From NCBI GenBank assembly GCA_018700535.1, contig JABITQ010000072.1, positions 1-54,077 of the forward strand: a stretch of 54,077 nt of DNA. The letters run 5' to 3'. Both the position numbers and the translations under genes were made by a program. The notes below the pieces were generated by a model, which made no database searches, was not told where the DNA came from, and was given only the letters and a program-made list of their open reading frames with translations. The DNA is from Candidatus Uhrbacteria bacterium. GTDB taxonomy: Bacteria; Patescibacteriota; Patescibacteriia; UBA9934; GWF2-40-263. Positions 1 through 54,077 of this stretch are shown piece by piece (positions within the stretch are counted from its first letter, which is position 1; each line of letters starts with the position of its first letter).

Positions 1-443
1 AGATGTTTGGGAAGATCATGAGCTGGACCGATGGGATGATCGTTGGTGGGTTCGAGCTTTTAACTGATTCAGATGTGAGTGAGATTGAGGATGCGCTTAA
101 GGGTGGGGTAAACCCACGAGAGGTGAAGGCGCGGCTTGCGAGTGCGGTTGTGGCGTTTTACTTTGATGAAAATGAAGGAGCTGAGGCGAGTAAGAGGTTC
201 GATCAGCTATTTCAAAAGAAAGAGGTACCAGATGATGTTGCGGAGGTTTCGATTAAAGGCTCGATGAACATTGTCGACGTACTTGTTGAGACAGAACTTG
301 CGAAATCGAAATCAGAAGCACGTCGTTTGATTGATGGAAAGGGGGTGAAGGTGAACGAGGTGGCTGTTGAAAATTATGACCATGAGGTTTTGAAGGGGGC
401 GTTGATTCAGAAAGGGAAGCGGCATTTTGTGCGTGTAAAATAG
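1..443 (+). CDS. tyrS: tyrosyl-tRNA synthetase, C-terminal fragment (5' end lies outside the window)
   Basis: The frame is open from the window edge to TAG 441-443. It contains an anticodon-binding helical region (NPREVKARLASAVVAFYFDE) and a C-terminal S4-like domain (SKSEARRLIDGKGVKVN) typical of bacterial TyrRS. Confidence 0.75.
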   Translation, partial: MFGKIMSWTDGMIVGGFELLTDSDVSEIEDALKGGVNPREVKARLASAVVAFYFDENEGAEASKRFDQLFQKKEVPDDVAEVSIKGSMNIVDVLVETELAKSKSEARRLIDGKGVKVNEVAVENYDHEVLKGALIQKGKRHFVRVK

Positions 444-463
444 GTGCTAGAGAGTTTTTGGTT

Positions 464-1138
464 ATGAAGAAAAAATCACCTGAACAGATTGGTAAAGGAA
501 TGGGCGCATGGTCTAAAGGTCTTCAGGCTACATCGCCAGAACTCGCTCAAAAACTTGACCGTCCACGATCTGAAGGTTGGGAGATGCTTGAGGAAATAGA
601 TTTACCGCGATACAAGCGCGTTCAGGTTTCTGCTGAGGAGTTTTTGCAAGATCCTGCTTTGATAACAAAAGACATTCCTTCAGAACGTTTATTTGTATTC
701 CTCCAACCGAAGGAAGGGGTTCCTGTGCGGAAGACGAAGCTTTCTTTGGATGAAGCTGTGGAATTTGTTCGTACGACTGTTAAATCCAGTCCTGATGCGT
801 GGGAGGTTTTTGTTTCTGAAACAGAGGAGGAAAAGTTTGGTGGAAATATTGCTGTAGATAAAGATGGTCGAGCTATCATTGAGATGACGACCAAGGGGCA
901 GGGTGGGATCAGTGCCGGAACTGTTGTTCCAGAAATTCGCGCCTGGCAAGATCGTTTTTCAGGAATTTGGAAATACGACTCTGATGATGCAGATGAGCGG
1001 AGACTTGTTCAGTCTGTGATGAGAGATGTTCCGCGTGATGGGCGTGAGTATCTTCCTGGTTTGTACGAATTCCACCTTGTGCAACCAGATGAGGATGAGC
1101 CGATGGAGATCAAATTTATCGACTACGTTCCCGAGTAA
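464..1138 (+). CDS. hypothetical protein (about 224 aa)
   Basis: Long ORF. The track start at 458 is TTG; the first ATG is at 464. No family recognised and no SD. Confidence 0.6.
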   Translation: MKKKSPEQIGKGMGAWSKGLQATSPELAQKLDRPRSEGWEMLEEIDLPRYKRVQVSAEEFLQDPALITKDIPSERLFVFLQPKEGVPVRKTKLSLDEAVEFVRTTVKSSPDAWEVFVSETEEEKFGGNIAVDKDGRAIIEMTTKGQGGISAGTVVPEIRAWQDRFSGIWKYDSDDADERRLVQSVMRDVPRDGREYLPGLYEFHLVQPDEDEPMEIKFIDYVPE

Positions 1139-1153
1139 AGCTAGTGCAAAGCC

Positions 1154-1182
1154 TTGACATACCCCCATATAAATGCTAAACA
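1154..1182 (+). promoter_or_regulatory. sigma70-like promoter candidate (TTGACA-17-TAAACA)
   Basis: TTGACA at 1154-1159, 17-nt spacer, TAAACA at 1177-1182, directly after the stop of the 464-1138 gene. Confidence 0.35.
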
Positions 1183-1189
1183 TTCGTCG

Positions 1190-1322
1190 TTCTTGAGGTT
1201 TGGAATCATGTGTAAATCATGAGCTGTCTCTCTGCAACGGTGAGTCTCCCCCAACCCCGACAAGCCCGGTTTGCCCCAAGTGCACCCAAAACACCCACGT
1301 CAGAGAGCGTGGGTGTTTTTTA
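1190..1322 (+). ncRNA. candidate small RNA (~130 nt, C-rich) ending at an intrinsic terminator
   Basis: It lies between a promoter-like element and the hairpin ACACCCACG/CGTGGGTGT plus T6 (1291-1322). The body holds several C-runs (UCUCCCCCAACCCC, GCCCC, CACCC) and a UCAUG/CAUGA hairpin. The overlapping + ORFs (1200-1481, 1219-1410) look spurious. Confidence 0.3.
1291..1322. terminator. bidirectional intrinsic terminator between convergent genes
   Basis: 9-bp GC-rich stem (ACACCCACG..CGTGGGTGT). It has T6 on the + strand and TTTT on the - strand, and abuts the stop of the minus-strand gene at 1323. Confidence 0.7.
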
Positions 1323-2099
1323 TTATTCGATATTCAATTCTACAACCTTGAGCTTGCCTGTCTTTCGGTCAGTTCCGATTGCTGTTATCTCATCCGGTTT
1401 GTCTGGATGAAAATAAAGTGTGGTGTATTTGAGGTCTGGGGGATTCTCTATTTGTTCTGCGGACAACCCTTCATCTTTTAAAAGCTCTGCAAGTTCATCA
1501 CGTTTCTCTTTTAACCGTCGCTCTTCATATCCATTGTAGATATCTCTTGCGCTCGTCTCTTGTCCTTTGTTGCTAATAAGTTTTACTCGCGCTCCATCGA
1601 AGTTTAGGTTCGCTTCTCTGAGGCTGTCAGCAATTTGCTTAGCGGCTCTTTGACGCTGATCTTCAGAGTGAGGTTGTTGGCTCTTCTCTCTGTGGTTTCC
1701 CCAGGCAAGATTTGATCGTGGTGTGAGGTGGATCATTGCGCTGAGTGGTTTGTGGTCGTTTGTTGCTCCTTGTACAAAGACCGTTAAGCACCCAGACATT
1801 TCTTTTGTGATCATCTCTGTGCGACCAACAGTTATGAGTCCGGAGTCTGTTCTTGTGTTCCAGATTCGATCGTCATCTTTCGGCACTTCTTCAATGTCGA
1901 TTTCTCCTGTCTGTACAGCAACGTCCTCTTCAAGTTTTCTGCCTTCTTGATCTCGAATGGTCCACATGACGGGGATAGATCTCCGATCGATGCCTTGTTG
2001 GTACATACGTGTCAGCTCGCGCATCCTATCTTCATGGGATGGACGTTCGTGTTGAGGTCCTCGTTCTCTACCTCTGTGTTGTTCAGATGATCTGATCAT
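1323..2099 (-). CDS. hypothetical protein (258 aa, charged/helical)
   Basis: Long ORF with ATG at 2099. An extended -10 (TGGTATAAT, 2118-2126 on the minus strand) lies 18 nt upstream. No family recognised. Confidence 0.65.
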   Translation of the reverse strand: MIRSSEQHRGRERGPQHERPSHEDRMRELTRMYQQGIDRRSIPVMWTIRDQEGRKLEEDVAVQTGEIDIEEVPKDDDRIWNTRTDSGLITVGRTEMITKEMSGCLTVFVQGATNDHKPLSAMIHLTPRSNLAWGNHREKSQQPHSEDQRQRAAKQIADSLREANLNFDGARVKLISNKGQETSARDIYNGYEERRLKEKRDELAELLKDEGLSAEQIENPPDLKYTTLYFHPDKPDEITAIGTDRKTGKLKVVELNIE

Positions 2100-2191
2100 A
2101 GGTGTTATTTCAATAACATTATACCAAGATTCTTGCTGGTTTTGGTTCTTATTGCGGATCTAAGTATTTCTCGGTATCATTGTGCTGATTT

Positions 2192-3301
2192 ATGGGAACA
2201 CTTTTATTGTTTATCATCGTTTTGTCTCTACTGGTTTTTGTCCACGAACTTGGGCATTTTTTGATGGCAAAGAAGATGGGGATGCGTGTAGATGAGTTTG
2301 GGTTTGGTTTCCCGCCACGCTTGTTTGCTATTCGTAAAAACGGAACAGATTACTCGATCAACTGGATCCCGCTTGGTGGGTTTGTAAAAATCAAAGGAGA
2401 GTCTGGTGATCACAAGGGGGATAAAGATAGTTTTGCTTCAAAGAAATCATGGCAGCGTTTTGTTGTGCTGATTGCAGGTGTGGTGATGAACTTTTTTCTT
2501 GCGGCTGTGTTGTTGTCTGTTGGATTCATGATCGGCTTACCTGGAATGATCAGCGAAGACTTGCCGGCGAGTGCGCGTATTTCAGATCAGGCGATTCGTG
2601 TGATGCAGGTTGTCGAAGGTTCTCCGGCTGCGCTTGCGGGTGTGGTTGCTGGTGATGAGATTTTGTCTGTTGATGGTCAGGTGTTTACAGAGGACGCACC
2701 GTTACGTGAGTTGATCCAAACGTCAGCGGCAGATGGGCTTTCAATTGTTGTTGAAAACGAAGAAGGGGTTGCGCGTACGTACGAGCTAACCTCTGAGTAT
2801 CTTGAAGAGGCAGAAGCAACAGGAATCGGTTTGTGGTTTGTTGCAACGGGAACAGTCTCATATCCGTTCTTCCATGCGATCCTTCAAGGGGTTGCTGCAA
2901 CAGGTACAGTGACTTGGGAGGTGCTAAGTGCGTTTGGGGGATTGGTTCGCGATTTAGTTGTGAGTCAGGAGGTGAGTGTTGATCTTTCAGGGCCTGTGGG
3001 GATTGCAGTGATGACTGGTGAGGTGGCTGCGCTCGGGTTTATTTACTTGTTGCAGTTTACAGCGATCCTTTCTATCAACCTTGGAATCATCAATGCACTT
3101 CCGTTCCCAGCGCTCGATGGTGGGCGCATCCTTTTCTTAATTATTGAGAAGTTGCGTGGTAAGCCCGTGAATGGGAAGACTGAGGCGGTTGTTCACAATG
3201 TGGGCTTTATGTTCCTTATGGGGCTTGTTGTGCTTGTTACGTATAAAGATTTTGTTACATTCGGAGATGAAATACTTGGAGCTATTAAAGGGATTTTATG
3301 A
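2192..3301 (+). CDS. rseP: site-2 protease, M50 zinc metalloprotease (RseP family) with PDZ domain
   Basis: HELGHF zinc motif near the N-terminus, a central PDZ-like region, the NALPFPALDGG motif, and multiple TM helices. Confidence 0.9.
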   Translation: MGTLLLFIIVLSLLVFVHELGHFLMAKKMGMRVDEFGFGFPPRLFAIRKNGTDYSINWIPLGGFVKIKGESGDHKGDKDSFASKKSWQRFVVLIAGVVMNFFLAAVLLSVGFMIGLPGMISEDLPASARISDQAIRVMQVVEGSPAALAGVVAGDEILSVDGQVFTEDAPLRELIQTSAADGLSIVVENEEGVARTYELTSEYLEEAEATGIGLWFVATGTVSYPFFHAILQGVAATGTVTWEVLSAFGGLVRDLVVSQEVSVDLSGPVGIAVMTGEVAALGFIYLLQFTAILSINLGIINALPFPALDGGRILFLIIEKLRGKPVNGKTEAVVHNVGFMFLMGLVVLVTYKDFVTFGDEILGAIKGIL

Positions 3302-4344
3302 AAAATGATTTAGAAGAACTGAAAAACGACTTTCTAAAATTGGTGAAAGAGGTGGGTGATCGTGCTCAGCTTGAGGAGTTGAAGAACGAATTTTTGGGTC
3401 GTAAAGGAAAGATGAAAGGCCTCATGAAAGATATGGCTTCTCTTGCGAACGAGGAGCGTAAAGTGATTGGTGCGTTTGCAAACGAGATTAAAGAGTCTAT
3501 CGAGTCTGTGTTTGGTGAGCATGAGGAGCGTTTTGCAGCCGAAGAAGAATCCACACGCGCTGAGCGAGAGTGGGTTGATATTTCAGAGCCAGGGCGTTTT
3601 GAGGGTGCTGGGCATCTACATCCTGTGAGTCAGGCGATTGGTGAGATTACAGATATTTTTGCTCGTGTTGGTTTTACAGCCGTGCGTGCACCAGAGATTG
3701 ATTGGGATTATTACGCATTTGAGTCACTTAACCTTCCAAAGGATCATCCTGCACGTGATGATTGGGAGACGTTTTTTGTTGATGCTCCTGAAGGGAAAAA
3801 GGGAAAGATTGTGCTAACTCCACACACATCGAACTCACAGGTGCGCACAATGGAGACACAGGAGCCACCAATTAGAATGATCAACATTGGGCGTTGTTAT
3901 CGTCGGCAGATCGATATCACACACGTGCCGATGTTTCATCAGTTTGAAGGGCTGATGATCGACAAGGGAGTTTCCGTAACACACCTAAAGGGTGTGCTCG
4001 ATTATTTTGCAAAAACATATTTTGGTCCAGACCGTCGTACGCGTCTGCGGCCGCATCACTTCCGTTTTACCGAGCCGAGCTTTGAGGTTGATATTAGTTG
4101 TGGTGCTTGTGGGGGAGAGGAGCATGAGAATTGCAGAGTGTGTAAAGCTGGGTGGCTTGAGCTTGGAGGTGCCGGTATGGTGCATCCAAATGTGATCAAG
4201 GCCGGAGGACTCGATCCAGACGTCTATTCAGGATTCGCTTTTGGGTGGGGGGTCGAGCGCACGCTTATGATGCGATCCGGAATTAAGATCGGAGACATCC
4301 GGACGTTGTATAAAAACGATTTGAGGTTTGTAAAACAGTTCTAG
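3298..4344 (+). CDS. pheS: phenylalanyl-tRNA synthetase alpha subunit
   Basis: N-terminal coiled coil plus class II core motifs (HPARD, FRFTEPSFEVD, GWGVERTLM). ATGA overlap with rseP. Confidence 0.95.
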   Translation: MKNDLEELKNDFLKLVKEVGDRAQLEELKNEFLGRKGKMKGLMKDMASLANEERKVIGAFANEIKESIESVFGEHEERFAAEEESTRAEREWVDISEPGRFEGAGHLHPVSQAIGEITDIFARVGFTAVRAPEIDWDYYAFESLNLPKDHPARDDWETFFVDAPEGKKGKIVLTPHTSNSQVRTMETQEPPIRMINIGRCYRRQIDITHVPMFHQFEGLMIDKGVSVTHLKGVLDYFAKTYFGPDRRTRLRPHHFRFTEPSFEVDISCGACGGEEHENCRVCKAGWLELGGAGMVHPNVIKAGGLDPDVYSGFAFGWGVERTLMMRSGIKIGDIRTLYKNDLRFVKQF

Positions 4345-4345
4345 T

Positions 4346-6724
4346 ATGAATATTCTTGCATCGTACAATTGGATTAAGGAGTATCTTGATACAGATTTAT
4401 CTGCGGAGGTTTTTGCTGCAAAGACTACAGCAATTGGAAACTCGGTTGAGATGATCGAGAATGTTGCTGATCGATTTGAGAACATGGTTGTTGGGGATGT
4501 TGTAAAGCTTGAGGTTCATCCAAATGCAGACAAATTAAAGATCGCTCTTACAGACATTGGTGGAAAGAAAGTTAGAGTTGTTTGTGGGGGTGAGAACTTA
4601 GAGGAAGGCCAGAAGGTTGTTGTTGGGCTACCGGGGGCCAAGGTGCGCTGGCATGGTGAGGGAGATTTGATCGAGCTGAAAGAATCAGAGATCCGTGGAG
4701 AAAAAAGCCATGGAATGATTTGTGCGGCTAGTGAAATTGGTTTTGAAAAATTACCGCAGGAAGAAACAGATATCTGGGATATTTCTGCACTAACAGATGC
4801 AAAAGCGGGGACACCAATCGCAAAGGCGCTTGGACTCGATGATATCCTTTTTGATATTGAAGCAACGACGAATCGTCCAGACTGCAAATCGATTGTTGGT
4901 CAGGCGCGAGAGGGTGTTGCTGTTACCGGAGCAAAGTTTGAGGCCGAGCCACCACGTCCAGCTTTTGGAAAAGGGAATGGTGGGTTTACGGTTGATGTAA
5001 AAGATAAAGCGCTTTGTCCGCGTTATACCGCTGTGGTGATTGACGGCGTGACCGTTGGACCATCTCCGTGGTGGTTGCAGAAACGATTGCTACTTTCTGG
5101 CCATCGTCCAATCAACAACATTGTTGATGTGACTAATTACGTATTGCATGAGTTTGGACAGCCACTTCATACATTTGATGCAGATAAGCTTGCAGGCGAG
5201 AAGATTGTTGTTCGCAAAGCAAAGAAAGGGGAGAAGATGGTTGCGCTTGATGGCGAGGAGTACGAGCTAACTCCAGATATGCTGGTGGTTGCGGATTCTA
5301 AAAAGCCTGTTGCGGTTGCGGGTGTTATGGGTGGACTGCCGACCGGGACCACTGAAGAGACCACGAAGGTGGTGATTGAGTGCGCAGCATTCGACTCTGT
5401 TTCTGTGCGACGAACATCGCGTGCATTGAATCTGTACTCCGACTCACAATTGTTATTTGAAAAAGGATTGTCTACAGAAGCTCTTGATGCAGCAATGGCT
5501 CGCGCAATCGAGCTTATCATCGAGGTTGCTGGCGGTGTTGTTGTTTCAGATCTTATTGATGAGCGTGCGGGTAAGTACAAGACACTAAGCTTTCCGTTTG
5601 ATCCTGAGGTTGTTAATCAGCTTATTGGAATTGAAATTGAGACCAAGGAACAAACAACGATTCTTGAAAGTCTTGGTTTTGAAATGAAGGGCAAGGAAGT
5701 TGTTGTGCCTTACTGGCGTGACAATGACATCGAAGCGTCTGTTGATCTTACAGAGGAGATTGCGCGCGTGTATGGATACGAGAATCTTCCGTCAATTTTA
5801 CCTGAGGGTGCGCTTGCGAATATGAGCGAGAACGTATCGCTTGTGTGGCAAAGACGTGTGAAGGATCTGCTTGCTGGTGCTGGACTGGTTGAGGTTTACA
5901 GTTATGCGTTTATTTCAGTGCAGCAACTTGAGCGTTATTCTTTACCTACCAAAGATGCGGTGAAGCTTCGGAATCCACTTAGCAAAGACCACGAGTACAT
6001 GCGTCCATCGCTTGTTCCGAGCATGCTTACAGTGATTGAAGAGAACCAAGCGCGGGATGGTGCTGGAGACTTGTTTGAGTTCGCACCGGTTTATCATGCA
6101 AAAAAAGGAGACATCCCTGACCAGCCTTACGGTTTGTTGCTTGCAAGTTATGGGCAGGATGGAGCTGCTGGGTTTGTGCGTGCAAAGGGAATGTTGGAGC
6201 GATTGTTTGATCAGGTTGGTATTAACAATTGGGATCTTGCTCGTGATGCCGATGAAACACTTTGGCATGCTGGGCGATCAGCATCTGTGATTGTTGATGG
6301 TAAGTCAGTGGGAGTTATTGGTCAGGTTCGCAATTCAGTTGCGAAAGCATTCGGACTAGATGTAAGTGTTGTGTTGGTTGATTTAGATATCGAGTCACTC
6401 ATTCCGCAATTCACACAGAACAAATCGTACACTGAGATCCCACAGTTCCAAGAGGTAAAACGAGACCTCGCATTTGTCGTGCCTGAACGAACTGAGTTTG
6501 CTGCGGTTCGTGAAGCAGCACTTGCTGTTAGTGAGCTTGAGACCACACTCGACTTGTTCGACGTCTATCGCGGAAAGGGAGTTGATGACGACAAAAAGTC
6601 TCTCGCAATCCACATGACGTTTCGATCTGACGAACGAACACTTGGTGCAGCAGAAGTCGACGAAGAACTTTCAAAGATTCGCGGCGTGCTCGTAAAGAAG
6701 TTTGGTGCTATAATGAGATCATAA
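4346..6724 (+). CDS. pheT: phenylalanyl-tRNA synthetase beta subunit
   Basis: 792 aa with tRNA-binding, B3/4, B5 and FDX-ACB domains (ending KSLAIHMTFRS). Lies immediately after pheS. Confidence 0.95.
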   Translation: MNILASYNWIKEYLDTDLSAEVFAAKTTAIGNSVEMIENVADRFENMVVGDVVKLEVHPNADKLKIALTDIGGKKVRVVCGGENLEEGQKVVVGLPGAKVRWHGEGDLIELKESEIRGEKSHGMICAASEIGFEKLPQEETDIWDISALTDAKAGTPIAKALGLDDILFDIEATTNRPDCKSIVGQAREGVAVTGAKFEAEPPRPAFGKGNGGFTVDVKDKALCPRYTAVVIDGVTVGPSPWWLQKRLLLSGHRPINNIVDVTNYVLHEFGQPLHTFDADKLAGEKIVVRKAKKGEKMVALDGEEYELTPDMLVVADSKKPVAVAGVMGGLPTGTTEETTKVVIECAAFDSVSVRRTSRALNLYSDSQLLFEKGLSTEALDAAMARAIELIIEVAGGVVVSDLIDERAGKYKTLSFPFDPEVVNQLIGIEIETKEQTTILESLGFEMKGKEVVVPYWRDNDIEASVDLTEEIARVYGYENLPSILPEGALANMSENVSLVWQRRVKDLLAGAGLVEVYSYAFISVQQLERYSLPTKDAVKLRNPLSKDHEYMRPSLVPSMLTVIEENQARDGAGDLFEFAPVYHAKKGDIPDQPYGLLLASYGQDGAAGFVRAKGMLERLFDQVGINNWDLARDADETLWHAGRSASVIVDGKSVGVIGQVRNSVAKAFGLDVSVVLVDLDIESLIPQFTQNKSYTEIPQFQEVKRDLAFVVPERTEFAAVREAALAVSELETTLDLFDVYRGKGVDDDKKSLAIHMTFRSDERTLGAAEVDEELSKIRGVLVKKFGAIMRS

Positions 6725-6740
6725 TAGTTAGTAGGAGGAT

Positions 6741-7058
6741 ATGTTTTCACCATTAGATATTTTATACATCGTTCTTGCGTTTAGTATTTTGTGGCTTACC
6801 GCCGCAATCTTCTGGCTGGTGTGGCAAGTGGCGATGGTGATAAAAAATTTGAACGACGCCATTCAACTTGCGCAGGAGACGATGGGGAAGATTGAAGAAG
6901 CGTTAACTGGGATGCGCAAAAAGTTTGAGCATAGTAGCTCGGCGCTTGGGGCAGTGTTGCATACTGCGACGACAGCTGCGGACTTCATCATGGAGAAGAA
7001 AGCTAAGGCGAAAGCTAAGAAGACGGTGAAGGCGAAGGTAAAAACTAAGAAGAAATAA
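6741..7058 (+). CDS. small membrane-anchored helical protein with Lys-rich tail (DUF948-like architecture)
   Basis: N-terminal TM helix (ILYIVLAFSILWLTAAIFWLVW), a helical region, and a KKAKAKAKKTVKAKVKTKKK tail. AGGAGG lies only 2 nt from the ATG. Confidence 0.6.
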   Translation: MFSPLDILYIVLAFSILWLTAAIFWLVWQVAMVIKNLNDAIQLAQETMGKIEEALTGMRKKFEHSSSALGAVLHTATTAADFIMEKKAKAKAKKTVKAKVKTKKK

Positions 7059-7084
7059 ATAGGGCATTTGCCCTATTTTTGTTT
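7059..7084 (+). terminator. intrinsic terminator
   Basis: ATAGGGC-ATTT-GCCCTAT hairpin followed by TTTTTGTTT, directly after the stop at 7056-7058. Confidence 0.75.
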
Positions 7085-7119
7085 GATGTAGAGTAAATTG
7101 ATCTTACGACTGAGAAACC

Positions 7120-7165
7120 ATCGAAACAGAAAATCCACCCTCGAGCTATGCTCAAGGGTGGATTC
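7120..7165 (-). terminator. intrinsic terminator of the 7181-8380 gene
   Basis: Minus-strand hairpin AATCCACCCT..AGGGTGGATT followed by TTTCTGTTTCG. Confidence 0.6.
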
Positions 7166-7180
7166 GTTTCGTTGCGAGCT

Positions 7181-8380
7181 TTACGGCTGCGGCATGTTCG
7201 TCGGAGCGTTCATGCTGTGCCAGTGGTGCCCACCGTTGGTGGTGGTCCCCACAATTGCGTAGTTGTGCTGCACGTCAGTCGACACCATCCCCCAAGGCAT
7301 GGCCAAGTCGGAGTTGCTGACAGACAAGCGCTCACTCATCGCCAATGGGCTGTTGTCGCCCGTGATATACGACACGGACGTGACGTAGTTCTCGAATGTG
7401 AGCATTCCGTAGATCGAATTGCCAGGGTCCATAGGTCCATCGTCGATGGGGCCATCGTCCATCGGTCCATCGGATCCCGGGTCAGCAGTGGGATCGGTCG
7501 GATCACTGTCACCGGCGTAGCCCATTGGATCCATCGGGTCGTCCCCGATCATGAAGATGTCCGCGACACCGATGTTCATGGGGTCGAAGAACGTGACGTA
7601 CCGATTACCACCGGACGATTCCCAACCGAACCCGATCGGCAGACCTGTCGAGACACTGAGTCTCTCAAACAGGTCGTACACCTGGAGATAGTCCGGGTCG
7701 AAACCTGCGCTGAGCAGATATGTTCCCACACGACCGTCGCCCGAGGCAATGATGCCGTCGTCGTTGTCGTGGTTCTTGCACGGGTCGTCTTCTTCTGGAT
7801 GGTTCCAGCCGTAATCGCAGAGATCACAGTCATCACCAGAGTCAGCAACGTCACCGTCACCGTCACCCCAACCCCAGTCCCAGGAGCCTCCACCCATCTC
7901 TCCGCCGGGCTCCGTACCGAAGCCACCCATCTGACCGCCGTAGATACCAGCGGTGGTGGGCAAGGGGTATGGCGTGCCATACAGCAGATTGTCCATCGTC
8001 CCGGTCGGGAGGATGATGGTCGGGGGCATGATCATGGTGGGAAGCTGGGGCCTCAGAGCGTACTGGATCAACGCCTTGTGCAGCTCAAACAGTCGTGCCA
8101 CACCCAATTTCCACTCAGACACCGCTGTTTTCCAGATGGTGCCGTTGTAGGCAGATTGGGAGATTGTGACACCCAGCTCTTTGACAGTGATTACCAAGAC
8201 ATCGAACTCAGCTTGCGCTGCGGCAGCTTGTGCAGCCGTCGTGATGACGAGTCCACCATCGGCTGTGGCATGTGCCGGCGAAGAGCCGAAGTTGGCCACA
8301 GAATGCAGCACCTTGGCTGGATTGTGGAGCGTGGCACCCAACAGAAGGGCAGAGAGTGAGATAAAGAGTTTACTTCGCAT
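7181..8380 (-). CDS. secreted, highly acidic Asp/Gly/Pro-rich protein (399 aa), function unknown
   Basis: Signal-peptide-like N-terminus (MRSKLFISLSALLLGATL). GGAG lies 9 nt upstream of the ATG, and the gene has its own terminator. The mirror + strand ORF (7148-8359) is Arg/His/Val-rich, typical of antisense frames in GC-rich DNA. Confidence 0.7.
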   Translation of the reverse strand: MRSKLFISLSALLLGATLHNPAKVLHSVANFGSSPAHATADGGLVITTAAQAAAAQAEFDVLVITVKELGVTISQSAYNGTIWKTAVSEWKLGVARLFELHKALIQYALRPQLPTMIMPPTIILPTGTMDNLLYGTPYPLPTTAGIYGGQMGGFGTEPGGEMGGGSWDWGWGDGDGDVADSGDDCDLCDYGWNHPEEDDPCKNHDNDDGIIASGDGRVGTYLLSAGFDPDYLQVYDLFERLSVSTGLPIGFGWESSGGNRYVTFFDPMNIGVADIFMIGDDPMDPMGYAGDSDPTDPTADPGSDGPMDDGPIDDGPMDPGNSIYGMLTFENYVTSVSYITGDNSPLAMSERLSVSNSDLAMPWGMVSTDVQHNYAIVGTTTNGGHHWHSMNAPTNMPQP

Positions 8381-8583
8381 TGGTCGGATCTCCGTGAGAA
8401 TATGTGTGCATCAGACCGCCTGATACACACGGTTTTGCTGAGGTTGTCCCAGCGGTAAAATCTATGAATATTTCTCATAGATTCAACCTCTAAAACAACG
8501 CAGGCGCGGACAATGTCATATAGAGCGCTTTTTGTCAATAGCCATAGGGTTAACCGATCTCCAAATAGCCTTATATTGCTGGT

Positions 8584-8630
8584 AAAAACAAGACGCCACC
8601 CGGGAGTTACCAGGTGGCGCTTTTTCGTTT
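8584..8630. terminator. bidirectional intrinsic terminator
   Basis: GACGCCACCCGGG..CCAGGTGGCGC hairpin with T-runs on both strands, just after the stop of the 8636-9064 gene. Confidence 0.7.
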
Positions 8631-8635
8631 TCGTT

Positions 8636-9064
8636 TCAGACTCGGTCTATGGAGGCAACGCCTTCGATTTGCCCGATTCGCTGAAAGAGTTCTCGGATAA
8701 GAGTTCGCTGTGTCTCTTCCGGAACATCGTCATCAAAGCTGATGGCGAGCGTTGCAGAAGGAGCGAGAATGTTCATCGACTCGATTTTGCCACAGAAGCC
8801 AGTGATATCCCTGACGAAATCTTCGTAGGAAATGTCGGCACCTTCGAGAATGTTCATCATCTCGGTCTGTTCCCAGATGCGTTCATTGAGCAATCGGTTC
8901 AGGCGTCGAATTTCAGTAGCTGGTCCACTGTACGTTTGTTCCAATGGCCGGAGCTTGAAACGACTGCCTCGCAGCAACAACTTCAGGGCTTCGAATTCTT
9001 CGATGACTGGCCTGGTGGAAAAGGTGATCTGGAGTACTAGTAGATCAAGTTTGCGGGGTGACAT
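8636..9064 (-). CDS. hypothetical protein (142 aa)
   Basis: ORF with AGGAG 5 nt upstream of the ATG at 9064. The overlapping + ORF 8513-9040 runs through the terminator hairpin and was rejected. Confidence 0.65.
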   Translation of the reverse strand: MSPRKLDLLVLQITFSTRPVIEEFEALKLLLRGSRFKLRPLEQTYSGPATEIRRLNRLLNERIWEQTEMMNILEGADISYEDFVRDITGFCGKIESMNILAPSATLAISFDDDVPEETQRTLIRELFQRIGQIEGVASIDRV

Positions 9065-9098
9065 GCATTCTCCTATGGGGGGTGTTGATTGTTTGCTC

Positions 9099-9782
9099 TT
9101 AGAGTCTTTGGTTGTCCATCTCAGAGAGGATGACCTTCAGCATTTTGGCATCTTCACTTCTGTGTCGTGAGCGCTCCATCTTGCTTTGAGCGGCTTGCAA
9201 TCCAACCCTGAGCGCAATGACAGCATCGCGATTTTTTTCCATTCTGAGCTGAGGTGTCATGTAGCGAACCCATCCTCGGACCCCTCCGCCTGCGCCGCGG
9301 ATGTGATCGAGGAGAGAGAAGAACATGAACGCACCTTCATAGACCTGGCTCGGTGCTTCACTTACCATCAGGTTCATCTGAAGGCTGGCGGATAGCGCGT
9401 GGTCCAGCGGCATCATCTCACGTTCCGGAAAGTTCCCAGAGTACTTGAAGATCGCGTTGATGACCGTTGTGCTCGGATCAAGATTGAGCATGGCTCGCCC
9501 AACTCTTGCCGTCTCGGACAAGAACCCGTTGGGAAGACCGGCCGCTTCTTCTTCGTCAGCCACCTCTCGAATGGCCTTCATACAGGCCGTGAGTTCGTCG
9601 AGATCTGTCACCCTCAGGTTGCTGAAGGTGGGCAGAGAGAGTCCTAATGTAATGAAAAGGGTTCGGACGTCTTCGTGGGTGGTAGGAAAACCTTTGTTGA
9701 AACGACGCAAGACATGCTCCGGAAAGTTGCTAGGTCGCGGGTTGCGACAGGTGTTTCTACCATCAGGCAGGGTATTTGTCAA
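9099..9782 (-). CDS. hypothetical protein (start uncertain)
   Basis: Longest frame in the region. The track start at 9782 is TTG with no SD. An in-frame TTG at 9710 is preceded by GGAG at 6 nt. No family recognised. Confidence 0.55.
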   Translation of the reverse strand: MTNTLPDGRNTCRNPRPSNFPEHVLRRFNKGFPTTHEDVRTLFITLGLSLPTFSNLRVTDLDELTACMKAIREVADEEEAAGLPNGFLSETARVGRAMLNLDPSTTVINAIFKYSGNFPEREMMPLDHALSASLQMNLMVSEAPSQVYEGAFMFFSLLDHIRGAGGGVRGWVRYMTPQLRMEKNRDAVIALRVGLQAAQSKMERSRHRSEDAKMLKVILSEMDNQRL

Positions 9783-9889
9783 TGGTTTGGGGTGCCTGTC
9801 TCCCTGGTGGAAAACTAAATATTTATCCCCAAAAACCTTGATAACTTTGCCTTTGCTGGAAGGCTTATAGCGTGTAAGCTCTGCTTACT

Positions 9890-12800
9890 ATGTCCAAGTT
9901 TGTTCACCTTCATTCCCATTCCCATTACTCGCTTCTTGAGGGGCTTCCTAAGACGAAGGAGTTTTTGAAGCACGTAAAGGATTTGGGGCAAGATACTGTT
10001 GCACTTACGGACAACGGAACGCTCTATGGTGTAATCGACTTTTACCAGAAAGCCCAGAAGGAGGGTATCAAGCTTATTATCGGTTGTGACTTTTATGTTG
10101 CACGCCATGGTCGTCTTTTAAAACGTGCACGCGTCGATAACAAGCCTCATCGGCTCGTCTGTCTTGCAGAAAACCTTGAGGGGGACATGAACCTTATCAA
10201 GCTTTCCTCCGTCGGATTTTTGGAGGGGTTTTATTACAAACCTCGTATCGACAAAGAGTTGCTGCGTGAACATACAAAAGGAATCATTGCGTTGTCAGGT
10301 GGGTACTTGGGTGAGATTGACGAGTTGATCAAATTGAAAAAGATTGATGAAGCAGAGGAGGTGATTAAGGGGTATGTCGAAATGTTTGGTGAGGGGAACT
10401 TCTTTTTGGAGTTGGTAGATCGCCCTGAGATTGCAGAGCAGGAGGCGACGAATGCGCAGCTTATCGCGCTTGGAAAAAAGTTGAACGTTCCTGTTGTTGC
10501 AACCAAGAATACATTTTATCTCAAGCCGGGCGACGTGGAGGCTTGGAAGATTTTGAATTGTATTAAGGGTGGTAGAACGCTCGAGCATTTTAATCGCATC
10601 AACCAGTTTGATTACGATGCGTCGATGGTGACAGGTGAGTACATGGAGGAGCGGTTTGCTGATGTACCAGAGGCGATTGAGAACACGCGGAAGATTGCGG
10701 ACAGATGCAATGTTGAGCTTGAGCTTGGAAAGTGGAACTTTCCAAAGTTTGAAATTCCTGAGGGGCAGACCTTTCTTAAGGAGCTAACAAAGCAGGCGTT
10801 TGCGAAGTTGGAAGAGAAGAAGGGTCGTGAGCTTACAGAGGTTGAGGCAGGTCGATTAAACTACGAGCTCGATATTATTGAGCAAAAAGGATTTTGTCCG
10901 TACTTTTTGATTGTGTCCGACTTTATTAACTGGGCGCGTGAAAAAGGGATCATGACCACGACGCGTGGATCTGCGGCTGGGTCACTCGTTGGGTATTCGA
11001 TTGGAATTTCTTCAGTTGATCCTTTGTATTACGAACTTCCGTTTGAACGTTTCTTAAACCCTGAGCGTCCATCTGCACCTGACGTTGATGCTGACTTTGC
11101 TGACAACCGTCGCGATGAGGTGCTTGATTATGTGCGCGAAAAATATGGTCACGACCAAGTGGCTCAGATCTGTACCTTTGGATCCATGCTTGCCAGAGGT
11201 TCGGTTAGAGATGTTGGTCGTGCGCTTGGGTTTGAGTACGGCATGATCGACGAGATTGCCAAGGTGATCCCGATGGGGTCGCAGGGGTTTGCGATGACGC
11301 TCGACCGCGCGCTTGAGGAGTCACCGGATTTGAAGAAAAAATACAACGTCGACGCAAACGTTCGTCGTGTTGTCGACCTTGCGCGCCAGCTAGAGGGGTG
11401 CGCACGTCACGTCTCTATTCATGCGGCTGGAACAGTTATTTCTCCAACGGCACTGACAGACTTTACGCCACTGCAAATTGATACACGTGAAGGAAAGATT
11501 ATCTCGCAGTACGAGATGAAGTCGGTTGAGTCTGCAGGACTCGTCAAGATGGACTTTCTTGGTATCCGCAACCTGTCAATTTTGGGAGACGCGGTTCATT
11601 TAGTAAAGAAAACAAAAGGGGATGTTATTGATGTTGAGGAAATCCCGACAGATGACAAAAAGACATTTGAGCTTTTGGCTGCCGGGAACACGATGGGGGT
11701 CTTTCAGCTTTCAGGTGATGGGATGACGAAGTACTTGATGGACCTGAAGCCGGTGCGTATTGAGGACATCATGGCGATGGTTGCCTTGTATCGCCCTGGG
11801 CCGATGGAGGTGATCCCGCAATTTATTGAGCGTCGATTTGATCCAAAGAAGGTTCGGTTCCTCGACCCTAGAATGAAAGAGTTTTTGCAGAAGTCTTATG
11901 GACTTTTGGTTTATCAGGATGACGTGATGCTTACCGCGATCCATATGGCGGGGTACTCGTGGCTTGAGGCGGACAAGTTGCGTAAAGCCATGGGAAAGAA
12001 AATTCCTGAGGAGATGGCGAAGCAGAAGATTAAGTTGCTCGATGGGTTTGTTGAACATGGTGTAAAAAAGTCGCTTGCGCAAAAGTTGTGGAAGCAGATT
12101 GAGCCGTTTGCGGCGTATGGGTTTAACAAAGCTCATGCGGCGAGTTATGGAATGGTTGCGTACCAGACGGCGTTCATGAAGGCGAACTATCCAGCTGAGT
12201 ACATGACCGCGCTGATGACCGCTGAGAGCGGAGACCTTGAGAAGATTGCGGAGGCTGTGTCTGAGTGTGCGCGCATGGGGATTGAAGTGCTGCCACCAGA
12301 TATTAACGAGTCGCTAAAAGACTTTACTTACCTTAACGACAACCAAATTCGTTTTGGTCTTTTGGTGATCAAAAACTTGGGAGGGGAGGTGATTGAGACG
12401 ATTATTGCTGAGCGCGAAAAGAATGGTGAATTTAAAGACCTCGGTGATTTTGCTGGACGTGTGTCGCACAGAGCGTTCAATAAGAAATCTCTTGAAGCAC
12501 TAACAAAGGTGGGTGCGCTTGAGCGTTTTGGTGAGCGTAAAAAACTGTTGACCAGCATGGATCGTGTATTGATGCACAACAAAAACATGCAGCGCGAGAA
12601 GGCGACGAATCAGCAATCTTTGTTTGCTGCCGCACCGCAAGTGATGGATCAAGACATTGCGCTTCGTGATTGCGAGCCAGCGACGACGCGTGAGCTGTTG
12701 ATGTGGGAGAAAGAGCTGTTGGGGTTGTTTGTGTCTGCTCATCCTTATGATGAAGTTGTTGAGAAACTAGGGAAGCATCTAACGGATTGCGCTGATGTGC

Positions 12801-13396
12801 CTACAAAATCTGAGGGGGCGTTTGTGCGTGTTGGGGGTGTGGTGACATCTGTGAAAGAAATTATTACAAAGAAAGGCGACCCGATGGCGTTCATGGGGAT
12901 TCAGGATTTAACAGGGACACAAGAAGTGATTGTGTTTCCACGAACGTATAAGACAACTAAAGAAGTGTTGCTTGAGGATTCGATTCTACTCGTTTCTGCC
13001 AAGGTTTCTAAGCGTGATGGTGAAGAAGCAAAGCTGATTGCGAACTCATTTGTGGTTGTTGGTGAGGGGGAAGTGGATGGTGTGGCGCACATGCTCGAGG
13101 TTGGGCAATGGGTAGCGTCTACCGAGCGACGATCTGCTGCTGCGGAATACGCACAGGAGAGTACGCCAAGTCGAGGGGCGCTCTCGATCGCACTCAAAGG
13201 AAAACCGACGCCTGAGATGGTCGAAAAGTTGCGTGCGATTTTTCGTGAGGCACCTGGGCCAAAGCCTGTGTGTTTGATGGTGGAGTCTGGTGGGAAGATG
13301 CGAAAGATTGAGACAGACTATACGGTTGGTGCAACAGACTCAGTAGTGGATGCAATTGCGCAGATTGTGGGGAGGCAGAATGTGAAGGTGGAGTAG
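9890..13396 (+). CDS. dnaE: DNA polymerase III alpha subunit
   Basis: 1168 aa. N-terminal PHP domain (FVHLHSHSHYSLLEG), polymerase core (KMDFLGIRNLS, FNKAHAASYG), and a C-terminal OB-fold region. Confidence 0.95.
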   Translation: MSKFVHLHSHSHYSLLEGLPKTKEFLKHVKDLGQDTVALTDNGTLYGVIDFYQKAQKEGIKLIIGCDFYVARHGRLLKRARVDNKPHRLVCLAENLEGDMNLIKLSSVGFLEGFYYKPRIDKELLREHTKGIIALSGGYLGEIDELIKLKKIDEAEEVIKGYVEMFGEGNFFLELVDRPEIAEQEATNAQLIALGKKLNVPVVATKNTFYLKPGDVEAWKILNCIKGGRTLEHFNRINQFDYDASMVTGEYMEERFADVPEAIENTRKIADRCNVELELGKWNFPKFEIPEGQTFLKELTKQAFAKLEEKKGRELTEVEAGRLNYELDIIEQKGFCPYFLIVSDFINWAREKGIMTTTRGSAAGSLVGYSIGISSVDPLYYELPFERFLNPERPSAPDVDADFADNRRDEVLDYVREKYGHDQVAQICTFGSMLARGSVRDVGRALGFEYGMIDEIAKVIPMGSQGFAMTLDRALEESPDLKKKYNVDANVRRVVDLARQLEGCARHVSIHAAGTVISPTALTDFTPLQIDTREGKIISQYEMKSVESAGLVKMDFLGIRNLSILGDAVHLVKKTKGDVIDVEEIPTDDKKTFELLAAGNTMGVFQLSGDGMTKYLMDLKPVRIEDIMAMVALYRPGPMEVIPQFIERRFDPKKVRFLDPRMKEFLQKSYGLLVYQDDVMLTAIHMAGYSWLEADKLRKAMGKKIPEEMAKQKIKLLDGFVEHGVKKSLAQKLWKQIEPFAAYGFNKAHAASYGMVAYQTAFMKANYPAEYMTALMTAESGDLEKIAEAVSECARMGIEVLPPDINESLKDFTYLNDNQIRFGLLVIKNLGGEVIETIIAEREKNGEFKDLGDFAGRVSHRAFNKKSLEALTKVGALERFGERKKLLTSMDRVLMHNKNMQREKATNQQSLFAAAPQVMDQDIALRDCEPATTRELLMWEKELLGLFVSAHPYDEVVEKLGKHLTDCADVPTKSEGAFVRVGGVVTSVKEIITKKGDPMAFMGIQDLTGTQEVIVFPRTYKTTKEVLLEDSILLVSAKVSKRDGEEAKLIANSFVVVGEGEVDGVAHMLEVGQWVASTERRSAAAEYAQESTPSRGALSIALKGKPTPEMVEKLRAIFREAPGPKPVCLMVESGGKMRKIETDYTVGATDSVVDAIAQIVGRQNVKVE

Positions 13397-13617
13397 GGTG
13401 GAGTTTGTGTTTTTTAAATTGTGTAGTTTTCCATACAAACAAGTTTTTTTTATATTAATACCATTGACAAAACTATGCCCTAGCTTAGTCTCACCGAAGA
13501 TAACCTCAGTGGTTTCAGGGTGAGGATCGGAGAAATTCCCTACACGCAAAGCCTCACCAATCCGCATCTTCAAATGCAGGTTGGAGCGCTCTTTGATTTC
13601 CATGTCTGTTTTTTCGT

Positions 13618-13625
13618 TGTATAAT
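13618..13625 (+). promoter_or_regulatory. extended -10 element (TGTATAAT) upstream of the 13642 gene
   Basis: TGTATAAT lies 16 nt upstream of the ATG at 13642. Confidence 0.4.
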
Positions 13626-13641
13626 AAACGTAAGTAATATT

Positions 13642-14898
13642 ATGTCTCCAAAAAAGAAAACAACAACGAAGAAACGCGTGCCGGTTAAGAAGCGTGTTGC
13701 TGCGCCAAAGCGCAAGGCTGTGCCGAAGAAAACGGCTAAGGCAAGCTCTACAAAAAAGGCTGCGGTGCCAAAGCATGATTCGACGACTGTGCCTCTTGTG
13801 ATGTATCGACGCATTGCTGTTGGGTTTGTTGTGATCGTTGCGTTTGCGCTTATGAGCGTTTTGTACCTTGCAACGATGCAGGCTGTTGTTCATGTTGATG
13901 CGGTTGAGACGGTTATAGAAAGTGAATATATTATTTCTGCGGTTGAGGTGGCGACAAGTGAGACAGATGTGCCTGCTGAGATTTTTAATGGGACGCTTGG
14001 CAAAACAGTTGAGGTTGCTCCGACTGGAGATGGGTCTGTTGAAATTGATGCGGTTGCTACAGGGCAGTTGTCTATTCATAACAACATGACGTTTGCACAG
14101 CCTTTGGTTGCAACAACGCGGTTCTTATCTGCTGATGGTGTGCTGTTTAGATTAAGCAATCAGGTGAATGTTCCTGCTGGGGGCACAGTTGATGCTGAAG
14201 TTTATGCTGATGTTGAGGGTGCAAGTGGAAACATTGCCGCAACACACTTTACGATTCCTGGATTGAGCGCGGCCAAGCAAGAGCTTGTGTACGCAGATAG
14301 TACAGAAGCGTTTGTTGGCGGAACAATCACGCGTGCGGTTGTTTCTGAGGCAGAGATGGAGTCAGCAGCTGATACGCTTTCTGGTGAGTTGTTGCAGGAC
14401 GCAATGTCCATGTTCCGCGAGGAGGCAACGGCTGGGTATGATGGCGAGCTGTTTGATGTGAATATTCAGGAGAAGTCATTTAGTATTGAGCCAAATACAG
14501 AGGCAGATGGATACGAGGTCACAATGACCATTGAGATTGGTGCTGTGTTCTACAATACAGAGGTGCTTGAGAATTTAGTTGTGCGCAAGTTGTACGAAGG
14601 GCTTGGGCAAGGGCAGGAGTTTGTTGATACTGGGTTGGGTGATTTAGAAATTTCAATTGAAAGCTACAGCGATGAAGACGGTGAGGCATCGTTGTTGACA
14701 TCTCTTAAGGGTAGAGCTATTACATCTCGTGCGAGTGACGCATTGTCTGTTGAGCGTTTTGTTGGGCTTAGTGGTGATGAGGTGAGTAGTCTGCTTGTGG
14801 GCGAAGGTGTTGCAGAGAATGTTTGGGTAGAGTTTTTCCCATTTTGGGTAAACAGTATTCCTCAGCTTAAAGACCATATTTACATTGAGATCGAGTAG
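13642..14898 (+). CDS. membrane-anchored hypothetical protein with Lys-rich N-terminus (418 aa)
   Basis: Basic N-terminal tail, a single TM helix (IAVGFVVIVAFALMSVLYL), and a large extracytoplasmic-looking domain. No family recognised. Confidence 0.7.
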   Translation: MSPKKKTTTKKRVPVKKRVAAPKRKAVPKKTAKASSTKKAAVPKHDSTTVPLVMYRRIAVGFVVIVAFALMSVLYLATMQAVVHVDAVETVIESEYIISAVEVATSETDVPAEIFNGTLGKTVEVAPTGDGSVEIDAVATGQLSIHNNMTFAQPLVATTRFLSADGVLFRLSNQVNVPAGGTVDAEVYADVEGASGNIAATHFTIPGLSAAKQELVYADSTEAFVGGTITRAVVSEAEMESAADTLSGELLQDAMSMFREEATAGYDGELFDVNIQEKSFSIEPNTEADGYEVTMTIEIGAVFYNTEVLENLVVRKLYEGLGQGQEFVDTGLGDLEISIESYSDEDGEASLLTSLKGRAITSRASDALSVERFVGLSGDEVSSLLVGEGVAENVWVEFFPFWVNSIPQLKDHIYIEIE

Positions 14899-14901
14899 GT
14901 C

Positions 14902-14930
14902 TTGACGGTAACAGCAGACCACGATATCGT
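14902..14930 (+). promoter_or_regulatory. sigma70-like promoter (TTGACG-17-TATCGT) of the thrS leader
   Basis: TTGACG at 14902-14907, 17-nt spacer, TATCGT at 14925-14930. Confidence 0.45.
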
Positions 14931-14936
14931 TTTTGT

Positions 14937-15166
14937 ATCGCAGTGATAAAAGACATGTTTGCGCATAACTGAATTGTAAGAGAGGAAAAGCCTTGGCTGA
15001 AAGCTTTTCTCGATTCAAGTGCCAGGTACTACTTTTTGAGCGAACCAGTCCTGGAGTGGGCATAAAGTAAGAGGGTTGTGTGTTGAGAAATGCGCGCAAT
15101 CAATTCGGGTGGAACCACCGCATCAGACGCGGTCCCGAGGCTGCACAGAAATGTGGAGCTTTTTTG
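14937..15166 (+). promoter_or_regulatory. T-box riboswitch leader, Thr specifier (ACU)
   Basis: - Stem I carries an AGAGA bulge and a distal loop GGCUGAAAGC.
- The specifier-loop context GGU-ACU-A (15028-15031) aligns with GAAGGCA-CUUCGAGC of glyQS-type leaders.
- The antiterminator has helix A1 (GGG/CCC), a 7-nt bulge UGGAACC (15110-15116), and helix A2 (ACCGC..GCGGU).
- A terminator hairpin (GCUGCACA-GAAA-UGUGGAGC) with U6 ends at 15165. Confidence 0.75.
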
Positions 15167-15180
15167 ATAATAAAAACTAT

Positions 15181-16977
15181 ATGGAAAACAACAATCTACA
15201 CGCAATGCGCCACACTGCTGCGCACGTACTCGCAGCTGCTGCTGAGCGACTTTATCCTGGTGTGAAACTAGGAGTTGGACCTGTCATCGACAATGGGTTC
15301 TTTTATGACATTCAGTTTCCTGAGCCTATTGGTGAGGATGCACTGAAGCTTCTTACAAAGGAGATGTACAAGATTATTAAGGAAGGGCACGACATGGTGC
15401 GTGAGGAGATGAGTATTGATGAAGCGATTAAGTTTTTTGGTGACAAGGGACAAGATTTTAAGGTCGACCTGCTTAACGACTTAAAAACAAAGGGGACAAC
15501 AAAGCTTAATGCAGATGAGTTGCAGGAGGTTGATGCTGAGCATCCGGATGTTGCGACTGTGTACAAGACTGGTGACTTTGTTGATTTGTGTCGCGGTCCT
15601 CATGTGGCGAACACAAAAGAGGTTGGAGTGTTTAAGCTTTGGAAGCTTGCGGGTGCGTACTGGCGTGGAAAGGAGGAGAATGCGCAGCTGCAACGCGTGT
15701 ACGGACTTTGTTTTGAAACGAAGGAAGATTTGAAGGCGTACCAGACCATGCTTGAAGAGGCGAAGAAGCGTGATCATCGCAAACTTGGAAAAGAGCTCGA
15801 CTTGTTTGTGTTCTCAGAATTGGTTGGTCCAGGGTTGCCATTGTGGACACCAAAGGGAACCATGCTCCGCAACACACTCGACGATTTTGTTTGGAATCTG
15901 CGATCTGACAGAGGATATGAGAAGGTGGAGATTCCTCACATTACAAAAAAAGAATTGTACGAAAAGAGTGGTCACTGGGATAAGTTTAAAGATGACTTGT
16001 TTAAGATCGAGACACGTGAAGGGCACATTTTTGCGATGAAGCCGATGAACTGTCCGCATCACACACAAATTTTTGATCGCAAGATGCATAGCTACCGCGA
16101 CATGCCACAACGTTTTGCGAACACCACAATGGTGTATCGCGATGAGCAGTCAGGTGAGCTCCATGGGCTTAGTCGCGTGCGATCTATTACGCAAGATGAT
16201 GCGCATGTCTTTTGCCGACATGGTCAGGTGAAAGAAGAGATGCTTAAGATTTGGGATATTATTGAAACATTTTATAAAGGATGTGGATTCCCAGAGCTTC
16301 GTGTGCGTTTGTCGTTGCATGACCCAAGTGCACCTGAGAAGTATCTTGGAACTCCTGAAATGTGGAAGGATGCTGAGGATGCACTTCGTAATCTTGTGAA
16401 AGAGCGTGGTGTTGAGGCAAAGGAAGAAGTTGGTGAAGCTGCGTTTTATGGACCGAAGATTGATTTTGTTACCAAAGATTCAATTGGACGTGAGTGGCAG
16501 GTGGCAACGATCCAGCTCGACATGAACATGCCAGAGCGATTTGATTTGAACTGTATTAATGAAGATGGTGAAGAAGAGCGTGTTGTGATGATCCATGCTG
16601 CGATCATGGGGGCGATCGAGCGCTTTATGTCGAATCTTATCGAGCACACTGCCGGGGCATTCCCATTTTGGATGGCTCCTGTGCAAATCAAAGTCGTGTC
16701 TGTAAGCGAAGGGTTTAACGATTTTGCAGTAGAGGTTCAAGGTAAATTACAAGCTGCTGGCATACGCGTCGAGTTAGATATCACAGACGAAAACGTAGGA
16801 AAAAAGATCCGTACCGCAGCAAAGCAAAAGATCCCATGGACGATTGTTGTTGGATCAAAAGAGGTGGAGGGAGGAGATTATAATGTAAACGTATTTGGAC
16901 AGGAAGAAGATGTGACGGTGCCAGCTGGTGAGTTGGTTGCACGCGCTATTAAGGAGTCTCAATTTCCCAATTCTTAA
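15181..16977 (+). CDS. thrS: threonyl-tRNA synthetase (lacks the N-terminal TGS domain)
   Basis: The ATG at 15181 (MENNNLHAMRHTAAHVLA) begins at the editing-domain HxxxH motif. Class II core and anticodon-binding domain are present. The track start at 15076 lies inside the T-box leader. Confidence 0.93.
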   Translation: MENNNLHAMRHTAAHVLAAAAERLYPGVKLGVGPVIDNGFFYDIQFPEPIGEDALKLLTKEMYKIIKEGHDMVREEMSIDEAIKFFGDKGQDFKVDLLNDLKTKGTTKLNADELQEVDAEHPDVATVYKTGDFVDLCRGPHVANTKEVGVFKLWKLAGAYWRGKEENAQLQRVYGLCFETKEDLKAYQTMLEEAKKRDHRKLGKELDLFVFSELVGPGLPLWTPKGTMLRNTLDDFVWNLRSDRGYEKVEIPHITKKELYEKSGHWDKFKDDLFKIETREGHIFAMKPMNCPHHTQIFDRKMHSYRDMPQRFANTTMVYRDEQSGELHGLSRVRSITQDDAHVFCRHGQVKEEMLKIWDIIETFYKGCGFPELRVRLSLHDPSAPEKYLGTPEMWKDAEDALRNLVKERGVEAKEEVGEAAFYGPKIDFVTKDSIGREWQVATIQLDMNMPERFDLNCINEDGEEERVVMIHAAIMGAIERFMSNLIEHTAGAFPFWMAPVQIKVVSVSEGFNDFAVEVQGKLQAAGIRVELDITDENVGKKIRTAAKQKIPWTIVVGSKEVEGGDYNVNVFGQEEDVTVPAGELVARAIKESQFPNS

Positions 16978-16987
16978 TTCCTCTCCC

Positions 16988-18376
16988 ATGTCCACTCCTA
17001 GTTACCATCTCATCACCTACGGATGCCAGATGAACAAGAATGATTCAGAGCGCATGGAAACCTTGTTGCAAGGTGTTGGTTTGGTGCGCGCTGAGGAGGA
17101 GGGGGATGCAGATGTGATCCTAATCAACACATGTTCTGTGCGACAGAGTGCGGAGGATCGTGTGTTCGGAAAGGTGAAAGCACTTAATAAGATCAAGAAG
17201 AAAAAACCTGATCTTATTGTTGGTGTTACCGGATGTATGGCTGGGCGTGATCGTGATGGTGCGATTCGCAAGCGACTTCCGATTGTTGATTTGTACTTTC
17301 CAACAAAAGACATGGGGCAGTTGCCGCGCTGGATTGGAGAGATTCGTCCCGAGCTAGTAAACAGCACTGATGCTGTTGAGGATTATTTGAAAGTAAAACC
17401 TGAGTATCACAGCAAACGCCAAGCGTTTGTATCGATTCAAACTGGTTGCAATAAGTTTTGCACCTACTGTGTTGTTCCGTTTGCACGTGGGCTTGAGAAG
17501 AATCGTCCGATACTCGATATCATGAACGAGATCCGTGAGCTTGTTGCACATGGTTGTGTTGAGATCACGCTTCTTGGTCAGACTGTGAATAGTTATATCG
17601 CGCCCGATCCTGAGAATTTTAGTGCCAACAATCCATACGAGCATCACTTTGCGCGCATTCTTTGGGAGGTGAACCAGGTGGAAGGTGTAACTCGATTACA
17701 CTTCACAGCACCGCACCCATTGCACATGACAGATGAGGTGATCGACGCAATGGCTCTTCCGGCGCATCTTAACTTTATTCATCTACCTGTTCAGTCTGGA
17801 GATGATGAAGTGTTGCGTCGCATGAATCGACGTTATACAGCCGCAGAGTTTATTGAGGTTATTGATCGTCTGCGTGCAAAGATTCCTAATTTGGCGATTG
17901 GTACAGATATTATTGTTGGTTTCTGTGGAGAGTCTGAGGAGCAGTTTCAAAAAACTGTTGAGCTTTTTAAGCGCGCCGATTTTGATATTTCATACACAGC
18001 GCAATACTCAACCAGAAGCGGTACAGCGGCAGCAAGAGCGTTTAAGGATGATGTGAGTCGGGAAGAGAAGAAACGTCGCTGGGAGGTGCTGCAGAAGCTT
18101 ATGGAGGGTATTGTGTACAAAAAGAACCAGCGATTTGTTGGCGAGATCGTTTCTGTGCTTGTTGATCGTCATGAACCTCCAAAGGTTACCGACGAGATGT
18201 TAGCAATGCCAGAGAAGATTCAAGAGCTTATGGCTGCACAGCCTGGGCTTTGTTATGGACAGAGTCGCGAGCTAAAGCTAACGCGATTTCCTGGGGGAGA
18301 GGAGTATGTTGGTCAGATTGTGGATGTGAAGGTTACACGCGCAGATAAATGGCTTTTGGAAGGGGAGGTTGTATGA
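16988..18376 (+). CDS. miaB: tRNA-2-methylthio-N6-dimethylallyladenosine synthase (radical SAM methylthiotransferase)
   Basis: N-terminal UPF0004 Cys motif (TYGCQMN), radical SAM CNKFCTYCVVP, and a C-terminal TRAM-like region. ATG at 16988. Confidence 0.9.
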   Translation: MSTPSYHLITYGCQMNKNDSERMETLLQGVGLVRAEEEGDADVILINTCSVRQSAEDRVFGKVKALNKIKKKKPDLIVGVTGCMAGRDRDGAIRKRLPIVDLYFPTKDMGQLPRWIGEIRPELVNSTDAVEDYLKVKPEYHSKRQAFVSIQTGCNKFCTYCVVPFARGLEKNRPILDIMNEIRELVAHGCVEITLLGQTVNSYIAPDPENFSANNPYEHHFARILWEVNQVEGVTRLHFTAPHPLHMTDEVIDAMALPAHLNFIHLPVQSGDDEVLRRMNRRYTAAEFIEVIDRLRAKIPNLAIGTDIIVGFCGESEEQFQKTVELFKRADFDISYTAQYSTRSGTAAARAFKDDVSREEKKRRWEVLQKLMEGIVYKKNQRFVGEIVSVLVDRHEPPKVTDEMLAMPEKIQELMAAQPGLCYGQSRELKLTRFPGGEEYVGQIVDVKVTRADKWLLEGEVV

Positions 18377-19326
18377 AACAAAAAATAATTGCCATCGTTG
18401 GTCCAACGGCTGCTGGGAAAACCGGACTTGGTATTGCGCTTGCTAAAAAATATAATGGCGAGGTGATCTCGGTTGATTCTCGTCAGGTGTATAAGGGGAT
18501 GGATGTTGGGACGGCGAAGGCAGAGGGGAAGTGGGTTGAGGTTGAAATTGAAAAGGGGGGAAGTATTGACCAGTTGTTTGGTGCGCGCAAAACGTTTTTG
18601 GTTGATGATGTGCCGCATTGGGGGATTGATCTTGTTAGTCCTGATAAAGATTATTCTGCTGCGCAGTTTAAGGAGTATGCAGAGCAAAAGATAAAAGAGA
18701 TTGCTGAACGTGGTCGTGTGCCGATTTTGGTTGGAGGGACGGGGATGTGGCTTAAGGCGCTTGTCGACAATCTTGACCTTGCTTCAACACCATCAGACAA
18801 GGGGATGCGCGCAGAGCTTGAGGCTCGACGTTTGGGCGATTTGTTTCATGAGTACAAAGAGCTTGATCCTGTTGGAGCAGAGACGATTGATAAAAACAAT
18901 AAGCGTCGTGTGATGCGTGCGCTCGAGGTGACAAAACTTACAGGGAAACCATTTTCAGAACTCCGGACAGCGGGGGAGTCTAAGTACGATGTGTTGCAAC
19001 TTGGGTTGAGTTTGGATCGTGAAGCGTTGTACGAGCGGATTAATGATCGTGTTGATGTGATGATTGGTCTTGGGCTTGTAGATGAGGTGCGTGCGTTGAA
19101 AGAAAAATATGGATGCGGCATCGATGCTATGACGGGGATAGGGTACCGACAGGTGTGTGAATTTTTAGACGGGAAGGAATCATTGCGGTTTGCGATTATA
19201 GAAACGAAGAAAGCGAGCAGGCATTACGCTAAGCGTCAGATGACATGGTTTCGTCGTGATGAGCGTGTCCTGTGGATAACTTCTGGTGAGGAAGTGAACG
19301 TAGCTGTGGATAACTTTTTGAAGTAG
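18373..19326 (+). CDS. miaA: tRNA dimethylallyltransferase
   Basis: P-loop GPTAAGKT, SVDSRQVYKGMDVGTAK, and the RQMTWFRR motif. ATGA overlap with miaB. Confidence 0.9.
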   Translation: MKQKIIAIVGPTAAGKTGLGIALAKKYNGEVISVDSRQVYKGMDVGTAKAEGKWVEVEIEKGGSIDQLFGARKTFLVDDVPHWGIDLVSPDKDYSAAQFKEYAEQKIKEIAERGRVPILVGGTGMWLKALVDNLDLASTPSDKGMRAELEARRLGDLFHEYKELDPVGAETIDKNNKRRVMRALEVTKLTGKPFSELRTAGESKYDVLQLGLSLDREALYERINDRVDVMIGLGLVDEVRALKEKYGCGIDAMTGIGYRQVCEFLDGKESLRFAIIETKKASRHYAKRQMTWFRRDERVLWITSGEEVNVAVDNFLK

Positions 19327-19342
19327 CGGGGGAGTAAGAGAT

Positions 19343-19372
19343 CAAAAAACGCCCTATTAGGGCGTTTTTGTT
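19343..19372. terminator. bidirectional intrinsic terminator between miaA and the NUDIX gene
   Basis: AAAAAACGCCC-TATTA-GGGCGTTTTTG. Overlaps the stop codon of the minus-strand gene. Confidence 0.7.
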
Positions 19373-19815
19373 TTGATCGTATTTAGTGGCATTCTTTGTC
19401 CTTCAAAGTAATCGTTGAATCGCATCGAAGTTCTTGGTGATCGATGTTCCGACTTTTTTTCGGCTATCTCTCCCCTGCTCAGCCAGACAACTTCTTTTAT
19501 CTCCGGTGCTTCAACAGGGATACGCTCGACATCCTCGAGTTCGCAGATGAAGGAGATTGTGAGATATTCAGAATCGATATTTTGATAAACACTTAAGACC
19601 GCGACAGGTTTTACAGTGTACCCAGTCTCCTCGAGACATTCACGGACAACTGATTCAAAAACCGTTTCACCTGGGTCCATGTGTCCACCGGGTTGGTTGA
19701 GTACGATAGGTGCGTTTGGATCGTTGTGTGGAATCTGTTCGCGCACAGCAAGCATCTTTCCATCGTGCTCGACAAGAGCCATTGTCGAAACTTTGATTCG
19801 ATAACGCTCTTCCAT
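19357..19815 (-). CDS. NUDIX hydrolase
   Basis: Nudix box GGHMDPGETVFESVVRECLEETGY. Confidence 0.85.
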   Translation of the reverse strand: MEERYRIKVSTMALVEHDGKMLAVREQIPHNDPNAPIVLNQPGGHMDPGETVFESVVRECLEETGYTVKPVAVLSVYQNIDSEYLTISFICELEDVERIPVEAPEIKEVVWLSRGEIAEKKSEHRSPRTSMRFNDYFEGQRMPLNTIKTKTP

Positions 19816-19816
19816 A

Positions 19817-21346
19817 CTATTCAGCCTTAAGCTTCACGAGCAAGATGTTTTTAGCAAGCGCAGGGTCGGCTGTTCCTTCAGAAGCTTTCATCACCATTCC
19901 GATTAAGAACTTGATGAGCTGATCTTCTCCTGCTTGGTAGCGTGCGACTTCTGCAGGGTTGCTTTCGATCACGCGGTCGATAATCTCAGCCAAGGCACCT
20001 TCGTCACTTACTTGCCCAAGCTGCTTGTCCTCCATGATGTGTGTTGGGTCGCTACCATCGTCGAGCATAGCGTTCAATACTTTGAGACCAGCAACGTTGT
20101 TGAGCTTGCGGGTGACAATAAGTGTAATAAACTCTGCCATGTTCTCTGGTGTGATTTTCATGGTGCGCACATTGCCACCGCGTTCTGATAAGAGTCCTAA
20201 GAGTTTTGAAAGAATCCATCCCGCAACAGCTTTGGACATTTTTTTGTTTTCAACCTGAAGCGCTTCTTCGTCCATTGCATCAAATTCAGGCATCGCGTTC
20301 ATCCATGCACCAAGCTCTGAGAACGTGTGCTCAACAAAGTCAGCGAGCGCTGGGTCTTCGCAGATCTGTCGTGCATCTGCGGGTTTAAGCTTGTATTCAT
20401 TGGCAAAACGCAGGCGACGTGCAGCGGGGAGCTCTGGGAGATGGTGACGCATCTCTTCTGCCATGGCCGCAAGTTTTAGTGGTGGGATGTCTGGGTCGGG
20501 GAAGAACCGGTAATCCGCAGCGTCTTCTTTAGAGCGCTGGTCTTCTGTAATGCCCTTAACATCATTCCATCCACGGGTGGTGGATTCCATTGGTGGGTTG
20601 CCTGCATCCCAAAGCTTTGTCTGTCTTTCGATTTCGTGCTCGAGTCCCCTCTCTACAAATTTAAAAGAGTTGAGGTTTTTGATTTCCGTTTTTGGATTCA
20701 ACAATGCACCAATCACTTCTCCGTTTTCGTCGATTGGGCGGAGTGAAATGTTTGCATCGCAACGCATGTGCCCCTTTTCCATGTCGGCATTACTAACACC
20801 AAGATAGCGGGCGATTTGTCGAAGCTCTTGCAGAAAAACTTTTGCTTCGCGCGGTGAGCGGAAGTCAGGTTGGGTGACGATCTCTACAAGAGGAGTGCCT
20901 CCGCGATTAAAATCAACGTAGGTTTTTCCATCCTCACCGTGATGAGATTTTGCTGCGTCTTCCTCAAGGTGTGCGCGCTCCATACCAATCCTTACATTTG
21001 TGCGCTCACCGTCTGGCACCTCGATATCAACATACCCACCTGCAGCAACAGGAAGGTCGAACTGTGAAATTTGGTATGCCTTTGGAAGGTCTGGGTAGAA
21101 GTAGTTTTTTCGATCAAACTTTGAGTACTCAGCGATGTCGCTATTAAGAGCGAGGCCCACAAGCACACCAAACTTCACAGCCTGTTCATTGATGACAGGG
21201 AGTGTGCCTGGGTGACCGAGACAGATTGGGCAGACGTTTGTGTTGGGTGCAACAGCCGTGTCATGCGTTGAGCATCCACAAAACATCTTTGTTTTTGTCT
21301 TAAGTTGCAGGTGAATCTCAAGACCAATAATCGATTCGTATTTCAT
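19817..21346 (-). CDS. gatB: Asp/Glu-tRNA amidotransferase subunit B
   Basis: MKYESIIGLEIHLQL start, the CPICLGHPGTLP motif, and a C-terminal YqeY-like domain. The track start at 21355 is TTG; the ATG at 21346 is preferred. Confidence 0.93.
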   Translation of the reverse strand: MKYESIIGLEIHLQLKTKTKMFCGCSTHDTAVAPNTNVCPICLGHPGTLPVINEQAVKFGVLVGLALNSDIAEYSKFDRKNYFYPDLPKAYQISQFDLPVAAGGYVDIEVPDGERTNVRIGMERAHLEEDAAKSHHGEDGKTYVDFNRGGTPLVEIVTQPDFRSPREAKVFLQELRQIARYLGVSNADMEKGHMRCDANISLRPIDENGEVIGALLNPKTEIKNLNSFKFVERGLEHEIERQTKLWDAGNPPMESTTRGWNDVKGITEDQRSKEDAADYRFFPDPDIPPLKLAAMAEEMRHHLPELPAARRLRFANEYKLKPADARQICEDPALADFVEHTFSELGAWMNAMPEFDAMDEEALQVENKKMSKAVAGWILSKLLGLLSERGGNVRTMKITPENMAEFITLIVTRKLNNVAGLKVLNAMLDDGSDPTHIMEDKQLGQVSDEGALAEIIDRVIESNPAEVARYQAGEDQLIKFLIGMVMKASEGTADPALAKNILLVKLKAE

Positions 21347-21358
21347 AGTCTCCAAAGC

Positions 21359-22111
21359 CTACCCCGCGTCGCAGGTGTTTTCAAGTTCCTTTTTAAAAGG
21401 GTTCTTTTTAAGATCTAGATAGAGCATGGTCATATATACGGCCACCCACGGCATAGCGATCACTTCTCCTACAATCTGGATTGTTTCAGCCCAAATAGGA
21501 GCTTTGTTTTGATCAAAAACAGTAAGAGGGTCGATGCCAGCAAAGCTTGCAACAAGCATGATTACGAGTGCAGCGACACTTGAGTAGATAATGCCGATTG
21601 CTAGCGGGCCACCAACAAGTCGTCCGGCAACTTTGAAGAATCGACCACGCACCATCTCTTTGCTATCAGCGAGCGCTTGCATGCCCCGCTTGTCCTCTAA
21701 GATTGCGATGGGTTGTGCAAAGCCGTACCAAACAAGAAAGAGAAGTCCTGGCGCAACGAAGAGTAGAATTCCTCCGATAAAGATAATTGCTTGTAAAAAG
21801 ACAACGCCAAGAAATGCAGGTAAACGTTGTGTGGATTCTAAGTGAAGTGTCTTTGTATCTAATGGCTTATTCTCTATCAACTGTACGCTGAGTTTGATGA
21901 GAAGGATTGAGACCCAGAACGCAAAGAAGAGTTCGACGGCTCCTGCAAGAATTGCTCCTGTCGTAGTGAGCCAGTGTTCGGGTGCGTACGAAAGCGCAAT
22001 CATGGCTGCAAAAGGCACAAGAAGCCAAGTAGCGTATCCCAGCATGAGCCAGATGTTCTCTCGGTACAACTTGAGCGAGCGCTTAAAGAGTTCTGTGAGT
22101 GAGAGCAGCAT
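21359..22111 (-). CDS. polytopic membrane protein, paralog of the upstream gene
   Basis: About 6 TM helices. The N-terminus (LSLTELFKRSLKLYRENIW) and a mid-protein RGRFFK motif match the 22116-22991 product. ATG at 22111 avoids overlap. Confidence 0.65.
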   Translation of the reverse strand: MLLSLTELFKRSLKLYRENIWLMLGYATWLLVPFAAMIALSYAPEHWLTTTGAILAGAVELFFAFWVSILLIKLSVQLIENKPLDTKTLHLESTQRLPAFLGVVFLQAIIFIGGILLFVAPGLLFLVWYGFAQPIAILEDKRGMQALADSKEMVRGRFFKVAGRLVGGPLAIGIIYSSVAALVIMLVASFAGIDPLTVFDQNKAPIWAETIQIVGEVIAMPWVAVYMTMLYLDLKKNPFKKELENTCDAG

Positions 22112-22115
22112 AGGT

Positions 22116-22991
22116 TTATGCGTCTTTGATTGATTGGTAAAGAAGTACGTCTGAAATGATAATGAGCGGATTGATGAAGATGACAATAAGAGTTGGTAGA
22201 ACAGCGTCAGTCATTGTGGCGATGCGTAGTTGTAGATCAAGGCTGATCCCAGCACTTGCGTCCACGAGGACATTGCCGATGTAGCCGACGATTACCATGA
22301 CAAAAAGTCCAAAGGCGATAAAGACGAGCTTTGGTACGACGATGCGAATAAGTGCCTGCCAGAATTTTCCACGTACAAGTTTGCGTGAGGCTTCAAGTGC
22401 TTTTTTGCTAGGGGTCTTTTCAAGAATGGTTATGATTGGAGCAAAGAAGTAGTACACCATCCATTGGAAGCTAAGGTAGAGCGCTACGAAGATTCCTAGC
22501 ACTAGGAGAAGATTTCCGATAAGTACAAGTCCGCTTACATTAAGCCATGCGCCAATCCCAGCAATAATGGCTGGGGGAGCAAAACCAATCACGATCGCAA
22601 GGAGCAACATGAGGAGCACCATGAATGTTGTGATTGCTGCTGGGATAAGGACTTCCTTTCCTTCTTTTAACGCCATTTTGTGATCTGGTCGCTTGCGAGA
22701 TAGGTGTGTCTTTACCATGCGTGTGAGCGAGGTGTAGATCCAGAATGTAAGGATTGGGGCAATGAGGTATGCCGTTAGTGCATAAAGACCAATACCAAAC
22801 ATTTCACCTCCAGTCAGGTCTGAGCGAAGTGTGAGTGCGCTTGATGATGGGTAAAAGGCTAGGGCTATTACGTAAAGAATAGCTGTGACAAGGATCCAGC
22901 CAGAGACTCCGAGAAGTTCGGTAATCCTCGTTTTGTAAACGTTGAATGATTCGTCGATAAGTTGACCGACGGAAATGAGAGGTTTTGGCAT
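22116..22991 (-). CDS. polytopic membrane protein, paralog of the downstream gene
   Basis: Multiple TM helices, with N-terminal ISVGQLIDESFNVYKTRIT and an RGKFWQ motif. The ATG at 22991 lies 2 nt after the stop of the kinase gene. Confidence 0.65.
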   Translation of the reverse strand: MPKPLISVGQLIDESFNVYKTRITELLGVSGWILVTAILYVIALAFYPSSSALTLRSDLTGGEMFGIGLYALTAYLIAPILTFWIYTSLTRMVKTHLSRKRPDHKMALKEGKEVLIPAAITTFMVLLMLLLAIVIGFAPPAIIAGIGAWLNVSGLVLIGNLLLVLGIFVALYLSFQWMVYYFFAPIITILEKTPSKKALEASRKLVRGKFWQALIRIVVPKLVFIAFGLFVMVIVGYIGNVLVDASAGISLDLQLRIATMTDAVLPTLIVIFINPLIIISDVLLYQSIKDA

Positions 22992-22993
22992 AA

Positions 22994-23707
22994 CTAGCAA
23001 GTAGTAAAAATATGATCGATAAGTTGTTTGGCGCGCGCGTTGGTTTGCTCGAGAGAGTCTGAGGTGTCTAGGTCAAAAATGTCTGTGCCTTTTGATGTAA
23101 AAAGTTCGCGGAGCCATTTGGATTTGTAACGCTCCTCCTGTTTCTTTAAAAATTCTAGTTCTACAAATACACCTTTTGATTCGTCGCTTCGTGACTTGAT
23201 GCGCTCGTGCGCTTGGTTTGCTGAGATGCTTGTGAGGATAAGTGCGGTGGGTACGTTCTCAAGAGCAAGCTTGTTACCTGGGAGATTCATAATGGTCTCG
23301 AGCGGTACAGAGTTGTCCATGATGGGTTGGTAGACGAGTGAGCTTGAGACGCCACGGTCTTGGATGATCGTTTTGCCAGCCTTGAGTGCTGGGATGATCA
23401 GGCGTTTGTACATCATCTGTCTGTCGAGAGCGAAGGCGTGTGCAAGCTCTTCGCCGCCATAAGGCAGATCAGATCGTGAGAGTTCGTAGCGAATAGCTGC
23501 GCCCACCCATGAGCGTGTTGGCTCGTAGGTAAAATAGACATCGTAGTCGGGGATGTCTTCAAATGTTGGGGGTGCAGGTTCTTTCCAATCGTTCAATCGA
23601 AAAACGCGATGTTCGCAGTCTTGTGCCCATGCATCAACTGATCGAAGCACCGTAGATTTCCCGCTACCGGTAATGCCGTCAACAATAATAAATCGTCCTT
23701 TGTTCAT
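22994..23707 (-). CDS. thymidylate-kinase-like dNMP kinase
   Basis: P-loop FIIVDGITGSGKST, the YEPT..G..IR segment, a DRG (DRY-like) motif and a LID-like region. The ATG at 23707 (MNKGRF) is preferred over the track start at 23827, which would overlap the divergent gene. Confidence 0.8.
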   Translation of the reverse strand: MNKGRFIIVDGITGSGKSTVLRSVDAWAQDCEHRVFRLNDWKEPAPPTFEDIPDYDVYFTYEPTRSWVGAAIRYELSRSDLPYGGEELAHAFALDRQMMYKRLIIPALKAGKTIIQDRGVSSSLVYQPIMDNSVPLETIMNLPGNKLALENVPTALILTSISANQAHERIKSRSDESKGVFVELEFLKKQEERYKSKWLRELFTSKGTDIFDLDTSDSLEQTNARAKQLIDHIFTTC

Positions 23708-23806
23708 AGGTTCGAGAGTTGTCCACAAGGACGTTGTCTTCCTGCCTATTTTAGCCCAAATACGGCCTGGTGGAAACCTGTCGGTGGGTGGTACAGTGTT
23801 GCTTGT

Positions 23807-24646
23807 ATGACACCATTTGACGTTCAATATAAAGAAGCGATTCGTTTGATTATGGAAGAAGGGATTGATGTCCCAAACCCATGGTCAGGTCGTGTGACCC
23901 GTATGGTTCCTGGTGTAACCTTGCGTGTAGATGTTGCGGAGTGTTTTCCGTTGTTAACACTTCGGAAAATTCCATTACGTCTTTTTATTGCTGAGCAGGT
24001 TTGGTACTTGATGGGCGAGAAGAACGCCACCTGGTTGCAGCAGTACACAAAAATTTGGGATGCATTTTTGGAAGAAGACGGTACGGTGCAGGCGGCTTAT
24101 GGTCATCGGTGGCGTCATCATTTTGGGCGCGATCAAATTGATTTGCTCGTGACACACCTCAAAGAGAATCCTGCATCTCGACATGCAGTTGTGATTACTT
24201 GGGATCCTGCAGATGATGGTTTTGGTCTCGACAAAAAGTTGAATGTCCCATGTCCGTATACATTTACTGTTAACATTGCTGGAGGAAAACTTCATCTCCA
24301 CAACATCATTCGCAGCAACGACATGATGCTTGGGTGTCCGCACGATGCCGCAGGTTTTGCACTATTACAGTGTTTCTTGGCTGAAAAGCTAGGTGTCGAG
24401 CCAGGGATCTACACACATTCAATTTCAAACGCACATATCTACGACAATCACTTTGATGCCGCAAACGAGCTCATGAGTCGCAGTCACGATCACGGAACGG
24501 TAAAAGTAACGATTCCAGAAAATGGTTATGATCGCGCGGTAAAGGGAGATACCGAGCTTGTGAGTGAATTGTTTAAGCAAGTAAAAAGTCAGTACAATCC
24601 CCTTGAATCAATTAAAGGAATGAAGATTACCGTTAACGTTTACTAA
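23807..24646 (+). CDS. thymidylate synthase (ThyA) family enzyme with atypical Asp at the Asn177-equivalent position
   Basis: It aligns by eye along the whole length of E. coli ThyA: CFPLLTLRK, IWDAF, AYGHRWR, ASRHAVVITWD, catalytic NVPCPY, IRSNDMMLGCPHDAAGFALL, SNAHIYDNH, and C-terminal GMKITVNVY. Confidence 0.85.
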   Translation: MTPFDVQYKEAIRLIMEEGIDVPNPWSGRVTRMVPGVTLRVDVAECFPLLTLRKIPLRLFIAEQVWYLMGEKNATWLQQYTKIWDAFLEEDGTVQAAYGHRWRHHFGRDQIDLLVTHLKENPASRHAVVITWDPADDGFGLDKKLNVPCPYTFTVNIAGGKLHLHNIIRSNDMMLGCPHDAAGFALLQCFLAEKLGVEPGIYTHSISNAHIYDNHFDAANELMSRSHDHGTVKVTIPENGYDRAVKGDTELVSELFKQVKSQYNPLESIKGMKITVNVY

Positions 24647-24648
24647 AC

Positions 24649-25170
24649 ATGAAAGTATTACTTATCGCCGCAATTACTGCGGATGGAAAAATTGCTGAGA
24701 CAACTGATCAAAGATCACTTGATTGGACGAGCAAAGAGGACTTGAAGTTTTTTATTGAGAAAACAAAAGAGGCCGGTGTTGTGATCATGGGTAGGAAGAC
24801 TTATGAGACGTTTGGTAAGCCTTTGAAAGGACGCAGGTTGATTGTGATGTCATCAAAAGGAGATGATGGACTTATGGATAAAGTGGATGAGCTTGAAGCT
24901 GGAGTTGTCGAATATTCTCGACTAGACATTAAGCAGATGATCAGCAAGCTTGAAGCGCAAGGGTATGATCAAGTCGTTGTTGCCGGAGGTGCATCTGTTT
25001 ACGGTCAGTTTTTGGAGCAAGAGCTTGTGACAGATGTTTATCTTAATGTTCATTCGATTTTGTTTGGTGCAGGCGTACCACTTGCAACAGGGTTCGAACG
25101 TGTGCAGATGAAGCTTGAAGATGTCAGTCGTTTAGGAGAGCAGGAGGTTCTACTCCATTACACTGTTTAA
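24649..25170 (+). CDS. dihydrofolate reductase family protein (RibD C-terminal domain type)
   Basis: 173 aa with LIAAITADGKIA, GVVIMGRKTYE and VVVAGGASVY motifs. Lies 2 nt downstream of the ThyA-family gene. Confidence 0.7.
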   Translation: MKVLLIAAITADGKIAETTDQRSLDWTSKEDLKFFIEKTKEAGVVIMGRKTYETFGKPLKGRRLIVMSSKGDDGLMDKVDELEAGVVEYSRLDIKQMISKLEAQGYDQVVVAGGASVYGQFLEQELVTDVYLNVHSILFGAGVPLATGFERVQMKLEDVSRLGEQEVLLHYTV

Positions 25171-25171
25171 T

Positions 25172-25212
25172 AAAAAAACTGGCGTCGGGATAATCCCTGC
25201 GCCAGTTTTTTT
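25172..25212. terminator. bidirectional intrinsic terminator
   Basis: AAAAAAACTGGCG..CGCCAGTTTTTTTG between convergent genes. Confidence 0.75.
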
Positions 25213-25217
25213 GTTTG

Positions 25218-28200
25218 CTAAGCCTCTCTTTGCAGGTTGATATCTGCTAACTCTTTCTCGATAAATAATTCATTTGATTCGATCTTTCTAAGAATCTGAC
25301 CATACTCTGGAGTATGTCTTAGTTCTTCGTTTTGCATATCGACAAGCATGGTTCTAAACGCTTCTGTTTCTCCAAGTGTGTTGACCAAATCTTTGCGCAT
25401 GTCGTTTGCTGTGTGTTGCGCGTTGTATCCATCGCTATCAAAGACCACTTGGGTGACAGTGTTTGTTGTGTCCGGGTAACCACCCACCATTTTGTACCCA
25501 CGATAGATTTCGTTTGAGGTGATTCCGCGTGCGCTAAGGGCTTGCTCTTCGTATTGCCAATGGTCAAAGCGAGCCATGTTTACATTTGTAACCTCACCTT
25601 TGAGGTTGTAGTGAAATCTTACTCTTCCGTGCCTGTTTGCAAACCGTCCTAATTTTTCACCGTCTTGATATCGGGTTTTTCCTGCATCGGAGTCGCTGGT
25701 CTGTTCTGTCGGTTCGCCGTTATTTACTGCTACAACACCCCCGCCACCAGTATCTACTGGAGCCTCTGGTGCAGCGGTGTTAACGAGAATAATACCAGAT
25801 GTTTCTGCGGCGTGCTTGATAACATTATGGGCTCTGTCTAAGTATTCTGCGTTACCACTGCGAAGTTCTGCTGCCAATAACCTTCGCAACAATACAGCCT
25901 CACCAGATGTGGGGTTCTCAATAATTTGAGCTGAGCGGAGAGCTTTCTCGTAAATAAAGATACGCATTGCTGTTTCTTTGATCGAATCTTTTCGGTCATC
26001 AATGCCGTTAAAGGAATCTTCCTCCCAATTGTCATCGAGCAGCTCTTGCGATGCGGTGGCGAATGACGGTGGGGCCTTGGCGATCTCGTCGTCTAGGTTG
26101 ATGCTTGGGGTGTGTGAACCATCGTAATCAAATTTGATACGACCAAGTCCTTTTACTTTAATTTTTACATCAGACTCACTTGCTTCAACATCGGCTTTGA
26201 TATCCGCGAGAGTTTCTGTTGATAGTGAGGCAAGTTCTTCGTTTCCTTGTTCGCCAATGCGAGCGATTTCATCGAGCATCTCGCGACGAACTAGATGTGC
26301 TTCTGCGCTATCGCCTAAGTCGTTGTCTTCAAGTGCGTGCAGGGTTCGCTCATAAGCTTCGATGCGTAGAACAGCTTGCTTAACCACCTCGATGTCGTGA
26401 GCGATCTCTGCTTTAAGATCTGAGTCGAGAGATGAGCTTGCCATCATTGCGTCGACTTGCTTCAGCTCTGCGGCATTCAGATCCATTCCAGTGATCTCTG
26501 CTCCCGTAACTGTGCTGTCTGGTCCGTGTTCAAAATCAACCTCAACACCCTTACCAAGCATAAGCTTGTCGATACCTGCTGAATGAGGTGTTGGATCAGA
26601 TGCAATTGATCGTTCGGTAATCGACCCAATGCGTGATCCGCTTTCGTAGGTGAGTCCTTGTTCTTCAGCCTCAGCAAACGTCATTGCTTCACCTGTAGCA
26701 GTGTCAACGAGTTGGATACCACCATCTTTTGTGGCATGCACAGCAATCTTTCCAATAGCGTCAGTATCAAGTCGCGTGTCTCCATCTTCGCGGATCGCTC
26801 CAGCGTCACGTGCGGTTTGAACGGCTTTGTCGAGCGCCCAATCTTTTACTCCGGTATCGTCGCCTGTATATCCAAACGATTTAGGATCTTCCATGTACTG
26901 GTTGCGAAGAAGTGCTGTGATGCTGTTGTGATCTCTGTCTGCGCTAACAGTAATTTCTTGAGAGACTTCAATGATCGGAGTTTCAACTGGCGCTGAAGAC
27001 TCTGCTGACGCCGCAGCTCCGGTTTCTGCTCCAGGCTCTGTGGTTGCAGCTACCGCCCCACCATCGACACTTGCAACTGGTGCCGGAGTGCTTGTTTCGG
27101 CAGTAGAAGGTGTTGGTGTGGTTGTTGATGTGGGTGTAGGTTTCGGTGGTGGAGTGACGGTTGCTGGAGTTGTCGTCGTAGATGAGTCTGGTGTCGCAAC
27201 AGCTTCTTCCTTACTGTTAAACAGGTCTGTAAAAAAGCGTACGACTGGATTTGAAGGATAACGATCGTCTGCTGCTTCTAGCGCCTCAGTTAAGCTCTTT
27301 TTAAGACCTTCTACATGTTTACCAGGGGCGATATCGCCAACATCATCACCGAATGCAAAAGTGGCAAGACCACCAAAGGTAGCGAGAGTTCCAAGGGCTT
27401 TTATTCGGCTAATGTTTCGTCCCCAAATGGTTTTTGCTCCTCCTCCCTCAAATTCATTTATTTTTTCATGGATTCCACTCACAATCATTTCGTTCCAGTA
27501 TGCATCTGGACGTTCACCCTCCTCAATTTCCTTACTGACTTTTCTATGACGTTCAAATAGTGAAACAGCAGAGAATGAGGCAAGACGATAAACTTCAAGC
27601 CCCGTTACTTTGAACAGTGTGTTAATTCCTTGTTTGAGCACCTCCGTCTCCTTGATGCGTGTCTCAATAGACTTTTTGAGAACCTCAATAATTTCCTTGT
27701 TCCGTTTTTCTTCAAGATCTTCAAGATCTTGCTCGTACTTATTGATGATGCCTTCGATCTTTCCAATCAGCTTCGCTTTCTTTGTTTCAGTGAGGAATTC
27801 AGATTGTTGAATTCGTTCTGCAATTACACGTTGTTTTTCGATGAGTAGCTCGTGTCCAGAAAGCTTGGGTTCTTTTTCTGCTGCTTTGAGCGCATCGAGA
27901 ATACTTGCTCTTTCTTTGTTTGTGTAGCGTCTCTGGAATCCGTATTGAATTGCATCAGGGATTATTTTTACACCAAAAATACTCATGGCAGCACCAAGCC
28001 CAGCACCAGCTAATGCTTTGGCTGTATCAACTCCTGTTGCTTCGTAGTCCTCTTTTTCTTCCGTGCGGAGCTCACCAGTAAACCGACGTTTGAATTGTTC
28101 TGCATGTCGACCGAGACTTTCTTTAAATCCTGATTGTTCGACAGGTTCTGAATCTGACTGCTCTTCATCGTTTTCAACCTGTACTGATTCTGTGCTAACA

Positions 28201-29798
28201 GCAGGATTGATTTCATTCGACTTGTCGTCGTCGACTTGCTCGTTTTTTAGAATCGCATCTATTCTTGCGGAGGCTTCTGTTTGAAAACTCACTCTCATGC
28301 TTTCTGTGCGAAGACTCTTCTCAACTTGAAGCCATTCATCAATGAGTTTTTCTGTTTCTGCTTCAATGGCTACCACACGTTCAGGGGAGAGGCTTAACAT
28401 CTCGTCCTTTTGGACGATCGAAAAATCGTCCATACCGAGCATTTGCTCTAATTGATGAACATCATCTTGGATCTTGTCATCGACGGCTGTGATTGATTCA
28501 GTGACAGTGTCTGGGGTTTGTGCTTTTACACCATCGAGCATTTCATTGATCTCTGCCAAGATATCATTGAGATAAAGTCGATTTATTATTTTTTCGCTTA
28601 ACAAAATTGGATCCTTAGGAGGATTTTCCGGATAAGTTTCTGTAAGGGTTCTAATTAGTCTGGAAAGCTTAATGTCAGCATCTTTCAGTTGTTGTACAGA
28701 TAGTTTTTCAAATTCACTTGTATTTTTTATTGCATGCAAAGGCCATTCAGTTTCAAGGGTTTTCAAAAGCCTCTGCACTCTTTCTAGCTCCAGCTTGTGT
28801 TCTGCTGGATTTTCATTTTCCAGCTGTTTTTCTTGGGTTTGCTCGGGTGAGAATCTTTGTCTGTCACCAGAGTTCACAACGGCATTGTGGATGTGCATTG
28901 GGAAAAAGTTTTCAAGAAGCTTTTCTTTTTCTTTCGGTGTTGATTCAATCTCTTCTGAAATTAATACAAGAAGTTTTTTGAGATCAACAAGATCTTCCAG
29001 CGACCAGCTATCAAGTTTTTGCAATTCCTCCAAGGTGCGGGAAATTAATGAAACTTTTACATCTAGGGAGGATCCTAGTTTTTCTAGATCCTCCAGCACC
29101 TCACGTTTTTGCTCTTGCAGCTCGACGTTAGAAGGATTTCCTTCTGGCACTCGTACAGCAAGAGGCTCCGCGGCTCCAAACACAGAAACAGCTTTATTGA
29201 TTCGAGTCTTGATTGTGTTGGCAAAGGCCGCTCGATCTGATACTGGCACCTGTTCAAAGTCGTACTTTATTTGATTCAGTATATTAACAAGGTCTTGTAG
29301 TTGGTCTGCAGACATGTGTCCAAGTCCATCTAGCTTCTTTTCAGTTGTGCCAAAAAGAACCCCTGCATCTTTTAGAGCAGATTGAAGATCTTGTAATTTT
29401 CCCCATGCTTCTGTTTGCTTCTTACGCTCACTTTCTGCATTCGCTGGAGATGTGGATTCTGGGGTAGTGGCTTGTGGGGGGAATGAGTTATCGGCCACTG
29501 TTGTGTCGATGATTTTTCTAGCGCTATTTACAAACGCACCTTTAGCTGCTTCCTTGTCTGCTTCAGGGATTGAATCAAATTCTACCAGTATTTTACCAAG
29601 TTCATGATGAAATGCGTCTAGCTCTTTTGCGGCCAGATCATCAAGAATGTCAATTTTGGTGTCGGCTGATATGGAAATAATACCTCTTTGAATCAAGGCT
29701 GCCCGAAGAGTCTTGACGTTCTCCCAAGCTTCATCTTGTATTCTGAGCCTTTCTTCCCTGGAAATTTTCCCCTCATGGCCTGGTGCATCTAAGTTCAT
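25218..29798 (-). CDS. giant acidic repeat protein (1526 aa) with two TM-like segments and a Thr/Pro-rich linker
   Basis: Uninterrupted 4.6-kb ORF. It has four N-terminal ~100-aa helical repeats, hydrophobic segments ALAGAGLGAAMSIFGVKII and ALGTLATFGGLATFAFG, a TTTTPATVTPPPKPTPTSTTTPTPS linker, and three C-terminal modules. Confidence 0.8.
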   Translation of the reverse strand: MNLDAPGHEGKISREERLRIQDEAWENVKTLRAALIQRGIISISADTKIDILDDLAAKELDAFHHELGKILVEFDSIPEADKEAAKGAFVNSARKIIDTTVADNSFPPQATTPESTSPANAESERKKQTEAWGKLQDLQSALKDAGVLFGTTEKKLDGLGHMSADQLQDLVNILNQIKYDFEQVPVSDRAAFANTIKTRINKAVSVFGAAEPLAVRVPEGNPSNVELQEQKREVLEDLEKLGSSLDVKVSLISRTLEELQKLDSWSLEDLVDLKKLLVLISEEIESTPKEKEKLLENFFPMHIHNAVVNSGDRQRFSPEQTQEKQLENENPAEHKLELERVQRLLKTLETEWPLHAIKNTSEFEKLSVQQLKDADIKLSRLIRTLTETYPENPPKDPILLSEKIINRLYLNDILAEINEMLDGVKAQTPDTVTESITAVDDKIQDDVHQLEQMLGMDDFSIVQKDEMLSLSPERVVAIEAETEKLIDEWLQVEKSLRTESMRVSFQTEASARIDAILKNEQVDDDKSNEINPAVSTESVQVENDEEQSDSEPVEQSGFKESLGRHAEQFKRRFTGELRTEEKEDYEATGVDTAKALAGAGLGAAMSIFGVKIIPDAIQYGFQRRYTNKERASILDALKAAEKEPKLSGHELLIEKQRVIAERIQQSEFLTETKKAKLIGKIEGIINKYEQDLEDLEEKRNKEIIEVLKKSIETRIKETEVLKQGINTLFKVTGLEVYRLASFSAVSLFERHRKVSKEIEEGERPDAYWNEMIVSGIHEKINEFEGGGAKTIWGRNISRIKALGTLATFGGLATFAFGDDVGDIAPGKHVEGLKKSLTEALEAADDRYPSNPVVRFFTDLFNSKEEAVATPDSSTTTTPATVTPPPKPTPTSTTTPTPSTAETSTPAPVASVDGGAVAATTEPGAETGAAASAESSAPVETPIIEVSQEITVSADRDHNSITALLRNQYMEDPKSFGYTGDDTGVKDWALDKAVQTARDAGAIREDGDTRLDTDAIGKIAVHATKDGGIQLVDTATGEAMTFAEAEEQGLTYESGSRIGSITERSIASDPTPHSAGIDKLMLGKGVEVDFEHGPDSTVTGAEITGMDLNAAELKQVDAMMASSSLDSDLKAEIAHDIEVVKQAVLRIEAYERTLHALEDNDLGDSAEAHLVRREMLDEIARIGEQGNEELASLSTETLADIKADVEASESDVKIKVKGLGRIKFDYDGSHTPSINLDDEIAKAPPSFATASQELLDDNWEEDSFNGIDDRKDSIKETAMRIFIYEKALRSAQIIENPTSGEAVLLRRLLAAELRSGNAEYLDRAHNVIKHAAETSGIILVNTAAPEAPVDTGGGGVVAVNNGEPTEQTSDSDAGKTRYQDGEKLGRFANRHGRVRFHYNLKGEVTNVNMARFDHWQYEEQALSARGITSNEIYRGYKMVGGYPDTTNTVTQVVFDSDGYNAQHTANDMRKDLVNTLGETEAFRTMLVDMQNEELRHTPEYGQILRKIESNELFIEKELADINLQREA

Positions 29799-30115
29799 AG
29801 AGTTTCAATATGATCGCGAATTTGATCGATTTTTTGTTCGCGCATGACTTCGTCTGTGGCTTTTGTGATCTCGGTCATCTCTTTGTTGTTTAGAGATTCC
29901 TTCTTTGCGTTGAAGTCTTCTGTGATGTCGTTGAGGGTGTTAAGGAGTTTGTCTACGAGCTCGATGTCTTTGTCCTCCCAATCCAAAAGAAGTTTCTCTA
30001 TCTCAGCTTGTTGCTCGGGGCTTGGGGAGAGTGCAAGCATGTCGATTACCATCAGCTTTGTTTCGCGATCAAGTGATCCATTTTTGAGAATGTCTGTAAT
30101 GCGAACCCAATCCAT
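29795..30115 (-). CDS. small helical protein (106 aa), paralog of the upstream gene
   Basis: 4-nt overlap with the giant gene. Carries the SPSPEQQAEIEKLLLDW module followed by a coiled-coil tail. Confidence 0.65.
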   Translation of the reverse strand: MDWVRITDILKNGSLDRETKLMVIDMLALSPSPEQQAEIEKLLLDWEDKDIELVDKLLNTLNDITEDFNAKKESLNNKEMTEITKATDEVMREQKIDQIRDHIETL

Positions 30116-30116
30116 A

Positions 30117-30440
30117 CTATTGCTCTAGCTGATTAAGAATGTCTTCTACTTCATCAAGCTCTGCCATTGTTTGAGCCTCAAGATCTTTTCGCTCTTTTGT
30201 GTAGGCATCATTTGCAAGCTCAATACTTTTTACAAACTCTCGCGCTTCAATCTCAGGGGCACCTGCGACATTTTTTTCTAAAATTGCGATGAGCATGTCT
30301 ATCTGCTCTGGTGTCATGTCGGGGATAAGCGAAACAAAAGCTTGCTTAACGTCATCAGGTAATGATGCAGTATGCAAAAGAAGGCCAATACGATTTCCAA
30401 TCACTTTGGCTTGCTCTTCAGGTGTTGGTTGGTCAGTCAT
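30117..30440 (-). CDS. small helical protein (107 aa), first gene of the giant-protein operon
   Basis: Carries the LIPDMTPEQIDMLIAILEK module plus a coiled-coil tail. A TATACT -10-like element lies upstream. Confidence 0.65.
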   Translation of the reverse strand: MTDQPTPEEQAKVIGNRIGLLLHTASLPDDVKQAFVSLIPDMTPEQIDMLIAILEKNVAGAPEIEAREFVKSIELANDAYTKERKDLEAQTMAELDEVEDILNQLEQ

Positions 30441-30480
30441 AGTATGTATGGTATTTTCCTTTAGTATAACACTTTCTTTT

Positions 30481-31392
30481 ATGACAAATGTGGATTACCC
30501 GTACATGCCAGAAGGACGAGAGTTAAAGTTTGTTTCGGTGGAGGATTCTTTTATGCAAGAGGCTGCAAAAGCTCGTGGTGAGCGCGCTGGAGATCCGCTT
30601 TGGCCCATTGGTGCCGTCTTGGTAAAGGATGGGGAAGTTGTTGCTACAGCAGGGAACGGCTTTGATAAAGGGGCCGGCCGGGTGCATGTGTGTCCGCGGA
30701 TTGTGGAGGAGTGCGCGAGTGGTGTTGGATACGAGTTGTGCGACTTACACAATGCAGCAGGGCACGCCGAGCCAATGGTGATTAAGGTTGCGCGTGACGC
30801 CGGTGTAGAGACGGAGGGCGCAGACTTTTATATGTACGGTCATTGGTGGTGCTGCGAGCCTTGCTGGAATGTGTTGATCGATGCGGGGGTGCGAGATGTA
30901 TATGTGGTCGACGATGCGCATGAGCGTTTTAGTCGAGATAGGGTATATGCAGAAACGTTGAAATCGACGGTGAAGAGCGCGTACATTGCAGGGCCGATTA
31001 CAAACGTTGTCGACTTTGAATCTCAGAAGAAATTTTACGAAGCGATTGGGGAGGTGTGTGAATCAATGGGGTGCAAAGCAAGGATCCCGCATCGCGACAA
31101 TGTTGTGAATGAAATCTTTGATGGTGGTAATTGTGAGCAGGTGTATGAGTGGGCGACTAATGAGGCACATGTAAACGATGTTGTGGTGGCAGAGGTGAGT
31201 GATCCATCACTTGGAACGGGTGGGGAACTGGTCGAGGCTGTGTATGCAAAAAGGCCTATTGTGCTGCTTTCAAAAGTTGGGTCTAAGGTTTCTCGGTTTG
31301 TTCTTGGGAATCCAGCGGTGGTGTATCACATCGAGTACGAGAATCAGGAGGATGTTTGTCGAAAATTGAAGAATGTTTTGAAGCAGTTGTAA
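30481..31392 (+). CDS. dCMP/cytidine deaminase domain fused to a nucleoside 2-deoxyribosyltransferase-like domain
   Basis: N-terminal zinc motifs GHAE and CEPC. The C-terminal Rossmann-like half has YIAGPI and GTGGELVEAVYAKRPIVLL. The ATG at 30481 is preferred; the track start at 30289 overlaps the divergent gene. Confidence 0.75.
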   Translation: MTNVDYPYMPEGRELKFVSVEDSFMQEAAKARGERAGDPLWPIGAVLVKDGEVVATAGNGFDKGAGRVHVCPRIVEECASGVGYELCDLHNAAGHAEPMVIKVARDAGVETEGADFYMYGHWWCCEPCWNVLIDAGVRDVYVVDDAHERFSRDRVYAETLKSTVKSAYIAGPITNVVDFESQKKFYEAIGEVCESMGCKARIPHRDNVVNEIFDGGNCEQVYEWATNEAHVNDVVVAEVSDPSLGTGGELVEAVYAKRPIVLLSKVGSKVSRFVLGNPAVVYHIEYENQEDVCRKLKNVLKQL

Positions 31393-31398
31393 AAATAA

Positions 31399-31442
31399 AC
31401 ACCACACTTAGGCGACGATCGTCACCTAAGTGTGGTGTTTTA
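31399..31442 (+). terminator. intrinsic terminator
   Basis: 14-bp stem ACACCACACTTAGG..CCTAAGTGTGGTGT followed by TTTT. Confidence 0.75.
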
Positions 31443-31585
31443 AGAGAGTGTTCAATAAGATTCATTTGTCTTATTGAATACAGGTAATCAAAAACAGCCT
31501 GTTTATAGCTGTTTTTTTGGTTTTGCGACAACCACCCCTAACCCTTCCTTCCCTGTACTTAAAAGGAGGGGGATCGGAATGGTGA

Positions 31586-32242
31586 TTATGCTTTGTAGTT
31601 TTCTTTTAGTTCATCTAGCTTTCCGTTCACCAGCAATTCTCGCTCTTCATCTTTGTCGAGCTTGAATCCTTGTGAGCCACTCTCTGAATATTTGGCAGCA
31701 GAGACTCCGTGGAGGTTTGCTTCCTCGGGGGTGAGGGTGTCGTCTAGTTTTTGGAAGATGACTTGGCAGACGCGCTCGCCGGGGTAGATGCGGAGTACTT
31801 GGTCGCCGGCTTCGTTTTTCATTGGGAAGATCAGGTTGCCTTTGTAGCCTGTGTCGATGATACCTGAGAGCGAGAGGTTGATCCCGCGGCGGTTGGTGCT
31901 GGTGCGCGGGAAGAGGATTGCCATGAGGTTCATGGCGTTGACCTCGATGCGCTCAAGACTTGTTCCGATCACAAACTCGTTTGGGAGCAGATCGAAATAC
32001 TGTCCGGGTTGGAGATGGATCTCGTCGAATTGTTCGCGGTGTACATCAATGTCATCGATTGAGACTTTGATGGCGCGCCGTCCTTTCTCGTCTACGGTCC
32101 AGTTGCGGGGGATAAGGAATTTGTAGCCGAGGCGTAGGTCGACGGCGTGGGGCTGCATTTGGAACTTGTCCACAGCAGGGGTGAAGCGTAAATCACCAGA
32201 AGTGATGGATTCTTGGATTTGTTTGCGGGTAAGTACAGACAT
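31586..32242 (-). CDS. dcd: dCTP deaminase / dUTPase-superfamily protein
   Basis: The Dcd-like N-terminus (LTRKQIQESI) and the GIIDTGYKGNLIFPMKN and GERVCQVIF motifs are present. Start is ATG 32242 (alternatives 32251 and 32272). It has a charged C-terminal extension. Confidence 0.85.
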   Translation of the reverse strand: MSVLTRKQIQESITSGDLRFTPAVDKFQMQPHAVDLRLGYKFLIPRNWTVDEKGRRAIKVSIDDIDVHREQFDEIHLQPGQYFDLLPNEFVIGTSLERIEVNAMNLMAILFPRTSTNRRGINLSLSGIIDTGYKGNLIFPMKNEAGDQVLRIYPGERVCQVIFQKLDDTLTPEEANLHGVSAAKYSESGSQGFKLDKDEERELLVNGKLDELKENYKA

Positions 32243-32287
32243 AGTGGTCATAGCCTGACACAAATTTGGCAATCAGAAAACCCCATC

Positions 32288-32803
32288 TTAGACAGATAGG
32301 GCTTGGCGTTGCAGAATGCCGAGCTGTTGCTTGAGTGCAGCAAAGTCATCGGTTTGCAGATTCTTGTGATGGCCGCGTTGCTCGTGGAGCATTCGAACCA
32401 CCAGTGCTGCTTCAGGAAGCTTGTTCAGGCGCATGGCTGTGAAGACCAGGACGAACAAGGTCTCGGTGGGGATTGAGATGGGGGCATGCATCTCGAGGAG
32501 TCGTTCCCCAACCAGATAGATGTCGTTGAGTAGATTCCAGGCGCCATCGAGATCTCCCACCACCTGCATTGCCCAGCCGCCATGGCCATACTGGTTCATC
32601 TCGTTTGCGCCATGTAGAAACGTCGGCTCATCTAAGAGGATATGAACAGCGAGCCCAAGGTCGTCATCTGAGACTTCTGAGATCTCTGAAGATCTTCCGC
32701 GCCTTCTCATTACTGAGGCGAGAGCTGTGTTGCGGACGCGGTATTTGAGTATGGCTGTTTTGATTACCCATCTTGTTGGTGGGTGTGTGGCAAGGTTGAT
32801 CAT
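32288..32803 (-). CDS. orphan hypothetical protein (171 aa)
   Basis: AGGAGG lies 5 nt upstream of the ATG at 32803, with its own TTGACA promoter. GC looks higher than in the neighbours. No family recognised. Confidence 0.65.
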   Translation of the reverse strand: MINLATHPPTRWVIKTAILKYRVRNTALASVMRRRGRSSEISEVSDDDLGLAVHILLDEPTFLHGANEMNQYGHGGWAMQVVGDLDGAWNLLNDIYLVGERLLEMHAPISIPTETLFVLVFTAMRLNKLPEAALVVRMLHEQRGHHKNLQTDDFAALKQQLGILQRQALSV

Positions 32804-32823
32804 GAATGCCTCCTGCTTGCAGA

Positions 32824-32852
32824 AGGCTATTAATAATTTAGGTTTGTGTCAA
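32824..32852 (-). promoter_or_regulatory. sigma70-like promoter (TTGACA-17-TAGCCT)
   Basis: The -35 at 32847-32852 directly follows the U-run of the rplA terminator (TTTTTGGTTGACAC). Confidence 0.4.
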
Positions 32853-32890
32853 CCAAAAACACTCGCCCGAAGGCGAGTGTTCTTTTTTTG
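32853..32890 (-). terminator. intrinsic terminator of rplKA
   Basis: CACTCGCC-TTCG-GGCGAGTG hairpin plus TTTTT on the minus strand. Confidence 0.75.
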
Positions 32891-32894
32891 TTTG

Positions 32895-33575
32895 TTACGC
32901 GATGTCTACCTTGATTGCAGGTCCGAGTGTTGTACACACGGTTGCGCTCTTGATAAAGATGCCCTTTGTTGTTGCTGGTCGAAGACGTTTGATTTGTTCA
33001 ACCAATGCCTCGAGGTTTTCTTGTAGCTGAGCTTCTGTAAAAGATGCGCGGCCAAATATCTGGTGGATGTTTCCATCCTTGTCATTTTTAAATGACTCTT
33101 TTCCAGCCTTCTGCTCTTGGATCATCTTTGTGACGTTTTGACCAACAGTGTCAGTCTTTGGGTTTGGCATAAGTCCACGTGGCCCGAGCAAACGCGCGAG
33201 CTTTGCGATCTTAGGCATCATGAGTGGTGTGGCAATAGCGACATCAAAGTCGATCTTTCCTTTTTGCGCCATCTCAGCAATGTATTCTTCATTACCGACA
33301 ATGTCAGCACCAGCCTCTTTTGCCTCTGCCTCTTTTTCAGCCTCTACGAATGCTGCAACACGCTTTGTCTTTCCAGTTCCGTGTGGAAGCGCAATTGTTC
33401 CACGCACTTGCTGATCAGACTTTGTTGGATTGATTCCGAGGCGAAGATGAAGTTCAACCCCTTCGTCATACTTAGCTGTTGCTGTTTTCTTGCTGAGCTC
33501 CATAGCTGCACCAATGGTGTAGGTCTGGTTTTCGTCAACGAGAGCCTTTACTGCTAGATATCGTTTACTTGGCAT
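32895..33575 (-). CDS. rplA: 50S ribosomal protein L1
   Basis: Recognisable L1 sequence (GINPTKSDQQVRGTIALPHGTGK). The ATG at 33575 (MPSKRY) is preferred over the track start. Confidence 0.93.
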   Translation of the reverse strand: MPSKRYLAVKALVDENQTYTIGAAMELSKKTATAKYDEGVELHLRLGINPTKSDQQVRGTIALPHGTGKTKRVAAFVEAEKEAEAKEAGADIVGNEEYIAEMAQKGKIDFDVAIATPLMMPKIAKLARLLGPRGLMPNPKTDTVGQNVTKMIQEQKAGKESFKNDKDGNIHQIFGRASFTEAQLQENLEALVEQIKRLRPATTKGIFIKSATVCTTLGPAIKVDIA

Positions 33576-33629
33576 AGTGGTTCGGTCGATCAATTTCTTG
33601 ATCTCCCACATTAGGTTATTGAATAGTGT

Positions 33630-34055
33630 TTAGCCTTTGATCTCAACTCCCATCTGCTTTGCTGTTCCTGCAATGATCTTCATTGCTTGCTCAACATCGT
33701 TTGTGTTGAGATCTGGCATTTTCTTTTCTGCAATCTCTTGAAGTTGCGCACGAGTCAAGCGTCCTACCTTTGTGGTAAGTGGGTTACCAGAACCCTTCTT
33801 GATTTTTGCAAACTTCTTGATCATGTCAGAAGCAGGTGCAGTCTTGGTGATAAAGTCGAATGAACGATCGTCATAGACGTTAATGATCACCGGTACAATT
33901 TCTCCGCGACGGTCCTGTGTTGCAGAGTTGAATTGGTTTACAAAGTCTCCAATAGGGAGTCCGTGCTGACCAAGAGCTGGTCCGATTGGTGGGGCAGGTG
34001 TAGCCGCTCCTCCAGAGATTTGCAGCTTGATCTGCGTCATGAGTTTCTTTGCCAT
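33630..34055 (-). CDS. rplK: 50S ribosomal protein L11
   Basis: Recognisable L11 sequence ([18 protein letters not shown]). Confidence 0.95.
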
Positions 34056-34082
34056 AGTGTTTATAGTGGATTCTCGTATTTA

Positions 34083-34125
34083 GCGAGTGACCACACCACA
34101 GTCGCTCGCGCGCAACGTGGCAGGG
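34083..34125 (-). repeat. GC-rich motif copy upstream of rplK (hairpin plus GCCACGTTGCGCGCGAGCGAC)
   Basis: The + strand GTCGCTCGCGCGCAACGTGGCAGGG (34101-34125) matches 35008-35033 at about 22 of 25 positions. GCGAGTGAC/GTCGCTCGC forms a 9-bp hairpin (34083-34109). Confidence 0.6.
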
Positions 34126-34152
34126 CTAGATAATTAGTGGCGAGACAATAGC

Positions 34153-34698
34153 TTAAACTTTCTTAACTTGCAAGAAGTCCAACTCGACTGGGGTTTCGCG
34201 TCCAAACACAGATACGAGAACCTTGATCTTGCCGCGCTCTGGGTCAATTTCTGAAACTTTACCTTCCTGTCCTTTAAACGGACCATCAGTAATTTGAACA
34301 GGTGAGCCTTTCTCGACGTCGAGAGCATATTCTGGCTCATCAACTCCCATACGTTTCTGAAGTGCTTCGATTTCTGCTGGAGCGATTGGTGTCGGAATGG
34401 TTCCTGTTCCAATAAACCCAGTAACGTTTGGTGTGTTACGCACCACGTACCAAGAGTCATCTGTTACAACCATCTCTACAAGTACGTAACCAGGAAAGAT
34501 TTTCTCTTCGATGGTTTTGCGCTTTCCGTTTTTGATTTTGATCTTCTTTTCTTTTGGAACGAGAACACCAAAAATTTTCCCTTCCATGTCCATGGTCTCA
34601 ATACGCTGTTGTAGGTTTTGCATCACGTTCTCCTCGTATCCCGAGTAGGTGTGAATTGCATACCAGCGTCGACCAAAGTTAGCTGTTTGTTTTGCCAT
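34153..34698 (-). CDS. nusG: transcription antitermination factor NusG
   Basis: NGN domain (RWYAIHTYSGYE) and a KOW motif near the C-terminus. Lies in the conserved secE-nusG-rplKA order. Confidence 0.93.
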   Translation of the reverse strand: MAKQTANFGRRWYAIHTYSGYEENVMQNLQQRIETMDMEGKIFGVLVPKEKKIKIKNGKRKTIEEKIFPGYVLVEMVVTDDSWYVVRNTPNVTGFIGTGTIPTPIAPAEIEALQKRMGVDEPEYALDVEKGSPVQITDGPFKGQEGKVSEIDPERGKIKVLVSVFGRETPVELDFLQVKKV

Positions 34699-34702
34699 AC
34701 TT

Positions 34703-34927
34703 TTATGAAGTAATGGAGATCAGCCAGTCGAGCCCCTCGTTGAGGAGCCAGTCAAGGCCACCGAAGAATCCGGCGATGAATAAGCTTAGTACAATAACAA
34801 TGAGTGAGTACTTTGTCGTAACCTGATTCGTCGGCCATGACACCTTTTTCATCTCTTCGCGAGACTCTTTAACATAACGAAAGAGCCACAAGATCGGATT
34901 CGCCTTTTTTTCTGTTGTTGGTTGCAT
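34703..34927 (-). CDS. secE: preprotein translocase subunit SecE
   Basis: 74-aa product from ATG 34927. Contains EMKKVSWPT followed by a single TM helix, in the conserved position upstream of nusG. Confidence 0.8.
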   Translation of the reverse strand: MQPTTEKKANPILWLFRYVKESREEMKKVSWPTNQVTTKYSLIVIVLSLFIAGFFGGLDWLLNEGLDWLISITS

Positions 34928-34973
34928 AAAATTGAGTATTTTAAAAAAGGCCTGTTGGGCCCATTCGTCTGTG

Positions 34974-35002
34974 ACTATAGGGGATATTGAGGTTTTTGGC
35001 AA
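34974..35002 (-). promoter_or_regulatory. sigma70-like promoter (TTGCCA-17-TATAGT) of secE-nusG
   Basis: The -35 is at 34997-35002 and the -10 at 34974-34979 on the minus strand. Confidence 0.5.
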
Positions 35003-35028
35003 GCCACGTCGCTCGCGAGCGACGTGGC
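35003..35028. repeat. perfect 26-nt palindrome GCCACGTCGCTCGCGAGCGACGTGGC abutting the secE promoter
   Basis: Read directly from the sequence. It is flanked by two TTGCCA hexamers and is related to the motif at 34101-34125. Confidence 0.85.
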
Positions 35029-35043
35029 AAGGGGGCTGGTGCA

Positions 35044-35079
35044 TAAAACTAAAAGCGACAGAACCGTATGTTCTGTCGC
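35044..35079 (-). terminator. intrinsic terminator of the 35093-35887 gene
   Basis: GCGACAGAAC-ATACG-GTTCTGTCGC hairpin followed by TTTTAGTTTTAT on the minus strand. Confidence 0.75.
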
Positions 35080-35092
35080 GAGCGCTTGAGAG

Positions 35093-35887
35093 CTAGTTAG
35101 TAACCGTCTCAGTAGGCTTTGTTTCGATGCGTCGTCTCCAGGTGTGATGAGATCGATACAATTCGTTCAGTTTTCCTCGAAGACGATTTCGCCACCCCTT
35201 ACTTGATGGGGTTGGTACGTACAGGACGAGAAAAGAGGTGCTGAATTGCGAGGTTGAGAGCAAGAGCTTCAGCGGTTCTACGTCATCGGGGTTCGGAGTG
35301 CAGATCACGAAGAGATGACTATCGTCCCGGGTTTGAATGTGGACGAGCGGTACAATTATGCCGTCGATACGCAGAGAGATCGCACGTGCTTCTTCATACC
35401 AGCTTGGCAGAGTAGGGTGAGTTTCCAGATGCTCTGCAAGGAACAGTGCGCACCCTGTTGAAAGTTTCTCTCTGTGTGCATGGAGCACTTCACAAATGAT
35501 GACAAGATCAATCCTCCAATGGGTCCAGAAACGAATTCCAAACTGTGTAACCTCGTGCATTTTTTCAGAGAGCTTTCGATAAAGATCGTTAGCAATCTCC
35601 AGGTCGGATCGACTTGGATTCACAAAAATGGCGATGTGAGGCGTTCCTCGTTTGTAGTTCAGGAGAGATGGATTTTCTTCCACCAGAACACTCCTCTCGG
35701 ATCCAACGACTCGAATGCGGATTTGTGCACCAAACGAAGTGCTACACATAATTCGCATGCCCTTGCGATTTGCTTGGTATCCAGTTGTCCTGAAGCTAGT
35801 CAGCCAAGGGATGTGTTTGGATAGACGACTCAAGATATGCAGAGCGCGATTCATCTTTGTGGGCTGGTGTTGGTGTGCTGCAGACAT
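35093..35887 (-). CDS. orphan hypothetical protein (264 aa)
   Basis: AAGGAG lies 6 nt upstream of the ATG at 35887 (MSAAHQHQ). It has its own promoter and terminator. No family recognised. Confidence 0.65.
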   Translation of the reverse strand: MSAAHQHQPTKMNRALHILSRLSKHIPWLTSFRTTGYQANRKGMRIMCSTSFGAQIRIRVVGSERSVLVEENPSLLNYKRGTPHIAIFVNPSRSDLEIANDLYRKLSEKMHEVTQFGIRFWTHWRIDLVIICEVLHAHREKLSTGCALFLAEHLETHPTLPSWYEEARAISLRIDGIIVPLVHIQTRDDSHLFVICTPNPDDVEPLKLLLSTSQFSTSFLVLYVPTPSSKGWRNRLRGKLNELYRSHHTWRRRIETKPTETVTN

Positions 35888-35914
35888 GATGTCTCCTTGG
35901 TGTAGCAACAAAAA

Positions 35915-35943
35915 AAACTAACAGAAAGAGAGGGAGGTGTCAA
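35915..35943 (-). promoter_or_regulatory. sigma70-like promoter (TTGACA-17-TAGTTT)
   Basis: The -35 at 35938-35943 directly follows the gyrB terminator U-run (TTTTTGGTTGACAC), as at 32846-32859. Confidence 0.4.
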
Positions 35944-35970
35944 CCAAAAAGACAGGCTTGCGCCTGTCTT
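35944..35970 (-). terminator. intrinsic terminator of gyrB
   Basis: GACAGGC-GCAA-GCCTGTC hairpin plus TTTTT on the minus strand. Confidence 0.75.
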
Positions 35971-35975
35971 TGTTG

Positions 35976-38072
<2,097 letters not shown>

Positions 38073-38090
38073 TCACTTTGATCCATAGGC

Positions 38091-39032
38091 ATGGTATACT
38101 TTGCGGGTATGGATCAGGAGGGTGTTTTGCTTGAGGAAGAAAAAGAATTCAAGCGTTTTTATAAGCTGTCACTTTGGTGGGTTGAACACCGTGCATCGCT
38201 TCGACGTCTTGGAATAGGTCTCATTGCCGCATTCGATGTGGTGCTACTTTTGTTTGTGGCCTGGGTTGCAATCGACACGTATGCAATTAGTTTTGATGCA
38301 GAGCGACGTGTGGTTGCGGAGGCTGTTGCATTTGGTCAGTCTGATCTCCATGCTTACACACTTGCAAATGCCGCAGATGATTTAGAAGTCACGCAAGAAA
38401 AGGTATTTTCAATTGGTGAAGGTCGATACGATTTATTTGCAATGTTGCTCAATTCAAATGATGACTGGTGGGCAACGATCACTTATCACTTCACCACTGA
38501 CGAAGGTGATTCTGAGATCACTACAGGATTCATCTTACCCTCAGAAGAAAAGCCTATTGTTGATATCGCGTTTGAGTCTGACTCGAATGTAAGTGATGCC
38601 GAACTCGTGCTTGATTCTGTTGATTGGCATCGTGTTGACCATCACATGATTCACGATTATCAAGCGTGGGAAGATGACCGTCTAAATTTGCTTGTCGATA
38701 GCGCTTCGTTTAGTAAGCAGACTGAGTTTGAGAATGATATTTTTGGACGTGCTTCATTTCAACTTACAAATAGCACAGCATTCAGTTATTACGAGCCCAG
38801 GTTTTTTATCCTTCTGATGAAAGGGTCAAATGTTGTTGGGGTGAATCGTACGAGTCTTTCTGATTTTGAGAGTCGTGAGGAGGTAAAGGTAGACCTTAAT
38901 TGGTTTGGCACATTGCCATCTGTTACGAATATAGAGGTGGTTCCAGAAATCAATCTCTTTGATCTAGATTCCTATAAAGCTCTCGATGGTGAAACGACTC
39001 GCGATACACGAACAAGGGTATTAGGTAGATAG
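38091..39032 (+). CDS. membrane-anchored hypothetical protein (313 aa)
   Basis: Single TM helix (LGIGLIAAFDVVLLLFVAWVAI) followed by a soluble domain. No family recognised. Confidence 0.6.
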   Translation: MVYFAGMDQEGVLLEEEKEFKRFYKLSLWWVEHRASLRRLGIGLIAAFDVVLLLFVAWVAIDTYAISFDAERRVVAEAVAFGQSDLHAYTLANAADDLEVTQEKVFSIGEGRYDLFAMLLNSNDDWWATITYHFTTDEGDSEITTGFILPSEEKPIVDIAFESDSNVSDAELVLDSVDWHRVDHHMIHDYQAWEDDRLNLLVDSASFSKQTEFENDIFGRASFQLTNSTAFSYYEPRFFILLMKGSNVVGVNRTSLSDFESREEVKVDLNWFGTLPSVTNIEVVPEINLFDLDSYKALDGETTRDTRTRVLGR

Positions 39033-39095
39033 TCTTTCGAAAAATCAACACAATGGGGTTGATTTTTTTGTTGTCTATGATTAGCTATTACTAAT

Positions 39096-40211
39096 GTGGC
39101 TTCATTGATTTCAAACATAAGAATAAGCCTAAGTAGATTCCGATCAATCGATTGGGTGCTTTTGCTATCTATGTTTACGTTGTTGGTTTTGGGGCTTGCT
39201 GCGATTTATTCAGTCGAGCTCTCTCAGTCATCAGGGAATTTCCTTAATGTTAAAAAGCAATTTATTGCAATTGGGATCGCATCGGTTGTCTTTTTTTATG
39301 TCACGGTTTCTAACTATCAGCTTTTGCGCAACTATTCGTTAGTTCTTTATGTTGCTGGGCTTCTGCTTTTGCTTAGCGTGCTTGTGTTTGGAGATACGAT
39401 TCGTGGTGCGCGTGGGTGGTTTGTTGTGGGGCCGGTGAGCATGCAGCCTGTCGAGTTTATGAAAGCGGGGCTCATCGTCGCGCTTGCAACATTCTTTTCT
39501 TCAAAAGCAGAGCGACCACTTCGAGTTAAGGACGTATTGTTTAGCGGGCTTATTGTGCTCGCTCCTGTCTTTTTGGTGATGATGCAGCCCGACCTTGGGT
39601 CGGCTTCTGTGCTTGTGGGAACATGGTTTTTTATGGCGATGTTTGCCGGGATGCGTTATCAACATGTGGTCATGTTGGGGGTTGTAGGTGCAGTTACTTC
39701 AATCATTGCCTGGTTCAATTTTTTTGCCGAGTATCAAAAGGCGCGCATTCGAACATTTATTGATCCGACGTTTGATCCGTTGGGTCAGGGGTATAACGTG
39801 GCGCAAGCTATTATTGCGATCGGGTCAGGTGGATGGGTGGGGAGTGGGCTCGGTTTTGGAACACAGAGTCACTTAAAGTTTTTGCCAGAGAGCCAGACGG
39901 ATTTTATTTTTGCTGTGATTGCAGAAGAGCTTGGGTTTATCGGTGTGACTGTTTTGATCGTAGCGTTCTCGCTATTGTTTTATCGATTGATGCGAATTGC
40001 TTTGCGTGCGAGTGATGATTTTACTGCATTGATTGTGTTGGGTGTGATCAGTGTGTTGTTTCTTCAGTTCCTTGTAAATATTGGAATGAATCTCGGGTTG
40101 CTTCCGGTGACAGGGATTGGATTGCCATTTGTAAGCTATGGAGGTTCATCGATGATCTTTCTGCTTCTCTTGGTTGCATTTGCGCAGAGTATTGCTATTC
40201 GTCAGAGGTGA
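39096..40211 (+). CDS. SEDS-family peptidoglycan polymerase (FtsW/RodA)
   Basis: About 10 TM helices with conserved SEDS segments (QPVEFMK, DLGSA, SQTDFIFAVIAEELGF, LPFVSYGGSS). GTG start. Confidence 0.85.
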   Translation: MASLISNIRISLSRFRSIDWVLLLSMFTLLVLGLAAIYSVELSQSSGNFLNVKKQFIAIGIASVVFFYVTVSNYQLLRNYSLVLYVAGLLLLLSVLVFGDTIRGARGWFVVGPVSMQPVEFMKAGLIVALATFFSSKAERPLRVKDVLFSGLIVLAPVFLVMMQPDLGSASVLVGTWFFMAMFAGMRYQHVVMLGVVGAVTSIIAWFNFFAEYQKARIRTFIDPTFDPLGQGYNVAQAIIAIGSGGWVGSGLGFGTQSHLKFLPESQTDFIFAVIAEELGFIGVTVLIVAFSLLFYRLMRIALRASDDFTALIVLGVISVLFLQFLVNIGMNLGLLPVTGIGLPFVSYGGSSMIFLLLLVAFAQSIAIRQR

Positions 40212-40286
40212 GTTCTGTGTGGTACGATAGACATACATTTAGGTAAATGCGTGAGAATATTTGTTTAATAATTGTACATAACACTT

Positions 40287-40682
40287 ATGTCCTCAAATCA
40301 AAGTTCTGAGCTTTGGAATGAAGGCCTAAAGCTCGTCTCTTACTGTCCTGTGTGCGAGACACGTTATAATCCGATGGAAGCTAAGGTGCTCGGTGAAAAC
40401 GGAGAGACACATTTGCTTCATGTTCAGTGTCGTAAGTGCAGTCATTCAATATTAGCTCTCGTTTTGGTGAACCAAGCTGGTGCATCATCAGTTGGGTTGC
40501 TGACTGATTTGAGCTTTGATGATGTGATGTTGTTTCGAGAGAATCAGAAAGTATCAATTGATGATGTGATTGATATTCATGCCAAGCTGGATGAAGGTGG
40601 ATTGGATCATATATTTGACACCAGACGCATCGAACAGGTGAAGCGACGAGTTCGCAAGCGCACGAAAAAAGAAACAAAATAA
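40287..40682 (+). CDS. small zinc-ribbon protein (131 aa)
   Basis: CPVC..17 aa..CRKC pair and a basic C-terminal tail. The ATG at 40287 is preferred over the TTG at 40272. Confidence 0.6.
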   Translation: MSSNQSSELWNEGLKLVSYCPVCETRYNPMEAKVLGENGETHLLHVQCRKCSHSILALVLVNQAGASSVGLLTDLSFDDVMLFRENQKVSIDDVIDIHAKLDEGGLDHIFDTRRIEQVKRRVRKRTKKETK

Positions 40683-40683
40683 G

Positions 40684-40711
40684 AAAAACAGCGCATATAG
40701 CGCTGTTTTTC
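40684..40711 (+). terminator. intrinsic terminator
   Basis: ACAGCGC-ATATA-GCGCTGT followed by TTTTT. Confidence 0.75.
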
Positions 40712-40737
40712 TCTCGAAAGATTGGGGGATTTCCCCC

Positions 40738-40766
40738 TTGACAATATTGCGTAAATTTCGCACAAT
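40738..40766 (+). promoter_or_regulatory. sigma70-like promoter candidate (TTGACA-17-CACAAT) of rplY
   Basis: TTGACA at 40738-40743, preceded by the GGGGGATTTCCCCC palindrome. Confidence 0.35.
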
Positions 40767-40795
40767 AGCGCCGTTATTCCAGTTTTTAACCTCTT

Positions 40796-41467
40796 ATGTC
40801 ATTTTCACTAGAAGCTACAACACGCGCTGAGGTAGGGCGCAAAACCAATGCTCTTCGTTCAGAAAGCGCAATCCCAGCTGTGGTCTACGGTAATTTCACT
40901 AAGCCACAGTCAATCAAGTTGGATTACAATACGTTTATTAAGCTATATCGAGATGCGGGTGAAAGCTCAATTATCGATCTTGCGATCGATGGGAAAGATT
41001 CTATCCCTGTATTGATTCACGAGTTTCAGCAAGATGCTCTTACAGAGGAAGTGATTCATATCGACTTCCGTACTGTGGACATGAACAAGGAGCTCGAAGC
41101 TGTTGTGACTCTAAAATTTGTTGGTGAGTCTGCTGCTGTGAAAGCACTTGGTGGAACATTGATTCGTTCTCGTGAGTCAGTAAACATTCGTTGTCTTCCA
41201 GCTAACTTGTTGCGCAACATCACTGTTGACCTAACAAAGCTTGCGACATTTGAAGATTCAATCCGTATTGGAGACCTTGAGTTGCCAGAGGGTGTTCAGA
41301 TCACTGATGCATCTAAGTTGGCGGTCGCAGTTGTTTCAAAGCCACGTACTTCTGCTGAGATTGAAGCCCTTGATGAAGAAGTTTCTGGAGACGTTGCTGA
41401 CGTTGAAGGAGCAGAGGAAAGCAAAGAGGGTGAGGCTGAAGCAGGAGGAGAGGCCAAGTCTGAGTAA
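40796..41467 (+). CDS. rplY: 50S ribosomal protein L25 / general stress protein Ctc
   Basis: L25 N-terminal domain (RKTNALRSESAIPAVVYG) plus a Ctc-type C-terminal domain and an acidic tail. Confidence 0.88.
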   Translation: MSFSLEATTRAEVGRKTNALRSESAIPAVVYGNFTKPQSIKLDYNTFIKLYRDAGESSIIDLAIDGKDSIPVLIHEFQQDALTEEVIHIDFRTVDMNKELEAVVTLKFVGESAAVKALGGTLIRSRESVNIRCLPANLLRNITVDLTKLATFEDSIRIGDLELPEGVQITDASKLAVAVVSKPRTSAEIEALDEEVSGDVADVEGAEESKEGEAEAGGEAKSE

Positions 41468-41470
41468 TAC

Positions 41471-42568
41471 ATGACAAATAAACACCAGGAGGAACAGTCA
41501 AAAACCAAACGCAAGCGCACGGTTCAGACGATTTGGAACGACAGACCAGCTGTCGCACTAATCGCTCTGACAATCGCGCTTGCGTTTGTGTTTGTGGGTC
41601 TGTTGCCAAGGTTTATTGGCGAGGACATTTCAGTTGAAGATCAGATTGGAGATGTGCTTGGTCAGGGAGGTGCCAATTATCGGCATCCAATCACTGGCAT
41701 TCCTTCACATGAGCCGATTGAAGACCTTCAGATTTTTGGTGTGATGATCGATAATCATTTTCAAGCTTGGCCACCGAGCGGAATTGATCAGGCGCTGCTC
41801 GTTGTTGAAGCTCCTGTTGAAGGGAGGATAACAAGAATGATCGCTTTTTTTGATGAGACACAGGAGGTTGATGTTATTGGTCCCGTTCGTTCAGCTAGAC
41901 CGTACTATCTAGATTGGAACAATGAGCTCGATGCGTTGTATGCGCATGTGGGTGGATCAAACGCTGCACTCGACTTAATTGCTTCTGGTGTGACCTTTGA
42001 TCTCAATCAGTATTACAACGGTTCGTATTTTTGGCGCAGCACTCAGCGTTACGCGCCACACAATGTTTACACTTCTACAGAAGAGATGAAAGAGTATGTC
42101 TCGATCCGAGAAGAGGCTCAGCGTGCGCCGGACTTGCTTTATGGCGTATGGCAGTTTAAGAGCCCTGAAAACGGGGGAGAGGATGCTCAGTCGGTTTCTA
42201 TTGAGTACGCTCCACCAGTCTATGTTGCCGATTGGGAGTTTGATTTAGAAACAAGAACGTATCTGCGATCTCAGGGAGGAATTTCTCACCGCACAGATGC
42301 TGGTGTGCAGATTGCTGTCGACAATGTCGCGATTGTGATTACAGATATCGAGGTGATCGATAGTGTTGGGCGAAGATTGGTTGAAACGATTGGGGAGGGG
42401 GAGGCGTTTGTGATGCAAGATGGAATTGTGATCGAGGGAATGTGGAAGAAATCATCTGCGTCAGAACGACTGCGTTTTTATGATGCGTTTGATGAAGAGG
42501 TAAAGATGAATGTTGGTAAAACTTGGATTCAAGTGGTGGGGAGCGTTGATGATGTGACGTTTGAATAA
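41471..42568 (+). CDS. DUF3048-like (YerB-like) membrane-anchored protein
   Basis: N-terminal TM helix, then segments recalled from the DUF3048 family (PITGIP, MIDNHFQAWPPSGIDQA, EGRITRMIAFF, IGPVRSARPYY). Confidence 0.65.
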   Translation: MTNKHQEEQSKTKRKRTVQTIWNDRPAVALIALTIALAFVFVGLLPRFIGEDISVEDQIGDVLGQGGANYRHPITGIPSHEPIEDLQIFGVMIDNHFQAWPPSGIDQALLVVEAPVEGRITRMIAFFDETQEVDVIGPVRSARPYYLDWNNELDALYAHVGGSNAALDLIASGVTFDLNQYYNGSYFWRSTQRYAPHNVYTSTEEMKEYVSIREEAQRAPDLLYGVWQFKSPENGGEDAQSVSIEYAPPVYVADWEFDLETRTYLRSQGGISHRTDAGVQIAVDNVAIVITDIEVIDSVGRRLVETIGEGEAFVMQDGIVIEGMWKKSSASERLRFYDAFDEEVKMNVGKTWIQVVGSVDDVTFE

Positions 42569-42578
42569 GAAATAAAAT

Positions 42579-42617
42579 AAACACCTTTTGTCCTGTGGAC
42601 GAAAGGTGTTTTTTTGT
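42579..42617. terminator. bidirectional intrinsic terminator between convergent genes
   Basis: ACACCTTT..AAAGGTGT hairpin with T7 on the + strand and a T-rich run on the - strand. Confidence 0.75.
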
Positions 42618-42672
42618 AAATTAAATCACCCCACATCATTTAGATGCAGGGTGTTCGTGTTGGTTGCGTTGT

Positions 42673-43503
42673 TTACGCAACCAGTCGATCTTTGAGGTAA
42701 GTAGCCAGTCGATCATCAAGGGCTGCGACAACATTCTTGATACACAAGTCGTGCTCGCGTATGTAGTCGCCAGCTACCTTGATTCTCTCTTTGAGATGGC
42801 TAGGACGTTGTTTTGTGATCGCGAACAGACGATCGTACAATGGGATGTTGTTGTTTTGCAGGCGATTGATTTCTTTGGAAAGATCGAATGATGAACCTGC
42901 TTGTGTAGATATCTCAATGAGCATTGCGACCGCAGCAAGTTCCTCGCTGCATTCTCGGCGCGCTCTGCTCAGATTGTCTTGAATGCTGTCGTGCCATGAG
43001 TCTTTGTGGATGAATCCGAGCTCTTGGCGTTTTCGGTAGGTTTCCCACCGCTCGATGCAGAGGTTGACCACTGTGGTGCTTGCACATATATTCGAGCATA
43101 GTCTGGCAAGCTCGTTGTTGAACACTCCTTCCTCAATCGGTAGTCGCATTCTGACTTCGTACTTGTGGAGATTCCATGCCGCGCGAATCGCTGGGATTGC
43201 TAGGATGAGAAGAACTAGTCCGCTACAAAGTGCAACATTCCCCAAGAGCGTGTAGGAGGCGGTGATGATCGAGGTCGCCAGACTTTCTGGTCCAACGCTC
43301 TTCATATATTCGATGACCATTTGGCTGTTGGTCATGAATGCGGCATAGAGAGCACACACCACCGTTATGGCCAGTGCGATGACAGCATGTCGTACCGATG
43401 TGCGCCATTTCTCTCTCAAGCCCTTCAGCAGGATTCCATCCCGAGCTTTTGAGTGTTTGCTCGCAAGGATTTTCACTTGGCTTGGTGTGTTCAATTGTTC
43501 CAT
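42673..43503 (-). CDS. orphan membrane protein (276 aa, two TM helices plus a helical cytoplasmic domain)
   Basis: GGAG lies 6 nt upstream of the ATG at 43503, with its own TTGACA-16-TAAACT promoter. TM segments are AVIALAITVVCALYAAF and LCSGLVLLILAIPAI. Confidence 0.65.
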   Translation of the reverse strand: MEQLNTPSQVKILASKHSKARDGILLKGLREKWRTSVRHAVIALAITVVCALYAAFMTNSQMVIEYMKSVGPESLATSIITASYTLLGNVALCSGLVLLILAIPAIRAAWNLHKYEVRMRLPIEEGVFNNELARLCSNICASTTVVNLCIERWETYRKRQELGFIHKDSWHDSIQDNLSRARRECSEELAAVAMLIEISTQAGSSFDLSKEINRLQNNNIPLYDRLFAITKQRPSHLKERIKVAGDYIREHDLCIKNVVAALDDRLATYLKDRLVA

Positions 43504-43538
43504 TTGATTCTCCGGTTCTCGAAAAATGAGACGGTGCG

Positions 43539-43566
43539 AGTTTAGCTAATTACTCGGTTTTGTCAA
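43539..43566 (-). promoter_or_regulatory. sigma70-like promoter (TTGACA-16-TAAACT)
   Basis: The -35 at 43561-43566 overlaps the prmC stop codon. The -10 is at 43539-43544. Confidence 0.5.
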
Positions 43567-44471
43567 CACTTCATGTAAGCAATGCGTTTGTTTCCCTGAA
43601 GATCTTTGAGAATTTCCACGGATATTTCAGGAAAGAACGATTCGATCATGCGTTTGATCTTGTGTTCCTGCTCTGGATCGATTTCCATGAGTACGTGGAT
43701 TGCTCGGGGGAGTACGCGTCTGTGTGCCTTGAGTTGTTTGAACAGCTCTTTGTACGCATCCAGACCGTCTGTGCCGGCTGTGAGTGCCAGGGTGGGTTCA
43801 AAGGTTACTTCGGGTTGCAGGTCCTCCATCTGTGCGATTGTGAGGTAGGGGAGGTTTGCGGCGATGATGAGCGTTTCGAACGGGTAGATGTTTGAAACGT
43901 GGTTTGCCCCTGTGCGATGGAGGGTGGTGAAGAGGCGGATGATTGGTTCTAGAATCGATCCGTGCTGGAAATCGATTGAAGACTCAACGTTGTGAACCTG
44001 TGCATTTTGTTTTGCAATGTTGAGAGCACCTTGGTCGATGTCGATGGCGATCACATGCTGTTTTGTTTCTGCAGCAAGTGTGATGGCAATGGCACCAGAC
44101 CCTGTTCCAATATCAACGAGGAGTGTGCGATCAGGGTCGGACTCCTTTGTGAGCTCAATCGCTTTTTCTACCAACGACTCAGTGGCAGGGCGGGGGATGA
44201 GCACAGAAGGATCGGTGGTAAATGTTCTTGAGAAAAAATCTTTGCGCCCCAAGATGTAGGCGATGGGCTCTCGAGACACTCTTCGGTCTACAAGAAGACT
44301 AAATTGTTCTTCTTGGTGTGTACGGATTTTGTCGCTGAAATGCGAAAATAACCACGCCTTTTTTACATCAAGGGTAGTTGATAGGAGAATTTCGGCATCG
44401 AGCATGGGTGAGTCGATCCCGGCTTTCTTTAGCTTGTTGTTCGCCCATTGCAAGGCTTCCATGATAGTCAT
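43563..44471 (-). CDS. prmC: release-factor glutamine methyltransferase (HemK/PrmC)
   Basis: PrmC N-terminal helical domain, SAM motif VDIGTGSGAIA, and substrate motif NLPY in place of NPPY. Confidence 0.85.
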   Translation of the reverse strand: MTIMEALQWANNKLKKAGIDSPMLDAEILLSTTLDVKKAWLFSHFSDKIRTHQEEQFSLLVDRRVSREPIAYILGRKDFFSRTFTTDPSVLIPRPATESLVEKAIELTKESDPDRTLLVDIGTGSGAIAITLAAETKQHVIAIDIDQGALNIAKQNAQVHNVESSIDFQHGSILEPIIRLFTTLHRTGANHVSNIYPFETLIIAANLPYLTIAQMEDLQPEVTFEPTLALTAGTDGLDAYKELFKQLKAHRRVLPRAIHVLMEIDPEQEHKIKRMIESFFPEISVEILKDLQGNKRIAYMKC

Positions 44472-44482
44472 ACATGCACCCT

Positions 44483-44527
44483 AAACAAAAAGAAGACCCG
44501 GAGCAACCTTTCGGTTAACTCCGGGCC
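44483..44527 (-). terminator. intrinsic terminator at the 3' end of the ORF-free unit
   Basis: Minus strand CCCGGAG-UU-AACC-GAAA-GGUU-G-CUCCGGG followed by UCUUCUUUUUGUUU. It ends 12 nt before the prmC ATG. Confidence 0.65.
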
Positions 44528-45660
44528 AGCAGTCACTTTATAATCACCAGCGTAGTTGATGATCATTTGGGTGACGTTTCCAACGGGGAGGTGGTACGGC
44601 CACGAGGACTTCATCGGTCTGTTGCCAGACATCGTCCATCGCAGCTCGACACCAAACCTCTTACCGTTCCTCTGACTGAACTAGGCTTGTAGGCTTCGTT
44701 CGCTGGTTTTCAATGTTCCCAGGGCGGTCGGGCAACGATGAATTGCCATCTGGCCTGTGGGGCTACGTTTCCTTTCGGTTGCGTTCCATCTATAACGAGC
44801 AGTCTTTTTGAGGTTCACAGGGTGCCTCAGTTGCATTGCCAAGGTTTCATTTCTGCTACCTTGTTCGGGTCGTGAGAGGTGGTCCCTCGATCCGTGTGCA
44901 TTGCGTCTGTTTCACGCTTGGCATCAGGTTTGCACTTGATGTTCAAGGTCTGTGAAAGAAGCGTACAGCATTCTTTCGTTTGCTGTGCTGTGAGCTTGTC
45001 TATTGGATAGATGTCGCTCGGGTTAACCCTTCTTCAAGTTGTCTCTCGACGCATTTCAGGGTGGGGTTGGTTGTTCGGTTGCTTTTGACCATTTGACGTA
45101 CTTTGAAACGTTAGCTTCATTGGTGCCAAGGCTCCAAATCCACCCTTTTCGGGAATCGTTTCTTTCAAATGCGATCGTGTCTTTTTGGTTGTGCAAGCAC
45201 AGCTTTCAATGTGGCGATCTGGTGAGCTCTATTCAACGCTACCGATGCAGCGTGTCTTTTTACTCGCTCAGGCTTTGGTTGTGTTCCCCGTTGGGACCAC
45301 GTCTTTGAGCTTGAGTTGATTGAGTTTTGTCGCCAGTGTGTCGGCAATTTATTCAATCGTGTCCGTTTTACCGAACGAGCGTTAGTTTCGACTCGATGCG
45401 ATCAGCGTGTTTGCACCGAAGTGCGCACGTGCCATTCATCTCGTCTCGTAAACGTTTCGCCCATTCCATTCGCTGTTGCGTTCACCTTGCGGATTCTGCT
45501 TTTGCGTTTGGTCGACGTTCGTCTTTTGCATTATCGATTCAACTTTCGTCCGAACCGTCCTGCTAAGATGTTGGTCTTTCAGGTTTAGCTTGCGCTGCAC
45601 CCTGGGTCTCATGTTGCGTTGCCGAAGCTCTGCGTCACTCGAACGTGATGACTATGCTAT
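44483..45660 (-). ncRNA. candidate large (~1.17 kb) structured non-coding RNA, family not recognised
   Basis: It is bounded by its own promoter and terminator and has no protein-like ORF. The transcript would be A-rich and U-poor. Multiple GNRA/GAAA-capped hairpins and a pseudoknot-like arrangement can be read by eye. Confidence 0.45.
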
Positions 45661-45681
45661 CAGGAAATAATATTGTGTCAA
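45654..45681 (-). promoter_or_regulatory. sigma70-like promoter (TTGACA-16-TAGCAT; alternative TTGATA-18-TATTAT)
   Basis: The -35 is at 45676-45681 and the -10 at 45654-45659. The alternative uses a -35 at 45691-45696 and a -10 at 45667-45672. Confidence 0.5.
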
Positions 45682-45720
45682 CAGCTGGTTTATCAACAAA
45701 ACTATTAGTTATCCACAGAA

Positions 45721-45752
45721 ACAAAAAACCATTCGCGTGTTTGCGGATGGTT
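45721..45752 (-). terminator. intrinsic terminator of the nucleotidyltransferase gene
   Basis: AACCATCCGC..GCGAATGGTT hairpin followed by TTTTTTGTTTC on the minus strand. Confidence 0.7.
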
Positions 45753-46411
45753 TATGCAGTGAGTGCACGTGCTGCCTCTAGCTGATTGTGCGTACCAACT
45801 TGGTGCCAGTGTGTTGCTTGGACCATTTGGATTTGTACTTTGCGACTAATGCGCTCGAGTGTTTGTGGCAAACCAAGTTCGGTATGGTCGCCTACATATA
45901 TCTGCACAGGATCTTGTTCGAACAATGTTGTTCCAAGGACATAGGCACCGCAGACCGCTGTGGAGCCTGGTCCAAGTTGGATGAAACAATCATCGAGATT
46001 GCTAAGTGCAGCAAACGTGAGTGATCGATCGACTTCGTGAACGAGCATAGACCATTCGTGTTTGATGAGTTGCTCAAGGTCGTCTTGTGTGTACAGATCG
46101 TCTGCATTGATGACCAAAAACTTATCGTGCAGATGTTCCTGTGCCAACCAGAGCGCTCCAGCCGTTCCATTCAGTGGTTCTTGTACCAAGTACCGAATTG
46201 GGATCCCATTCCACGCATCACCAAGCTGTTCGATGATTTGTTCACGCAAGTGGTTTACGATAACAATCAACTCATCGATCGCGCTTGGGAGTGCATCGAG
46301 AACATGTTCGATAAGTGGCTTTTCCCCAACAGCAATGAGGGGTTTGGGTGTTGAGATTGTAAGTGGGTGCAGGCGTGTGCCTTTGCCTGCAGCAAGGATG
46401 ACAGCTTGCAT
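45752..46411 (-). CDS. sugar-phosphate nucleotidyltransferase (NTP_transferase family)
   Basis: N-terminal signature AVILAAGKGTRLHPLTISTPKPL and a GlmU/RmlA-like fold length (219 aa). Confidence 0.8.
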   Translation of the reverse strand: MQAVILAAGKGTRLHPLTISTPKPLIAVGEKPLIEHVLDALPSAIDELIVIVNHLREQIIEQLGDAWNGIPIRYLVQEPLNGTAGALWLAQEHLHDKFLVINADDLYTQDDLEQLIKHEWSMLVHEVDRSLTFAALSNLDDCFIQLGPGSTAVCGAYVLGTTLFEQDPVQIYVGDHTELGLPQTLERISRKVQIQMVQATHWHQVGTHNQLEAARALTA

Positions 46412-46414
46412 AGC

Positions 46415-47488
46415 TTAGTTGATCTCTGAGAGTTTCTCTTCCATCTCAGCTCCTTTAAGGTCGTCAATGAGTGGTTGGAGTTCGCCGGTAAGAACGCCAG
46501 CGATGTTGTGGTAGCTCTTTTTAATGCGATGGTCTGTAATACGATCTTGTGGAAAGTTGTAGGTGCGGATTTTTTCAGATCTGCTTCCAGTTCCAATTTG
46601 CCCACGTCGCGCATCTTCTCTTTCTTTGCGAGCTTTTTCGCGTTCCATATCGTAAATACGTGCACGCATAATAGAAAGTGCTCGCTCCTTGTTTTGCTTT
46701 TGTGAGCGCTCCTCCTGACAGTATACGATCATTCCAGTTGGGATGTGGATGATGCGGATGGCTGAGTAGGTTGTGTTTACGCTCTGTCCACCAGCACCGG
46801 TTGAGGTGGTGGCTTCGATTGTTAAATCTTTCATGTCGAGTTGAACGTCGACCTCTTCTGCTTCTGGTAGTACGGCAACCGTGATGGTTGAAGTATGAAT
46901 GCGTCCTTGCTTTTCTGTCTCAGGAACACGTTGCACACGATGTACTCCAGATTCAAATTTCAAATTACTAAAAACGTTTGATCCTTTGATACCAAACGAA
47001 ACTTCTTTAAACCCACCAACATCGTTGCGACTTGCACCGATCAGTTCCATCTTCCATCCTTGTCCTTCTGCAAACAACTGGTACATGCGCATTAGCTCAG
47101 CTGCAAACAAGGATGCTTCGTCGCCACCAGCTCCTGCGCGAATTTCAACAATGATGTTTTTCTTATCCATTGGGTCTGGGGGGATAAGAGCGAACGTGAG
47201 TTCTTGCTCAAGTGCAGGGATTGTTTTTTCAAGTTCGTCGATTTCTTCTTGCGCAAGCTCTTTCATCTCATCGTCCTCTGCCTCAACGAGTGTGGAGCGT
47301 GCTCCTTCGAGGTCTGTTGAAGCTTTTTCGTAGCGTTCGCCAATTTCAACAATCGCTCGTTCAGCCGCATAAGCTTCGTTTAGTTCACGAAGTTTTTTGG
47401 TATCAGAAAGCAACTCGGGATCCATGAGAGAGGACTCGAGTTCTTTTAAGCGAGTTTTGTGAGCGTTGAATTGGGTGAGTAGATTCAT
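46415..47488 (-). CDS. prfA: peptide chain release factor 1
   Basis: GGQ motif (GAGGQSVNTT) and RF1-type tripeptide region RVPETE. The ATG at 47488 (MNLLTQF) is preferred over the track start. Confidence 0.93.
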   Translation of the reverse strand: MNLLTQFNAHKTRLKELESSLMDPELLSDTKKLRELNEAYAAERAIVEIGERYEKASTDLEGARSTLVEAEDDEMKELAQEEIDELEKTIPALEQELTFALIPPDPMDKKNIIVEIRAGAGGDEASLFAAELMRMYQLFAEGQGWKMELIGASRNDVGGFKEVSFGIKGSNVFSNLKFESGVHRVQRVPETEKQGRIHTSTITVAVLPEAEEVDVQLDMKDLTIEATTSTGAGGQSVNTTYSAIRIIHIPTGMIVYCQEERSQKQNKERALSIMRARIYDMEREKARKEREDARRGQIGTGSRSEKIRTYNFPQDRITDHRIKKSYHNIAGVLTGELQPLIDDLKGAEMEEKLSEIN

Positions 47489-47494
47489 ATGGAT

Positions 47495-47522
47495 ACAAAA
47501 AGCGTCCAATCGAAAGGACGCT
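47495..47522 (-). terminator. intrinsic terminator-like hairpin after rpmE, abutting the prfA start
   Basis: AGCGTCC..GGACGCT hairpin plus TTTTT. The U-run ends 8 nt before the prfA ATG. Confidence 0.6.
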
Positions 47523-47535
47523 TTTCATTATACCG

Positions 47536-47826
47536 TTAAGCTGCTTTTTCTGCTTCCTCACGCTTTGCTTTCTTTTCAGCATCACGCTTTGCATGCTTTT
47601 CTTTCTTCCCAGTAATCGCTTCTGATTTCTTTGTAAGGCGAGTCTGGAACTTCTCAACACGACGAGCTGTATCGATGATCTTCTGCTTACCAGTGTAGAA
47701 CGGGTGACACTTGTGGCAGAGCTCGATGCTGATCTCTTTTAGTGTTGAACCAATGGTGACCTTTTCTCCACAGGCGCAAGAGATCTTGCTGTCGGTAAAA
47801 TATTCTGGGTGGATTTCTTTTTTCAT
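47536..47826 (-). CDS. rpmE: 50S ribosomal protein L31 with Lys-rich C-terminal extension
   Basis: MKKEIHPEY start, a Cys pair (CAC..CHKCHPFYTG), and an extended basic tail. Confidence 0.9.
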   Translation of the reverse strand: MKKEIHPEYFTDSKISCACGEKVTIGSTLKEISIELCHKCHPFYTGKQKIIDTARRVEKFQTRLTKKSEAITGKKEKHAKRDAEKKAKREEAEKAA

Positions 47827-47865
47827 ATGGTTTCCACGCTTAATACGTGTACTTATTACGGCGGG

Positions 47866-47894
47866 AGAATAGCAATATGGTTTGATTGTGTCAA
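47866..47894 (-). promoter_or_regulatory. sigma70-like promoter (TTGACA-17-TATTCT) of rpmE
   Basis: The -35 is at 47889-47894 and the -10 at 47866-47871. Confidence 0.55.
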
Positions 47895-47915
47895 TAGGCT
47901 GAACTGAATCTTTTA

Positions 47916-47944
47916 TTGACCAAAATCAAGCTTTATCCTATACT
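47916..47944 (+). promoter_or_regulatory. sigma70-like promoter (TTGACC-17-TATACT) of rpsB-tsf
   Basis: The -35 is at 47916-47921 and the -10 at 47939-47944. A leader of about 100 nt precedes rpsB. Confidence 0.6.
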
Positions 47945-48043
47945 CGCGCACATAATAAATCTACACAGATGGATAGAACAGACGACCGGATCCTCCCTAT
48001 ATAATGGGCCCGGCGCTGCCATCGAAGTCTAAAAAGGAAACTT

Positions 48044-48775
48044 ATGCCAAAGATCCCATCATTGGTCGACATGCTCCAAGCGGGCATGCATTTCGGTCAT
48101 CGCACATCCCGCTGGCATCCTAAGATGCGAGAATACATCTTCGGAGCACGTTCAGGAGTACACATTATTAACCTAGAGGCGACTCAGAAGCAGCTTGAAG
48201 AAGCGCTTGAGTTTTTGAAGGGTATTGCTGCTCGTGGTGGTGTTATCATGTTTGTTGGTACAAAGACACAGGCAAAGGGCTTGGTTAAAAAGTACGCAGA
48301 AGCATGTGGAATGCCATACGTTACTGAGCGTTGGCTCGGTGGAACACTTACAAACTTTAAACAGATTCGTGAGACACTTAAGCGTTTGAAAAAGCTTAAG
48401 GATCAGCGTGACAAGGGTGAGCTTCGTAAGTACACCAAGAAAGAGCAGCTCATGATCACTCGTGATATCGAGGAGATGGAGCACAAGATTGGTGGTATTC
48501 AAAATGTTACACGTGTTCCTGAAGCGATCTTTGTTGTCGATGTCCGCACAGAAAAAACAGCGATTGCTGAAGCGAACACGATCAACACAAAAGTGGTTGC
48601 AATGTGTGACACAAACGTGAACCCATCAAAGGTTCATAAAGTTATTCCTGCGAACGATGACGCTGTGAAGTCAATTGAGATGGTTCTCAAGCTTGTGACT
48701 GACGCGATCAAAGAAGGAAAGGCTGGCGCTGCACAGGTGGCAGCAAGCAGAGCAAAAGTAGTAGTCAAAAAATAA
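48044..48775 (+). CDS. rpsB: 30S ribosomal protein S2
   Basis: Recognisable S2 sequence (LLQAGMHFGHRTSRWHPKM). Confidence 0.95.
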   Translation: MPKIPSLVDMLQAGMHFGHRTSRWHPKMREYIFGARSGVHIINLEATQKQLEEALEFLKGIAARGGVIMFVGTKTQAKGLVKKYAEACGMPYVTERWLGGTLTNFKQIRETLKRLKKLKDQRDKGELRKYTKKEQLMITRDIEEMEHKIGGIQNVTRVPEAIFVVDVRTEKTAIAEANTINTKVVAMCDTNVNPSKVHKVIPANDDAVKSIEMVLKLVTDAIKEGKAGAAQVAASRAKVVVKK

Positions 48776-48796
48776 AAATTTACAACAAAACACACT

Positions 48797-49384
48797 ATGG
48801 CAATTGATGCCAAACTTGTTGCTGAGCTTCGTGCACAAACCGGAGCTGGTATGATGGACGCAAAGAAAGCACTTGAAGAGAGTGGGGGAGATCTTGAAAA
48901 AGCTTCTGAGCTACTTCGTGAGAGAGGTGCTGCGAAGGCTGCTAAAAAAGCAGACCGTGCGACCAACGAAGGTCGTGTGCACGCTTACCTTCACTCAACA
49001 GGAAAGTTAGGAGCAATGGTAGAGGTATTGTGTGAGACAGATTTTGTCGCGCGCAACGAAGCGTTCATCGAGTTCTGTAACGACCTTGCAGTTCACGTGA
49101 GCGCATCAGAACCTCTCTTCCTCAATCGTGAGGATGTCCCAGCAGACATGGTTGAGAAAGAAAAGGGATTGTTTGTTCGCGAGATGGAAGCACAAGGAAA
49201 ACCTGCAGACGTTATCGAGAAGATTGTCGAGGGTAAAATGAACAAGTGGTACGGAGAAATTTGTTTGATGGAGCAACGCTTTATCAAGGACGAAGATCTC
49301 ACGATCGCAGATTTTGTTCAGCGCAAGATTGCTTCTCTTGGAGAGAACATGCAACTTCGGCGCTTTGCACGATTCAATATCTAG
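48797..49384 (+). CDS. tsf: elongation factor Ts (short form)
   Basis: UBA-like N-terminus (VAELRAQTGAGMMDAKKALEE) and the conserved rpsB-tsf order. Confidence 0.92.
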   Translation: MAIDAKLVAELRAQTGAGMMDAKKALEESGGDLEKASELLRERGAAKAAKKADRATNEGRVHAYLHSTGKLGAMVEVLCETDFVARNEAFIEFCNDLAVHVSASEPLFLNREDVPADMVEKEKGLFVREMEAQGKPADVIEKIVEGKMNKWYGEICLMEQRFIKDEDLTIADFVQRKIASLGENMQLRRFARFNI

Positions 49385-49389
49385 AGTTT

Positions 49390-49420
49390 AAAAAAGACAG
49401 GCCACGTGCCTGTCTTTTGG
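49390..49420 (+). terminator. intrinsic terminator
   Basis: AGACAGGC-CACGT-GCCTGTCT hairpin followed by TTTTGGTTT. Confidence 0.75.
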
Positions 49421-49442
49421 TTTGGTGGTAAAATACAGACCT

Positions 49443-50444
49443 ATGATACGAGTTGCTATTAACGGGTTTGGCCGCATAGGCCGCACAACTTTACGCGCAG
49501 GTCTTGGGCGCAAGGGGATTCGCTTTGTTGCGATTAATGATTTGAGTGATCCCAAGTCGCTTGCTTACTTGTTAAAGCACGATTCTGTCTTTCGTACGCT
49601 TGGTGTGTCTGTGAAGGCTGGAAAAGATTTTATCCAGGTTGGGAAACAGAAGATCCCTGTTTATTCTGAAAAAGATCCATCGAAGCTTCCGTGGGCAAAG
49701 CACAAGGTTGATGTCGTTATTGAGTCAACAGGATTTTTCCGCAAGGAGGCGGATGCGCAAAAGCACATTGATGCTGGTGCGCGAAAGGTTGTTATCTCTG
49801 CTCCGTCTGAAGACGCGCCAACGTTTTTGATGGGGGTAAACCACAAGGTGTGTAAGCGTAATCAGAATGTTGTAAGTAATGCATCGTGTACAACCAACTC
49901 GGTTGCACCGGTCGCACAAATCCTTGACGAAGCTTTTGGAATTAAAAAAGCGATGCTGACAACGATTCACTCCGTAACTGCACAACAGAACATTGTTGAT
50001 GGATTGCCTCGTGGAAAAGATTTGAGACGTGGTCGTTCAGCACTCATCAACATGATCCCTACAACAACAGGTGCAGCTGTAGCAACAACGCAGGCTATGC
50101 CGCAGCTTAAAAATAAGTTTGATGGGATTGCTGTGCGTGTGCCATCCATTGATGTGTCGTTAACTGACTTTACGTTTGTCTTAAAAAAGAAGACTACGCG
50201 TGAAGAGATTAATGCGTTGTTTTCAAAGTCTGCGAAGAGTGGTCGTTGGAAAGGAATTCTTGGTGTCACTGATGAGCCATTGGTTTCATCAGACATGATT
50301 GGTAGTCCTTATGGTGCGATGGTGGACCTTGGTATGACACGTGTTGTCGATGGTGATCTTGTAAAAGTCCTCTCGTGGTACGACAACGAGTGGGGGTATA
50401 CGCAGCAATTACTTTCTTTGGCTGAGTATGTAGCTAAACTCTAG
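49443..50444 (+). CDS. gap: glyceraldehyde-3-phosphate dehydrogenase
   Basis: INGFGRIGR NAD motif and the active site SNASCTTN. ATG at 49443. Confidence 0.93.
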   Translation: MIRVAINGFGRIGRTTLRAGLGRKGIRFVAINDLSDPKSLAYLLKHDSVFRTLGVSVKAGKDFIQVGKQKIPVYSEKDPSKLPWAKHKVDVVIESTGFFRKEADAQKHIDAGARKVVISAPSEDAPTFLMGVNHKVCKRNQNVVSNASCTTNSVAPVAQILDEAFGIKKAMLTTIHSVTAQQNIVDGLPRGKDLRRGRSALINMIPTTTGAAVATTQAMPQLKNKFDGIAVRVPSIDVSLTDFTFVLKKKTTREEINALFSKSAKSGRWKGILGVTDEPLVSSDMIGSPYGAMVDLGMTRVVDGDLVKVLSWYDNEWGYTQQLLSLAEYVAKL

Positions 50445-50446
50445 GT

Positions 50447-51352
50447 ATGTGGTGGATTTTTGATGTCCTTACGTTTTTCTTTCTTATCACCGTTGCAGTT
50501 TTTTTGATCGAGTTGCATTCGGGGTGGGGAAAACAAAAATACAAAAAGACTATGATGGCAATCGCCATCATTTTGGGTTTAGGTTGGCTTACTGTTTTTT
50601 ATGGATCATTTATTGAGCCAAAGATTCTTGTGGTGCGAGAAAGTGCGATTGAGCTCTCAAGCGAACCAACGGAGCAGCTTCGTGTTGCTGTGGTGGCTGA
50701 TTTTCATGTGGGTCCATACAAAGGTGAACGCTGGGTGCGGCAAGTTGTTGATCGAGTGATGGCTCTTGAGGCCGACCTAATTATCATGCCTGGTGATTTT
50801 ATTTTTAGAATCAAAGATGAAGTTGAGATGCTTGCTCCGATTAAAGACCTCAGTGCACCCTTTGGTGTCTGGGCTGTGACAGGAAACCATGATTACGAGG
50901 ATGATGCATCGCGCGTTGTTGTTGAAACACTTGAGAGTTATGGAGTGGTAGTACTTGAGAACGAGCGTGAGCGTATTGCTGTGGGGGAGAGCGAGGTTGT
51001 TATTGCTGGTGTCTCTGACATTTGGTACGAGGGTGATGTTGAGCGCACGTTGGTTGGTCTTGAAGGTGAAGAGGTGGTTTTGCTTATCTCACACAATCCA
51101 GATGCAGTTTTGCACAAGACTGCAGACCGAGCCGATCTTGTGATAGCAGGGCACACACATGGTGGGCAAATTCGATTGCCGGTTATCGGTGCTGTTCCGC
51201 AGATTCCGACCGAGCTTGGGAATGCGTTTGATAAAGGGTTGTTCAGCTATAACGATCAGCAGTTATTTATTACATCAGGTGTTGGAGAGACTGGGCCGCG
51301 TGCTCGACTATTCAATCCACCAGAAATTAATCTCTTAACAATTTCATTATGA
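50447..51352 (+). CDS. membrane-anchored metallophosphoesterase (YkuE-like)
   Basis: N-terminal TM helices, then the DFHVG, GDF, GNHDYE and GHTHGGQ motifs. Confidence 0.8.
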   Translation: MWWIFDVLTFFFLITVAVFLIELHSGWGKQKYKKTMMAIAIILGLGWLTVFYGSFIEPKILVVRESAIELSSEPTEQLRVAVVADFHVGPYKGERWVRQVVDRVMALEADLIIMPGDFIFRIKDEVEMLAPIKDLSAPFGVWAVTGNHDYEDDASRVVVETLESYGVVVLENERERIAVGESEVVIAGVSDIWYEGDVERTLVGLEGEEVVLLISHNPDAVLHKTADRADLVIAGHTHGGQIRLPVIGAVPQIPTELGNAFDKGLFSYNDQQLFITSGVGETGPRARLFNPPEINLLTISL

Positions 51353-51846
51353 GAAGAAAAACACCGTTCGATCAATTCAACAAAGCATCGTACCCAACTG
51401 GATTTTCAATCATCGCTTTTTTGTTGAGAGTTGTTGTTGGTGCGCTGATGTTTTTGGCTGGGTGGGTTAAGGTTACAACTGATTGGAGTGCTGCTGGTTA
51501 TTTAGAGCATGCGACTGGTCCGTTTGCGAGCTGGTTTCAATCGTTGGCCGGCAATGTGTTTGTTGATCAGTTGAACGCTTGGGGATTATTGTTGATTGGT
51601 GCCGCACTTATTTTGGGATTGTTAGTTCGCACAGCGTCCGGTCTTGGAATTGTTTTGATGCTTCTATATTACTTTGCTGCATTTGAGTCGAACATTGCTC
51701 ATGGATACATTGATGAGCATATTGTTTATGCGTTTGTATTCGCTTTGTTTATCTTTGGTGGCTTCGGTCATATTTGGGGGTTGGACAGTGTAATTGAGCG
51801 ACATATTCCAAACAAAAAGAAGTGGATGCGTGCGCTGTTTGGATAG
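51349..51846 (+). CDS. DoxX-like small membrane protein
   Basis: Four predicted TM helices, with a LLRVVVGALMFLAGWVK start typical of DoxX. ATGA overlap with the upstream gene. Confidence 0.5.
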   Translation: MRRKTPFDQFNKASYPTGFSIIAFLLRVVVGALMFLAGWVKVTTDWSAAGYLEHATGPFASWFQSLAGNVFVDQLNAWGLLLIGAALILGLLVRTASGLGIVLMLLYYFAAFESNIAHGYIDEHIVYAFVFALFIFGGFGHIWGLDSVIERHIPNKKKWMRALFG

Positions 51847-51895
51847 TAGGCCTGTGGACGTTTTTAAAGGGGGAACATGGTAGGATGAAAAAGTT

Positions 51896-53080
51896 ATGAA
51901 GCTTCGAAAGCTAAGGTCAGACATGAAATTAAGGGGCAAGCGAGTGATTGTTCGAATCGACGCAAATGTTCCTATTAAAAACGGTCGTGCAGTAGATGGT
52001 CCTCATGGACGCATCGCTCGATCAGCAGTGCATTTGGATTGGCTATTGCAACGCGGTGCACGCGTTATTGTGCTTACACACTTAGGCCGTCCAAATGGCA
52101 GACGCAGCACGTCGTTATCATTAAAACCTGTTGCCAAGCGGCTTTCAGGTTTGTTGCGTTTTAAAGTGCGGACAACACGTAAGGTTGTTGGTCCTGAGGT
52201 GACACAGGCGGTTGGGCGACTAAAAGACGGAGAGTTGCTTTTGCTTGAGAATGTTCGTTTTGATCGTCGTGAGAGAGAAAACGATCCTGTGTTTGCAGAA
52301 GAGCTTGCTGCGCTGGGTGACCTTTATGTTAACGATGCATTTTCAGTTTGCCATCGTGCGCACGCATCCATTGATGCCATCACAAAATTTCTTCCGTCGT
52401 ATGCGGGTCCTTTGGTTATTGCTGAAGAAAACGGGTTGTCTAAACTTGATCAGAATGTGAAGCGTCCTTTTGTGTTGATTATGGGAGGTTTAAAGATGGA
52501 GACGAAGCTTCCTGTGATTCAGCGTTTTTATAATGAGGTTGATCATGTCTTGATTGCCGGTGCGTTGTCTACAACATTTTTTTCTGCGCTCGGTCATGAG
52601 GTTGGTCGTTCAGCGCATGATGATCACCTGATCGATCTTGCGACAAAGGAGTTAGAGCTCATGAAAGAGAAACTGCTTCTACCTGGTGATGTAGTTGTTT
52701 CAAAATCACTTCGAAAAGATGCGAGACATCACGTGCTTTTGCGTGAGCAGGTTTCTAAATCAGATCGCATTGTTGATATCGGGCCACGCACCGTTCAGCA
52801 TTACATCAGTCTTATTCGAGAGGCGAAGACGATTGTTTGGAATGGGCCGATTGGTTATTGCGAGGTGCCTGCGTTTTGTAAGGCAACAGAAGCAATTGCG
52901 CGTGCAATTGCAGACCGTACTGGAAAAGCCACAACAATTGTTGGTGGAGGAGACACTGGCCCCGTGCTTGAGTCGTTAGGTATCGCAGATAAATTTACTC
53001 ATTTATCCACTGGAGGAGGTGCAATGCTTGAGTTTATGGCTGGCAAAAAACTCCCTGGATTAGAAGCTCTTAAGCAATAG
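51896..53080 (+). CDS. pgk: phosphoglycerate kinase
   Basis: The RVDANVP, LTHLGRP and GGGDT segments are present, and the length (394 aa) fits PGK. Confidence 0.93.
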   Translation: MKLRKLRSDMKLRGKRVIVRIDANVPIKNGRAVDGPHGRIARSAVHLDWLLQRGARVIVLTHLGRPNGRRSTSLSLKPVAKRLSGLLRFKVRTTRKVVGPEVTQAVGRLKDGELLLLENVRFDRRERENDPVFAEELAALGDLYVNDAFSVCHRAHASIDAITKFLPSYAGPLVIAEENGLSKLDQNVKRPFVLIMGGLKMETKLPVIQRFYNEVDHVLIAGALSTTFFSALGHEVGRSAHDDHLIDLATKELELMKEKLLLPGDVVVSKSLRKDARHHVLLREQVSKSDRIVDIGPRTVQHYISLIREAKTIVWNGPIGYCEVPAFCKATEAIARAIADRTGKATTIVGGGDTGPVLESLGIADKFTHLSTGGGAMLEFMAGKKLPGLEALKQ

Positions 53081-53082
53081 AT

Positions 53083-54077
53083 ATGAAAATCGAATCAATT
53101 CACGCACACGAAATTTTGGATTCACGTGGAAATCCAACGTTGAACGTGACGGTTCTTTTAAAAAATGGTGTGACCGGATCTGCATCTGTACCGAGTGGTG
53201 CATCTACTGGAACGCATGAGGCTCTTGAGCTTCGTGATGGTGACAAGAATCGCTATCACGGTAAGGGTGTGCTGAAGGCTGCAAAGAATGTTAATGGAAA
53301 AATTAACAAGTTGTTGCATGGTCAAAATGTTACGCGTCAGCGAGAGATTGATGAGATGATGATTGACCTAGATGGCACATCAAACAAAGCCAAGCTTGGA
53401 GCAAATGCCATCCTTGGTGTTTCGCTTGCGTGTGCACACGCTGCTGCTCGTGCCAAAAAGATGCCGCTCTACGCGTACCTGCGATGGGCTTACGATATTC
53501 AAGAAACAAAGTACCGCCTGCCGATTCCAACGATGAATGTTTTGAATGGGGGAGCGCATGCTGGTTGGATTTTAGATTTCCAGGAGTTCATGGTCGTGCC
53601 GACACAGAGAAAGTTTAAAGAACGTGTGAGATGTGGTGCTGAGATTTTTCATGTTCTTGGAAAGCTTCTTGCAAAGCGCGGGTACTCAACACTAAAAGGT
53701 GATGAGGGTGGTTATGCCGCTCCGTTAAAAAAGAACGAGGATGCGTTTAAGCTAATCATGCTTGCGATTAAGGGGGCTGGGTATACAGCGGGGAAGGATG
53801 TCTTTTTGGCGATGGACCCAGCGGTGTCTGAGGTGTATGACGCAAAGAGCAAGAAGTACAAACTTCGTGTAGACAAAAAAGATCTCACAAGCGAGCAGAT
53901 GATTACGATGTGGGAGAAGTGGCTTAAGAAGTATCCGATTATTTCTATTGAGGATGGACTCGATCAAGACGATTGGGATGGATGGGTAGAGCTTAACAAG
54001 CGCATGGGATCAAAAGTAACACTCGTTGGTGATGATTTCTTGGTGACGAATGTTGAGCGCTTACGAAAGTCTATTGA
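53083..54077 (+). CDS. eno: enolase, N-terminal part (3' end lies outside the window)
   Basis: MKIESIHAHEILDSRGNPTLNV and SGASTGTHEALELRDGD. The frame stays open to the window edge. Confidence 0.93.
   Translation, partial: MKIESIHAHEILDSRGNPTLNVTVLLKNGVTGSASVPSGASTGTHEALELRDGDKNRYHGKGVLKAAKNVNGKINKLLHGQNVTRQREIDEMMIDLDGTSNKAKLGANAILGVSLACAHAAARAKKMPLYAYLRWAYDIQETKYRLPIPTMNVLNGGAHAGWILDFQEFMVVPTQRKFKERVRCGAEIFHVLGKLLAKRGYSTLKGDEGGYAAPLKKNEDAFKLIMLAIKGAGYTAGKDVFLAMDPAVSEVYDAKSKKYKLRVDKKDLTSEQMITMWEKWLKKYPIISIEDGLDQDDWDGWVELNKRMGSKVTLVGDDFLVTNVERLRKSI

Follow-up and report, generated by a model that had tools for sequence, protein, structure and literature searches.

The window analysed here is a stretch of 54,077 nucleotides from a Candidatus Uhrbacteria bacterium (contig JABITQ010000072.1 of assembly GCA_018700535.1). 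Between pheT and dnaE it carries an island of three minus-strand genes, A399, B142 and C203, which appear to be organized as two self-contained minus-strand units. One would run from a promoter through C203 and B142 to a terminator, and the other from a promoter through a structured leader of approximately 123 nt and A399 to a terminator of its own. The features are as follows.

7057-7078, plus strand: terminator hairpin belonging to a conserved gene for a small membrane protein (6741-7058), taken as the left boundary of the conserved sequence
7121-7165, minus strand: intrinsic terminator for A399, with a stem of 16 bp (7131-7165) ahead of a T-rich tail
7181-8380, minus strand: A399, encoding a 399-aa acidic protein predicted to be secreted or anchored (GC3 0.70)
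8381-8503, minus strand: 5' leader of A399, approximately 123 nt, containing a conserved pair of hairpins (8443-8499 and 8404-8430)
8510-8538, minus strand: promoter of A399, TTGACA (8538-8533), 14 nt, then TGACATTGT (extended -10)
8583-8620, minus strand: intrinsic terminator of C203-B142, with a GC-rich stem of 11 bp (8593-8620) ahead of a T tail
8636-9064, minus strand: B142, a 142-aa orphan, cytoplasmic-looking, pI 4.9, behind an AGGAG Shine-Dalgarno sequence
9099-9710, minus strand: C203, a 203-aa orphan, cytoplasmic-looking, with a probable TTG start at 9710 behind GGAG
9754-9782, minus strand: probable promoter of the C203-B142 operon, TTGACA (9782-9777), 14 nt, then TGGTAGAAA (imperfect extended -10)

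Viewed in isolation, the island is an accessory islet of modest size whose three genes are orphans. Both terminators and the TTGACA element that a preliminary description of this DNA pointed out are present: the terminator hairpins lie at 7131-7165 and 8593-8620, and TTGACA occupies 8538-8533 on the minus strand. That description also drew the third gene as 9099-9782. Its frame is indeed open to 9782 (227 aa), but the start had to be moved: gene callers take the TTG at 9710, giving 203 aa, and the TTG at 9782 that looked like a start opens the TTGACA -35 box. The C203-B142 promoter, which points away from dnaE (start 9890), was read directly from the sequence; the consensus scan missed it because its -10 element ends in A. 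The minus frame was the best-scoring of the six for each of A399, B142 and C203. The plus-strand mirror ORF at 7148-8359 does exist as described, but it scores worse than the minus frame, and coding-frame tests ruled it out as a real gene.

The statement that none of the three proteins belongs to a recognized family held in searches of Pfam, NCBIfam, PHROGs and PADLOC, none of which gave a significant match, and PDB sequence and fold searches likewise returned nothing significant. The same four resources gave no significant match that would mark C203-B142 as a toxin-antitoxin or anti-phage defence pair. Among 5.8 billion proteins B142 and C203 matched only themselves, as did C203 among 1.8 billion cluster representatives. 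Two proteins, P0005 and P0006, came up as candidate relatives of the 227-aa ORF in an exhaustive HMMER search and were rejected; both are highly repetitive, and their multi-stretch scores are repeat artefacts. For B142, a low-confidence single-sequence model (pLDDT 58) suggests a split ferredoxin-like beta-alpha-beta fold with an insert of approximately 60 aa, and its fold matches were generic, non-significant and ferredoxin-like.

A399 is an acidic, low-complexity protein (pI 4.1; Gly 12.8%, Asp 9.8%, Pro 7.5%) with a signal-like N-terminal segment, compared with the cytoplasmic-looking B142 and C203, and may be located at the cell surface. A paralogue lies on another contig of the same genome (G000:C77:15009-16127; 41% identity, E 2.6e-51), and a further homologue, P0002, is 40% identical and sits in a CPR-like chromosomal context. 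The motifs GIYGGQxGGF, CxxC and DDPCxxH are kept. The known family comprises the two copies in this genome, P0002 and one weak match in G120, a genome of the same order; apart from that weak match, no member was found in 160 further genomes of the order or in 400 genomes of the class. A motif scan of 185,579 species genomes and of metagenomes re-found only this population. Synonymous sites between the two paralogues are saturated, yet both genes are GC3-rich, which favours a maintained bias or two separate imports over one recent event. An AlphaFold model of A399 built on a three-sequence alignment was unusable (pLDDT 34).

The region upstream of A399 is more strongly conserved than the gene itself. 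In an upstream alignment of approximately 300 columns that contains them, the promoter and leader are 72% identical to those of the paralogue, compared with 52% for the CDS. The promoter form is conserved in the paralogue and matches 21 other sites in the genome of the type TTGACA-N13-15-TGnYA. The leader has a minimum free energy of -49.4 kcal/mol (z -4.9), and between the paralogues 7 of its 39 predicted pairs show compensatory changes and none is broken. Its last hairpin ends approximately 10 nt ahead of the Shine-Dalgarno GGAG at ~8390-8393. A 4-bp helix between the 5' end of the leader and the Shine-Dalgarno sequence was set aside, since the 5' arm of this helix runs into the -10 box and probably lies outside the transcript. 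No known cis-regulatory RNA was matched (Rfam, E <= 1, across 7000-10000). The leader in G120 gave no reliable alignment to that of A399, so that two clear copies are known. A regulatory or stabilizing role for the leader would fit these features, and the two-hairpin structure common to anciently diverged paralogues makes it a small candidate regulatory or stabilizing RNA.

The GC richness of the three-gene stretch, the starting point of the preliminary description, was borne out when sliding-window GC, tetranucleotide and codon-usage profiles were computed. The GC content of 7120-9790 is 54.1%, against 46.7% for the window and 47.0% for the genome, and ranks approximately 21st among 1211 genome windows of equal size (for 2670-bp windows, mean 46.95%, sd 2.48%, 99th percentile 55.2%; for 1-kb windows, sd 3.1%). 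By gene span, GC is 58.1% for 7181-8380, 50.1% for 8636-9064 and 53.4% for 9099-9782, and of 3110 genome windows of 1200 bp, the one that starts at 7201 comes 19th. By tetranucleotide distance to the genome profile, the island is among the most deviant 3.4% of windows (z 1.9). GC3 averages 0.47 across the genome and is 0.70 in A399 (z 3.3), 0.56 in B142 (z 1.3) and 0.61 in C203 (z 2.0).

The GC excess of the island is a third-codon-position bias, mainly towards C. GC1 and GC2 are ordinary in all three genes, except for the GC2 of A399 (+1.7 sd), and C at four-fold sites reaches 0.33-0.43 in the island and 0.36 in the GC3-rich gene class of the genome, compared with 0.15 genome-wide. Amino-acid composition was ruled out as the main cause of the GC excess, since GC1 is ordinary and GC3 in A399 lies 0.24 above the amino-acid expectation. 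Translational selection was also ruled out: ribosomal and EF genes have a low GC3 (0.26-0.48) and low four-fold C, and the bias is therefore not of the ordinary translational kind. Replication-strand skew accounts for part of the minus-strand excess of C over G, not for total GC3.

Elsewhere in the genome, 35 GC3-rich genes were found, with a consensus promoter in 26% of them compared with 3.6% of the rest, and several genes of this class are acidic with lipoprotein-type signal peptides. The tetranucleotide deviation of the island also correlates with that of the genome's other high-GC islands (r 0.66-0.77). The island belongs to this genome-wide class, whose genes are C3-rich and strongly promoted and in many cases encode secreted proteins. 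Because its bias is common to a native-looking gene class, its GC richness is weak evidence of foreign origin.

The position of the island was compared with that in related genomes. In the same-genus genome G001, pheT is followed by the small membrane-protein gene, 93 nt and then dnaE. In 19 of 24 relatives pheT and dnaE lie next to each other. The gap between them measures 394-494 bp in G001, G006 and G008, which are close relatives, compared with 3165 bp here; across the 19 genomes it ranges from 273 bp to 16 kb. The slot is without the island in G001, G006 and G008, and A399 and C203 had no match in 40 relatives, bar one weak A399-family match overall. Other genomes of the order carry unrelated cargo of 0.3 to 16 kb in the slot, with no common cargo genes in an all-against-all BLASTP comparison, and cargo GC3 exceeds that of the flanks in five of nine other genomes. 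The insertion begins on the left somewhere within 7079-7130, and its borders are not placeable to the base, since no alignment was obtained with the intergenic DNA of G001. G001 is distant (79% identity in DnaE and 67% in PheT), so that a gain relative to it may have happened at any point in a long period, and several relatives may instead have lost the genes.

The earlier observation that the borders lack an integrase, a tRNA and direct repeats was confirmed by family, repeat and Rfam searches. No ORF in 6741-9870, opposite strand included, had a significant Pfam, NCBIfam or PHROG match, and no integrase or recombinase gene was found; border repeats did not go beyond chance 10-12-mers; and no Rfam family, tRNA included, was found in 7000-10000. 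The island gave no phage or plasmid gene matches, and the cargo borders showed no repeat element or RNA scaffold. What lies here is a small slot for accessory genes; it is neither an error of assembly nor a mobile island of the classical kind.

Eleven metagenome contigs match the island region at 99.1-99.9%, and at least eight independent ones cross a junction. Five span both junctions (L017, L018, L019, L020 and L023), three cross the dnaE junction and extend as far as the small gene (L016, L021 and L022), and two span the pheT-side junction (L024 and L025). All 11 carry the same island, with four SNPs in total, and the island is fixed in this sampled population: no presence/absence or replacement polymorphism was seen among the 11 assembled contigs. 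The island SNPs are 0 synonymous and 4 nonsynonymous, compared with 48 and 11 in neighbouring core genes (Fisher p 0.002, a test that overstates independence because the SNPs come from assembled consensus contigs and are clustered in tracts). The lack of synonymous SNPs fits a younger, swept segment.

Our preferred reading, held with moderate confidence, is that the island is a species-specific accessory insertion of approximately 2.7 kb in an order-variable pheT/dnaE slot of Uhrbacteria-like CPR/Patescibacteria. Most likely, both units were acquired once this species and its sister had diverged. A plausible origin is transfer between related Uhrbacteria-like lineages, and the likely route would be recombination with DNA of such a lineage, or of the same gene pool, with no mobile element involved. 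Counting against this reading, no donor was identified. GC richness would then mark membership of the gene class more than recent foreign origin. Of the earlier proposal of horizontally acquired or otherwise distinct accessory DNA, the accessory part stands, the island being absent from G001 and A399 and C203 having no match in the 40 relatives, and the notion of a foreign high-GC donor is weakened.

A possible, less probable alternative is that the locus is ancestral: native and fast-evolving, it would have disappeared from the sister species and become unrecognizable elsewhere, its GC3 bias kept by selection or biased gene conversion. Such a locus would be in keeping with the many genomes of the order that carry cargo at the same slot, with GC3 above the flanks in five of nine, and with A399 paralogues that are still GC3-rich despite saturated divergence. 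However, the slot is empty in the nearest relatives, the slot cargos have no detectable homology to each other, and population diversity is lower in the island than in its flanks.

We consider it unlikely that the island is a recent, still unameliorated import from an unrelated higher-GC donor, such as a host or a neighbour of another phylum. The GC3 z-scores of 1.3 to 3.3, the lack of the genes in all relatives searched and the zero synonymous polymorphism in the population could be read in this way. Against it, the promoters of both units are of the form native to this genome, TTGACA with an extended -10, and the same genome holds an anciently diverged A399 paralogue with a conserved leader. 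The other A399 homologues are confined to the CPR-like context of P0002 and a weak same-order match, the motif scan of 185,579 species genomes was without a match, and approximately 35 other genes have the same C3-rich bias. Moreover, the island has no mobility genes. A chimeric join or contaminant fragment between pheT and dnaE, which the preliminary description had offered as its alternative, would fit the compositional jump, a MAG in 96 contigs whose contamination is estimated at 3.2%, and some public contigs that end near 7011-7133, but it is effectively refuted and extremely improbable, since at least eight independent contigs, from different samples and with three assembler naming schemes, reproduce the junctions.

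Beyond the species-specific insertion that we prefer, the locus might, more speculatively, belong to an undescribed regime of cassette exchange in Uhrbacteria-like CPR bacteria, which we think doubtful at present. Self-promoted C3-rich genes, often with conserved structured leaders, would be moved or replaced at fixed housekeeping-gene junctions with no recognizable recombinase. Selection would maintain codon bias and leader, perhaps because they stabilize the mRNA or couple the expression of surface proteins to export, and the A399 leader would be a new cis-acting RNA motif. Literature searches turned up no paper on the phenomenon seen at this locus.

The observations also bear on how such genomes are read. 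In these ultra-small genomes a GC jump is an unreliable sign of foreign DNA, and annotation or binning pipelines could misflag C3-rich, native-looking stretches as contamination. The island also offers a dated case, its slot being empty in the sister species and its synonymous diversity in the population close to zero; this may help to explain how CPR surface and accessory genes are renewed without mobile-element machinery.

Among known systems, the island resembles classical integrase-mediated islands (integrative elements and prophage remnants) in its atypical GC and its absence from close relatives, but differs in having no integrase or recombinase, flanking tRNA, direct repeats, or phage or plasmid gene matches. 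The 5' UTR of E. coli ompA is a stem-loop leader of an abundant envelope-protein mRNA. The A399 leader, known from sequence and in two clear copies only, has no sequence relationship to it, but is similar to leaders of the ompA type in its length of approximately 120-130 nt, its stable hairpins before a gene for a secreted protein, and a last hairpin approximately 10 nt before the Shine-Dalgarno sequence. Flexible genomic islands and islets, of additive or replacement type, occupy fixed hypervariable chromosomal slots in marine and halophilic prokaryotes. Unlike these, the island has only three genes and is fixed and nearly invariant in the sampled population, not strain-variable; each of its units has a host consensus promoter, and its compositional shift is the C3-rich codon bias of a genome-wide gene class. 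Like them, it sits at a fixed position among core genes, where related genomes hold non-homologous cargo, has an atypical composition with no integrase or att repeats, and includes at least one cargo gene for a predicted secreted or surface protein.

The GC-rich stretch between pheT and dnaE is a real, species-specific insertion of three accessory genes into a recurrently variable slot, and it carries native-type expression signals. Its features and their immediate neighbours are listed below.

6741-7058, plus strand: conserved small membrane-protein gene following pheT ("the small gene")
7120-9790: whole island, GC 54.1%
7181-8380, minus strand: gene A399, GC 58.1%
8404-8430 and 8443-8499: the two hairpins of the A399 leader
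A399 promoter: TTGACA, 14 nt, then TGACATTGT, a form with 21 other occurrences across the genome
8636-9064, minus strand: gene B142, GC 50.1%
9099-9710, minus strand: gene C203 (its longer reading frame, 9099-9782, has a GC of 53.4%)
Probable C203 promoter: TTGACA, 14 nt, then TGGTAGAAA

In 19 of 24 relatives, the genes pheT and dnaE were found on one contig with their order kept. They are 439 bp apart in G001, a genome of the same genus, and 394 and 494 bp apart in the close relatives G006 and G008, compared with 3165 bp here. Apart from an orthologue of the small gene, the G001 interval holds 93 nt only; the synteny comparison proposed in the preliminary description recovered pheT, the small gene and dnaE without the island in G001, and the three genes are not kept at this position across the lineage. 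Since the intergenic DNA could not be aligned between G001 and this species, the borders of the island are only bracketed (left 7079-7130, right 9783-9889). No integrase, tRNA or border repeat was found at the island, in agreement with the initial reading of the sequence. Elsewhere in the order the interval carries 0.3 to 16 kb of other genes, and cargo GC3 is above that of the flanks in five of the nine cargo-bearing genomes. Using all-against-all BLASTP on the slot loci, no shared cargo genes were detected; what they have in common is limited to PheT, DnaE, the small protein and a single small extra gene.

The small gene is a lineage-wide core gene. It is found next to pheT throughout the order and encodes a Lys-rich protein with the N-terminus MFSPLDILYIVLAFxxLW and a weak, DUF948-like similarity. 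The slot takes large cargo in other genomes: about 16 kb in G002 and about 6.5 kb in G013, the latter including a 431-aa P-loop-like ORF. Homologous genes of about 113-127 aa (39% identity) occur at 7274-7657 of locus L008 (G013, contig C10) and at 563-904 of locus L013 (G005, contig C4), inserted after pheT and ahead of the small gene or dnaE.

Searching for identical proteins yielded 11 contigs, which come from several samples with three assembler naming styles and are all 99.1-99.9% identical to the window. Relative to the window, the neighbouring core genes in these contigs showed 48 synonymous and 11 non-synonymous differences, and the island 0 synonymous and 4 non-synonymous (Fisher p 0.002 against the core genes, a test that is indicative only, as the SNPs are clustered and derived from consensus contigs). 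The same island sequence is joined to at least two pheT haplotypes. These observations fit a common ancestor of the island more recent than that of its flanks, as after a recent gain or a sweep. Within pheT (5380-6140), public contigs of the same population contain dense clusters of mostly synonymous SNPs representing at least two or three haplotypes, in contrast to the almost invariant island 1 kb away; some of these clusters fall at the ends of contigs and could be artefacts of strain collapse. The earlier suggestion of horizontal acquisition is plausible only as exchange within the lineage. An assembly chimera, also proposed at first, is contradicted by junctions reproduced in independent contigs of several samples and assemblers, where five contigs cover pheT or the small gene together with the island and dnaE, another three reach from dnaE as far as the small gene's end, and two start inside the island on the B142 side and extend into pheT.

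Genome G000, in which the window is contig C20, comprises 1.03 Mb in 96 contigs at 47.0% GC. Sliding-window GC confirmed that the island is richer than its surroundings, with 57-59% at 7250-8250 and 53-56% at 9000-9750 against 44-50% on both sides. Among 1211 genome windows of 2670 bp (mean 46.95%, sd 2.48%, 99th percentile 55.2%), the island lies at about +2.9 sd and would rank about 21st, and by tetranucleotide distance from the genome profile it falls in the top 3.4%. GC3 is 0.70 for A399, 0.56 for B142 and 0.61 for C203, compared with a genome mean of 0.466 (sd 0.07), and the A399 value is 0.24 above the amino-acid expectation (z 3.4). The GC excess is synonymous. With its GC and GC3 excess, its tetranucleotide distance and its absence from the G001 slot, the description of the island as compositionally distinct accessory DNA holds.

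The bias mainly favours C-ending codons, with C at 4-fold sites at 0.33-0.43 in the island, 0.15 genome-wide and 0.08 in pheT plus dnaE. Part of the C-over-G excess is explained by the strong strand asymmetry of the contig, whose plus-strand genes are G3-rich and whose minus-strand genes are C3- and A3-rich. The 4-fold GC3 of native minus-strand genes is only about 0.3, compared with 0.54-0.63 for the island. Over the whole contig, plus-strand genes have G at 0.2-0.45 and C at 0.05-0.12 of 4-fold sites, and minus-strand genes have C at 0.11-0.33, G at 0.09-0.17 and A at about 0.4; the contig apparently belongs to a single replichore whose mutational skew is marked. Ordinary translational selection was ruled out as the source of the island bias because GC3 is low (0.26-0.48) in ribosomal-protein, EF-Tu and EF-G genes.

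The C3-rich codon bias is common to a native-looking gene class, defined here as the 35 genes with GC3 more than 0.14 above expected and compared with the other 773 genes. In this class C at 4-fold sites is 0.36, and many members encode acidic proteins with lipoprotein or signal-peptide N-termini. A consensus promoter (TTGACA plus an (extended) -10) within 350 nt upstream was found for 26% of the class and 3.6% of the other genes, making it 7 times likelier in the former. The tetranucleotide deviation of the island correlates with that of other high-GC patches (r 0.66-0.77), one of which, at 31-40 kb of contig C87, was confirmed in composition and promoters; with the ribosomal cluster the correlation is -0.42. 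Two further genes in the window, 31586-32272 and 32288-32803 (both minus strand), have C at 0.44-0.49 of 4-fold sites.

The preliminary description correctly placed the three ORFs, the mirror ORF on the plus strand, the two terminator hairpins and the TTGACA on the minus strand. Using a codon model trained on G000 (genome mean 0.18, sd 0.08), the minus frames scored best of six for A399, B142 and C203 (+0.125, +0.076 and +0.092), with GC1 and GC2 at the genome mean. The mirror frame was ruled out as coding by a score below 0, an aberrant GC1 and a weaker match to the A399 paralogue (tblastn E 1e-9 versus 1e-22 for the minus frame; HMMER gave E 2.6e-51 for the paralogue). One gene start was revised: the TTG that opened the 227-aa reading of the third gene is the first triplet of the TTGACA box, and gene callers of public assemblies start C203 at TTG 9710, six bases past GGAG, giving 203 aa.

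A strong hairpin terminator ends both transcription units. Promoter and leader are 72% identical between A399 and its paralogue, compared with only 52% for the coding sequences, whose 4-fold sites are saturated (32% identical versus 25% expected). The leader is conserved with covariation in the paralogue: of 39 predicted base pairs in the two shared hairpins, every one can form in both copies, seven of them with changes on both sides; slid controls were 34-46% paired with zero compensatory changes. On its own, the A399 leader has a folding energy of -49.4 kcal/mol (z -4.9), and no Rfam family matched it. An additional helix of 4 bp involving the Shine-Dalgarno site is doubtful, as it overlaps the -10 box. 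A 64-nt element, 86% identical between its two copies, lies just upstream of the paralogue promoter (C77, 16310-16373) and next to another consensus promoter on C27 (20485-20547).

The basic N-terminus of A399 leads into a hydrophobic segment, then a conserved PAHA motif, a roughly 70-aa helical region, a GIYGGQMGGFG motif and a Gly/Asp tract. Its Cys/His residues are conserved (CxxC, then DDPCxxH), its linkers are Asp/Pro-rich and its pI is 4.1. The paralogue on contig C77 (15009-16127; 41% identity, GC3 0.64) is also a local GC peak. Outside this genome, a relative was found in a JGI metagenome contig (a single 403-aa protein adjoining Mur-ligase and DivIC genes), and a lipoprotein of G120, from another family of the order, matched weakly. 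No others were found in 160 other genomes of the order or 400 of the class, and motif scans of species genomes and metagenomes returned only this same population. The G120 lipoprotein gene (locus L026, contig C4, 960-2319), a distant member of the A399 family, encodes an LSSGC lipobox and has a similar promoter start, TTGACA...ACATTCCTC; its leader, some 160 nt long, is too diverged for alignment. Structure prediction for A399 gave an unusable model (pLDDT 34). Our best guess for A399 is an acidic protein, secreted or located at the surface, whose mRNA has a stabilising or regulatory leader.

In agreement with the initial reading, which recognised no family, family searches placed none of the three proteins. 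Among 5.8 billion proteins B142 and C203 matched only themselves, and neither had a family, defence or PDB match; additional C203 matches from an exhaustive search were repeat-protein artefacts. B142 is predicted, with low confidence, to adopt a split beta-alpha-beta fold, and its model had no significant fold match. B142 and C203 are best guessed to form a two-gene cytoplasmic unit unrelated to A399. As a kind, the pheT-dnaE island belongs with the flexible genomic islets.

What the first reader, a model, noticed from the sequence alone, without database searches (positions are those of the whole stretch)
22994..25170. ThyA-family enzyme with a dCMP-type Asp at the base-specificity position, next to a dNMP kinase and a DHFR-like gene
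A by-eye alignment with E. coli ThyA (sequence recalled from memory) runs end to end. In the active-site strand, [21 protein letters not shown] aligns with IIRSNDMMLGCPHDAAGFALL.

- **Conserved.** The catalytic Cys (NVPCPY), the Arg166/Ser167/Asp169 equivalents, Glu58 (AEQVWYL), Tyr94 (AYGHRW) and the deoxyribose-contacting His/Tyr (AHIY) are all retained.
- **Changed.** Asn177, which reads the uracil O4/N3 edge, is Asp here (PFN to PHD).

Established knowledge: phage T4 dCMP hydroxymethylase has Asp179 at this position. Asn-to-Asp mutants of thymidylate synthase shift preference from dUMP to dCMP.

Context seen in the sequence: a RibD_C/DHFR-like gene follows 2 nt downstream, a dTMP-kinase-like dNMP kinase is divergently transcribed, and a dCMP deaminase fusion and Dcd lie 6-8 kb away.

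Inference: the enzyme may C5-methylate or hydroxymethylate dCMP. The TS-like C-terminus (GMKITVNVY) and the adjacent DHFR-like gene favour a DHF-producing reductive methylation. The product could feed base-modified DNA (m5dC or hm5dC). Alternatively it could feed an indirect dTMP route: dCMP to m5dCMP, then deamination.
Basis: partly seen in the sequence, partly recalled or inferred. Interest (0 to 1): 0.7.

Follow-up and report, generated by a model that had tools for sequence, protein, structure and literature searches.

The report
dCMP-type thymidylate synthase in Patescibacteria
The only thymidylate-synthase gene in this stretch of a Patescibacteria (CPR) chromosome has the active-site signature of phage enzymes that methylate dCMP rather than dUMP, and hundreds of CPR species keep it beside a DHFR and an unusual deaminase, so these bacteria may make thymidylate through 5-methyl-dCMP.

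Summary
ORF 23807-24646 (+) is a full-length, confidently modelled ThyA-fold protein. It keeps Cys149, Glu63, Tyr98, Arg169/Ser170/Asp172 and His210/Tyr212. It has Asp180 where E. coli ThyA has Asn177.

The Asp comes with a wider signature: Pro150 (Ec His147), Ile168 (Gln165), Phe87 (Trp83) and His126 (Arg127). The phage Xp12/PaMx74 thymidylate-synthase homologs share the Asp, Pro, Phe and a hydrophobic residue at Gln165. A 2024 preprint shows those homologs make 5-methyl-dCMP.

The gene is cellular, not viral. It lies in core chromosome of a Candidatus Uhrbacteria-like genome. At least 436 species-level genomes carry relatives; the best 80 all look like Patescibacteria, and all 80 have Pro/Asp. 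Within 10 kb, 74 of 80 have a DHFR and 63 of 80 have a distinctive dCMP-deaminase subfamily. The linked "Dcd" lacks its catalytic Glu in all 38 cases, so it is probably not a dCTP deaminase.

Best reading, inferred and not assayed: a DHF-producing dCMP C5-methyltransferase. Its product is deaminated to dTMP and phosphorylated by the adjacent, genuine-looking dTMP kinase.

Rivals are an Asp-bearing dUMP-using synthase and 5mC-substituted DNA. I could not test whether these genomes lack ThyX or an Asn-type ThyA.

The parts
23807..24646 (+). ThyA-fold enzyme, 279 aa, with a dCMP-type active site. Key residues: Asp180 (Ec N177), Pro150 (H147), Ile168 (Q165), Phe87 (W83), His126 (R127), Trp26 (R21), Asn146 (L143). 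It keeps a TS-like C-terminal tail, GMKITVNVY.
   Evidence: Pfam PF00303 at 1.7e-55. TIGR03284 scores 136.7 bits against a cutoff of 108.35. Alignments. AF2 model: pLDDT 92.4, pTM 0.92. Foldseek against E. coli ThyA: TMq 0.81.
24649..25170 (+). Dihydrofolate reductase (DHFR_1 / RibD_C), 173 aa, starting 2 nt after the TS stop and probably co-transcribed. Inferred role: recycling the DHF made by reductive methylation.
   Evidence: Pfam DHFR_1 at 4.9e-18 and RibD_C at 9e-18. A DHFR lies within 10 kb of the TS in 74 of 80 related genomes, usually directly downstream. CPR folA genes from other orders complement E. coli delta-folA (PMC11974145).
22994..23707 (-). dTMP kinase, transcribed divergently from the TS. 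The mechanical ORF runs to a TTG at 23827 and overlaps the TS start. The probable start is the ATG at 23707, giving 237 aa.
   Evidence: TIGR00041 scores 85.3 bits against a cutoff of 83.25. The alignment to S. aureus TMK keeps the residues that stack on and hydrogen-bond the thymine base: FALDR and DRGVSSSLVYQ. Start coordinate. A Tmk-like gene lies within 10 kb in 26 of 80 loci.
23708..23806 (.). 99-bp divergent intergenic region between the kinase and the TS, presumed to hold the promoters for both. No element was demonstrated.
   Evidence: Coordinates. The consensus promoter scan was not above shuffled controls.
30481..31392 (+). Non-canonical dCMP-deaminase-family domain fused to a C-terminal DNPH1/Rcl-like dNMP N-hydrolase domain. 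Deaminase motifs: YPYMPEGR, a CxR...C insert, HAE, GHWWCCEPCW. The ORF extends upstream to 30289. This is the candidate m5dCMP-to-dTMP deaminase.
   Evidence: Pfam dCMP_cyt_deam_1 at 1.1e-10. The ComEB model scores only 26.7 bits against a cutoff of 219. DNPH1/Rcl hits in the PDB. This subfamily is linked to the TS in 63 of 80 genomes and in viral contigs.
31586..32272 (-). DCD/dUTPase-superfamily protein, 228 aa, with Pro where dCTP deaminases have the catalytic Glu. Probably a dUTP or dCTP pyrophosphatase rather than a dCTP deaminase.
   Evidence: Pfam DCD at 5.3e-26. TIGR02274 scores 88.9 bits, below the 92.8 cutoff. The alignment to M. tuberculosis DCD puts 'LIFPMKN' against 'ITLELSN'. All 38 linked CPR homologs have Pro at this position.

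Best explanation
The gene encodes a deoxycytidylate C5-methyltransferase of the thymidylate-synthase fold, the same kind of enzyme as the phage Xp12 TS homolog (EC 2.1.1.54 chemistry).

**Proposed catalytic steps.**
1. Cys149 attacks C6 of dCMP.
2. Asp180 reads and protonates the N3/N4 edge of cytosine.
3. The methylene group of 5,10-CH2-THF is transferred and reduced by the cofactor, giving 5-methyl-dCMP and dihydrofolate.
4. The downstream DHFR regenerates THF. In relatives a linked SHMT would reload it.

**Proposed fate of the product.** The linked deaminase subfamily (HAE...GHWWCCxPCW) converts 5-methyl-dCMP to dTMP. The divergently transcribed dTMP kinase takes dTMP to dTDP. Net chemistry equals the classical deaminase-then-ThyA route, but with the two steps in the opposite order, so dUMP is bypassed. 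The Glu-less DCD-like protein may supply dCMP (or remove dUTP) by pyrophosphate hydrolysis.

**Shown:**
- the fold;
- the residue identities and their conservation;
- the closer kinship to the Xp12 group than to canonical ThyA;
- the gene linkage across Patescibacteria and in viral contigs.

**Inferred:**
- the substrate and the product;
- that the deaminase acts on 5-methyl-dCMP;
- that this is the cell's route to thymidylate.
For: **Active site.**
- Asp180, Pro150, Ile168 and Phe87 replace Ec N177, H147, Q165 and W83.
- N177 and H147 are the two positions that best separate TS homologs of cytosine-modified and unmodified phage contigs (PMC8670742).
- Among the homologs closest to the query, D177 travels with P147 and F83. 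Canonical W83/R127/H147/N177 proteins appear only from about rank 58.

**Kinship to characterised enzymes.**
- The query scores 159-175 bits against the Xp12, DoCa10, PaMx74 and Mallos homologs, 120 bits against E. coli ThyA and 42 bits against T4 gp42.
- The Xp12 homolog and five metagenomic D177 homologs produced 5mdC in vivo. Xp12 and PaMx74 carry 5mC in place of C (bioRxiv 10.1101/2024.12.05.627091).

**Product type.**
- The position equivalent to Ec L143 is Asn146, inside the motif KNVPCP shared with the Xp12 group. It is not the Asp/Glu of hydroxymethylases.
- D169 is retained, so it is not a 5-hydroxy-dCMP synthase.
- S167 and R126 are retained, so the substrate should be a deoxyribonucleotide, unlike MilA's CMP.
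- The TS-like C-terminal tail is modelled confidently until its last few residues and superposes on ThyA over about 280 columns.

**Linkage.**
- In 80 species-level genomes that all look like Patescibacteria, the numbers with each neighbour within 10 kb are: DHFR 74, deaminase subfamily 63, DCD-like 38, Tmk-like 26, SHMT 21.
- The same deaminase subfamily lies within about 520 bp of a P147/D177 TS in four IMG/VR viral contigs (L096, L098, L099, L101), and overlaps it in L096.
- Fusions exist among D-type homologs: deaminase-TS (P0136) and MazG-like-TS (P0161).
- In phages, cis-encoded deaminases next to D177 TS homologs are often 5mC-selective and are proposed to make dT nucleotides from 5mdC nucleotides.

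**Kinase and DCD-like protein.**
- The kinase keeps the thymine-binding residues of S. aureus TMK, which points to dTMP as the end product.
- The DCD-like partner lacks the catalytic Glu in 38 of 38 cases. The classical dCTP-to-dUTP feed into a dUMP-using synthase is therefore apparently absent from the cluster.
Against: - No enzyme assay, complementation test or nucleoside analysis exists for any member of this clade.
- The cluster's gene content (deaminase, dUTPase-like protein, TS, DHFR, Tmk, SHMT) is equally what a classical dCMP-to-dUMP-to-dTMP pathway would contain. Only the active-site residues decide the order of steps.
- A protonated Asp is isosteric with Asn and could in principle bind dUMP.
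- The protein passes NCBI's TIGR03284 thymidylate-synthase cutoff.
- The CPR deaminases are not close relatives of the Xp12-type or T4 deaminases. 5mC selectivity is reported to be polyphyletic, so their specificity cannot be read from sequence.
- mSCD-B5, the deaminase characterised in depth in the preprint, acts on triphosphates and not on 5mdCMP. That does not fit deamination at the monophosphate level.
- In this protein two of the four phosphate-binding arginines are changed (R21 to Trp26, R127 to His126). The effect is unknown.
- My NJ tree does not resolve the deep branching, so common ancestry of the CPR clade and the Xp12 clade to the exclusion of canonical ThyA is not demonstrated.
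Confidence: 0.6

Rival explanations
1. It is an ordinary thymidylate synthase that methylates dUMP despite the Asp. The Asp would act in its protonated form as an Asn mimic. The neighbouring deaminase makes dUMP from dCMP, the DCD-like protein is a dUTPase that makes dUMP from dUTP, and DHFR and Tmk complete the classical pathway.
For: - The gene set is the textbook dTMP cycle.
- TIGR03284 is passed, 136.7 bits against 108.35.
- All catalytic residues and the C-terminal tail are TS-like.
- The field annotates and treats this gene as thyA in the minimal repertoire of Patescibacteria.
- I found no other TS in the 54-kb window or in 80 loci of up to 21 kb. If there is none elsewhere in these genomes, this gene must provide dTMP somehow.
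Against: - Asn-to-Asp at this position switches TS from dUMP to dCMP in both E. coli and L. casei enzymes. These are the Hardy & Nalivaika 1992 and Liu & Santi 1992 results, as summarised.
- His147 and Gln165, which the cited papers place in the hydrogen-bond network around the dUMP O4 or within 6 A of C5, are also replaced, by Pro and Ile.
- According to the 2024 preprint, Xp12 and five of the seven other natural D177 homologs tested in vivo gave 5mdC.
- The query scores about 40-55 bits higher against the Xp12-type homologs than against E. coli ThyA.
Confidence: 0.2
2. The enzyme makes 5-methyl-dCMP, which is phosphorylated to 5-methyl-dCTP and incorporated. The chromosomal DNA of these bacteria would then carry 5-methylcytosine in place of some or all cytosine, as in phage Xp12. 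The Glu-less DCD-like protein would act as a dCTPase that depletes dCTP.
For: - The closest characterised relatives serve exactly this purpose in Xp12 and PaMx74.
- A dCTP-hydrolysing partner is typical of such systems. Examples are the nucleotide pyrophosphohydrolase next to the Xp12-group TS and the MazG-TS fusion P0161.
- The DCD-like protein has lost its deaminase Glu.
- A second, UMP/CMP-kinase-like AAA kinase sits in the cluster in 9 of 80 loci.
Against: - The adjacent kinase keeps the Arg and Gln that hydrogen-bond thymine in S. aureus TMK, so it looks like a dTMP kinase and not a 5mdCMP kinase.
- The trait is conserved with housekeeping neighbours across many CPR classes. That fits an essential biosynthetic step better than a defence-type modification, which is usually patchy.
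- The cells still need a source of dTMP, and the deaminase linkage supplies one.
- My literature searches found no report of globally 5mC-substituted CPR DNA. This is absence of evidence only.
Confidence: 0.12
3. The enzyme adds a different C5 group to dCMP, such as hydroxymethyl or hydroxyl. It would serve nucleotide sanitation, salvage or a secondary metabolite rather than DNA precursor supply.
For: - TS-fold enzymes with Asp177 include hydroxymethylases (T4 gp42, MilA) and 5-hydroxy-dCMP synthases.
- The Ec L143 position is Asn here, not a bulky hydrophobic residue.
- The deaminase is fused to a DNPH1-like domain. From my own knowledge, human DNPH1 acts on 5hmdUMP.
Against: - There is no acidic residue at the Ec 143 position and no D169N.
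- The same Asn, in KNVPCP, occurs in the Xp12-group methylases.
- Tight DHFR linkage (74 of 80) implies a DHF-producing, that is reductive, reaction. Hydroxymethylation yields THF and needs no DHFR (established TS and dCMP-hydroxymethylase chemistry).
- Similarity to T4 gp42 is only 24% and 42 bits.
Confidence: 0.05

Closest known systems
Phage Xp12 / PaMx74-type deoxycytidylate methyltransferase (TS homolog; EC 2.1.1.54 chemistry)
   Same: - Same fold.
- Asp at Ec 177, Pro at 147, Phe at 83 and a hydrophobic residue at 165.
- Shared motifs AAYGxRWRxHFGRDQ, WDPAxDGxG and KNVPCP.
- Best-scoring characterised relatives: 33-38% identity, 159-175 bits.
- Genetically linked to a dCMP-deaminase-family gene and a DHFR.
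   Different: - Encoded in the core chromosome of a cellular lineage, not a phage.
- R127 is His here (Arg in Xp12) and R21 is Trp in this genome.
- The C-terminal tail resembles canonical ThyA (GMKITVNVY against Xp12-type ...PEVIE).
- The linked deaminase belongs to a different subfamily.
- The partner is a DCD-like protein, not a HAD or MazG pyrophosphohydrolase.
- The likely purpose is dTMP supply rather than genome-wide 5mC.
Canonical thymidylate synthase ThyA (EC 2.1.1.45), e.g. E. coli ThyA
   Same: - Fold, with TMq 0.81.
- Catalytic Cys, Glu58, Tyr94, Arg166, Ser167, Asp169, His207 and Tyr209.
- C-terminal tail.
- thyA-folA gene pairing.
   Different: N177D, H147P, Q165I, W83F, R127H and R21W, so the dUMP-reading residues are gone. 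Identity is 33%.
Phage T4 gp42 dCMP hydroxymethylase
   Same: Asp at the base-specificity position (T4 Asp179) and the RSND motif.
   Different: - Only 24% identity over 147 residues.
- T4 has Asp at the Ec L143 position; the query has Asn.
- T4 lacks the TS-like C-terminal tail.
- Its product THF makes DHFR unnecessary for that reaction.
The route to dT nucleotides by deamination of 5-methyl-dC nucleotides, proposed for 5mC phages (mSCD deaminases; Yang et al. 2024 preprint)
   Same: A D177 TS homolog with a cis-encoded dCMP-deaminase-family enzyme. Net formation of dT nucleotides from dC nucleotides without a dUMP-using synthase.
   Different: - There it is a viral strategy layered on 5mC-substituted DNA, and the best-studied deaminase works on 5mdCTP.
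- Here it would be the housekeeping pathway of a bacterial superphylum.
- The kinase suggests deamination at the monophosphate level.
- The deaminase subfamily differs.

Membership tests
Thymidylate synthase ThyA (dUMP-specific, EC 2.1.1.45) | ThyA fold / Pfam PF00303 match over the full length | tested here: met
   PF00303 at 1.7e-55. AF2 pLDDT 92.4. Foldseek top hits are ThyA structures with TMq about 0.81.
Thymidylate synthase ThyA (dUMP-specific, EC 2.1.1.45) | Catalytic Cys146, Glu58, Tyr94, Arg166, Asp169, His207/Tyr209 | tested here: met
   C149, E63, Y98, R169, D172, H210/Y212.
Thymidylate synthase ThyA (dUMP-specific, EC 2.1.1.45) | Asn177 reading the uracil N3-H/O4 edge | tested here: not met
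   Asp180. Invariant in the clade.
Thymidylate synthase ThyA (dUMP-specific, EC 2.1.1.45) | His147 and Gln165 near the uracil O4/C5 | tested here: not met
   Pro150 and Ile168. All 21 Asn-type homologs in the set have His147.
Thymidylate synthase ThyA (dUMP-specific, EC 2.1.1.45) | Four phosphate-binding arginines (R21, R126', R127', R166) | tested here: not met
   R125 and R169 are kept. R21 is Trp26 and R127 is His126. Other CPR members keep R21 but not R127.
Thymidylate synthase ThyA (dUMP-specific, EC 2.1.1.45) | dUMP + CH2-THF gives dTMP + DHF activity | not testable with these tools
   Needs an enzyme assay or thyA complementation.
Deoxycytidylate C5-methyltransferase of the TS fold (Xp12 type) | Asp at Ec 177 together with a non-His residue at Ec 147 | tested here: met
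   Asp180 and Pro150, the same as Xp12, PaMx74, DoCa10 and Mallos. Basis for the criterion.
Deoxycytidylate C5-methyltransferase of the TS fold (Xp12 type) | No acidic residue at Ec 143 and Asp retained at Ec 169, which excludes hydroxymethyl and hydroxyl products | tested here: met
   Asn146 within KNVPCP, as in the Xp12 group, and Asp172. Criteria from PMC13326640. The Ec 143 equivalence rests on ungapped counting from the catalytic Cys, because an indel lies just upstream.
Deoxycytidylate C5-methyltransferase of the TS fold (Xp12 type) | Deoxyribonucleotide specificity (Ser167, Arg126 rather than Ala, Lys) | tested here: met
   Ser170 and Arg125. Criterion from the MilA study.
Deoxycytidylate C5-methyltransferase of the TS fold (Xp12 type) | Closer in sequence to verified dCMP methylases than to dUMP synthases | tested here: met
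   159-175 bits against 120 bits. Tree support for a common clade is lacking.
Deoxycytidylate C5-methyltransferase of the TS fold (Xp12 type) | Reductive methylation producing DHF | tested here: inconclusive
   Indirect evidence only: a TS-like C-terminal tail and a DHFR within 10 kb in 74 of 80 genomes.
Deoxycytidylate C5-methyltransferase of the TS fold (Xp12 type) | Formation of 5-methyl-dCMP from dCMP | not testable with these tools
   Needs an assay, for example co-expression with T4 gp1 followed by LC-MS as.
T4-type dCMP hydroxymethylase | Asp/Glu at the Ec L143 position and absence of the TS C-terminal tail | tested here: not met
   Asn146 and a full TS-like tail. 24% identity and 42 bits to T4 gp42.
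MilA/BcmA CMP hydroxymethylase | Ala at Ec S167 and Lys at Ec R126 | tested here: not met
   Ser170 and Arg125. Criterion.
5-hydroxy-dCMP synthase (RB69 gp48 type) | Asn at Ec D169 | tested here: not met
   Asp172. Criterion.

The most novel reading that the evidence does not exclude
A large part of the Patescibacteria (CPR) has no dUMP-dependent thymidylate synthase. These bacteria would make all their de novo thymidylate by methylating dCMP and then deaminating 5-methyl-dCMP, using a dedicated deaminase subfamily. That would be a third cellular route to dTMP beside ThyA and ThyX, and one that avoids dUMP. A stronger variant is that some 5-methyl-dCTP also enters their DNA.
Probability: 0.4. 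Interest if true: 0.9.

Novelty: new variant of a known kind. Interest (0 to 1): 0.75.

Why it matters
**Textbook picture.** Thymidylate synthesis in cells is described as having two solutions, ThyA and ThyX, and both start from dUMP. If the reading here is right, a superphylum that holds a large share of bacterial diversity uses a third order of reactions: dCMP to 5-methyl-dCMP to dTMP. So far that order has been proposed only for 5mC-containing phages.

**Practical consequences.**
- Metabolic reconstructions of CPR genomes, which currently score this gene as ordinary thyA, would need revising.
- It would affect how antifolate or 5-fluoropyrimidine sensitivity is predicted for these organisms.
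- It bears on the evolutionary origin of the phage cytosine-modification enzymes, since CPR and viral contigs share the same TS-deaminase module.
- It points to a new source of possibly 5mC-selective deaminases, which have value for methylome sequencing.

**Testability.** The idea can be tested directly with two or three synthetic genes.

Tried and rejected
**Phylogeny.** I built a neighbour-joining tree with 100 bootstraps from 155 homologs.
- The Xp12 group (bootstrap 95) and CPR subclades (90-96) are solid.
- All deep nodes have bootstrap below 30.
- I therefore cannot say whether the CPR clade is sister to the phage methylases. No ML software was available.

**A second synthase.** I looked for one and found none in what I could see.
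- There is no other PF00303 ORF and no ThyX-motif ORF (RHR-x7-S) in the window or in any fetched locus.
- The tools give at most 10 kb on each side of a hit, so whole genomes could not be checked.

**Deaminase comparison.** I compared the CPR deaminases with the Xp12-group and T4 deaminases to infer 5mC selectivity. Similarity is marginal to all of them (about 29 bits or less), so this was uninformative.

**Cluster-member names** for the nearest non-CPR representatives: none carried a name.

**Promoter and terminator scan** of 22800-25400: counts equal to shuffled controls.

**Prophage or viral insertion.** I considered and rejected this. The window is core chromosome (PheST, DnaE, ThrRS, MiaA/B, GatB, L1/L11, NusG, SecE, GyrB, FtsW, RF1, S2, Tsf, GAPDH, PGK), and the synteny with GatB recurs in 36 of 80 genomes.

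**Literature.** Searches for any prior report of an Asp-type ThyA in CPR found nothing.

Full report
**1. What is at the coordinates**

The interval 22994-25170 holds three ORFs.
- A kinase-like ORF on the minus strand, 22994-23827. Its mechanical TTG start overlaps the next gene. The first Met before the P-loop, in MNKGRFIIVDGITGSGKST, puts the probable start at 23707.
- A 279-aa ORF at 23807-24646 (+).
- A 173-aa ORF at 24649-25170 (+), starting 2 nt after the previous stop.

Pfam assigns them to Thymidylate_kin (3.4e-18), Thymidylat_synt (1.7e-55), and DHFR_1 / RibD_C (4.9e-18 / 9e-18). NCBIfam gives the TS protein 136.7 bits against TIGR03284 (cutoff 108.35). It falls far below the cutoffs of the other ThyA equivalogs.

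The window as a whole is ordinary bacterial core chromosome. It carries PheS/PheT, DnaE, ThrRS, MiaB, MiaA, GatB, L1, L11, NusG, SecE, GyrB, FtsW, RF1, S2, EF-Ts, GAPDH and PGK. The closest homologs of the TS are from Candidatus Uhrbacteria and other Patescibacteria MAGs.

**2.

HMMER against PDB sequences aligns 'rsndmmlgcphdaagfall' to 'rsadiflgvpfniasyall' of solved thymidylate synthases, with maximal posterior probability. MAFFT alignments that include E. coli ThyA (taken from NC_000913) and T4 gp42 give the same register.

| E. coli ThyA | Window protein |
|---|---|
| E58 | E63 |
| W80 | W84 |
| Y94 | Y98 |
| R126 | R125 |
| C146 | C149 |
| R166 / S167 / D169 | R169 / S170 / D172 |
| H207 / Y209 | H210 / Y212 |
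| N177 | D180 |

An AlphaFold2 model built on 29 clade members is confident (pLDDT 92.4, pTM 0.92). It superposes on E. coli ThyA over about 280 columns with TMq 0.81.

The Asp is not a one-off.
- It is present in all 120 nearest database proteins.
- It is invariant in the 29-sequence alignment.
- It is present in all 85 TS ORFs of the loci I fetched.

**3. The Asp is one element of a wider signature**

Four further positions differ from canonical ThyA:
- H147 is Pro150.
- Q165 is Ile168.
- W83 is Phe87.
- R127 is His126.
- In this genome and its closest relatives only, R21 is Trp26.

I searched 1.84 billion representative proteins. Among 155 full-length sequences (homologs from that search, CPR clade members and references), 134 carry Asp177.
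- Of these 134, 110 have Pro147 and 126 have Phe83.
- Position 127 is Gln (70), His (34) or Arg (30).
- The 21 Asn177 proteins all have His147 and Arg127.

Canonical proteins appear only from about rank 58 in that search.

eLife 2021 (PMC8670742) found exactly positions 177 and 147 to be the two that best discriminate TS homologs of cytosine-modified phage contigs from unmodified ones.

**4. Closest characterised relatives**

Among 50,697 phage records, the best hits by E-value are TS homologs of Xanthomonas phages of the Xp12/Bosa group and of Pseudomonas Pamexviruses. I fetched Xp12, PaMx74, DoCa10, Mallos and PA_LZ02.
- All have Asp177 and Pro147.
- All share the motifs AAYGxRWRxHFGRDQ, WDPAxDGxG and KNVPCP with the window protein.
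- In all of them the TS gene is followed by a dCMP-deaminase gene and a DHFR gene.

| Comparison with the window protein | Bits | Identity |
|---|---|---|
| Xp12-type homologs | 159-175 | 33-38% |
| E. coli ThyA | 120 | 33% |
| T4 gp42 | 42 | 24% |

A 2024 preprint from the Weigele and Ettwiller groups (10.1101/2024.12.05.627091) reports three relevant results.
- The Xp12 homolog and five of seven metagenomic Asp177 homologs produce 5-methyl-dC in an in vivo assay.
- Xp12 and PaMx74 have 5mC in place of C.
- Deaminases encoded in cis are frequently 5mC-selective. The authors propose that they turn 5-methyl-dC nucleotides into dT nucleotides, removing the need for a dUMP-using synthase.

**5. 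Which C5 group, and which sugar**

Published markers are as follows.
- An acidic residue at Ec L143 marks hydroxymethylases (T4 gp42, MilA).
- D169N marks 5-hydroxy-dCMP synthases (PMC13326640).
- S167A together with R126K marks CMP rather than dCMP use (MilA, PMC5175136).

The window protein has Asn146 at the L143 position. This equivalence comes from ungapped counting back from the catalytic Cys; the Xp12 group has the same Asn, and T4 has Asp. It also has Asp172, Ser170 and Arg125. It keeps a ThyA-like C-terminal tail (GMKITVNVY against E. coli GIKAPVAI) that T4 gp42 lacks.

Together with the DHFR linkage described below, this favours reductive methylation of a deoxynucleotide. That is an inference.

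**6. Distribution and gene neighbourhood**

One scan of one genome per GTDB species found 436 genomes encoding a relative.
- The best 80 (54-80% identity) carry titles naming Uhrbacteria, Kerfeldbacteria, Magasanikbacteria, Gracilibacteria, Peribacteria, Paceibacteria, Nomurabacteria, Kaiserbacteria, Kuenenbacteria, Saccharibacteria, Altimarinota and 'Patescibacteria group'.
- Thirteen are titled 'uncultured Gammaproteobacteria'. Most of these show the same TS-DHFR arrangement, so I regard those titles as unreliable.

Using tblastn with the window's own proteins and those of two other contigs, I counted neighbours within 10 kb in the 80 loci.

| Neighbour within 10 kb | Loci out of 80 |
|---|---|
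| DHFR (usually directly downstream) | 74 |
| dCMP-deaminase-family gene | 63 |
| DCD-family gene | 38 |
| Tmk-like kinase | 26 |
| SHMT | 21 |
| GatB | 36 |

The deaminase is often immediately adjacent, either divergent about 0.5 kb upstream or directly after the TS or DHFR.

In other Uhrbacteria the deaminase follows the DHFR directly. In the window a 1526-aa ORF without any Pfam match (25218-29798) lies between them.

**7. The partners**

*(a) Deaminase.* Window 30481-31392; the ORF extends upstream to 30289.
- It is far from canonical dCMP deaminases: the ComEB model gives 26.7 bits against a cutoff of 219.
- It belongs to a subfamily with an N-terminal YPYxPEG motif, an inserted Cys-rich segment, HAE and GHWWCCxPCW.
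- It is no closer to the Xp12-type deaminases than to T4 Cd.
- In this genome it is fused to a DNPH1/Rcl-like dNMP N-hydrolase domain.

*(b) DCD-family protein.* Window 31586-32272.
- It aligns with M. tuberculosis DCD as 'LIFPMKN' against 'ITLELSN', so the catalytic Glu is Pro.
- All 38 full-length CPR homologs linked to the TS have Pro there.
- By the established mechanism of dCTP deaminases (E. coli E138; my knowledge of the Johansson et al. structures), these proteins should not deaminate. They more likely hydrolyse dUTP or dCTP.

*(c) Kinase.* It keeps the residues that stack on and hydrogen-bond thymine in S. aureus TMK, in the motifs FALDR and DRGVSSSLVYQ (alignment; residue roles from my knowledge of the TMK structures). 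It looks like a genuine dTMP kinase.

*(d) DHFR.* CPR folA genes from other orders complement E. coli delta-folA (PMC11974145).

**8. The same module in viruses, and fusions**

IMG/VR viral contigs encode Pro147/Asp177 TS proteins 44-54% identical to the window protein.
- In four of the eight, the CPR-type deaminase subfamily lies within about 520 bp of the TS.
- In L096 the deaminase gene overlaps the TS start by 8 nt. Its neighbours are a YqaJ recombinase, a dUTPase and a HAD protein.
- In L099 the neighbours are a ParB protein and an MT-A70 methyltransferase.

Among the Asp-type representatives there are also a deaminase-TS fusion (P0136) and a MazG-like-TS fusion (P0161).

**9. Interpretation**

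The gene content of the cluster fits either order of reactions:
- deaminate then methylate (the classical route, through dUMP); or
- methylate then deaminate (through 5-methyl-dCMP).

What decides between them is the specificity of the synthase. Every sequence marker I could check places this protein with the dCMP methylases and against the dUMP synthases.

I therefore favour a DHF-producing dCMP C5-methyltransferase, whose product is deaminated to dTMP and phosphorylated by the adjacent Tmk.
- Confidence in dCMP as the substrate is about 0.75.
- Confidence in the whole route is about 0.6.

Two features make me prefer dTMP supply over wholesale 5mC substitution of the DNA: the thymine-type kinase, and the housekeeping-like conservation. 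The latter remains possible.

The classical rival keeps appreciable weight. No enzyme of this clade has been assayed, and a protonated Asp could mimic Asn.

**10. Novelty**

Asp177 TS homologs, dCMP methylation and the route from 5-methyl-dC to dT nucleotides are known from phages.

I found no paper noting that the 'thyA' of Patescibacteria is of this type. A 2025 study treats it as ordinary dTMP synthesis in the minimal repertoire of these bacteria (PMC12455944).

I rate it a new variant of a known kind: a known enzyme type in a new, cellular and apparently housekeeping role.

**11. Limits**

- I could not inspect whole genomes for ThyX or an Asn-type ThyA.
- The NJ tree does not resolve deep relationships.
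- The Ec L143 equivalence depends on an ungapped local alignment next to an indel.
- The specificity of the deaminase and of the DCD-like protein is inferred, not shown.

Noticed in passing
window 31586-32272 (-); also 37 linked homologs in L006-L089: The DCD-family ('dCTP deaminase') protein has Pro in place of the catalytic Glu (Mtb 'ITLELSN' against 'LIFPMKN'). All 38 full-length homologs linked to the Asp-type TS share this. One of them still passes NCBI's dCTP-deaminase cutoff (104 bits against 92.8). They are probably pyrophosphatases that get annotated as deaminases.
   Followed up: partly
window 30289-31392 (+), probable start 30481: An unusual fusion of a divergent dCMP-deaminase domain with a DNPH1/Rcl-like 2'-deoxynucleoside 5'-phosphate N-hydrolase domain. 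The fusion was detectable in 17 of the 81 sequences scanned (the window plus 80 related loci). The deaminase subfamily has an extra Cys-rich insert and the motif GHWWCCxPCW, and it also occurs in IMG/VR viral contigs next to Asp-type TS genes.
   Followed up: partly
window 25218-29798 (-): A 1526-aa ORF with no Pfam match, rich in Glu/Lys coiled-coil-like and Thr/Pro low-complexity stretches. It sits between the DHFR and the deaminase, which are directly adjacent in several related Uhrbacteria loci (for example L013, L019, L020). It looks like a lineage-specific insertion into the nucleotide cluster.
   Followed up: no
window 23807-24646, residues Trp26 and His126: Two of the four phosphate-binding arginines of ThyA are replaced (R21 to Trp, R127 to His). 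R127 to His is nearly invariant in the CPR clade. R21 to Trp occurs only in the Uhrbacteria/Kerfeldbacteria branch, where an Arg appears three residues later (WSGRVTR). The effect on nucleotide binding is unexplained.
   Followed up: no
window 21359-22186 (-) and 22116-23000 (-): Two tandem paralogous membrane proteins (GPDPase_memb / UPF0259-like) lie between GatB and the kinase. The same Tmk-membrane protein-GatB order recurs in distant CPR contigs such as L006.
   Followed up: no
P0200 and P0220 (representative homologs, not in the window): Asp-type TS homologs with Lys at Ec R126 and Ala at Ec S167, which is the MilA-like CMP signature. P0200 is fused to a LOG/SLOG ('Lysine_decarbox') domain. 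This may be a MilA-MilB-like hydroxymethyl-CMP/nucleosidase fusion.
   Followed up: no
L015, L016, L017, L021, L024, L027, L034, L037, L038, L041, L044, L064, L073: GTDB-representative MAG records titled 'uncultured Gammaproteobacteria bacterium' carry the CPR-type TS, mostly in the same TS-DHFR (often -GatB) arrangement. The record titles look like placeholder or erroneous taxonomy.
   Followed up: no

Follow-up and report, generated by a model that had tools for sequence, protein, structure and literature searches.

The locus and its genes

The window analysed here is the whole 54,077-nucleotide stretch of DNA from a Candidatus Uhrbacteria bacterium. On its minus strand lie three co-oriented genes, named here A (30117-30440), B (29795-30115) and Big (25218-29798), all recovered by an ORF check. 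A previous reading made from the sequence only had described them as tightly packed with a 4-nt overlap into the largest gene, and its coordinates proved exact: A and B are separated by 1 nt, while B and Big share an ATGA. Directly 3' of the Big stop codon, an intrinsic terminator-like hairpin can be read on the minus strand (25175-25207), formed by CTGGCG...CGCCAG and followed by TTTTTTT. This hairpin was missing from the list of a consensus scan because its loop is longer than the limit of the scan. Since a run of A is found on its opposite side, the terminator could act for both convergent genes. The 1-nt gap and the ATGA overlap mark A, B and Big as translationally coupled, and the 3' hairpin closes the unit. 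The triad is present as a single copy in the source genome, that of a tiny groundwater bacterium, and its neighbours are housekeeping genes.

The small proteins A and B

A (107 aa) and B (106 aa) are both acidic, helical and devoid of cysteine. A is the best-conserved protein of the triad and was gathered from 42 non-redundant loci. Its family motif reads G-x-R-L-x-L-L-L...L-P-x-D-V-K...L-I-P-E-M-T-x-E-Q-I-D-x-L...L-E, and that of the B family is L-D-R-E-T-K-L-x-x-I-D-L. The proposal that A and B are paralogs built on a common module was borne out by hhalign, which aligned 84 collinear columns (E 1e-4) with the very register first put forward, and the HMMs of the two families match each other with E down to 1e-10. 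In addition, a natural A-B fusion exists in a relative (G014), in which the A HMM covers residues 7-82 (E 2e-22) and the B HMM residues 80-177 (E 4e-15). No frameshift relation was found between the two genes.

Architecture of Big

Big is a protein of 1526 aa, mostly alpha-helical and lacking a signal peptide. It is strongly acidic, as had been noticed from the sequence, with a pI of 4.7 and a net charge of about -105. It contains no cysteine where about 14 would be expected, and 65% of the Big family is likewise without cysteine. Many of its homologs have N-termini rich in Pro, Glu and Ala.

The N-terminus of Big was originally described as four tandem repeats of about 100 aa. Three of them hold, R1 (residues 11-105), R2 (119-212) and R3 (219-310), which are about 95 aa each and are encoded together at 28869-29768 on the minus strand; Smith-Waterman alignment against shuffled sequences gave z=13.7 for R1-R2 and z=8.0 for R2-R3. 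The fourth does not (z about 2 or less, hhalign probability <1%). The region that follows (residues 327-540, 28179-28820, minus strand) consists of acidic helical segments comprising R4 and R5, the latter (429-525) absent from the original list and weakly B-like (z=3.4); neither is significantly similar to R1-R3 (z<=2.7; hhalign probability <1%). No repeats in Big were detected by Tandem Repeats Finder or by self-BLAST. The repeats R1-R3 are lineage-specific and remain unaligned in most homologs, whose alignment to Big starts only at about residue 540. The further idea that the A/B module recurs in these repeats is weak: the named module is indeed where the top local alignment lands, but the hhalign probability is only 5-15% and the A and B HMMs have no match at E<=1 in the N-terminus of Big. 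In many family members the B HMM also gave weak recurrent matches within the core, some 100 residues from its start (best E 2.6e-5), which were not accepted as homology because coiled-coil composition could give them.

The family-defining part of Big is a core domain of about 250 aa and about 10 helices (residues 564-816, 27351-28109, minus strand). An iterated HMM matched it in 30 of the 31 large proteins tested (28 of 29 when non-redundant, the exception being that of locus L055), and the core family comprises at least 403 cluster representatives, with clusters at 50% identity. In it, the residues G609, S666, L669, K722, E/Q723, R738, E749, R750 and G775 are invariant or nearly so. With a pI of 6.7, it is near-neutral as opposed to the very acidic remainder of the protein. 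Two semi-hydrophobic segments, 595-613 and 799-817, belong to it as well, and so does another at 723-750. The AF2 model of the core is all-helical, and as its confidence is moderate (pLDDT 67, pTM 0.37), the topology of the bundle is only a prediction.

The core is followed by a linker rich in Thr, Pro, Ser and Ala (residues about 862-939, 26982-27215, minus strand). Such a Thr/Pro-rich linker had been pointed out previously; it is present at about residues 866-905, and AF2 predicts disorder throughout 862-939 (pLDDT <50). It is particular to Big and its close relatives, the fraction of Pro, Thr and Ser after the core not being enriched family-wide. Next comes a small alpha/beta domain (residues about 940-1050, 26649-26981, minus strand), modelled with a pLDDT of about 90 and found in 80 of 177 family members. 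The modules M1 and M2 (residues about 1070-1335, 25794-26591, minus strand) are each predicted by AF2 as a small beta-sheet and then a long helical hairpin. The protein ends with a beta-plus-helical domain (residues 1366-1526, 25221-25703, minus strand; pLDDT 72-94) that displays an invariant F..Y and a T-P-E motif and is shared by 38 of 177 members. Three C-terminal modules, each beginning with a G.G...F.Y/H motif, had been suggested. AF2 does place each of the motifs in a small predicted beta-sheet followed by helices; sequence similarity is supported between M1 and M2 (z=4.35) but does not extend to M3.

Conservation and distribution

Word-indexed searches returned a single relative for Big and a single one for A, and the remaining homologs came from genome and related-locus searches; a metagenome scan was seeded with the A alignment. 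Of the non-redundant A loci, 29 have 2.5 kb or more of downstream sequence, and in every one of them A is followed by a Big-type large protein: 24 have A, B and Big, five have A and Big, and none is without Big. Synteny of the triad in relatives, which had been proposed as a check, is therefore the rule. The intergenic gaps of these loci are mostly -4 to +12 nt. Co-oriented and nearly always abutting or overlapping, the three genes are probably made together. The flanks vary by lineage and include thyA/DHFR with a deaminase, recR with rplU, rplI, or a YdjM-like gene. That the order of A, B and Big is kept while the flanks change indicates that the genes travel as a module.

Gene order is conserved within the Uhrbacteria family, and the regions around the conserved core are highly variable in length and sequence among homologs. 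The triad is limited to a few Patescibacteria lineages, namely Uhr-, Kerfeld-, Komeili- and Falkowbacteria, and 10 of 401 genomes of the phylum proved to contain the core.

Searches for known relatives

A, B, Big and their domains have no detectable known relative by sequence or predicted fold. Searches of Pfam, NCBIfam, PHROGs and PADLOC with the three proteins gave a best E>=0.003, far under the curated cut-offs; among these, the match of PADLOC PbeD to B (E=0.003, 15 bits) was judged to be noise. Eighteen core sequences compared with Pfam gave nothing above cut-offs (best E about 1e-3, to DUF1542), and 37 diverse full-length family members matched no Pfam family at E<=0.001 and no catalytic family. 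PDB profile searches with alignments of A, B, the core, the 940-1050 domain and the C-terminus returned designed or coiled-coil noise only. For the 940-1050 domain, the best hit was a designed helical repeat protein (E 0.001), and for the 1366-1526 domain a designed protein (E 0.006), nothing being biologically meaningful in either case. In the same way, Foldseek searches of the PDB with a 987-aa model and with a core-only model found nothing at E<=0.001. A search of the literature retrieved no paper on the A/B/Big operon.

A candidate helical scaffold and its alternatives

The explanation that we favour, although tentatively, is that an A-B heterodimer binds and assembles Big, a soluble, acidic, Cys-free helical scaffold protein. 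In this view, A and B would each have an N-terminal helix-turn-helix-turn-helix module, which is conserved, followed by a C-terminal helix of amphipathic character, and would pair with each other. The heterodimer might then dock on Big as an assembly factor, an adaptor or a stabiliser. Big itself would be a soluble, very acidic, Cys-free and mostly helical modular protein. The conserved bundle of about 250 aa would form its centre, flanked by small alpha/beta domains and by arms, disordered or made of repeats, that evolve fast. The complex would most likely be cytoplasmic, possibly membrane-peripheral, and would act as a structural scaffold, being neither an enzyme nor an integral membrane protein. 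The part of this proposal that makes the small paralogs partners or chaperones of Big had already been advanced, and it is well supported indirectly by the gene order retained in 29 of 29 loci despite changing flanks, by translational coupling and by the A-B fusion.

Scaffold is what long helical proteins are called by default, and the term rests here mostly on negative evidence. Some observations run counter to it. The invariant polar residues of the core R750, E749, K722 and S666 might just as well point to an active or ligand site, strongly variable arms are also typical of surface or host-facing proteins, and segment 1 of Big, with a Kyte-Doolittle (KD) value of 1.72, is borderline TM.

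A doubtful but still credible alternative is that Big is exported or displayed at the surface by a non-classical route. By analogy with the Lap partners of LXG toxins (type VII), with PE/PPE pairs and with type III translocator chaperones, the A-B heterodimer would be a dedicated secretion chaperone or targeting factor, and the part turned towards the host would be the variable C-terminal modules. A pair of helical paralogs of about 105 aa directly upstream of a large protein without signal peptide is in line with such a system, as are a conserved core with highly variable flanks, the stalk-like Thr/Pro-rich linker and the semi-hydrophobic helical hairpins of the core. The lack of cysteine in A, B, Big and most of the family would also fit; nevertheless, the putative signal-peptide proteins of the genome contain 1.48% Cys versus 1.03%, and as exported proteins are not Cys-depleted here, Cys-freeness does not discriminate and was dropped as an export marker. 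Moreover, the genome, which is 98.6% complete, has no WXG100 match and one FtsK protein of 857 aa with a single domain, which argues that it has no type VII system. In none of the loci is a secretion ATPase or an immunity-like gene linked to the triad, and no similarity of sequence or fold to any secretion substrate or chaperone was seen.

It is improbable that the core represents a helical enzyme, or a domain for ligand binding, that has escaped recognition, with a site made of the invariant Glu-Arg, Lys-Glu and Ser and with A and B as regulators. Such a site would account for the invariance or near-invariance of G609, S666, K722, R738, E749 and R750, and for a core that is near-neutral within a very acidic protein. 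However, there is no family or fold match, the His, Asp or Cys that are typical of metal or nucleophile sites are not conserved, and charged residues that are conserved in a helical bundle often serve as structural salt bridges.

The sequence-only reading had seen in Big a membrane-spanning scaffold or surface apparatus with two TM-like segments about 200 aa apart. In such a protein, two TM helices would separate cytoplasmic repeats binding A and B from an external C-terminus. The two segments do exist, at 595-613 and 799-817. The former reaches a KD of 1.72 in Big and is rich in small-xxx-small (glycine-zipper-like) spacing, and the Thr/Pro linker comes after the second, all of which would suit a membrane protein. 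Nevertheless, over 176 members of the family they fall short of TM grade, an outcome that the sequence-only reading had itself listed as grounds for rejecting its proposal. The medians of the KD 19-mers are 1.18 and 1.10, a value of 1.6 is reached by just 12% of the members for segment 1 and 3% for segment 3, and the closest homolog of Big (P0004) attains only 1.14. On the Eisenberg scale (<H>21), the median of the 176 members is 0.51 and 1% reach 0.68, compared with 0.46-0.50 for soluble proteins of the window and 0.92-0.96 for polytopic membrane proteins used as controls, so that the scores of the segments resemble those of helices buried inside soluble proteins. They contain, in addition, conserved Lys, Arg and Asp. 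Within the N-terminal 45 residues, a KD of 1.6 is found in only 1% of the 176 members and Big has 0.66, which argues against a Sec/Tat signal or anchor; these signal-peptide and TM calls are hydropathy heuristics (Kyte-Doolittle, Eisenberg). Export of the 590-aa N-terminus or of the 700-aa C-terminus would require a topology without a supporting signal. By family hydropathy, Big looks soluble rather than membrane-spanning, an integral membrane scaffold is highly improbable, and as a practical correction, annotating Big as a membrane protein should be avoided.

Finally, a domesticated phage tail module (two tail-assembly chaperones and a tape-measure protein) or a MukF-MukE-MukB-like condensin is suggested by the small-small-giant gene order of both systems and by the tape-measure proteins that head the BFVD Foldseek matches, but this reading is effectively refuted: those matches amount to generic long-helix similarity (TM-scores <=0.1, rmsd 27-61 A, E>=0.008), no PHROG match is significant (best E 0.035), phage genes lie beside none of the loci, A and B have no frameshift link, a Walker A motif (P-loop, G-x4-G-K-[ST]) was not seen on reading Big, and the Pfam and NCBIfam searches gave no SMC_N, AAA-type or other ATPase domain.

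Significance

None of the proteins of this operon resembles anything characterised, despite their conservation as a unit in related lineages. CPR/Patescibacteria genomes are small, and the 5.2-kb operon stays intact while its neighbours change; it is thus unlikely to be dispensable. The analysis defines three new families, namely the A/B pair, the helical core and the two small alpha/beta domains, and it proposes a concrete candidate complex of A-B with Big. If the idea of a scaffold or host-contact device is true, it bears on how ultra-small, probably episymbiotic cells organise or attach; if not, the triad still offers structural genomics a well-defined target. A broader view, which is rather unlikely, is that the triad would be an unrecognised cell-biological machine of ABY1-type CPR bacteria, either a cytoskeletal or attachment scaffold or a chaperone-dependent export substrate that is independent of a signal peptide and serves episymbiotic host contact. 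A/B, the core and the alpha/beta domains would then be founding families without relatives outside these lineages.

Comparison with known systems

Phage tape-measure proteins and their chaperones gpG/gpGT share with the triad the small-small-giant order and a long helical giant with semi-hydrophobic Gly-rich segments. Unlike them, the triad is chromosomal and single-copy, with other phage genes absent and no programmed frameshift between A and B. MukF-MukE-MukB/MksFEB are alike in order, with two small proteins and then a largely helical protein of about 1500 aa, whereas no ATPase heads, kleisin or winged-helix domains were detected in the triad.

The LXG toxins with Lap1/Lap2 (type VIIb, Firmicutes), PE/PPE and EsxA/EsxB also combine two helical tandem proteins of about 100 aa with a large downstream protein that has no signal and a variable C-terminus, and in the triad, too, the small proteins would pair. 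However, sequence or fold similarity is lacking, and the genome has neither WXG100 nor a multi-domain FtsK/EssC ATPase. Moreover, no immunity gene lies downstream in the triad, and the conserved part of Big is central rather than N-terminal.

The scaffolds of the HMW1/HMW2/P65 type from the Mycoplasma attachment organelle show no detected homology to the triad, and an EAGR-box-like element was not noticed. The likeness would be compositional only: like Big, these proteins are large, very acidic, helical or coiled-coil and Cys-poor, and their acidic Pro-rich low-complexity regions resemble the Pro-, Glu- and Ala-rich N-termini of many Big homologs. They are cytoplasmic cytoskeletal scaffolds in a genome-reduced, host-attached bacterium.

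Organization and distribution of the triad

Genes A, B and Big are consecutive on the minus strand of the window and encode proteins of 107 aa (30117-30440), 106 aa (29795-30115) and 1526 aa (25218-29798), the three ORFs of the sequence-only reading being matched exactly on re-examination. The stop codon of A lies 1 nt from the ATG of B, and an ATGA is shared by B and Big. Directly 3' of the Big stop codon lies a GC hairpin and its T-run, on which a DHFR-like gene converges from the opposite side. A divergent dCMP-deaminase-like gene (plus strand, ATG at about 30481) is only 40 bp from the start of A (30441-30480), and therefore both promoters must overlap neighbouring coding sequences or one another. 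A TTGTCA...TATACT pair with an unusually short spacer was also observed upstream of A. The triad is single-copy in its host genome, G000 (about 1.03 Mb, 98.6% complete).

Two scans seeded with the A-motif pattern yielded 53 loci, or 42 once redundancy was removed. Synteny, a survey suggested by the sequence-only reading, was counted in those 29 loci where 2.5 kb or more of sequence follows A: the order A-B-Big was found in 24/29, the other 5, of Falkow- and Komeilibacteria type, carry A-Big without B, and Big is missing in none. Spacings between the genes are usually 1-12 nt, or a 4-nt overlap. Most members of the Uhrbacteria family have thyA/DHFR and a deaminase beside the triad, others have recR/rplU or rplI, and Kerfeldbacteria have a YdjM-like gene. 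Since these flanks vary by lineage, linkage is a property of the three genes themselves, which are shown to form a coupled, conserved module.

In the Uhrbacteria family (loci L002, L004 and L029), thyA with the DHFR-like gene (window 23807-25170) and a dCMP-deaminase fusion gene (30481-31392) bracket the triad, which there looks like an insertion into a nucleotide-metabolism cluster. Big homologs are present in 13/40 close relatives. Even sampling recovered B from 8/301 class genomes and the core domain of Big from 10/401 phylum genomes, nearly all of them in a few families of a single class. Several third-party MAG records (CAY*/CAZ*; loci L039-L042, L046, L050, L052 and L055) bearing the title 'uncultured Gammaproteobacteria bacterium' also carry this Patescibacteria-specific triad; their organism names are apparently mislabelled, as contigs have the same size (31494, 43941) as in the Patescibacteria (CPR) relatives G015 and G024.

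A and B as paralogs, and the repeats of Big

A and B each belong to a conserved family. Aligned profile to profile, the two are collinear across 84 columns (E 1e-4, probability 58%), with A 'LIPDM-TPEQIDMLIAILEK' set against B 'LALSPSPEQQAEIEKLLLD', the register proposed from sequence. When a larger set was used, E fell to 1e-10 for A-HMM matches to B proteins and to 1e-6 for B-HMM matches to A proteins. Judged by these profiles, A and B are shown to be paralogs. In genome G014, a single 180-aa protein is matched by the A HMM on residues 7-82 (E 2e-22) and by the B HMM on 80-177 (E 4e-15); such a natural fusion is classical indirect evidence for interaction, and A and B probably pair.

The N-terminus of Big had been described as four tandem repeats, of which three were recovered (11-105, 119-212 and 219-310; z=13.7 for the first pair and 8.0 for the second, Smith-Waterman against shuffles). 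Neither the claimed fourth repeat (R4) nor a fifth segment (R5) showed significant similarity to them (z<=2.7; hhalign probability <1%). The repeats are invisible to BLAST self-comparison and Tandem Repeats Finder. The case for their proposed identity with the A/B module is weak: hhalign probability is 5-15%, even though the named module is where the best local alignment falls, and the A and B HMMs have no match to the Big N-terminus. We infer that h..hS/TPEQh..L...L describes, for the most part, a generic helix N-cap with an amphipathic helix after it. Among the three C-terminal modules claimed, M1 is related to M2 (z=4.35), whereas M3 showed no significant similarity. All three G.G...F.Y/H motifs coincide with a small beta-sheet in the AF2 model.

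The conserved core of Big

Homologs of Big can be aligned only from about residue 540 onward. An iterated HMM delimited Big 564-816, about 250 aa, as the core, which was found in 30/31 large proteins tested (28/29 non-redundant) and, by exhaustive profile search, in 403 cluster representatives, 136 of them at E<=1e-30. Its position varies between residues 2 and 1142 in proteins of 215-1887 aa. A second domain (Big about 940-1050) is present in 80/177 members and a C-terminal domain (Big 1366-1526) in 38/177. The exception among the large proteins is the divergent locus L055. There, A precedes a 73-aa ORF (7323-7544) and a 1043-aa helical protein (7551-10682) unrecognised by the core HMM, which might represent a large subunit that was duplicated or has diverged; a core-containing protein of >1082 aa, with a partial match (HMM positions 79-250), comes only afterwards.

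For the core alone (32 sequences), AF2 gave about ten helices (pLDDT 67, pTM 0.37), and the core is shown to be a helical, soluble-looking domain. The model of Big 540-1526 (19 sequences) has a mean pLDDT of 58.7, with confident parts at 940-1050 (about 90) and 1379-1520 (72-94). The Thr/Pro linker noted in Big is real and AF2-disordered; it is absent as a family feature. Dozens of members showed weak, positionally consistent matches between the B-family HMM (its C-terminal half) and the core's long helical hairpin (Big about 665-725), about 100 residues past the core start and at best with E 2.6e-5; these could reflect remote B/core homology or common coiled-coil composition.

Possible roles of the triad

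Our tentative reading, a plausible one, is that A and B would form a heterodimer binding Big, in a complex that may act as a soluble, perhaps membrane-peripheral, structural scaffold.

It is conceivable, though rather unlikely, that Big is non-classically exported and host-facing, with A-B as its chaperone. Type IV pilus ATPases are encoded in G000, no WXG100 protein was found there, and its FtsK is only the ordinary one; a hydrophobic N-terminus occurs in only 1% of 176 family members. Big is very acidic (pI 4.7) and contains 0 Cys in 1526 residues against about 14 expected; A and B also lack Cys, as does 65% of the family. The putative exported proteins of G000 are not Cys-depleted, so Cys absence gives no hint of location. 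The Cys content of this class is raised by giant ORFs exceptionally rich in Cys: one of 3002 aa with 128 (C33:1-9008, minus), 1116 with 62 (C87:36817-40167, plus), 867 with 47 (C30:12212-14815, plus) and 762 with 40 (C96:8808-11096, minus). Several other very large ORFs of G000 (826-2644 aa) are Cys-free and without A, B or core domains (plus strand, C50:9882-17816, C43:3206-6040, C82:105-2651 and C50:18434-20914; minus strand, C17:703-3540 and C62:13906-16614).

That the core is an unrecognised enzyme or ligand-binding domain appears improbable. A, B and Big have no meaningful match in Pfam, NCBIfam, PHROGs, PADLOC or PDB sequences, 37 diverse family members contain no Pfam domain, profile searches of PDB with five alignments gave nothing meaningful, and Foldseek at E<=0.001 returned nothing against PDB (both AF2 models) or BFVD.

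The two-TM membrane scaffold of the sequence-only reading is quite improbable. Kyte-Doolittle hydropathy reaches 1.72 (595-613) and 1.26 (799-817) in Big itself, but family medians for these segments are 1.18 and 1.10 (176 members), with 1.6 reached by 12% and 3%, respectively. Under the Eisenberg criterion (21 residues) the family has a median of 0.51, with 0.68 reached by 1%, values indistinguishable from soluble ORFs of the window (0.46-0.50) and far below its polytopic membrane ORFs (0.92-0.96). The segments are Gly/Ala/Ser-rich with conserved Lys, Asp and Arg. From this composition and hydropathy, they are concluded to be buried helices of a bundle rather than TM helices, the outcome that the sequence-only reading itself had named as refuting a membrane-spanning protein. 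Finally, that the triad is a leftover phage tape-measure or condensin-like module is very improbable. The tape-measure proteins that top the BFVD results (TM<=0.1) share only generic long-helix similarity.

The three proteins and their domains have no detectable relatives beyond a small number of Patescibacteria lineages, and a literature search found no paper on them. Orphan proteins of this kind are common in CPR genomes; the triad represents uncharacterised territory rather than a variant of a known system.

Follow-up and report, generated by a model that had tools for sequence, protein, structure and literature searches.

What does the long ORF-poor gap directly upstream of prmC encode, if it encodes anything? 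The gap lies in a window (the whole stretch of Candidatus Uhrbacteria DNA analysed here, 54,077 nucleotides), and a preliminary description made from the letters of that window had proposed that a unit of about 1.17 kb, running from a promoter to a terminator, splits prfA from prmC and is a candidate for a large structured non-coding RNA (ncRNA). We re-read the features of this unit, compared it with the equivalent gaps of related loci and weighed the possible RNA gene against a prmC leader, a spacer, a replication element and a decayed protein gene.

Results

A separate promoter-to-terminator unit upstream of prmC

The features of the locus are collected in Table 1. In the window, prfA, the nucleotidyltransferase (NTase) gene, the element and prmC follow one another in this order, all on the minus strand. 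The unit therefore abuts prmC as had been claimed, but on the other side its direct neighbour is the NTase gene, prfA being one gene further. A DUF3048 gene and an L25 gene are further neighbours in the window, and gyrB lies ~6.5 kb away. The features listed in the preliminary description were all found at their places: the NTase gene ends in a hairpin followed by a U-run, the sigma-70-type promoter matches the consensus at 10 of 12 positions and carries an extended -10 TG, and the unit closes with an intrinsic terminator of its own (folding energy -24.8 kcal/mol, z = -5.0, with 0 of 200 shuffles as good). This last terminator was missed by a simple terminator scanner because its stem is interrupted. 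These data confirm that the segment from 44483 to about 45651 is a separate promoter-to-terminator unit on the minus strand. The 5' end of the predicted RNA is an estimate based on the position of the promoter and on the way in which the 5' ends of the family align.

The interior was said to be ORF-poor, and the ORF listing of the unit agrees: the only ORFs of at least 60 aa are four plus-strand frames (64–90 aa) and one 63-aa minus-strand frame, none of them credible. Read in the minus sense, the unit has an A content of 0.32 and a U content of 0.19. The strand asymmetry noticed earlier is real, yet just moderately stronger than in adjacent coding sequence, the plus-strand AT skew being -0.36 to -0.40 over the unit and -0.03 to -0.33 in the flanking genes. 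ARAGORN found no tRNA in the 54-kb window. A mobile element was considered for the window unit and rejected, as its ends carry no terminal inverted repeats or duplications.

Table 1. Features of the prfA–prmC region in the window, ordered along the minus strand.
Feature	Position	Strand	Remarks
prfA	46415-47509	minus	
NTase gene (nucleotidyltransferase, NTP_transferase)	45752-46411	minus	identified by Pfam PF00483
Intrinsic terminator of the NTase gene	45719-45752	minus	hairpin AACCAUCCGC...GCGAAUGGUU and U-run; upstream boundary of the unit
Perfect DnaA-box 9-mer	45709-45717	minus	TGTGGATAA on the sense strand, TTATCCACA on the plus strand; starts 36 nt upstream of the -35 hexamer
Second DnaA-box-like 9-mer	45690-45698	minus	TGTTGATAA, one mismatch; window copy only
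Sigma-70-type promoter	45654-45681	minus	TTGACA 45676-45681, 16-nt spacer, TAGCAT 45654-45659, TG just upstream (TG-n-TAGCAT)
Predicted RNA	44483-45651	minus	about 1165 nt, counted from the putative start up to and including the terminator U-run
5' end segment	45633-45652	minus	GUCAUCACGUUCGAGUGACG, counterpart of family consensus GUCGUUACCGUCnGnUGA
Hairpin CAGG-GUGC-AGC-GCAA-GCU-AAA-CCUG	45580-45604	minus	read from sequence and alignments; 15-mer AGCGCAAGCUAAACC identical in L002
3'-domain hairpin P-a, GAAC-[16-nt loop]-GUUC	44678-44701	minus	in the single-sequence minimum free energy (MFE) fold
Long-range helix, 5' strand AACGG-uaa-GAGGU-uu-GGUG-u-CGAG	44645-44668	minus	predicted by RNAalifold unaided; in the window MFE fold
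Variable sub-domain inside the long-range helix, GGAC...GUCUG-GCAA-CAGAC...GUCC	44606-44637	minus	contains the GCAA hairpin 44617-44630 of the preliminary description
Long-range helix, 3' strand CUCG-uggc-CGUACC-ACCUCC-CCGUU	44578-44606	minus	followed by unpaired GGAA
Hairpin AUCAUCA-ACUACGC-UGGUGAU	44543-44563	minus	between 3' helix and terminator; position variable in relatives
Own intrinsic terminator	44483-44527	minus	GAAA-capped 14-bp interrupted hairpin and U-run; then UCUUCUUUUUGUUU
Candidate -10 element of a prmC promoter, TAGGGT	44478-44483 (region 44471-44483)	minus	six nt before the prmC ATG; by analogy with relatives, weak for the window
prmC	43563-44471	minus	ATG 44469-44471

A family of elements in the same slot

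As a BLASTN and nhmmer query against 56 related loci, the window element matched nothing but identical contigs; related elements were recognised only by gap-versus-gap comparison and by reading the gap ends. An ORF-poor, U-poor gap of 0.5–2.4 kb between NTase/prfA and prmC is present in 24 loci of Candidatus Uhrbacteria, which belong to the Candidate Phyla Radiation (CPR). Each of the 24 gaps has one promoter, then GUUACCGYC, and a terminator at its end, and the elements measure 525 to 1670 nt. Their shared layout begins with a DnaA box, the promoter and a 5' start that is conserved among the relatives; a variable middle part and then a conserved 3' domain follow, up to the terminator (hairpin and U-run), which closes every member and is usually followed by a separate prmC promoter. 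The U-poor composition is kept in all copies. The variable middle looks like peripheral expansion, with the conserved cores lying at the 5' and 3' ends.

The element is present in 12 of 21 GTDB species representatives and absent from the other nine. It is lacking in the close relative L214 (prmC 67% identical), and in many relatives there is no gap at all, the NTase stop overlapping the prmC start. Elsewhere the same slot holds unrelated inserts, i.e., a secreted-protein gene (L021), a lipoprotein-like ORF (L055) and a MITE-like element (L013). Two pattern scans of viral contigs gave only chance, coding-like matches and no copy. From these sequences, the family appears restricted to Candidatus Uhrbacteria among the data examined. 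A 276-aa hypothetical gene downstream of prmC was considered as a partner protein and rejected, since it does not co-occur with the element.

The window unit lies in this slot, with prfA and the NTase gene before it and prmC behind it, and shares the strand of these genes. Its best prmC match is 70% identical, and the middle of the element of that relative cannot be aligned to that of the window. When the window was left out of the model, a 3'-domain HMM had its sole match in the 54 kb at 44487-44694 on the minus strand (E = 2.5e-6); a covariance model (CM) built in the same way ranks this site first, but at 11.4 bits and an E of about 0.18. A 5' consensus was derived from an alignment of 21 promoter and 5' modules. 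The window start, GUCAUCACGUUC, agrees with the conserved GUCGUUACCGUC at about 11 of 20 consensus positions and was not detected by a 5'-module HMM built without the window. The statistically alignable part of the window copy is thus the 3' ~210 nt only, and conservation in the window is demonstrable only for this part and for the promoter architecture; for the central ~900 nt there is no alignable homologue, which leaves their structure without comparative support. Judged from these sequence comparisons, the window element is a divergent copy of the family.

A DnaA box phased to the promoter

A single TTGAC-N17-19-TAnnnT stands at the corresponding place in each family member, and a DnaA box with at most one mismatch accompanies it in 24 of 24 loci (background 0.025 per 92 nt). 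The boxes occur in either orientation, at offsets of -17, -26, -36 to -38, -47 and -57/-58 from the -35 hexamer, i.e., with a phasing of ~10.5 bp. In the window, the DnaA-box 9-mer is likewise phased upstream of a TTGAC-N16-19-TAnnnT promoter, and its offset of -36 is that of L015, L017, L018 and L019. The box consensus is CTGTGGATAAC. As the boxes stand at whole-helical-turn spacings in every family member, they point to a DNA-binding protein on one face of the promoter. This protein, most plausibly DnaA, would sit at the box and control the RNA; from the motif and its spacing, we infer that the element promoter is under DnaA control. DnaA is a known transcription factor in many bacteria, as stated in two papers (PMC11317965, PMC13438810).

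The element is non-coding

Substitutions in the element are even over the three phases in four pairs of relatives (e.g., 59/55/61 in phases 0/1/2); the corresponding counts in prmC of the same genomes are 16/8/80. In the same four pairs the indels of the element are mostly 1–2 nt. The absence of codon periodicity and the size of the indels indicate that the element is non-coding. The tblastx check suggested in the preliminary description agrees, the similarity between copies being equal in all six frames, and no protein gene homologous to the element, intact or decayed, was found in the relatives. The ORFs present in the same slot in L021, L055, L056, L008, L002 and L050 have left no remnants in other elements. 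It is therefore very improbable that the region is a decayed pseudogene or encodes small proteins. The A:U skew does run in the coding-strand direction, as in the neighbour genes, stop-free stretches of 100–217 codons exist in some relatives, and a 54-codon ORF (44468-44632) ends in an ATGA overlap with prmC; but this ORF is not conserved, the gap ORFs match only their own close copies, and none of codon-periodic substitution, multiple-of-three indels and frame-specific similarity was found, so that the candidate was rejected.

Structure on the sense strand

The 3' domain of the window (44483-44701) contains, in this order, hairpin P-a, GGAACG, GGAGGU.GGUG, a variable hairpin, ACCACCUCC, CGUUGGAG and the terminator, the two sequences before the terminator being the best-conserved motifs of the family. 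All parts of the domain are present. By inspection, the P-a stem reads GAGC/GCUC or UGAC/GUCA in relatives; these changes were not formally counted because MAFFT sets the copies out of register. A composite long-range helix is predicted between AACG...GGAGGU.GGUG and CACC.ACCUCC...CGUU, which encloses the variable hairpin and leaves GGAG/GGAA unpaired. RNAalifold predicts this helix unaided, with compensatory changes. Of the helix cells, 83% are paired, against 42–56% when the partners are slid, and the covariation score is 0.38, against 0.08–0.20. Of 500 shuffled controls, 15 score as high in covariation as the real helix, and helix pairs with changes on both sides are no more numerous than in the shuffled sets; the helix core is mostly sequence-conserved. 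Cognate strands pair at -25.3 kcal/mol compared to -18.6 kcal/mol for non-cognate strands, the cognate partner being the best one in 7 of 14 cases.

Hairpins capped by GNRA or UNCG tetraloops, with stems of at least 4 bp, number 86 on the sense strand and 19 on the antisense strand of 21 elements, compared to 10.7 ± 3.6 in dinucleotide shuffles (maximum 24) and 0–1 in four coding controls. The window alone has three, with 0.8 expected. For the 3' domain including the window, the column-shuffle z-score of the RNAalifold energy is -7.3 in the sense and +0.2 in the antisense direction. Full-length consensus folds within the group L002/L003/L004 give z-scores of -7.3, -3.7 and -8.6, the prmC control giving +0.2, and the counterpart of the hairpin at 45580-45604 is predicted in these three loci with compensatory changes. 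L017 and L018 show no consensus-structure signal (z = -0.6), and several two-sequence groups give weak consensus-fold z-scores only. A family-wide consensus fold of the 5' domain gave no usable result, the sequences being too divergent for MAFFT, and no consistent partner was seen by eye for a 5'–3' closing helix or for pairing of the 5' end with prmC.

Of the single-sequence observations made earlier in the window, the local hairpins stand where they had been drawn. An 11-mer repeat (45176-45186 and 45251-45261) is present, though not clearly above chance, and neither is a pseudoknot-like arrangement that had been suggested (z = -1.7). Single-sequence folding, for which a comparison with shuffles had then been proposed, exceeds that of shuffles just modestly, with a mean z of about -1.8 in 200-nt windows and -0.4 to -1.3 in the flanking genes. 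Taken together, the enrichment in tetraloops, the consensus-fold z-scores and the compensatory changes support an element that is structured on its sense strand only.

Comparison with known RNAs and regulators

Earlier, no known family had been recognised in the unit, and Rfam 15 bears this out: the window and 15 related loci gave only noise, at gathering or permissive thresholds. The Rfam models, and ARAGORN for tmRNA, found no RNase P, tmRNA, SRP, 6S, rRNA or group I/II intron. Among the large ornate bacterial ncRNAs, whose functions are unknown or partly known, the OLE model (RF01071) has no match in the window region, whether the gathering threshold or E <= 10 is applied, and none in the 15 loci, and there is no Rfam match to the GOLLD (RF01998) and ROOL (RF03087) models. 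OLE has a conserved sequence and structure of ~610 nt and is tied to oapA/oapB/oapC in extremophilic or anaerobic Firmicutes; GOLLD is often found beside tRNAs or in prophages.

The element resembles these three RNAs in being a stand-alone transcription unit of 0.5–1 kb or more, in its many GNRA/UUCG-capped hairpins and A-rich linkers, in its conserved cores with variable peripheral insertions, and in its narrow phylogenetic range and a function that is not obvious from the genomic context. It differs from them in sequence and structure, in a much faster sequence turnover, in its hosts (CPR/Patescibacteria, whereas theirs are Firmicutes or lake and rumen metagenomes) and in its position, a fixed rpmE-prfA-(NTase)-prmC slot instead of a prophage or tRNA neighbourhood. 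No oapA-like partner gene lies near the element, in contrast to OLE, its neighbours being prfA, the NTP_transferase gene, prmC, the DUF3048 gene and the L25 gene. The conserved DnaA-box-phased promoter is a further difference; to our knowledge none has been reported for OLE, GOLLD or ROOL.

DnaA-regulated promoters include those of dnaA, mioC and nrdAB in E. coli and of sda and ywlC in B. subtilis. As in these, a canonical TTATCCACA box lies close to a sigma-70-type promoter. However, the product here would be a large ncRNA and not a protein, and the putative box is upstream of the -35 hexamer, helically phased and in either orientation. Searches of the literature on ncRNAs of Uhrbacteria, Patescibacteria and the CPR, and on DnaA-controlled ncRNAs, retrieved no description of the element.

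Discussion

The family, its non-coding pattern of substitution and its sense-strand structure support the earlier proposal of a discrete large structured ncRNA outside known families, and we consider it likely, on this comparative evidence, that the region constitutes a gene in its own right, whose product would be a large and highly structured ncRNA of an undescribed Candidatus Uhrbacteria family. Transcription would start near 45651 on the minus strand, at the strong sigma-70-type promoter, run for about 1.16 kb and stop at the intrinsic terminator 44483-44527. By analogy with other large ornate bacterial RNAs, the RNA would most likely be trans-acting and serve as a folded scaffold or as a ribonucleoprotein.

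That the element might instead be a long structured 5' leader or attenuator of prmC, in which read-through of the terminator is set by a signal such as RF1, PrmC or SAM status, is suggested by its place, always directly upstream of prmC and on the same strand, as with T-box RNAs, riboswitches and ribosomal-protein leaders upstream of translation-related genes. It also ends in an intrinsic terminator as such attenuators do, in the window 12 nt before the ATG with no minus-strand promoter found by the scanner in between, and its CCUCC box may pair with the upstream GGAGG or a downstream GGAG to give two conformations. Yet the long-range helix, which in its extended form reaches 20 bp or more, surpasses the alternative hairpin by far in stability, 0.5–1.7 kb is three to ten times longer than known leaders, no riboswitch, leader or other cis-regulatory family of Rfam matches, and many prmC-bearing relatives express the gene without any gap. 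In most relatives, moreover, an extended -10 element, TGnTAnnnT by eye, stands a few nt past the terminator and 6–10 nt before the prmC ATG; the TAGGGT of the window recurs in L011. A -10 element six nt before the ATG would give a leaderless prmC mRNA, and most probably prmC has a promoter of its own right behind the terminator, possibly a leaderless one. The element is thus unlikely to be a leader, and probably does not act as one.

It is improbable, too, that most of the gap is spacer without function at a hot spot of insertion, where selection acts only on the promoter and DnaA box, a short 3' motif and the terminator and the rest drifts or decays. Such a spacer would fit the fast sequence turnover, with no homologue for the window middle, the presence/absence pattern, the unrelated inserts in L021, L055 and L013, the metagenome contigs that often break within the element, and the divergence between L017 and L018, which, at 25%, comes close to the 27% of prmC third-codon positions and is accompanied by no structure signal. 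Against it stand the U-poor composition kept by all copies, the strand-specific, eight-fold excess of tetraloop-capped hairpins over whole elements, variable parts included, and the full-length z-scores of -3.7 to -8.6 in L002, L003 and L004, with 27 compensatory pairs. Between L002 and L004 the element differs at 26% of sites and prmC third-codon positions at 51%, and between L003 and L004 the element is likewise the more conserved. A DNA-level role for the DnaA box, as part of oriC or as a datA/DARS-like locus that titrates or reactivates DnaA with transcription being incidental, is very unlikely. A perfect or near-perfect box is present in all 24 loci and gyrB is about 6.5 kb away, but there is a single box (in the window, a perfect one plus an imperfect one), GC is 48–53% with no AT-rich unwinding element, the cumulative GC skew rises monotonically over the whole 54 kb without inversion, and the locus is absent from many relatives. 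An origin was rejected on the boxes, the GC content and the skew, and the phasing of the box to the promoter points to transcriptional control.

Large structured ncRNAs of unknown function are few in bacteria, and time and again they have opened up new biology, as with the OLE ribonucleoproteins and the RNA cages of ROOL and GOLLD. Our literature search found no report of such a large RNA from the Candidate Phyla Radiation, whose genomes are tiny and in which about 1 kb of non-coding DNA is costly. The family that we propose, with the window unit as a divergent member, is tractable: its boundaries are clear, its 3' architecture is conserved, and its promoter is invariably coupled to a phased DnaA-box motif. 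Presence and absence in close relatives constitute a natural experiment that could help to find partner genes and a function, and the coupling of promoter and DnaA box provides a regulatory hypothesis, namely that synthesis of the RNA is tied to replication status. The full reading, a lineage-specific ornate RNA gated by the replication initiator DnaA within the release-factor operon of ultra-small CPR bacteria, is unlikely as a whole. If true, it would be the first CPR-specific class of large structured RNA and the first with a DnaA-controlled promoter, and a DnaA-gated RNA would link chromosome-replication status to translation, either through the conserved 16S-like CACCUCC box and the exposed GGAG box, which would engage ribosomes or mRNAs, or through an RNA-only or ribonucleoprotein scaffold, as with ROOL and GOLLD.

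The unit between the NTase gene and prmC

On the minus strand of the window, prfA, an NTP_transferase-family gene (NTase), the flagged region and prmC follow one another in this order. The promoter, the upstream terminator and the unit's own terminator were all recovered where the preliminary description had placed them; the promoter matches the consensus at 10 of 12 positions and carries an extended -10 TG in addition. The interior is ORF-poor as claimed, the only ORFs of at least 60 codons being the five short, low-complexity frames already named. The reported strand asymmetry is genuine (A 0.32, U 0.19 on the sense strand), though it surpasses that of the flanking genes only moderately. Both the 11-mer repeat and the arrangement resembling a pseudoknot are present, and neither clearly exceeds chance. 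Compared with shuffles, the single sequence showed a modest gain in folding (mean z ~-1.8 in 200-nt windows; neighbouring genes, -0.4 to -1.3). A 54-codon ORF, not conserved among relatives and probably fortuitous, spans both the 3' helix and the terminator; its stop overlaps the prmC start codon as ATGA. The 276-aa ORF directly downstream of prmC is missing at that position in most relatives, with a weak 30% match in the related locus L002.

Features of the element and its surroundings in the window
Feature	Coordinates	Strand	Remarks
prfA	46415-47509	minus	
NTase	45752-46411	minus	Pfam PF00483
Terminator of NTase gene	45719-45752	minus	
CTGTGGATAACT, single copy	45706-45717		before RNA promoter
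Element promoter, TTGACA	45676-45681	minus	16 nt to -10
Element promoter, TG-n-TAGCAT	45654-45659	minus	extended -10
Central ~900 nt	~44705-45580		
nhmmer 3'-domain match	44487-44694	minus	E = 2.5e-6
Covariance-model match	44570-44683	minus	11.4 bits, E ~0.18
54-codon ORF	44468-44632	minus	
Own terminator	44483-44527	minus	GAAA-capped hairpin + U-run; -24.8 kcal/mol, z = -5.0
Candidate prmC -10 element, TAGGGT	44478-44483		matches locus L011
prmC	43563-44471	minus	
276-aa ORF	42673-43503	minus	no Pfam match
CTGTGGATAACT, pair	19270-19281, 19304-19315	plus	34 nt apart

A family of elements with a common plan

Searches anchored on prmC yielded relatives among Candidatus Uhrbacteria genomes and among metagenome contigs. 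Where a contig shares the window's prmC exactly, its element is identical too, whereas BLASTN and nhmmer with the window's element found no match in the relatives, whose prmC is 46-70% identical. At many loci, NTase (or prfA) and prmC are separated by an ORF-poor, U-poor gap (0.5-2.4 kb; 0.17-0.25 U); at others, the genes adjoin or overlap. Compared with each other, the gaps show patchy nucleotide similarity that forms a network. The element is present in 12 of 21 GTDB species representatives and absent from 9, and no second copy was found within ~6 kb of prmC at loci without it. Metagenome contigs often end inside the element or at its edge (L044-L048, L052, L054, L215, L216; also L022, L028, L033, L040), and contigs of the window's species stop 1060 and 493 nt upstream of prmC; these repeated ends suggest population-level heterogeneity or low coverage there.

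Reading the gaps from their ends revealed a common plan: (a) a 9-mer, TTATCCACA, in either orientation, which is the canonical DnaA box; (b) exactly one promoter per gap, CCCTTGAC-N17-19-TAnnnT; (c) a conserved start, GUCGUUACCGUCnGnUGA; (d) a variable middle, entire elements measuring 525-1670 nt; (e) a 3' domain comprising, in order, a hairpin (GAGC...GCUC), AUGUC, GGAACG, GGAGGU-n-GGUG, a variable hairpin sub-domain, CACC-ACCUCC and CGUUGGAG; (f) a terminator made of a hairpin and a U-run; and (g) at most loci, a prmC promoter with an extended -10 (TGnTAnnnT) whose distance to the ATG is 6-10 nt. In the window, (a), (b), (e) and (f) are present in the correct order, TAGGGT is the candidate counterpart of (g), and (c) has diverged. 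At L027, L008, L034 and L015, the upstream gene's terminator hairpin overlaps the RNA promoter; in GGCC-TTGAC-GGCC-TTTTTT, for example, the TTGAC -35 element is the hairpin loop. Short motifs are iterated between the RNA terminator and prmC at some loci (TTGTCAC, L010 5850-6000; CTACTAT, L030 ~2400-2476; ACGAAT, L027 ~3900-4000).

Membership of the window's copy was assessed with models from which it had been left out. With eight other members as its basis, an nhmmer profile of the 3' domain gave a sole match in the 54-kb window. A covariance model derived from five members ranked the corresponding region first among all positions of both strands, at just 11.4 bits, and an HMM of the 5' module did not detect the window's 5' end. 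Given the 3'-domain matches, the synteny and strand, the promoter, the DnaA-box offset and the order of motifs, we consider it established that this copy is a divergent family member.

Sense-strand structure

An alignment-free count of hairpins with a stem of at least 4 bp and a GNRA or UNCG cap in 21 elements gave 86 on the sense strand versus 19 on the antisense strand, against 10.7 +/- 3.6 in dinucleotide shuffles (maximum 24 of 200) and 0-1 in four coding controls. In the alignment-based test (column-shuffle z of the RNAalifold energy), the 3' domain of nine members including the window scored -7.3 in sense and +0.2 in antisense. Three pairs of loci gave smaller values: -2.8 for L007/L011 (antisense mean -1.6), -2.2 for L015/L019 (antisense mean -0.8) and -0.6 for L017/L018, equal to its prmC control mean (-0.6; antisense not included). 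For L053/L056 and L008/9/27/34, the signal was confined to some windows, where the alignment holds.

RNAalifold unaided predicted a long-range helix in the 3' domain. In the MAFFT alignment, 83% of its cells are paired (42-56% with partners slid) and its covariation score is 0.38 (0.08-0.20 slid), a value reached by 15 of 500 shuffles. After covariance-model fitting (12 members), 87% are paired versus 40-51%, with double changes in 8 of 15 pairs versus 2-5. Duplex energy is -25.3 kcal/mol between cognate strands and -18.6 between non-cognate ones, the best partner being the cognate one in 7 of 14 cases. The helix continues outwards via AACG(N)/(N)CGUU, with the variants ACAG/CUGU (L056) and AACGU/ACGUU (L004). 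Sequence conservation across most of its core makes the support from covariation moderate, not overwhelming. Within the domain, a 16S-like CACCUCC is sequestered by the Shine-Dalgarno-like GGAGGU and a second GGAG is left single-stranded; one might speculate that these segments contact ribosomes or mRNAs.

A DnaA box phased with the promoter

All 24 loci with a 5' module carry a box, perfect in 22 and with no more than one mismatch in the others, at most 60 nt upstream of the -35 element; the background for these loci is 0.025 boxes per 92 nt. Box offsets, in both orientations, fall into classes (-17, -26, -36 to -38, -47 and -57/-58) spaced by whole helical turns. Given some six independent classes, chance is unlikely to produce this phasing (roughly 1e-3, by our estimate), which points to a protein that occupies one face of the promoter with respect to RNA polymerase. 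From these motifs, Uhrbacteria DnaA would bind the box and may control transcription of the element. The window holds three perfect boxes in 54 kb, with ~0.4 expected by chance. Each copy of the 12-mer CTGTGGATAACT contains one; the plus-strand pair falls at the very end of miaA (IPP transferase), within the last 60 nt of its coding sequence and shortly ahead of a convergent terminator.

Other occupants of the slot

At L013, the 207-nt prfA-prmC gap (5794-6000) is a MITE-like element whose terminal inverted repeats (AGATTCTTGTAAAACTCG / CGAGTTTTACAAGAATCT) are perfect over 18 nt, and L055 has a related sequence upstream of the RNA promoter (~3700-3860). In some genomes a protein gene replaces or accompanies the RNA: L021 4697-5926 (also L042, L043) encodes a secreted-type protein of 409-412 aa with a signal-like N-terminal segment, and the L055 ORF (2587-3700) has a lipoprotein-like start, MYRIIALLAAAAMVFTTGC. 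The L021 and L055 proteins are unrelated to the RNA elements. The slot upstream of prmC looks like an insertion hot spot.

Alternative explanations

A coding gene or pseudogene would leave a codon-periodic substitution pattern, which was sought in four pairs of relatives (59-75% identical) with prmC of the same genome pairs as control. No periodicity was found: element substitutions are even across phases 0/1/2 (59/55/61 for L017/L018; 60/61/53 for L002/L004) and indels are mostly of 1-2 nt, whereas prmC shows the expected third-position excess (16/8/80 and 45/20/151) and only in-frame indels. Scores of tblastx between gaps were equal across all six frames, and no remnants of the slot protein ORFs (L021 412-aa, L055 lipoprotein-like and others) were found in other elements. 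We regard a coding origin as highly improbable. A locus acting through DnaA at the DNA level appears hardly credible either. An origin of replication was considered and rejected: there are only one or two boxes and no AT-rich segment, and cumulative GC skew is monotonic across the window.

That the unit is a giant leader or attenuator of prmC seems unlikely. The extended -10 before prmC, spotted by eye without statistical scoring (for example TGCTATACT, within the last 10-40 nt before the ATG), implies by its 6-10 nt distance a separate, often leaderless transcript, and we infer that prmC is expressed separately from the element. A mostly neutral spacer, conserved in its promoter and 3' motif, is in our view quite improbable. 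For the window's central ~900 nt no alignable homologue was found, so that structure there remains a single-sequence prediction; at L002/L003/L004, three successive full-length windows gave sense z of -7.3, -3.7 and -8.6 (antisense mean -3.0; prmC mean +0.2), with compensatory changes in 27 pairs.

A new family of large bacterial RNAs

The preliminary description recognised no known RNA family. Likewise, Rfam 15 at gathering thresholds found nothing in the whole window and, at E <= 10, just two short chance matches in the 1.6-kb region; ARAGORN found neither tRNA nor tmRNA. Rfam searches of 13 related loci at gathering thresholds and of 2 further loci at E <= 1 gave nothing meaningful, and no description of such an element was found in the literature. 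The proposal of a large structured non-coding RNA outside known families is therefore supported by the family, the non-coding pattern and the sense-strand structure. Taken together, these results demonstrate that the elements are conserved, independently bounded, non-coding, structured RNA genes that occupy a fixed place in the chromosome.

In size, style and independence they resemble the large ornate RNAs OLE, GOLLD and ROOL, but they match no model and differ in hosts and context. Since no membership test places them with any of these three, the elements constitute a new family in the loosely defined group of large ornate RNAs from bacteria, unusual within it in being apparently restricted to a CPR lineage, in its rapid turnover with a presence/absence pattern and in its DnaA-box-phased promoter. 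The predicted RNA would work in trans, serving as a folded scaffold or an RNP.
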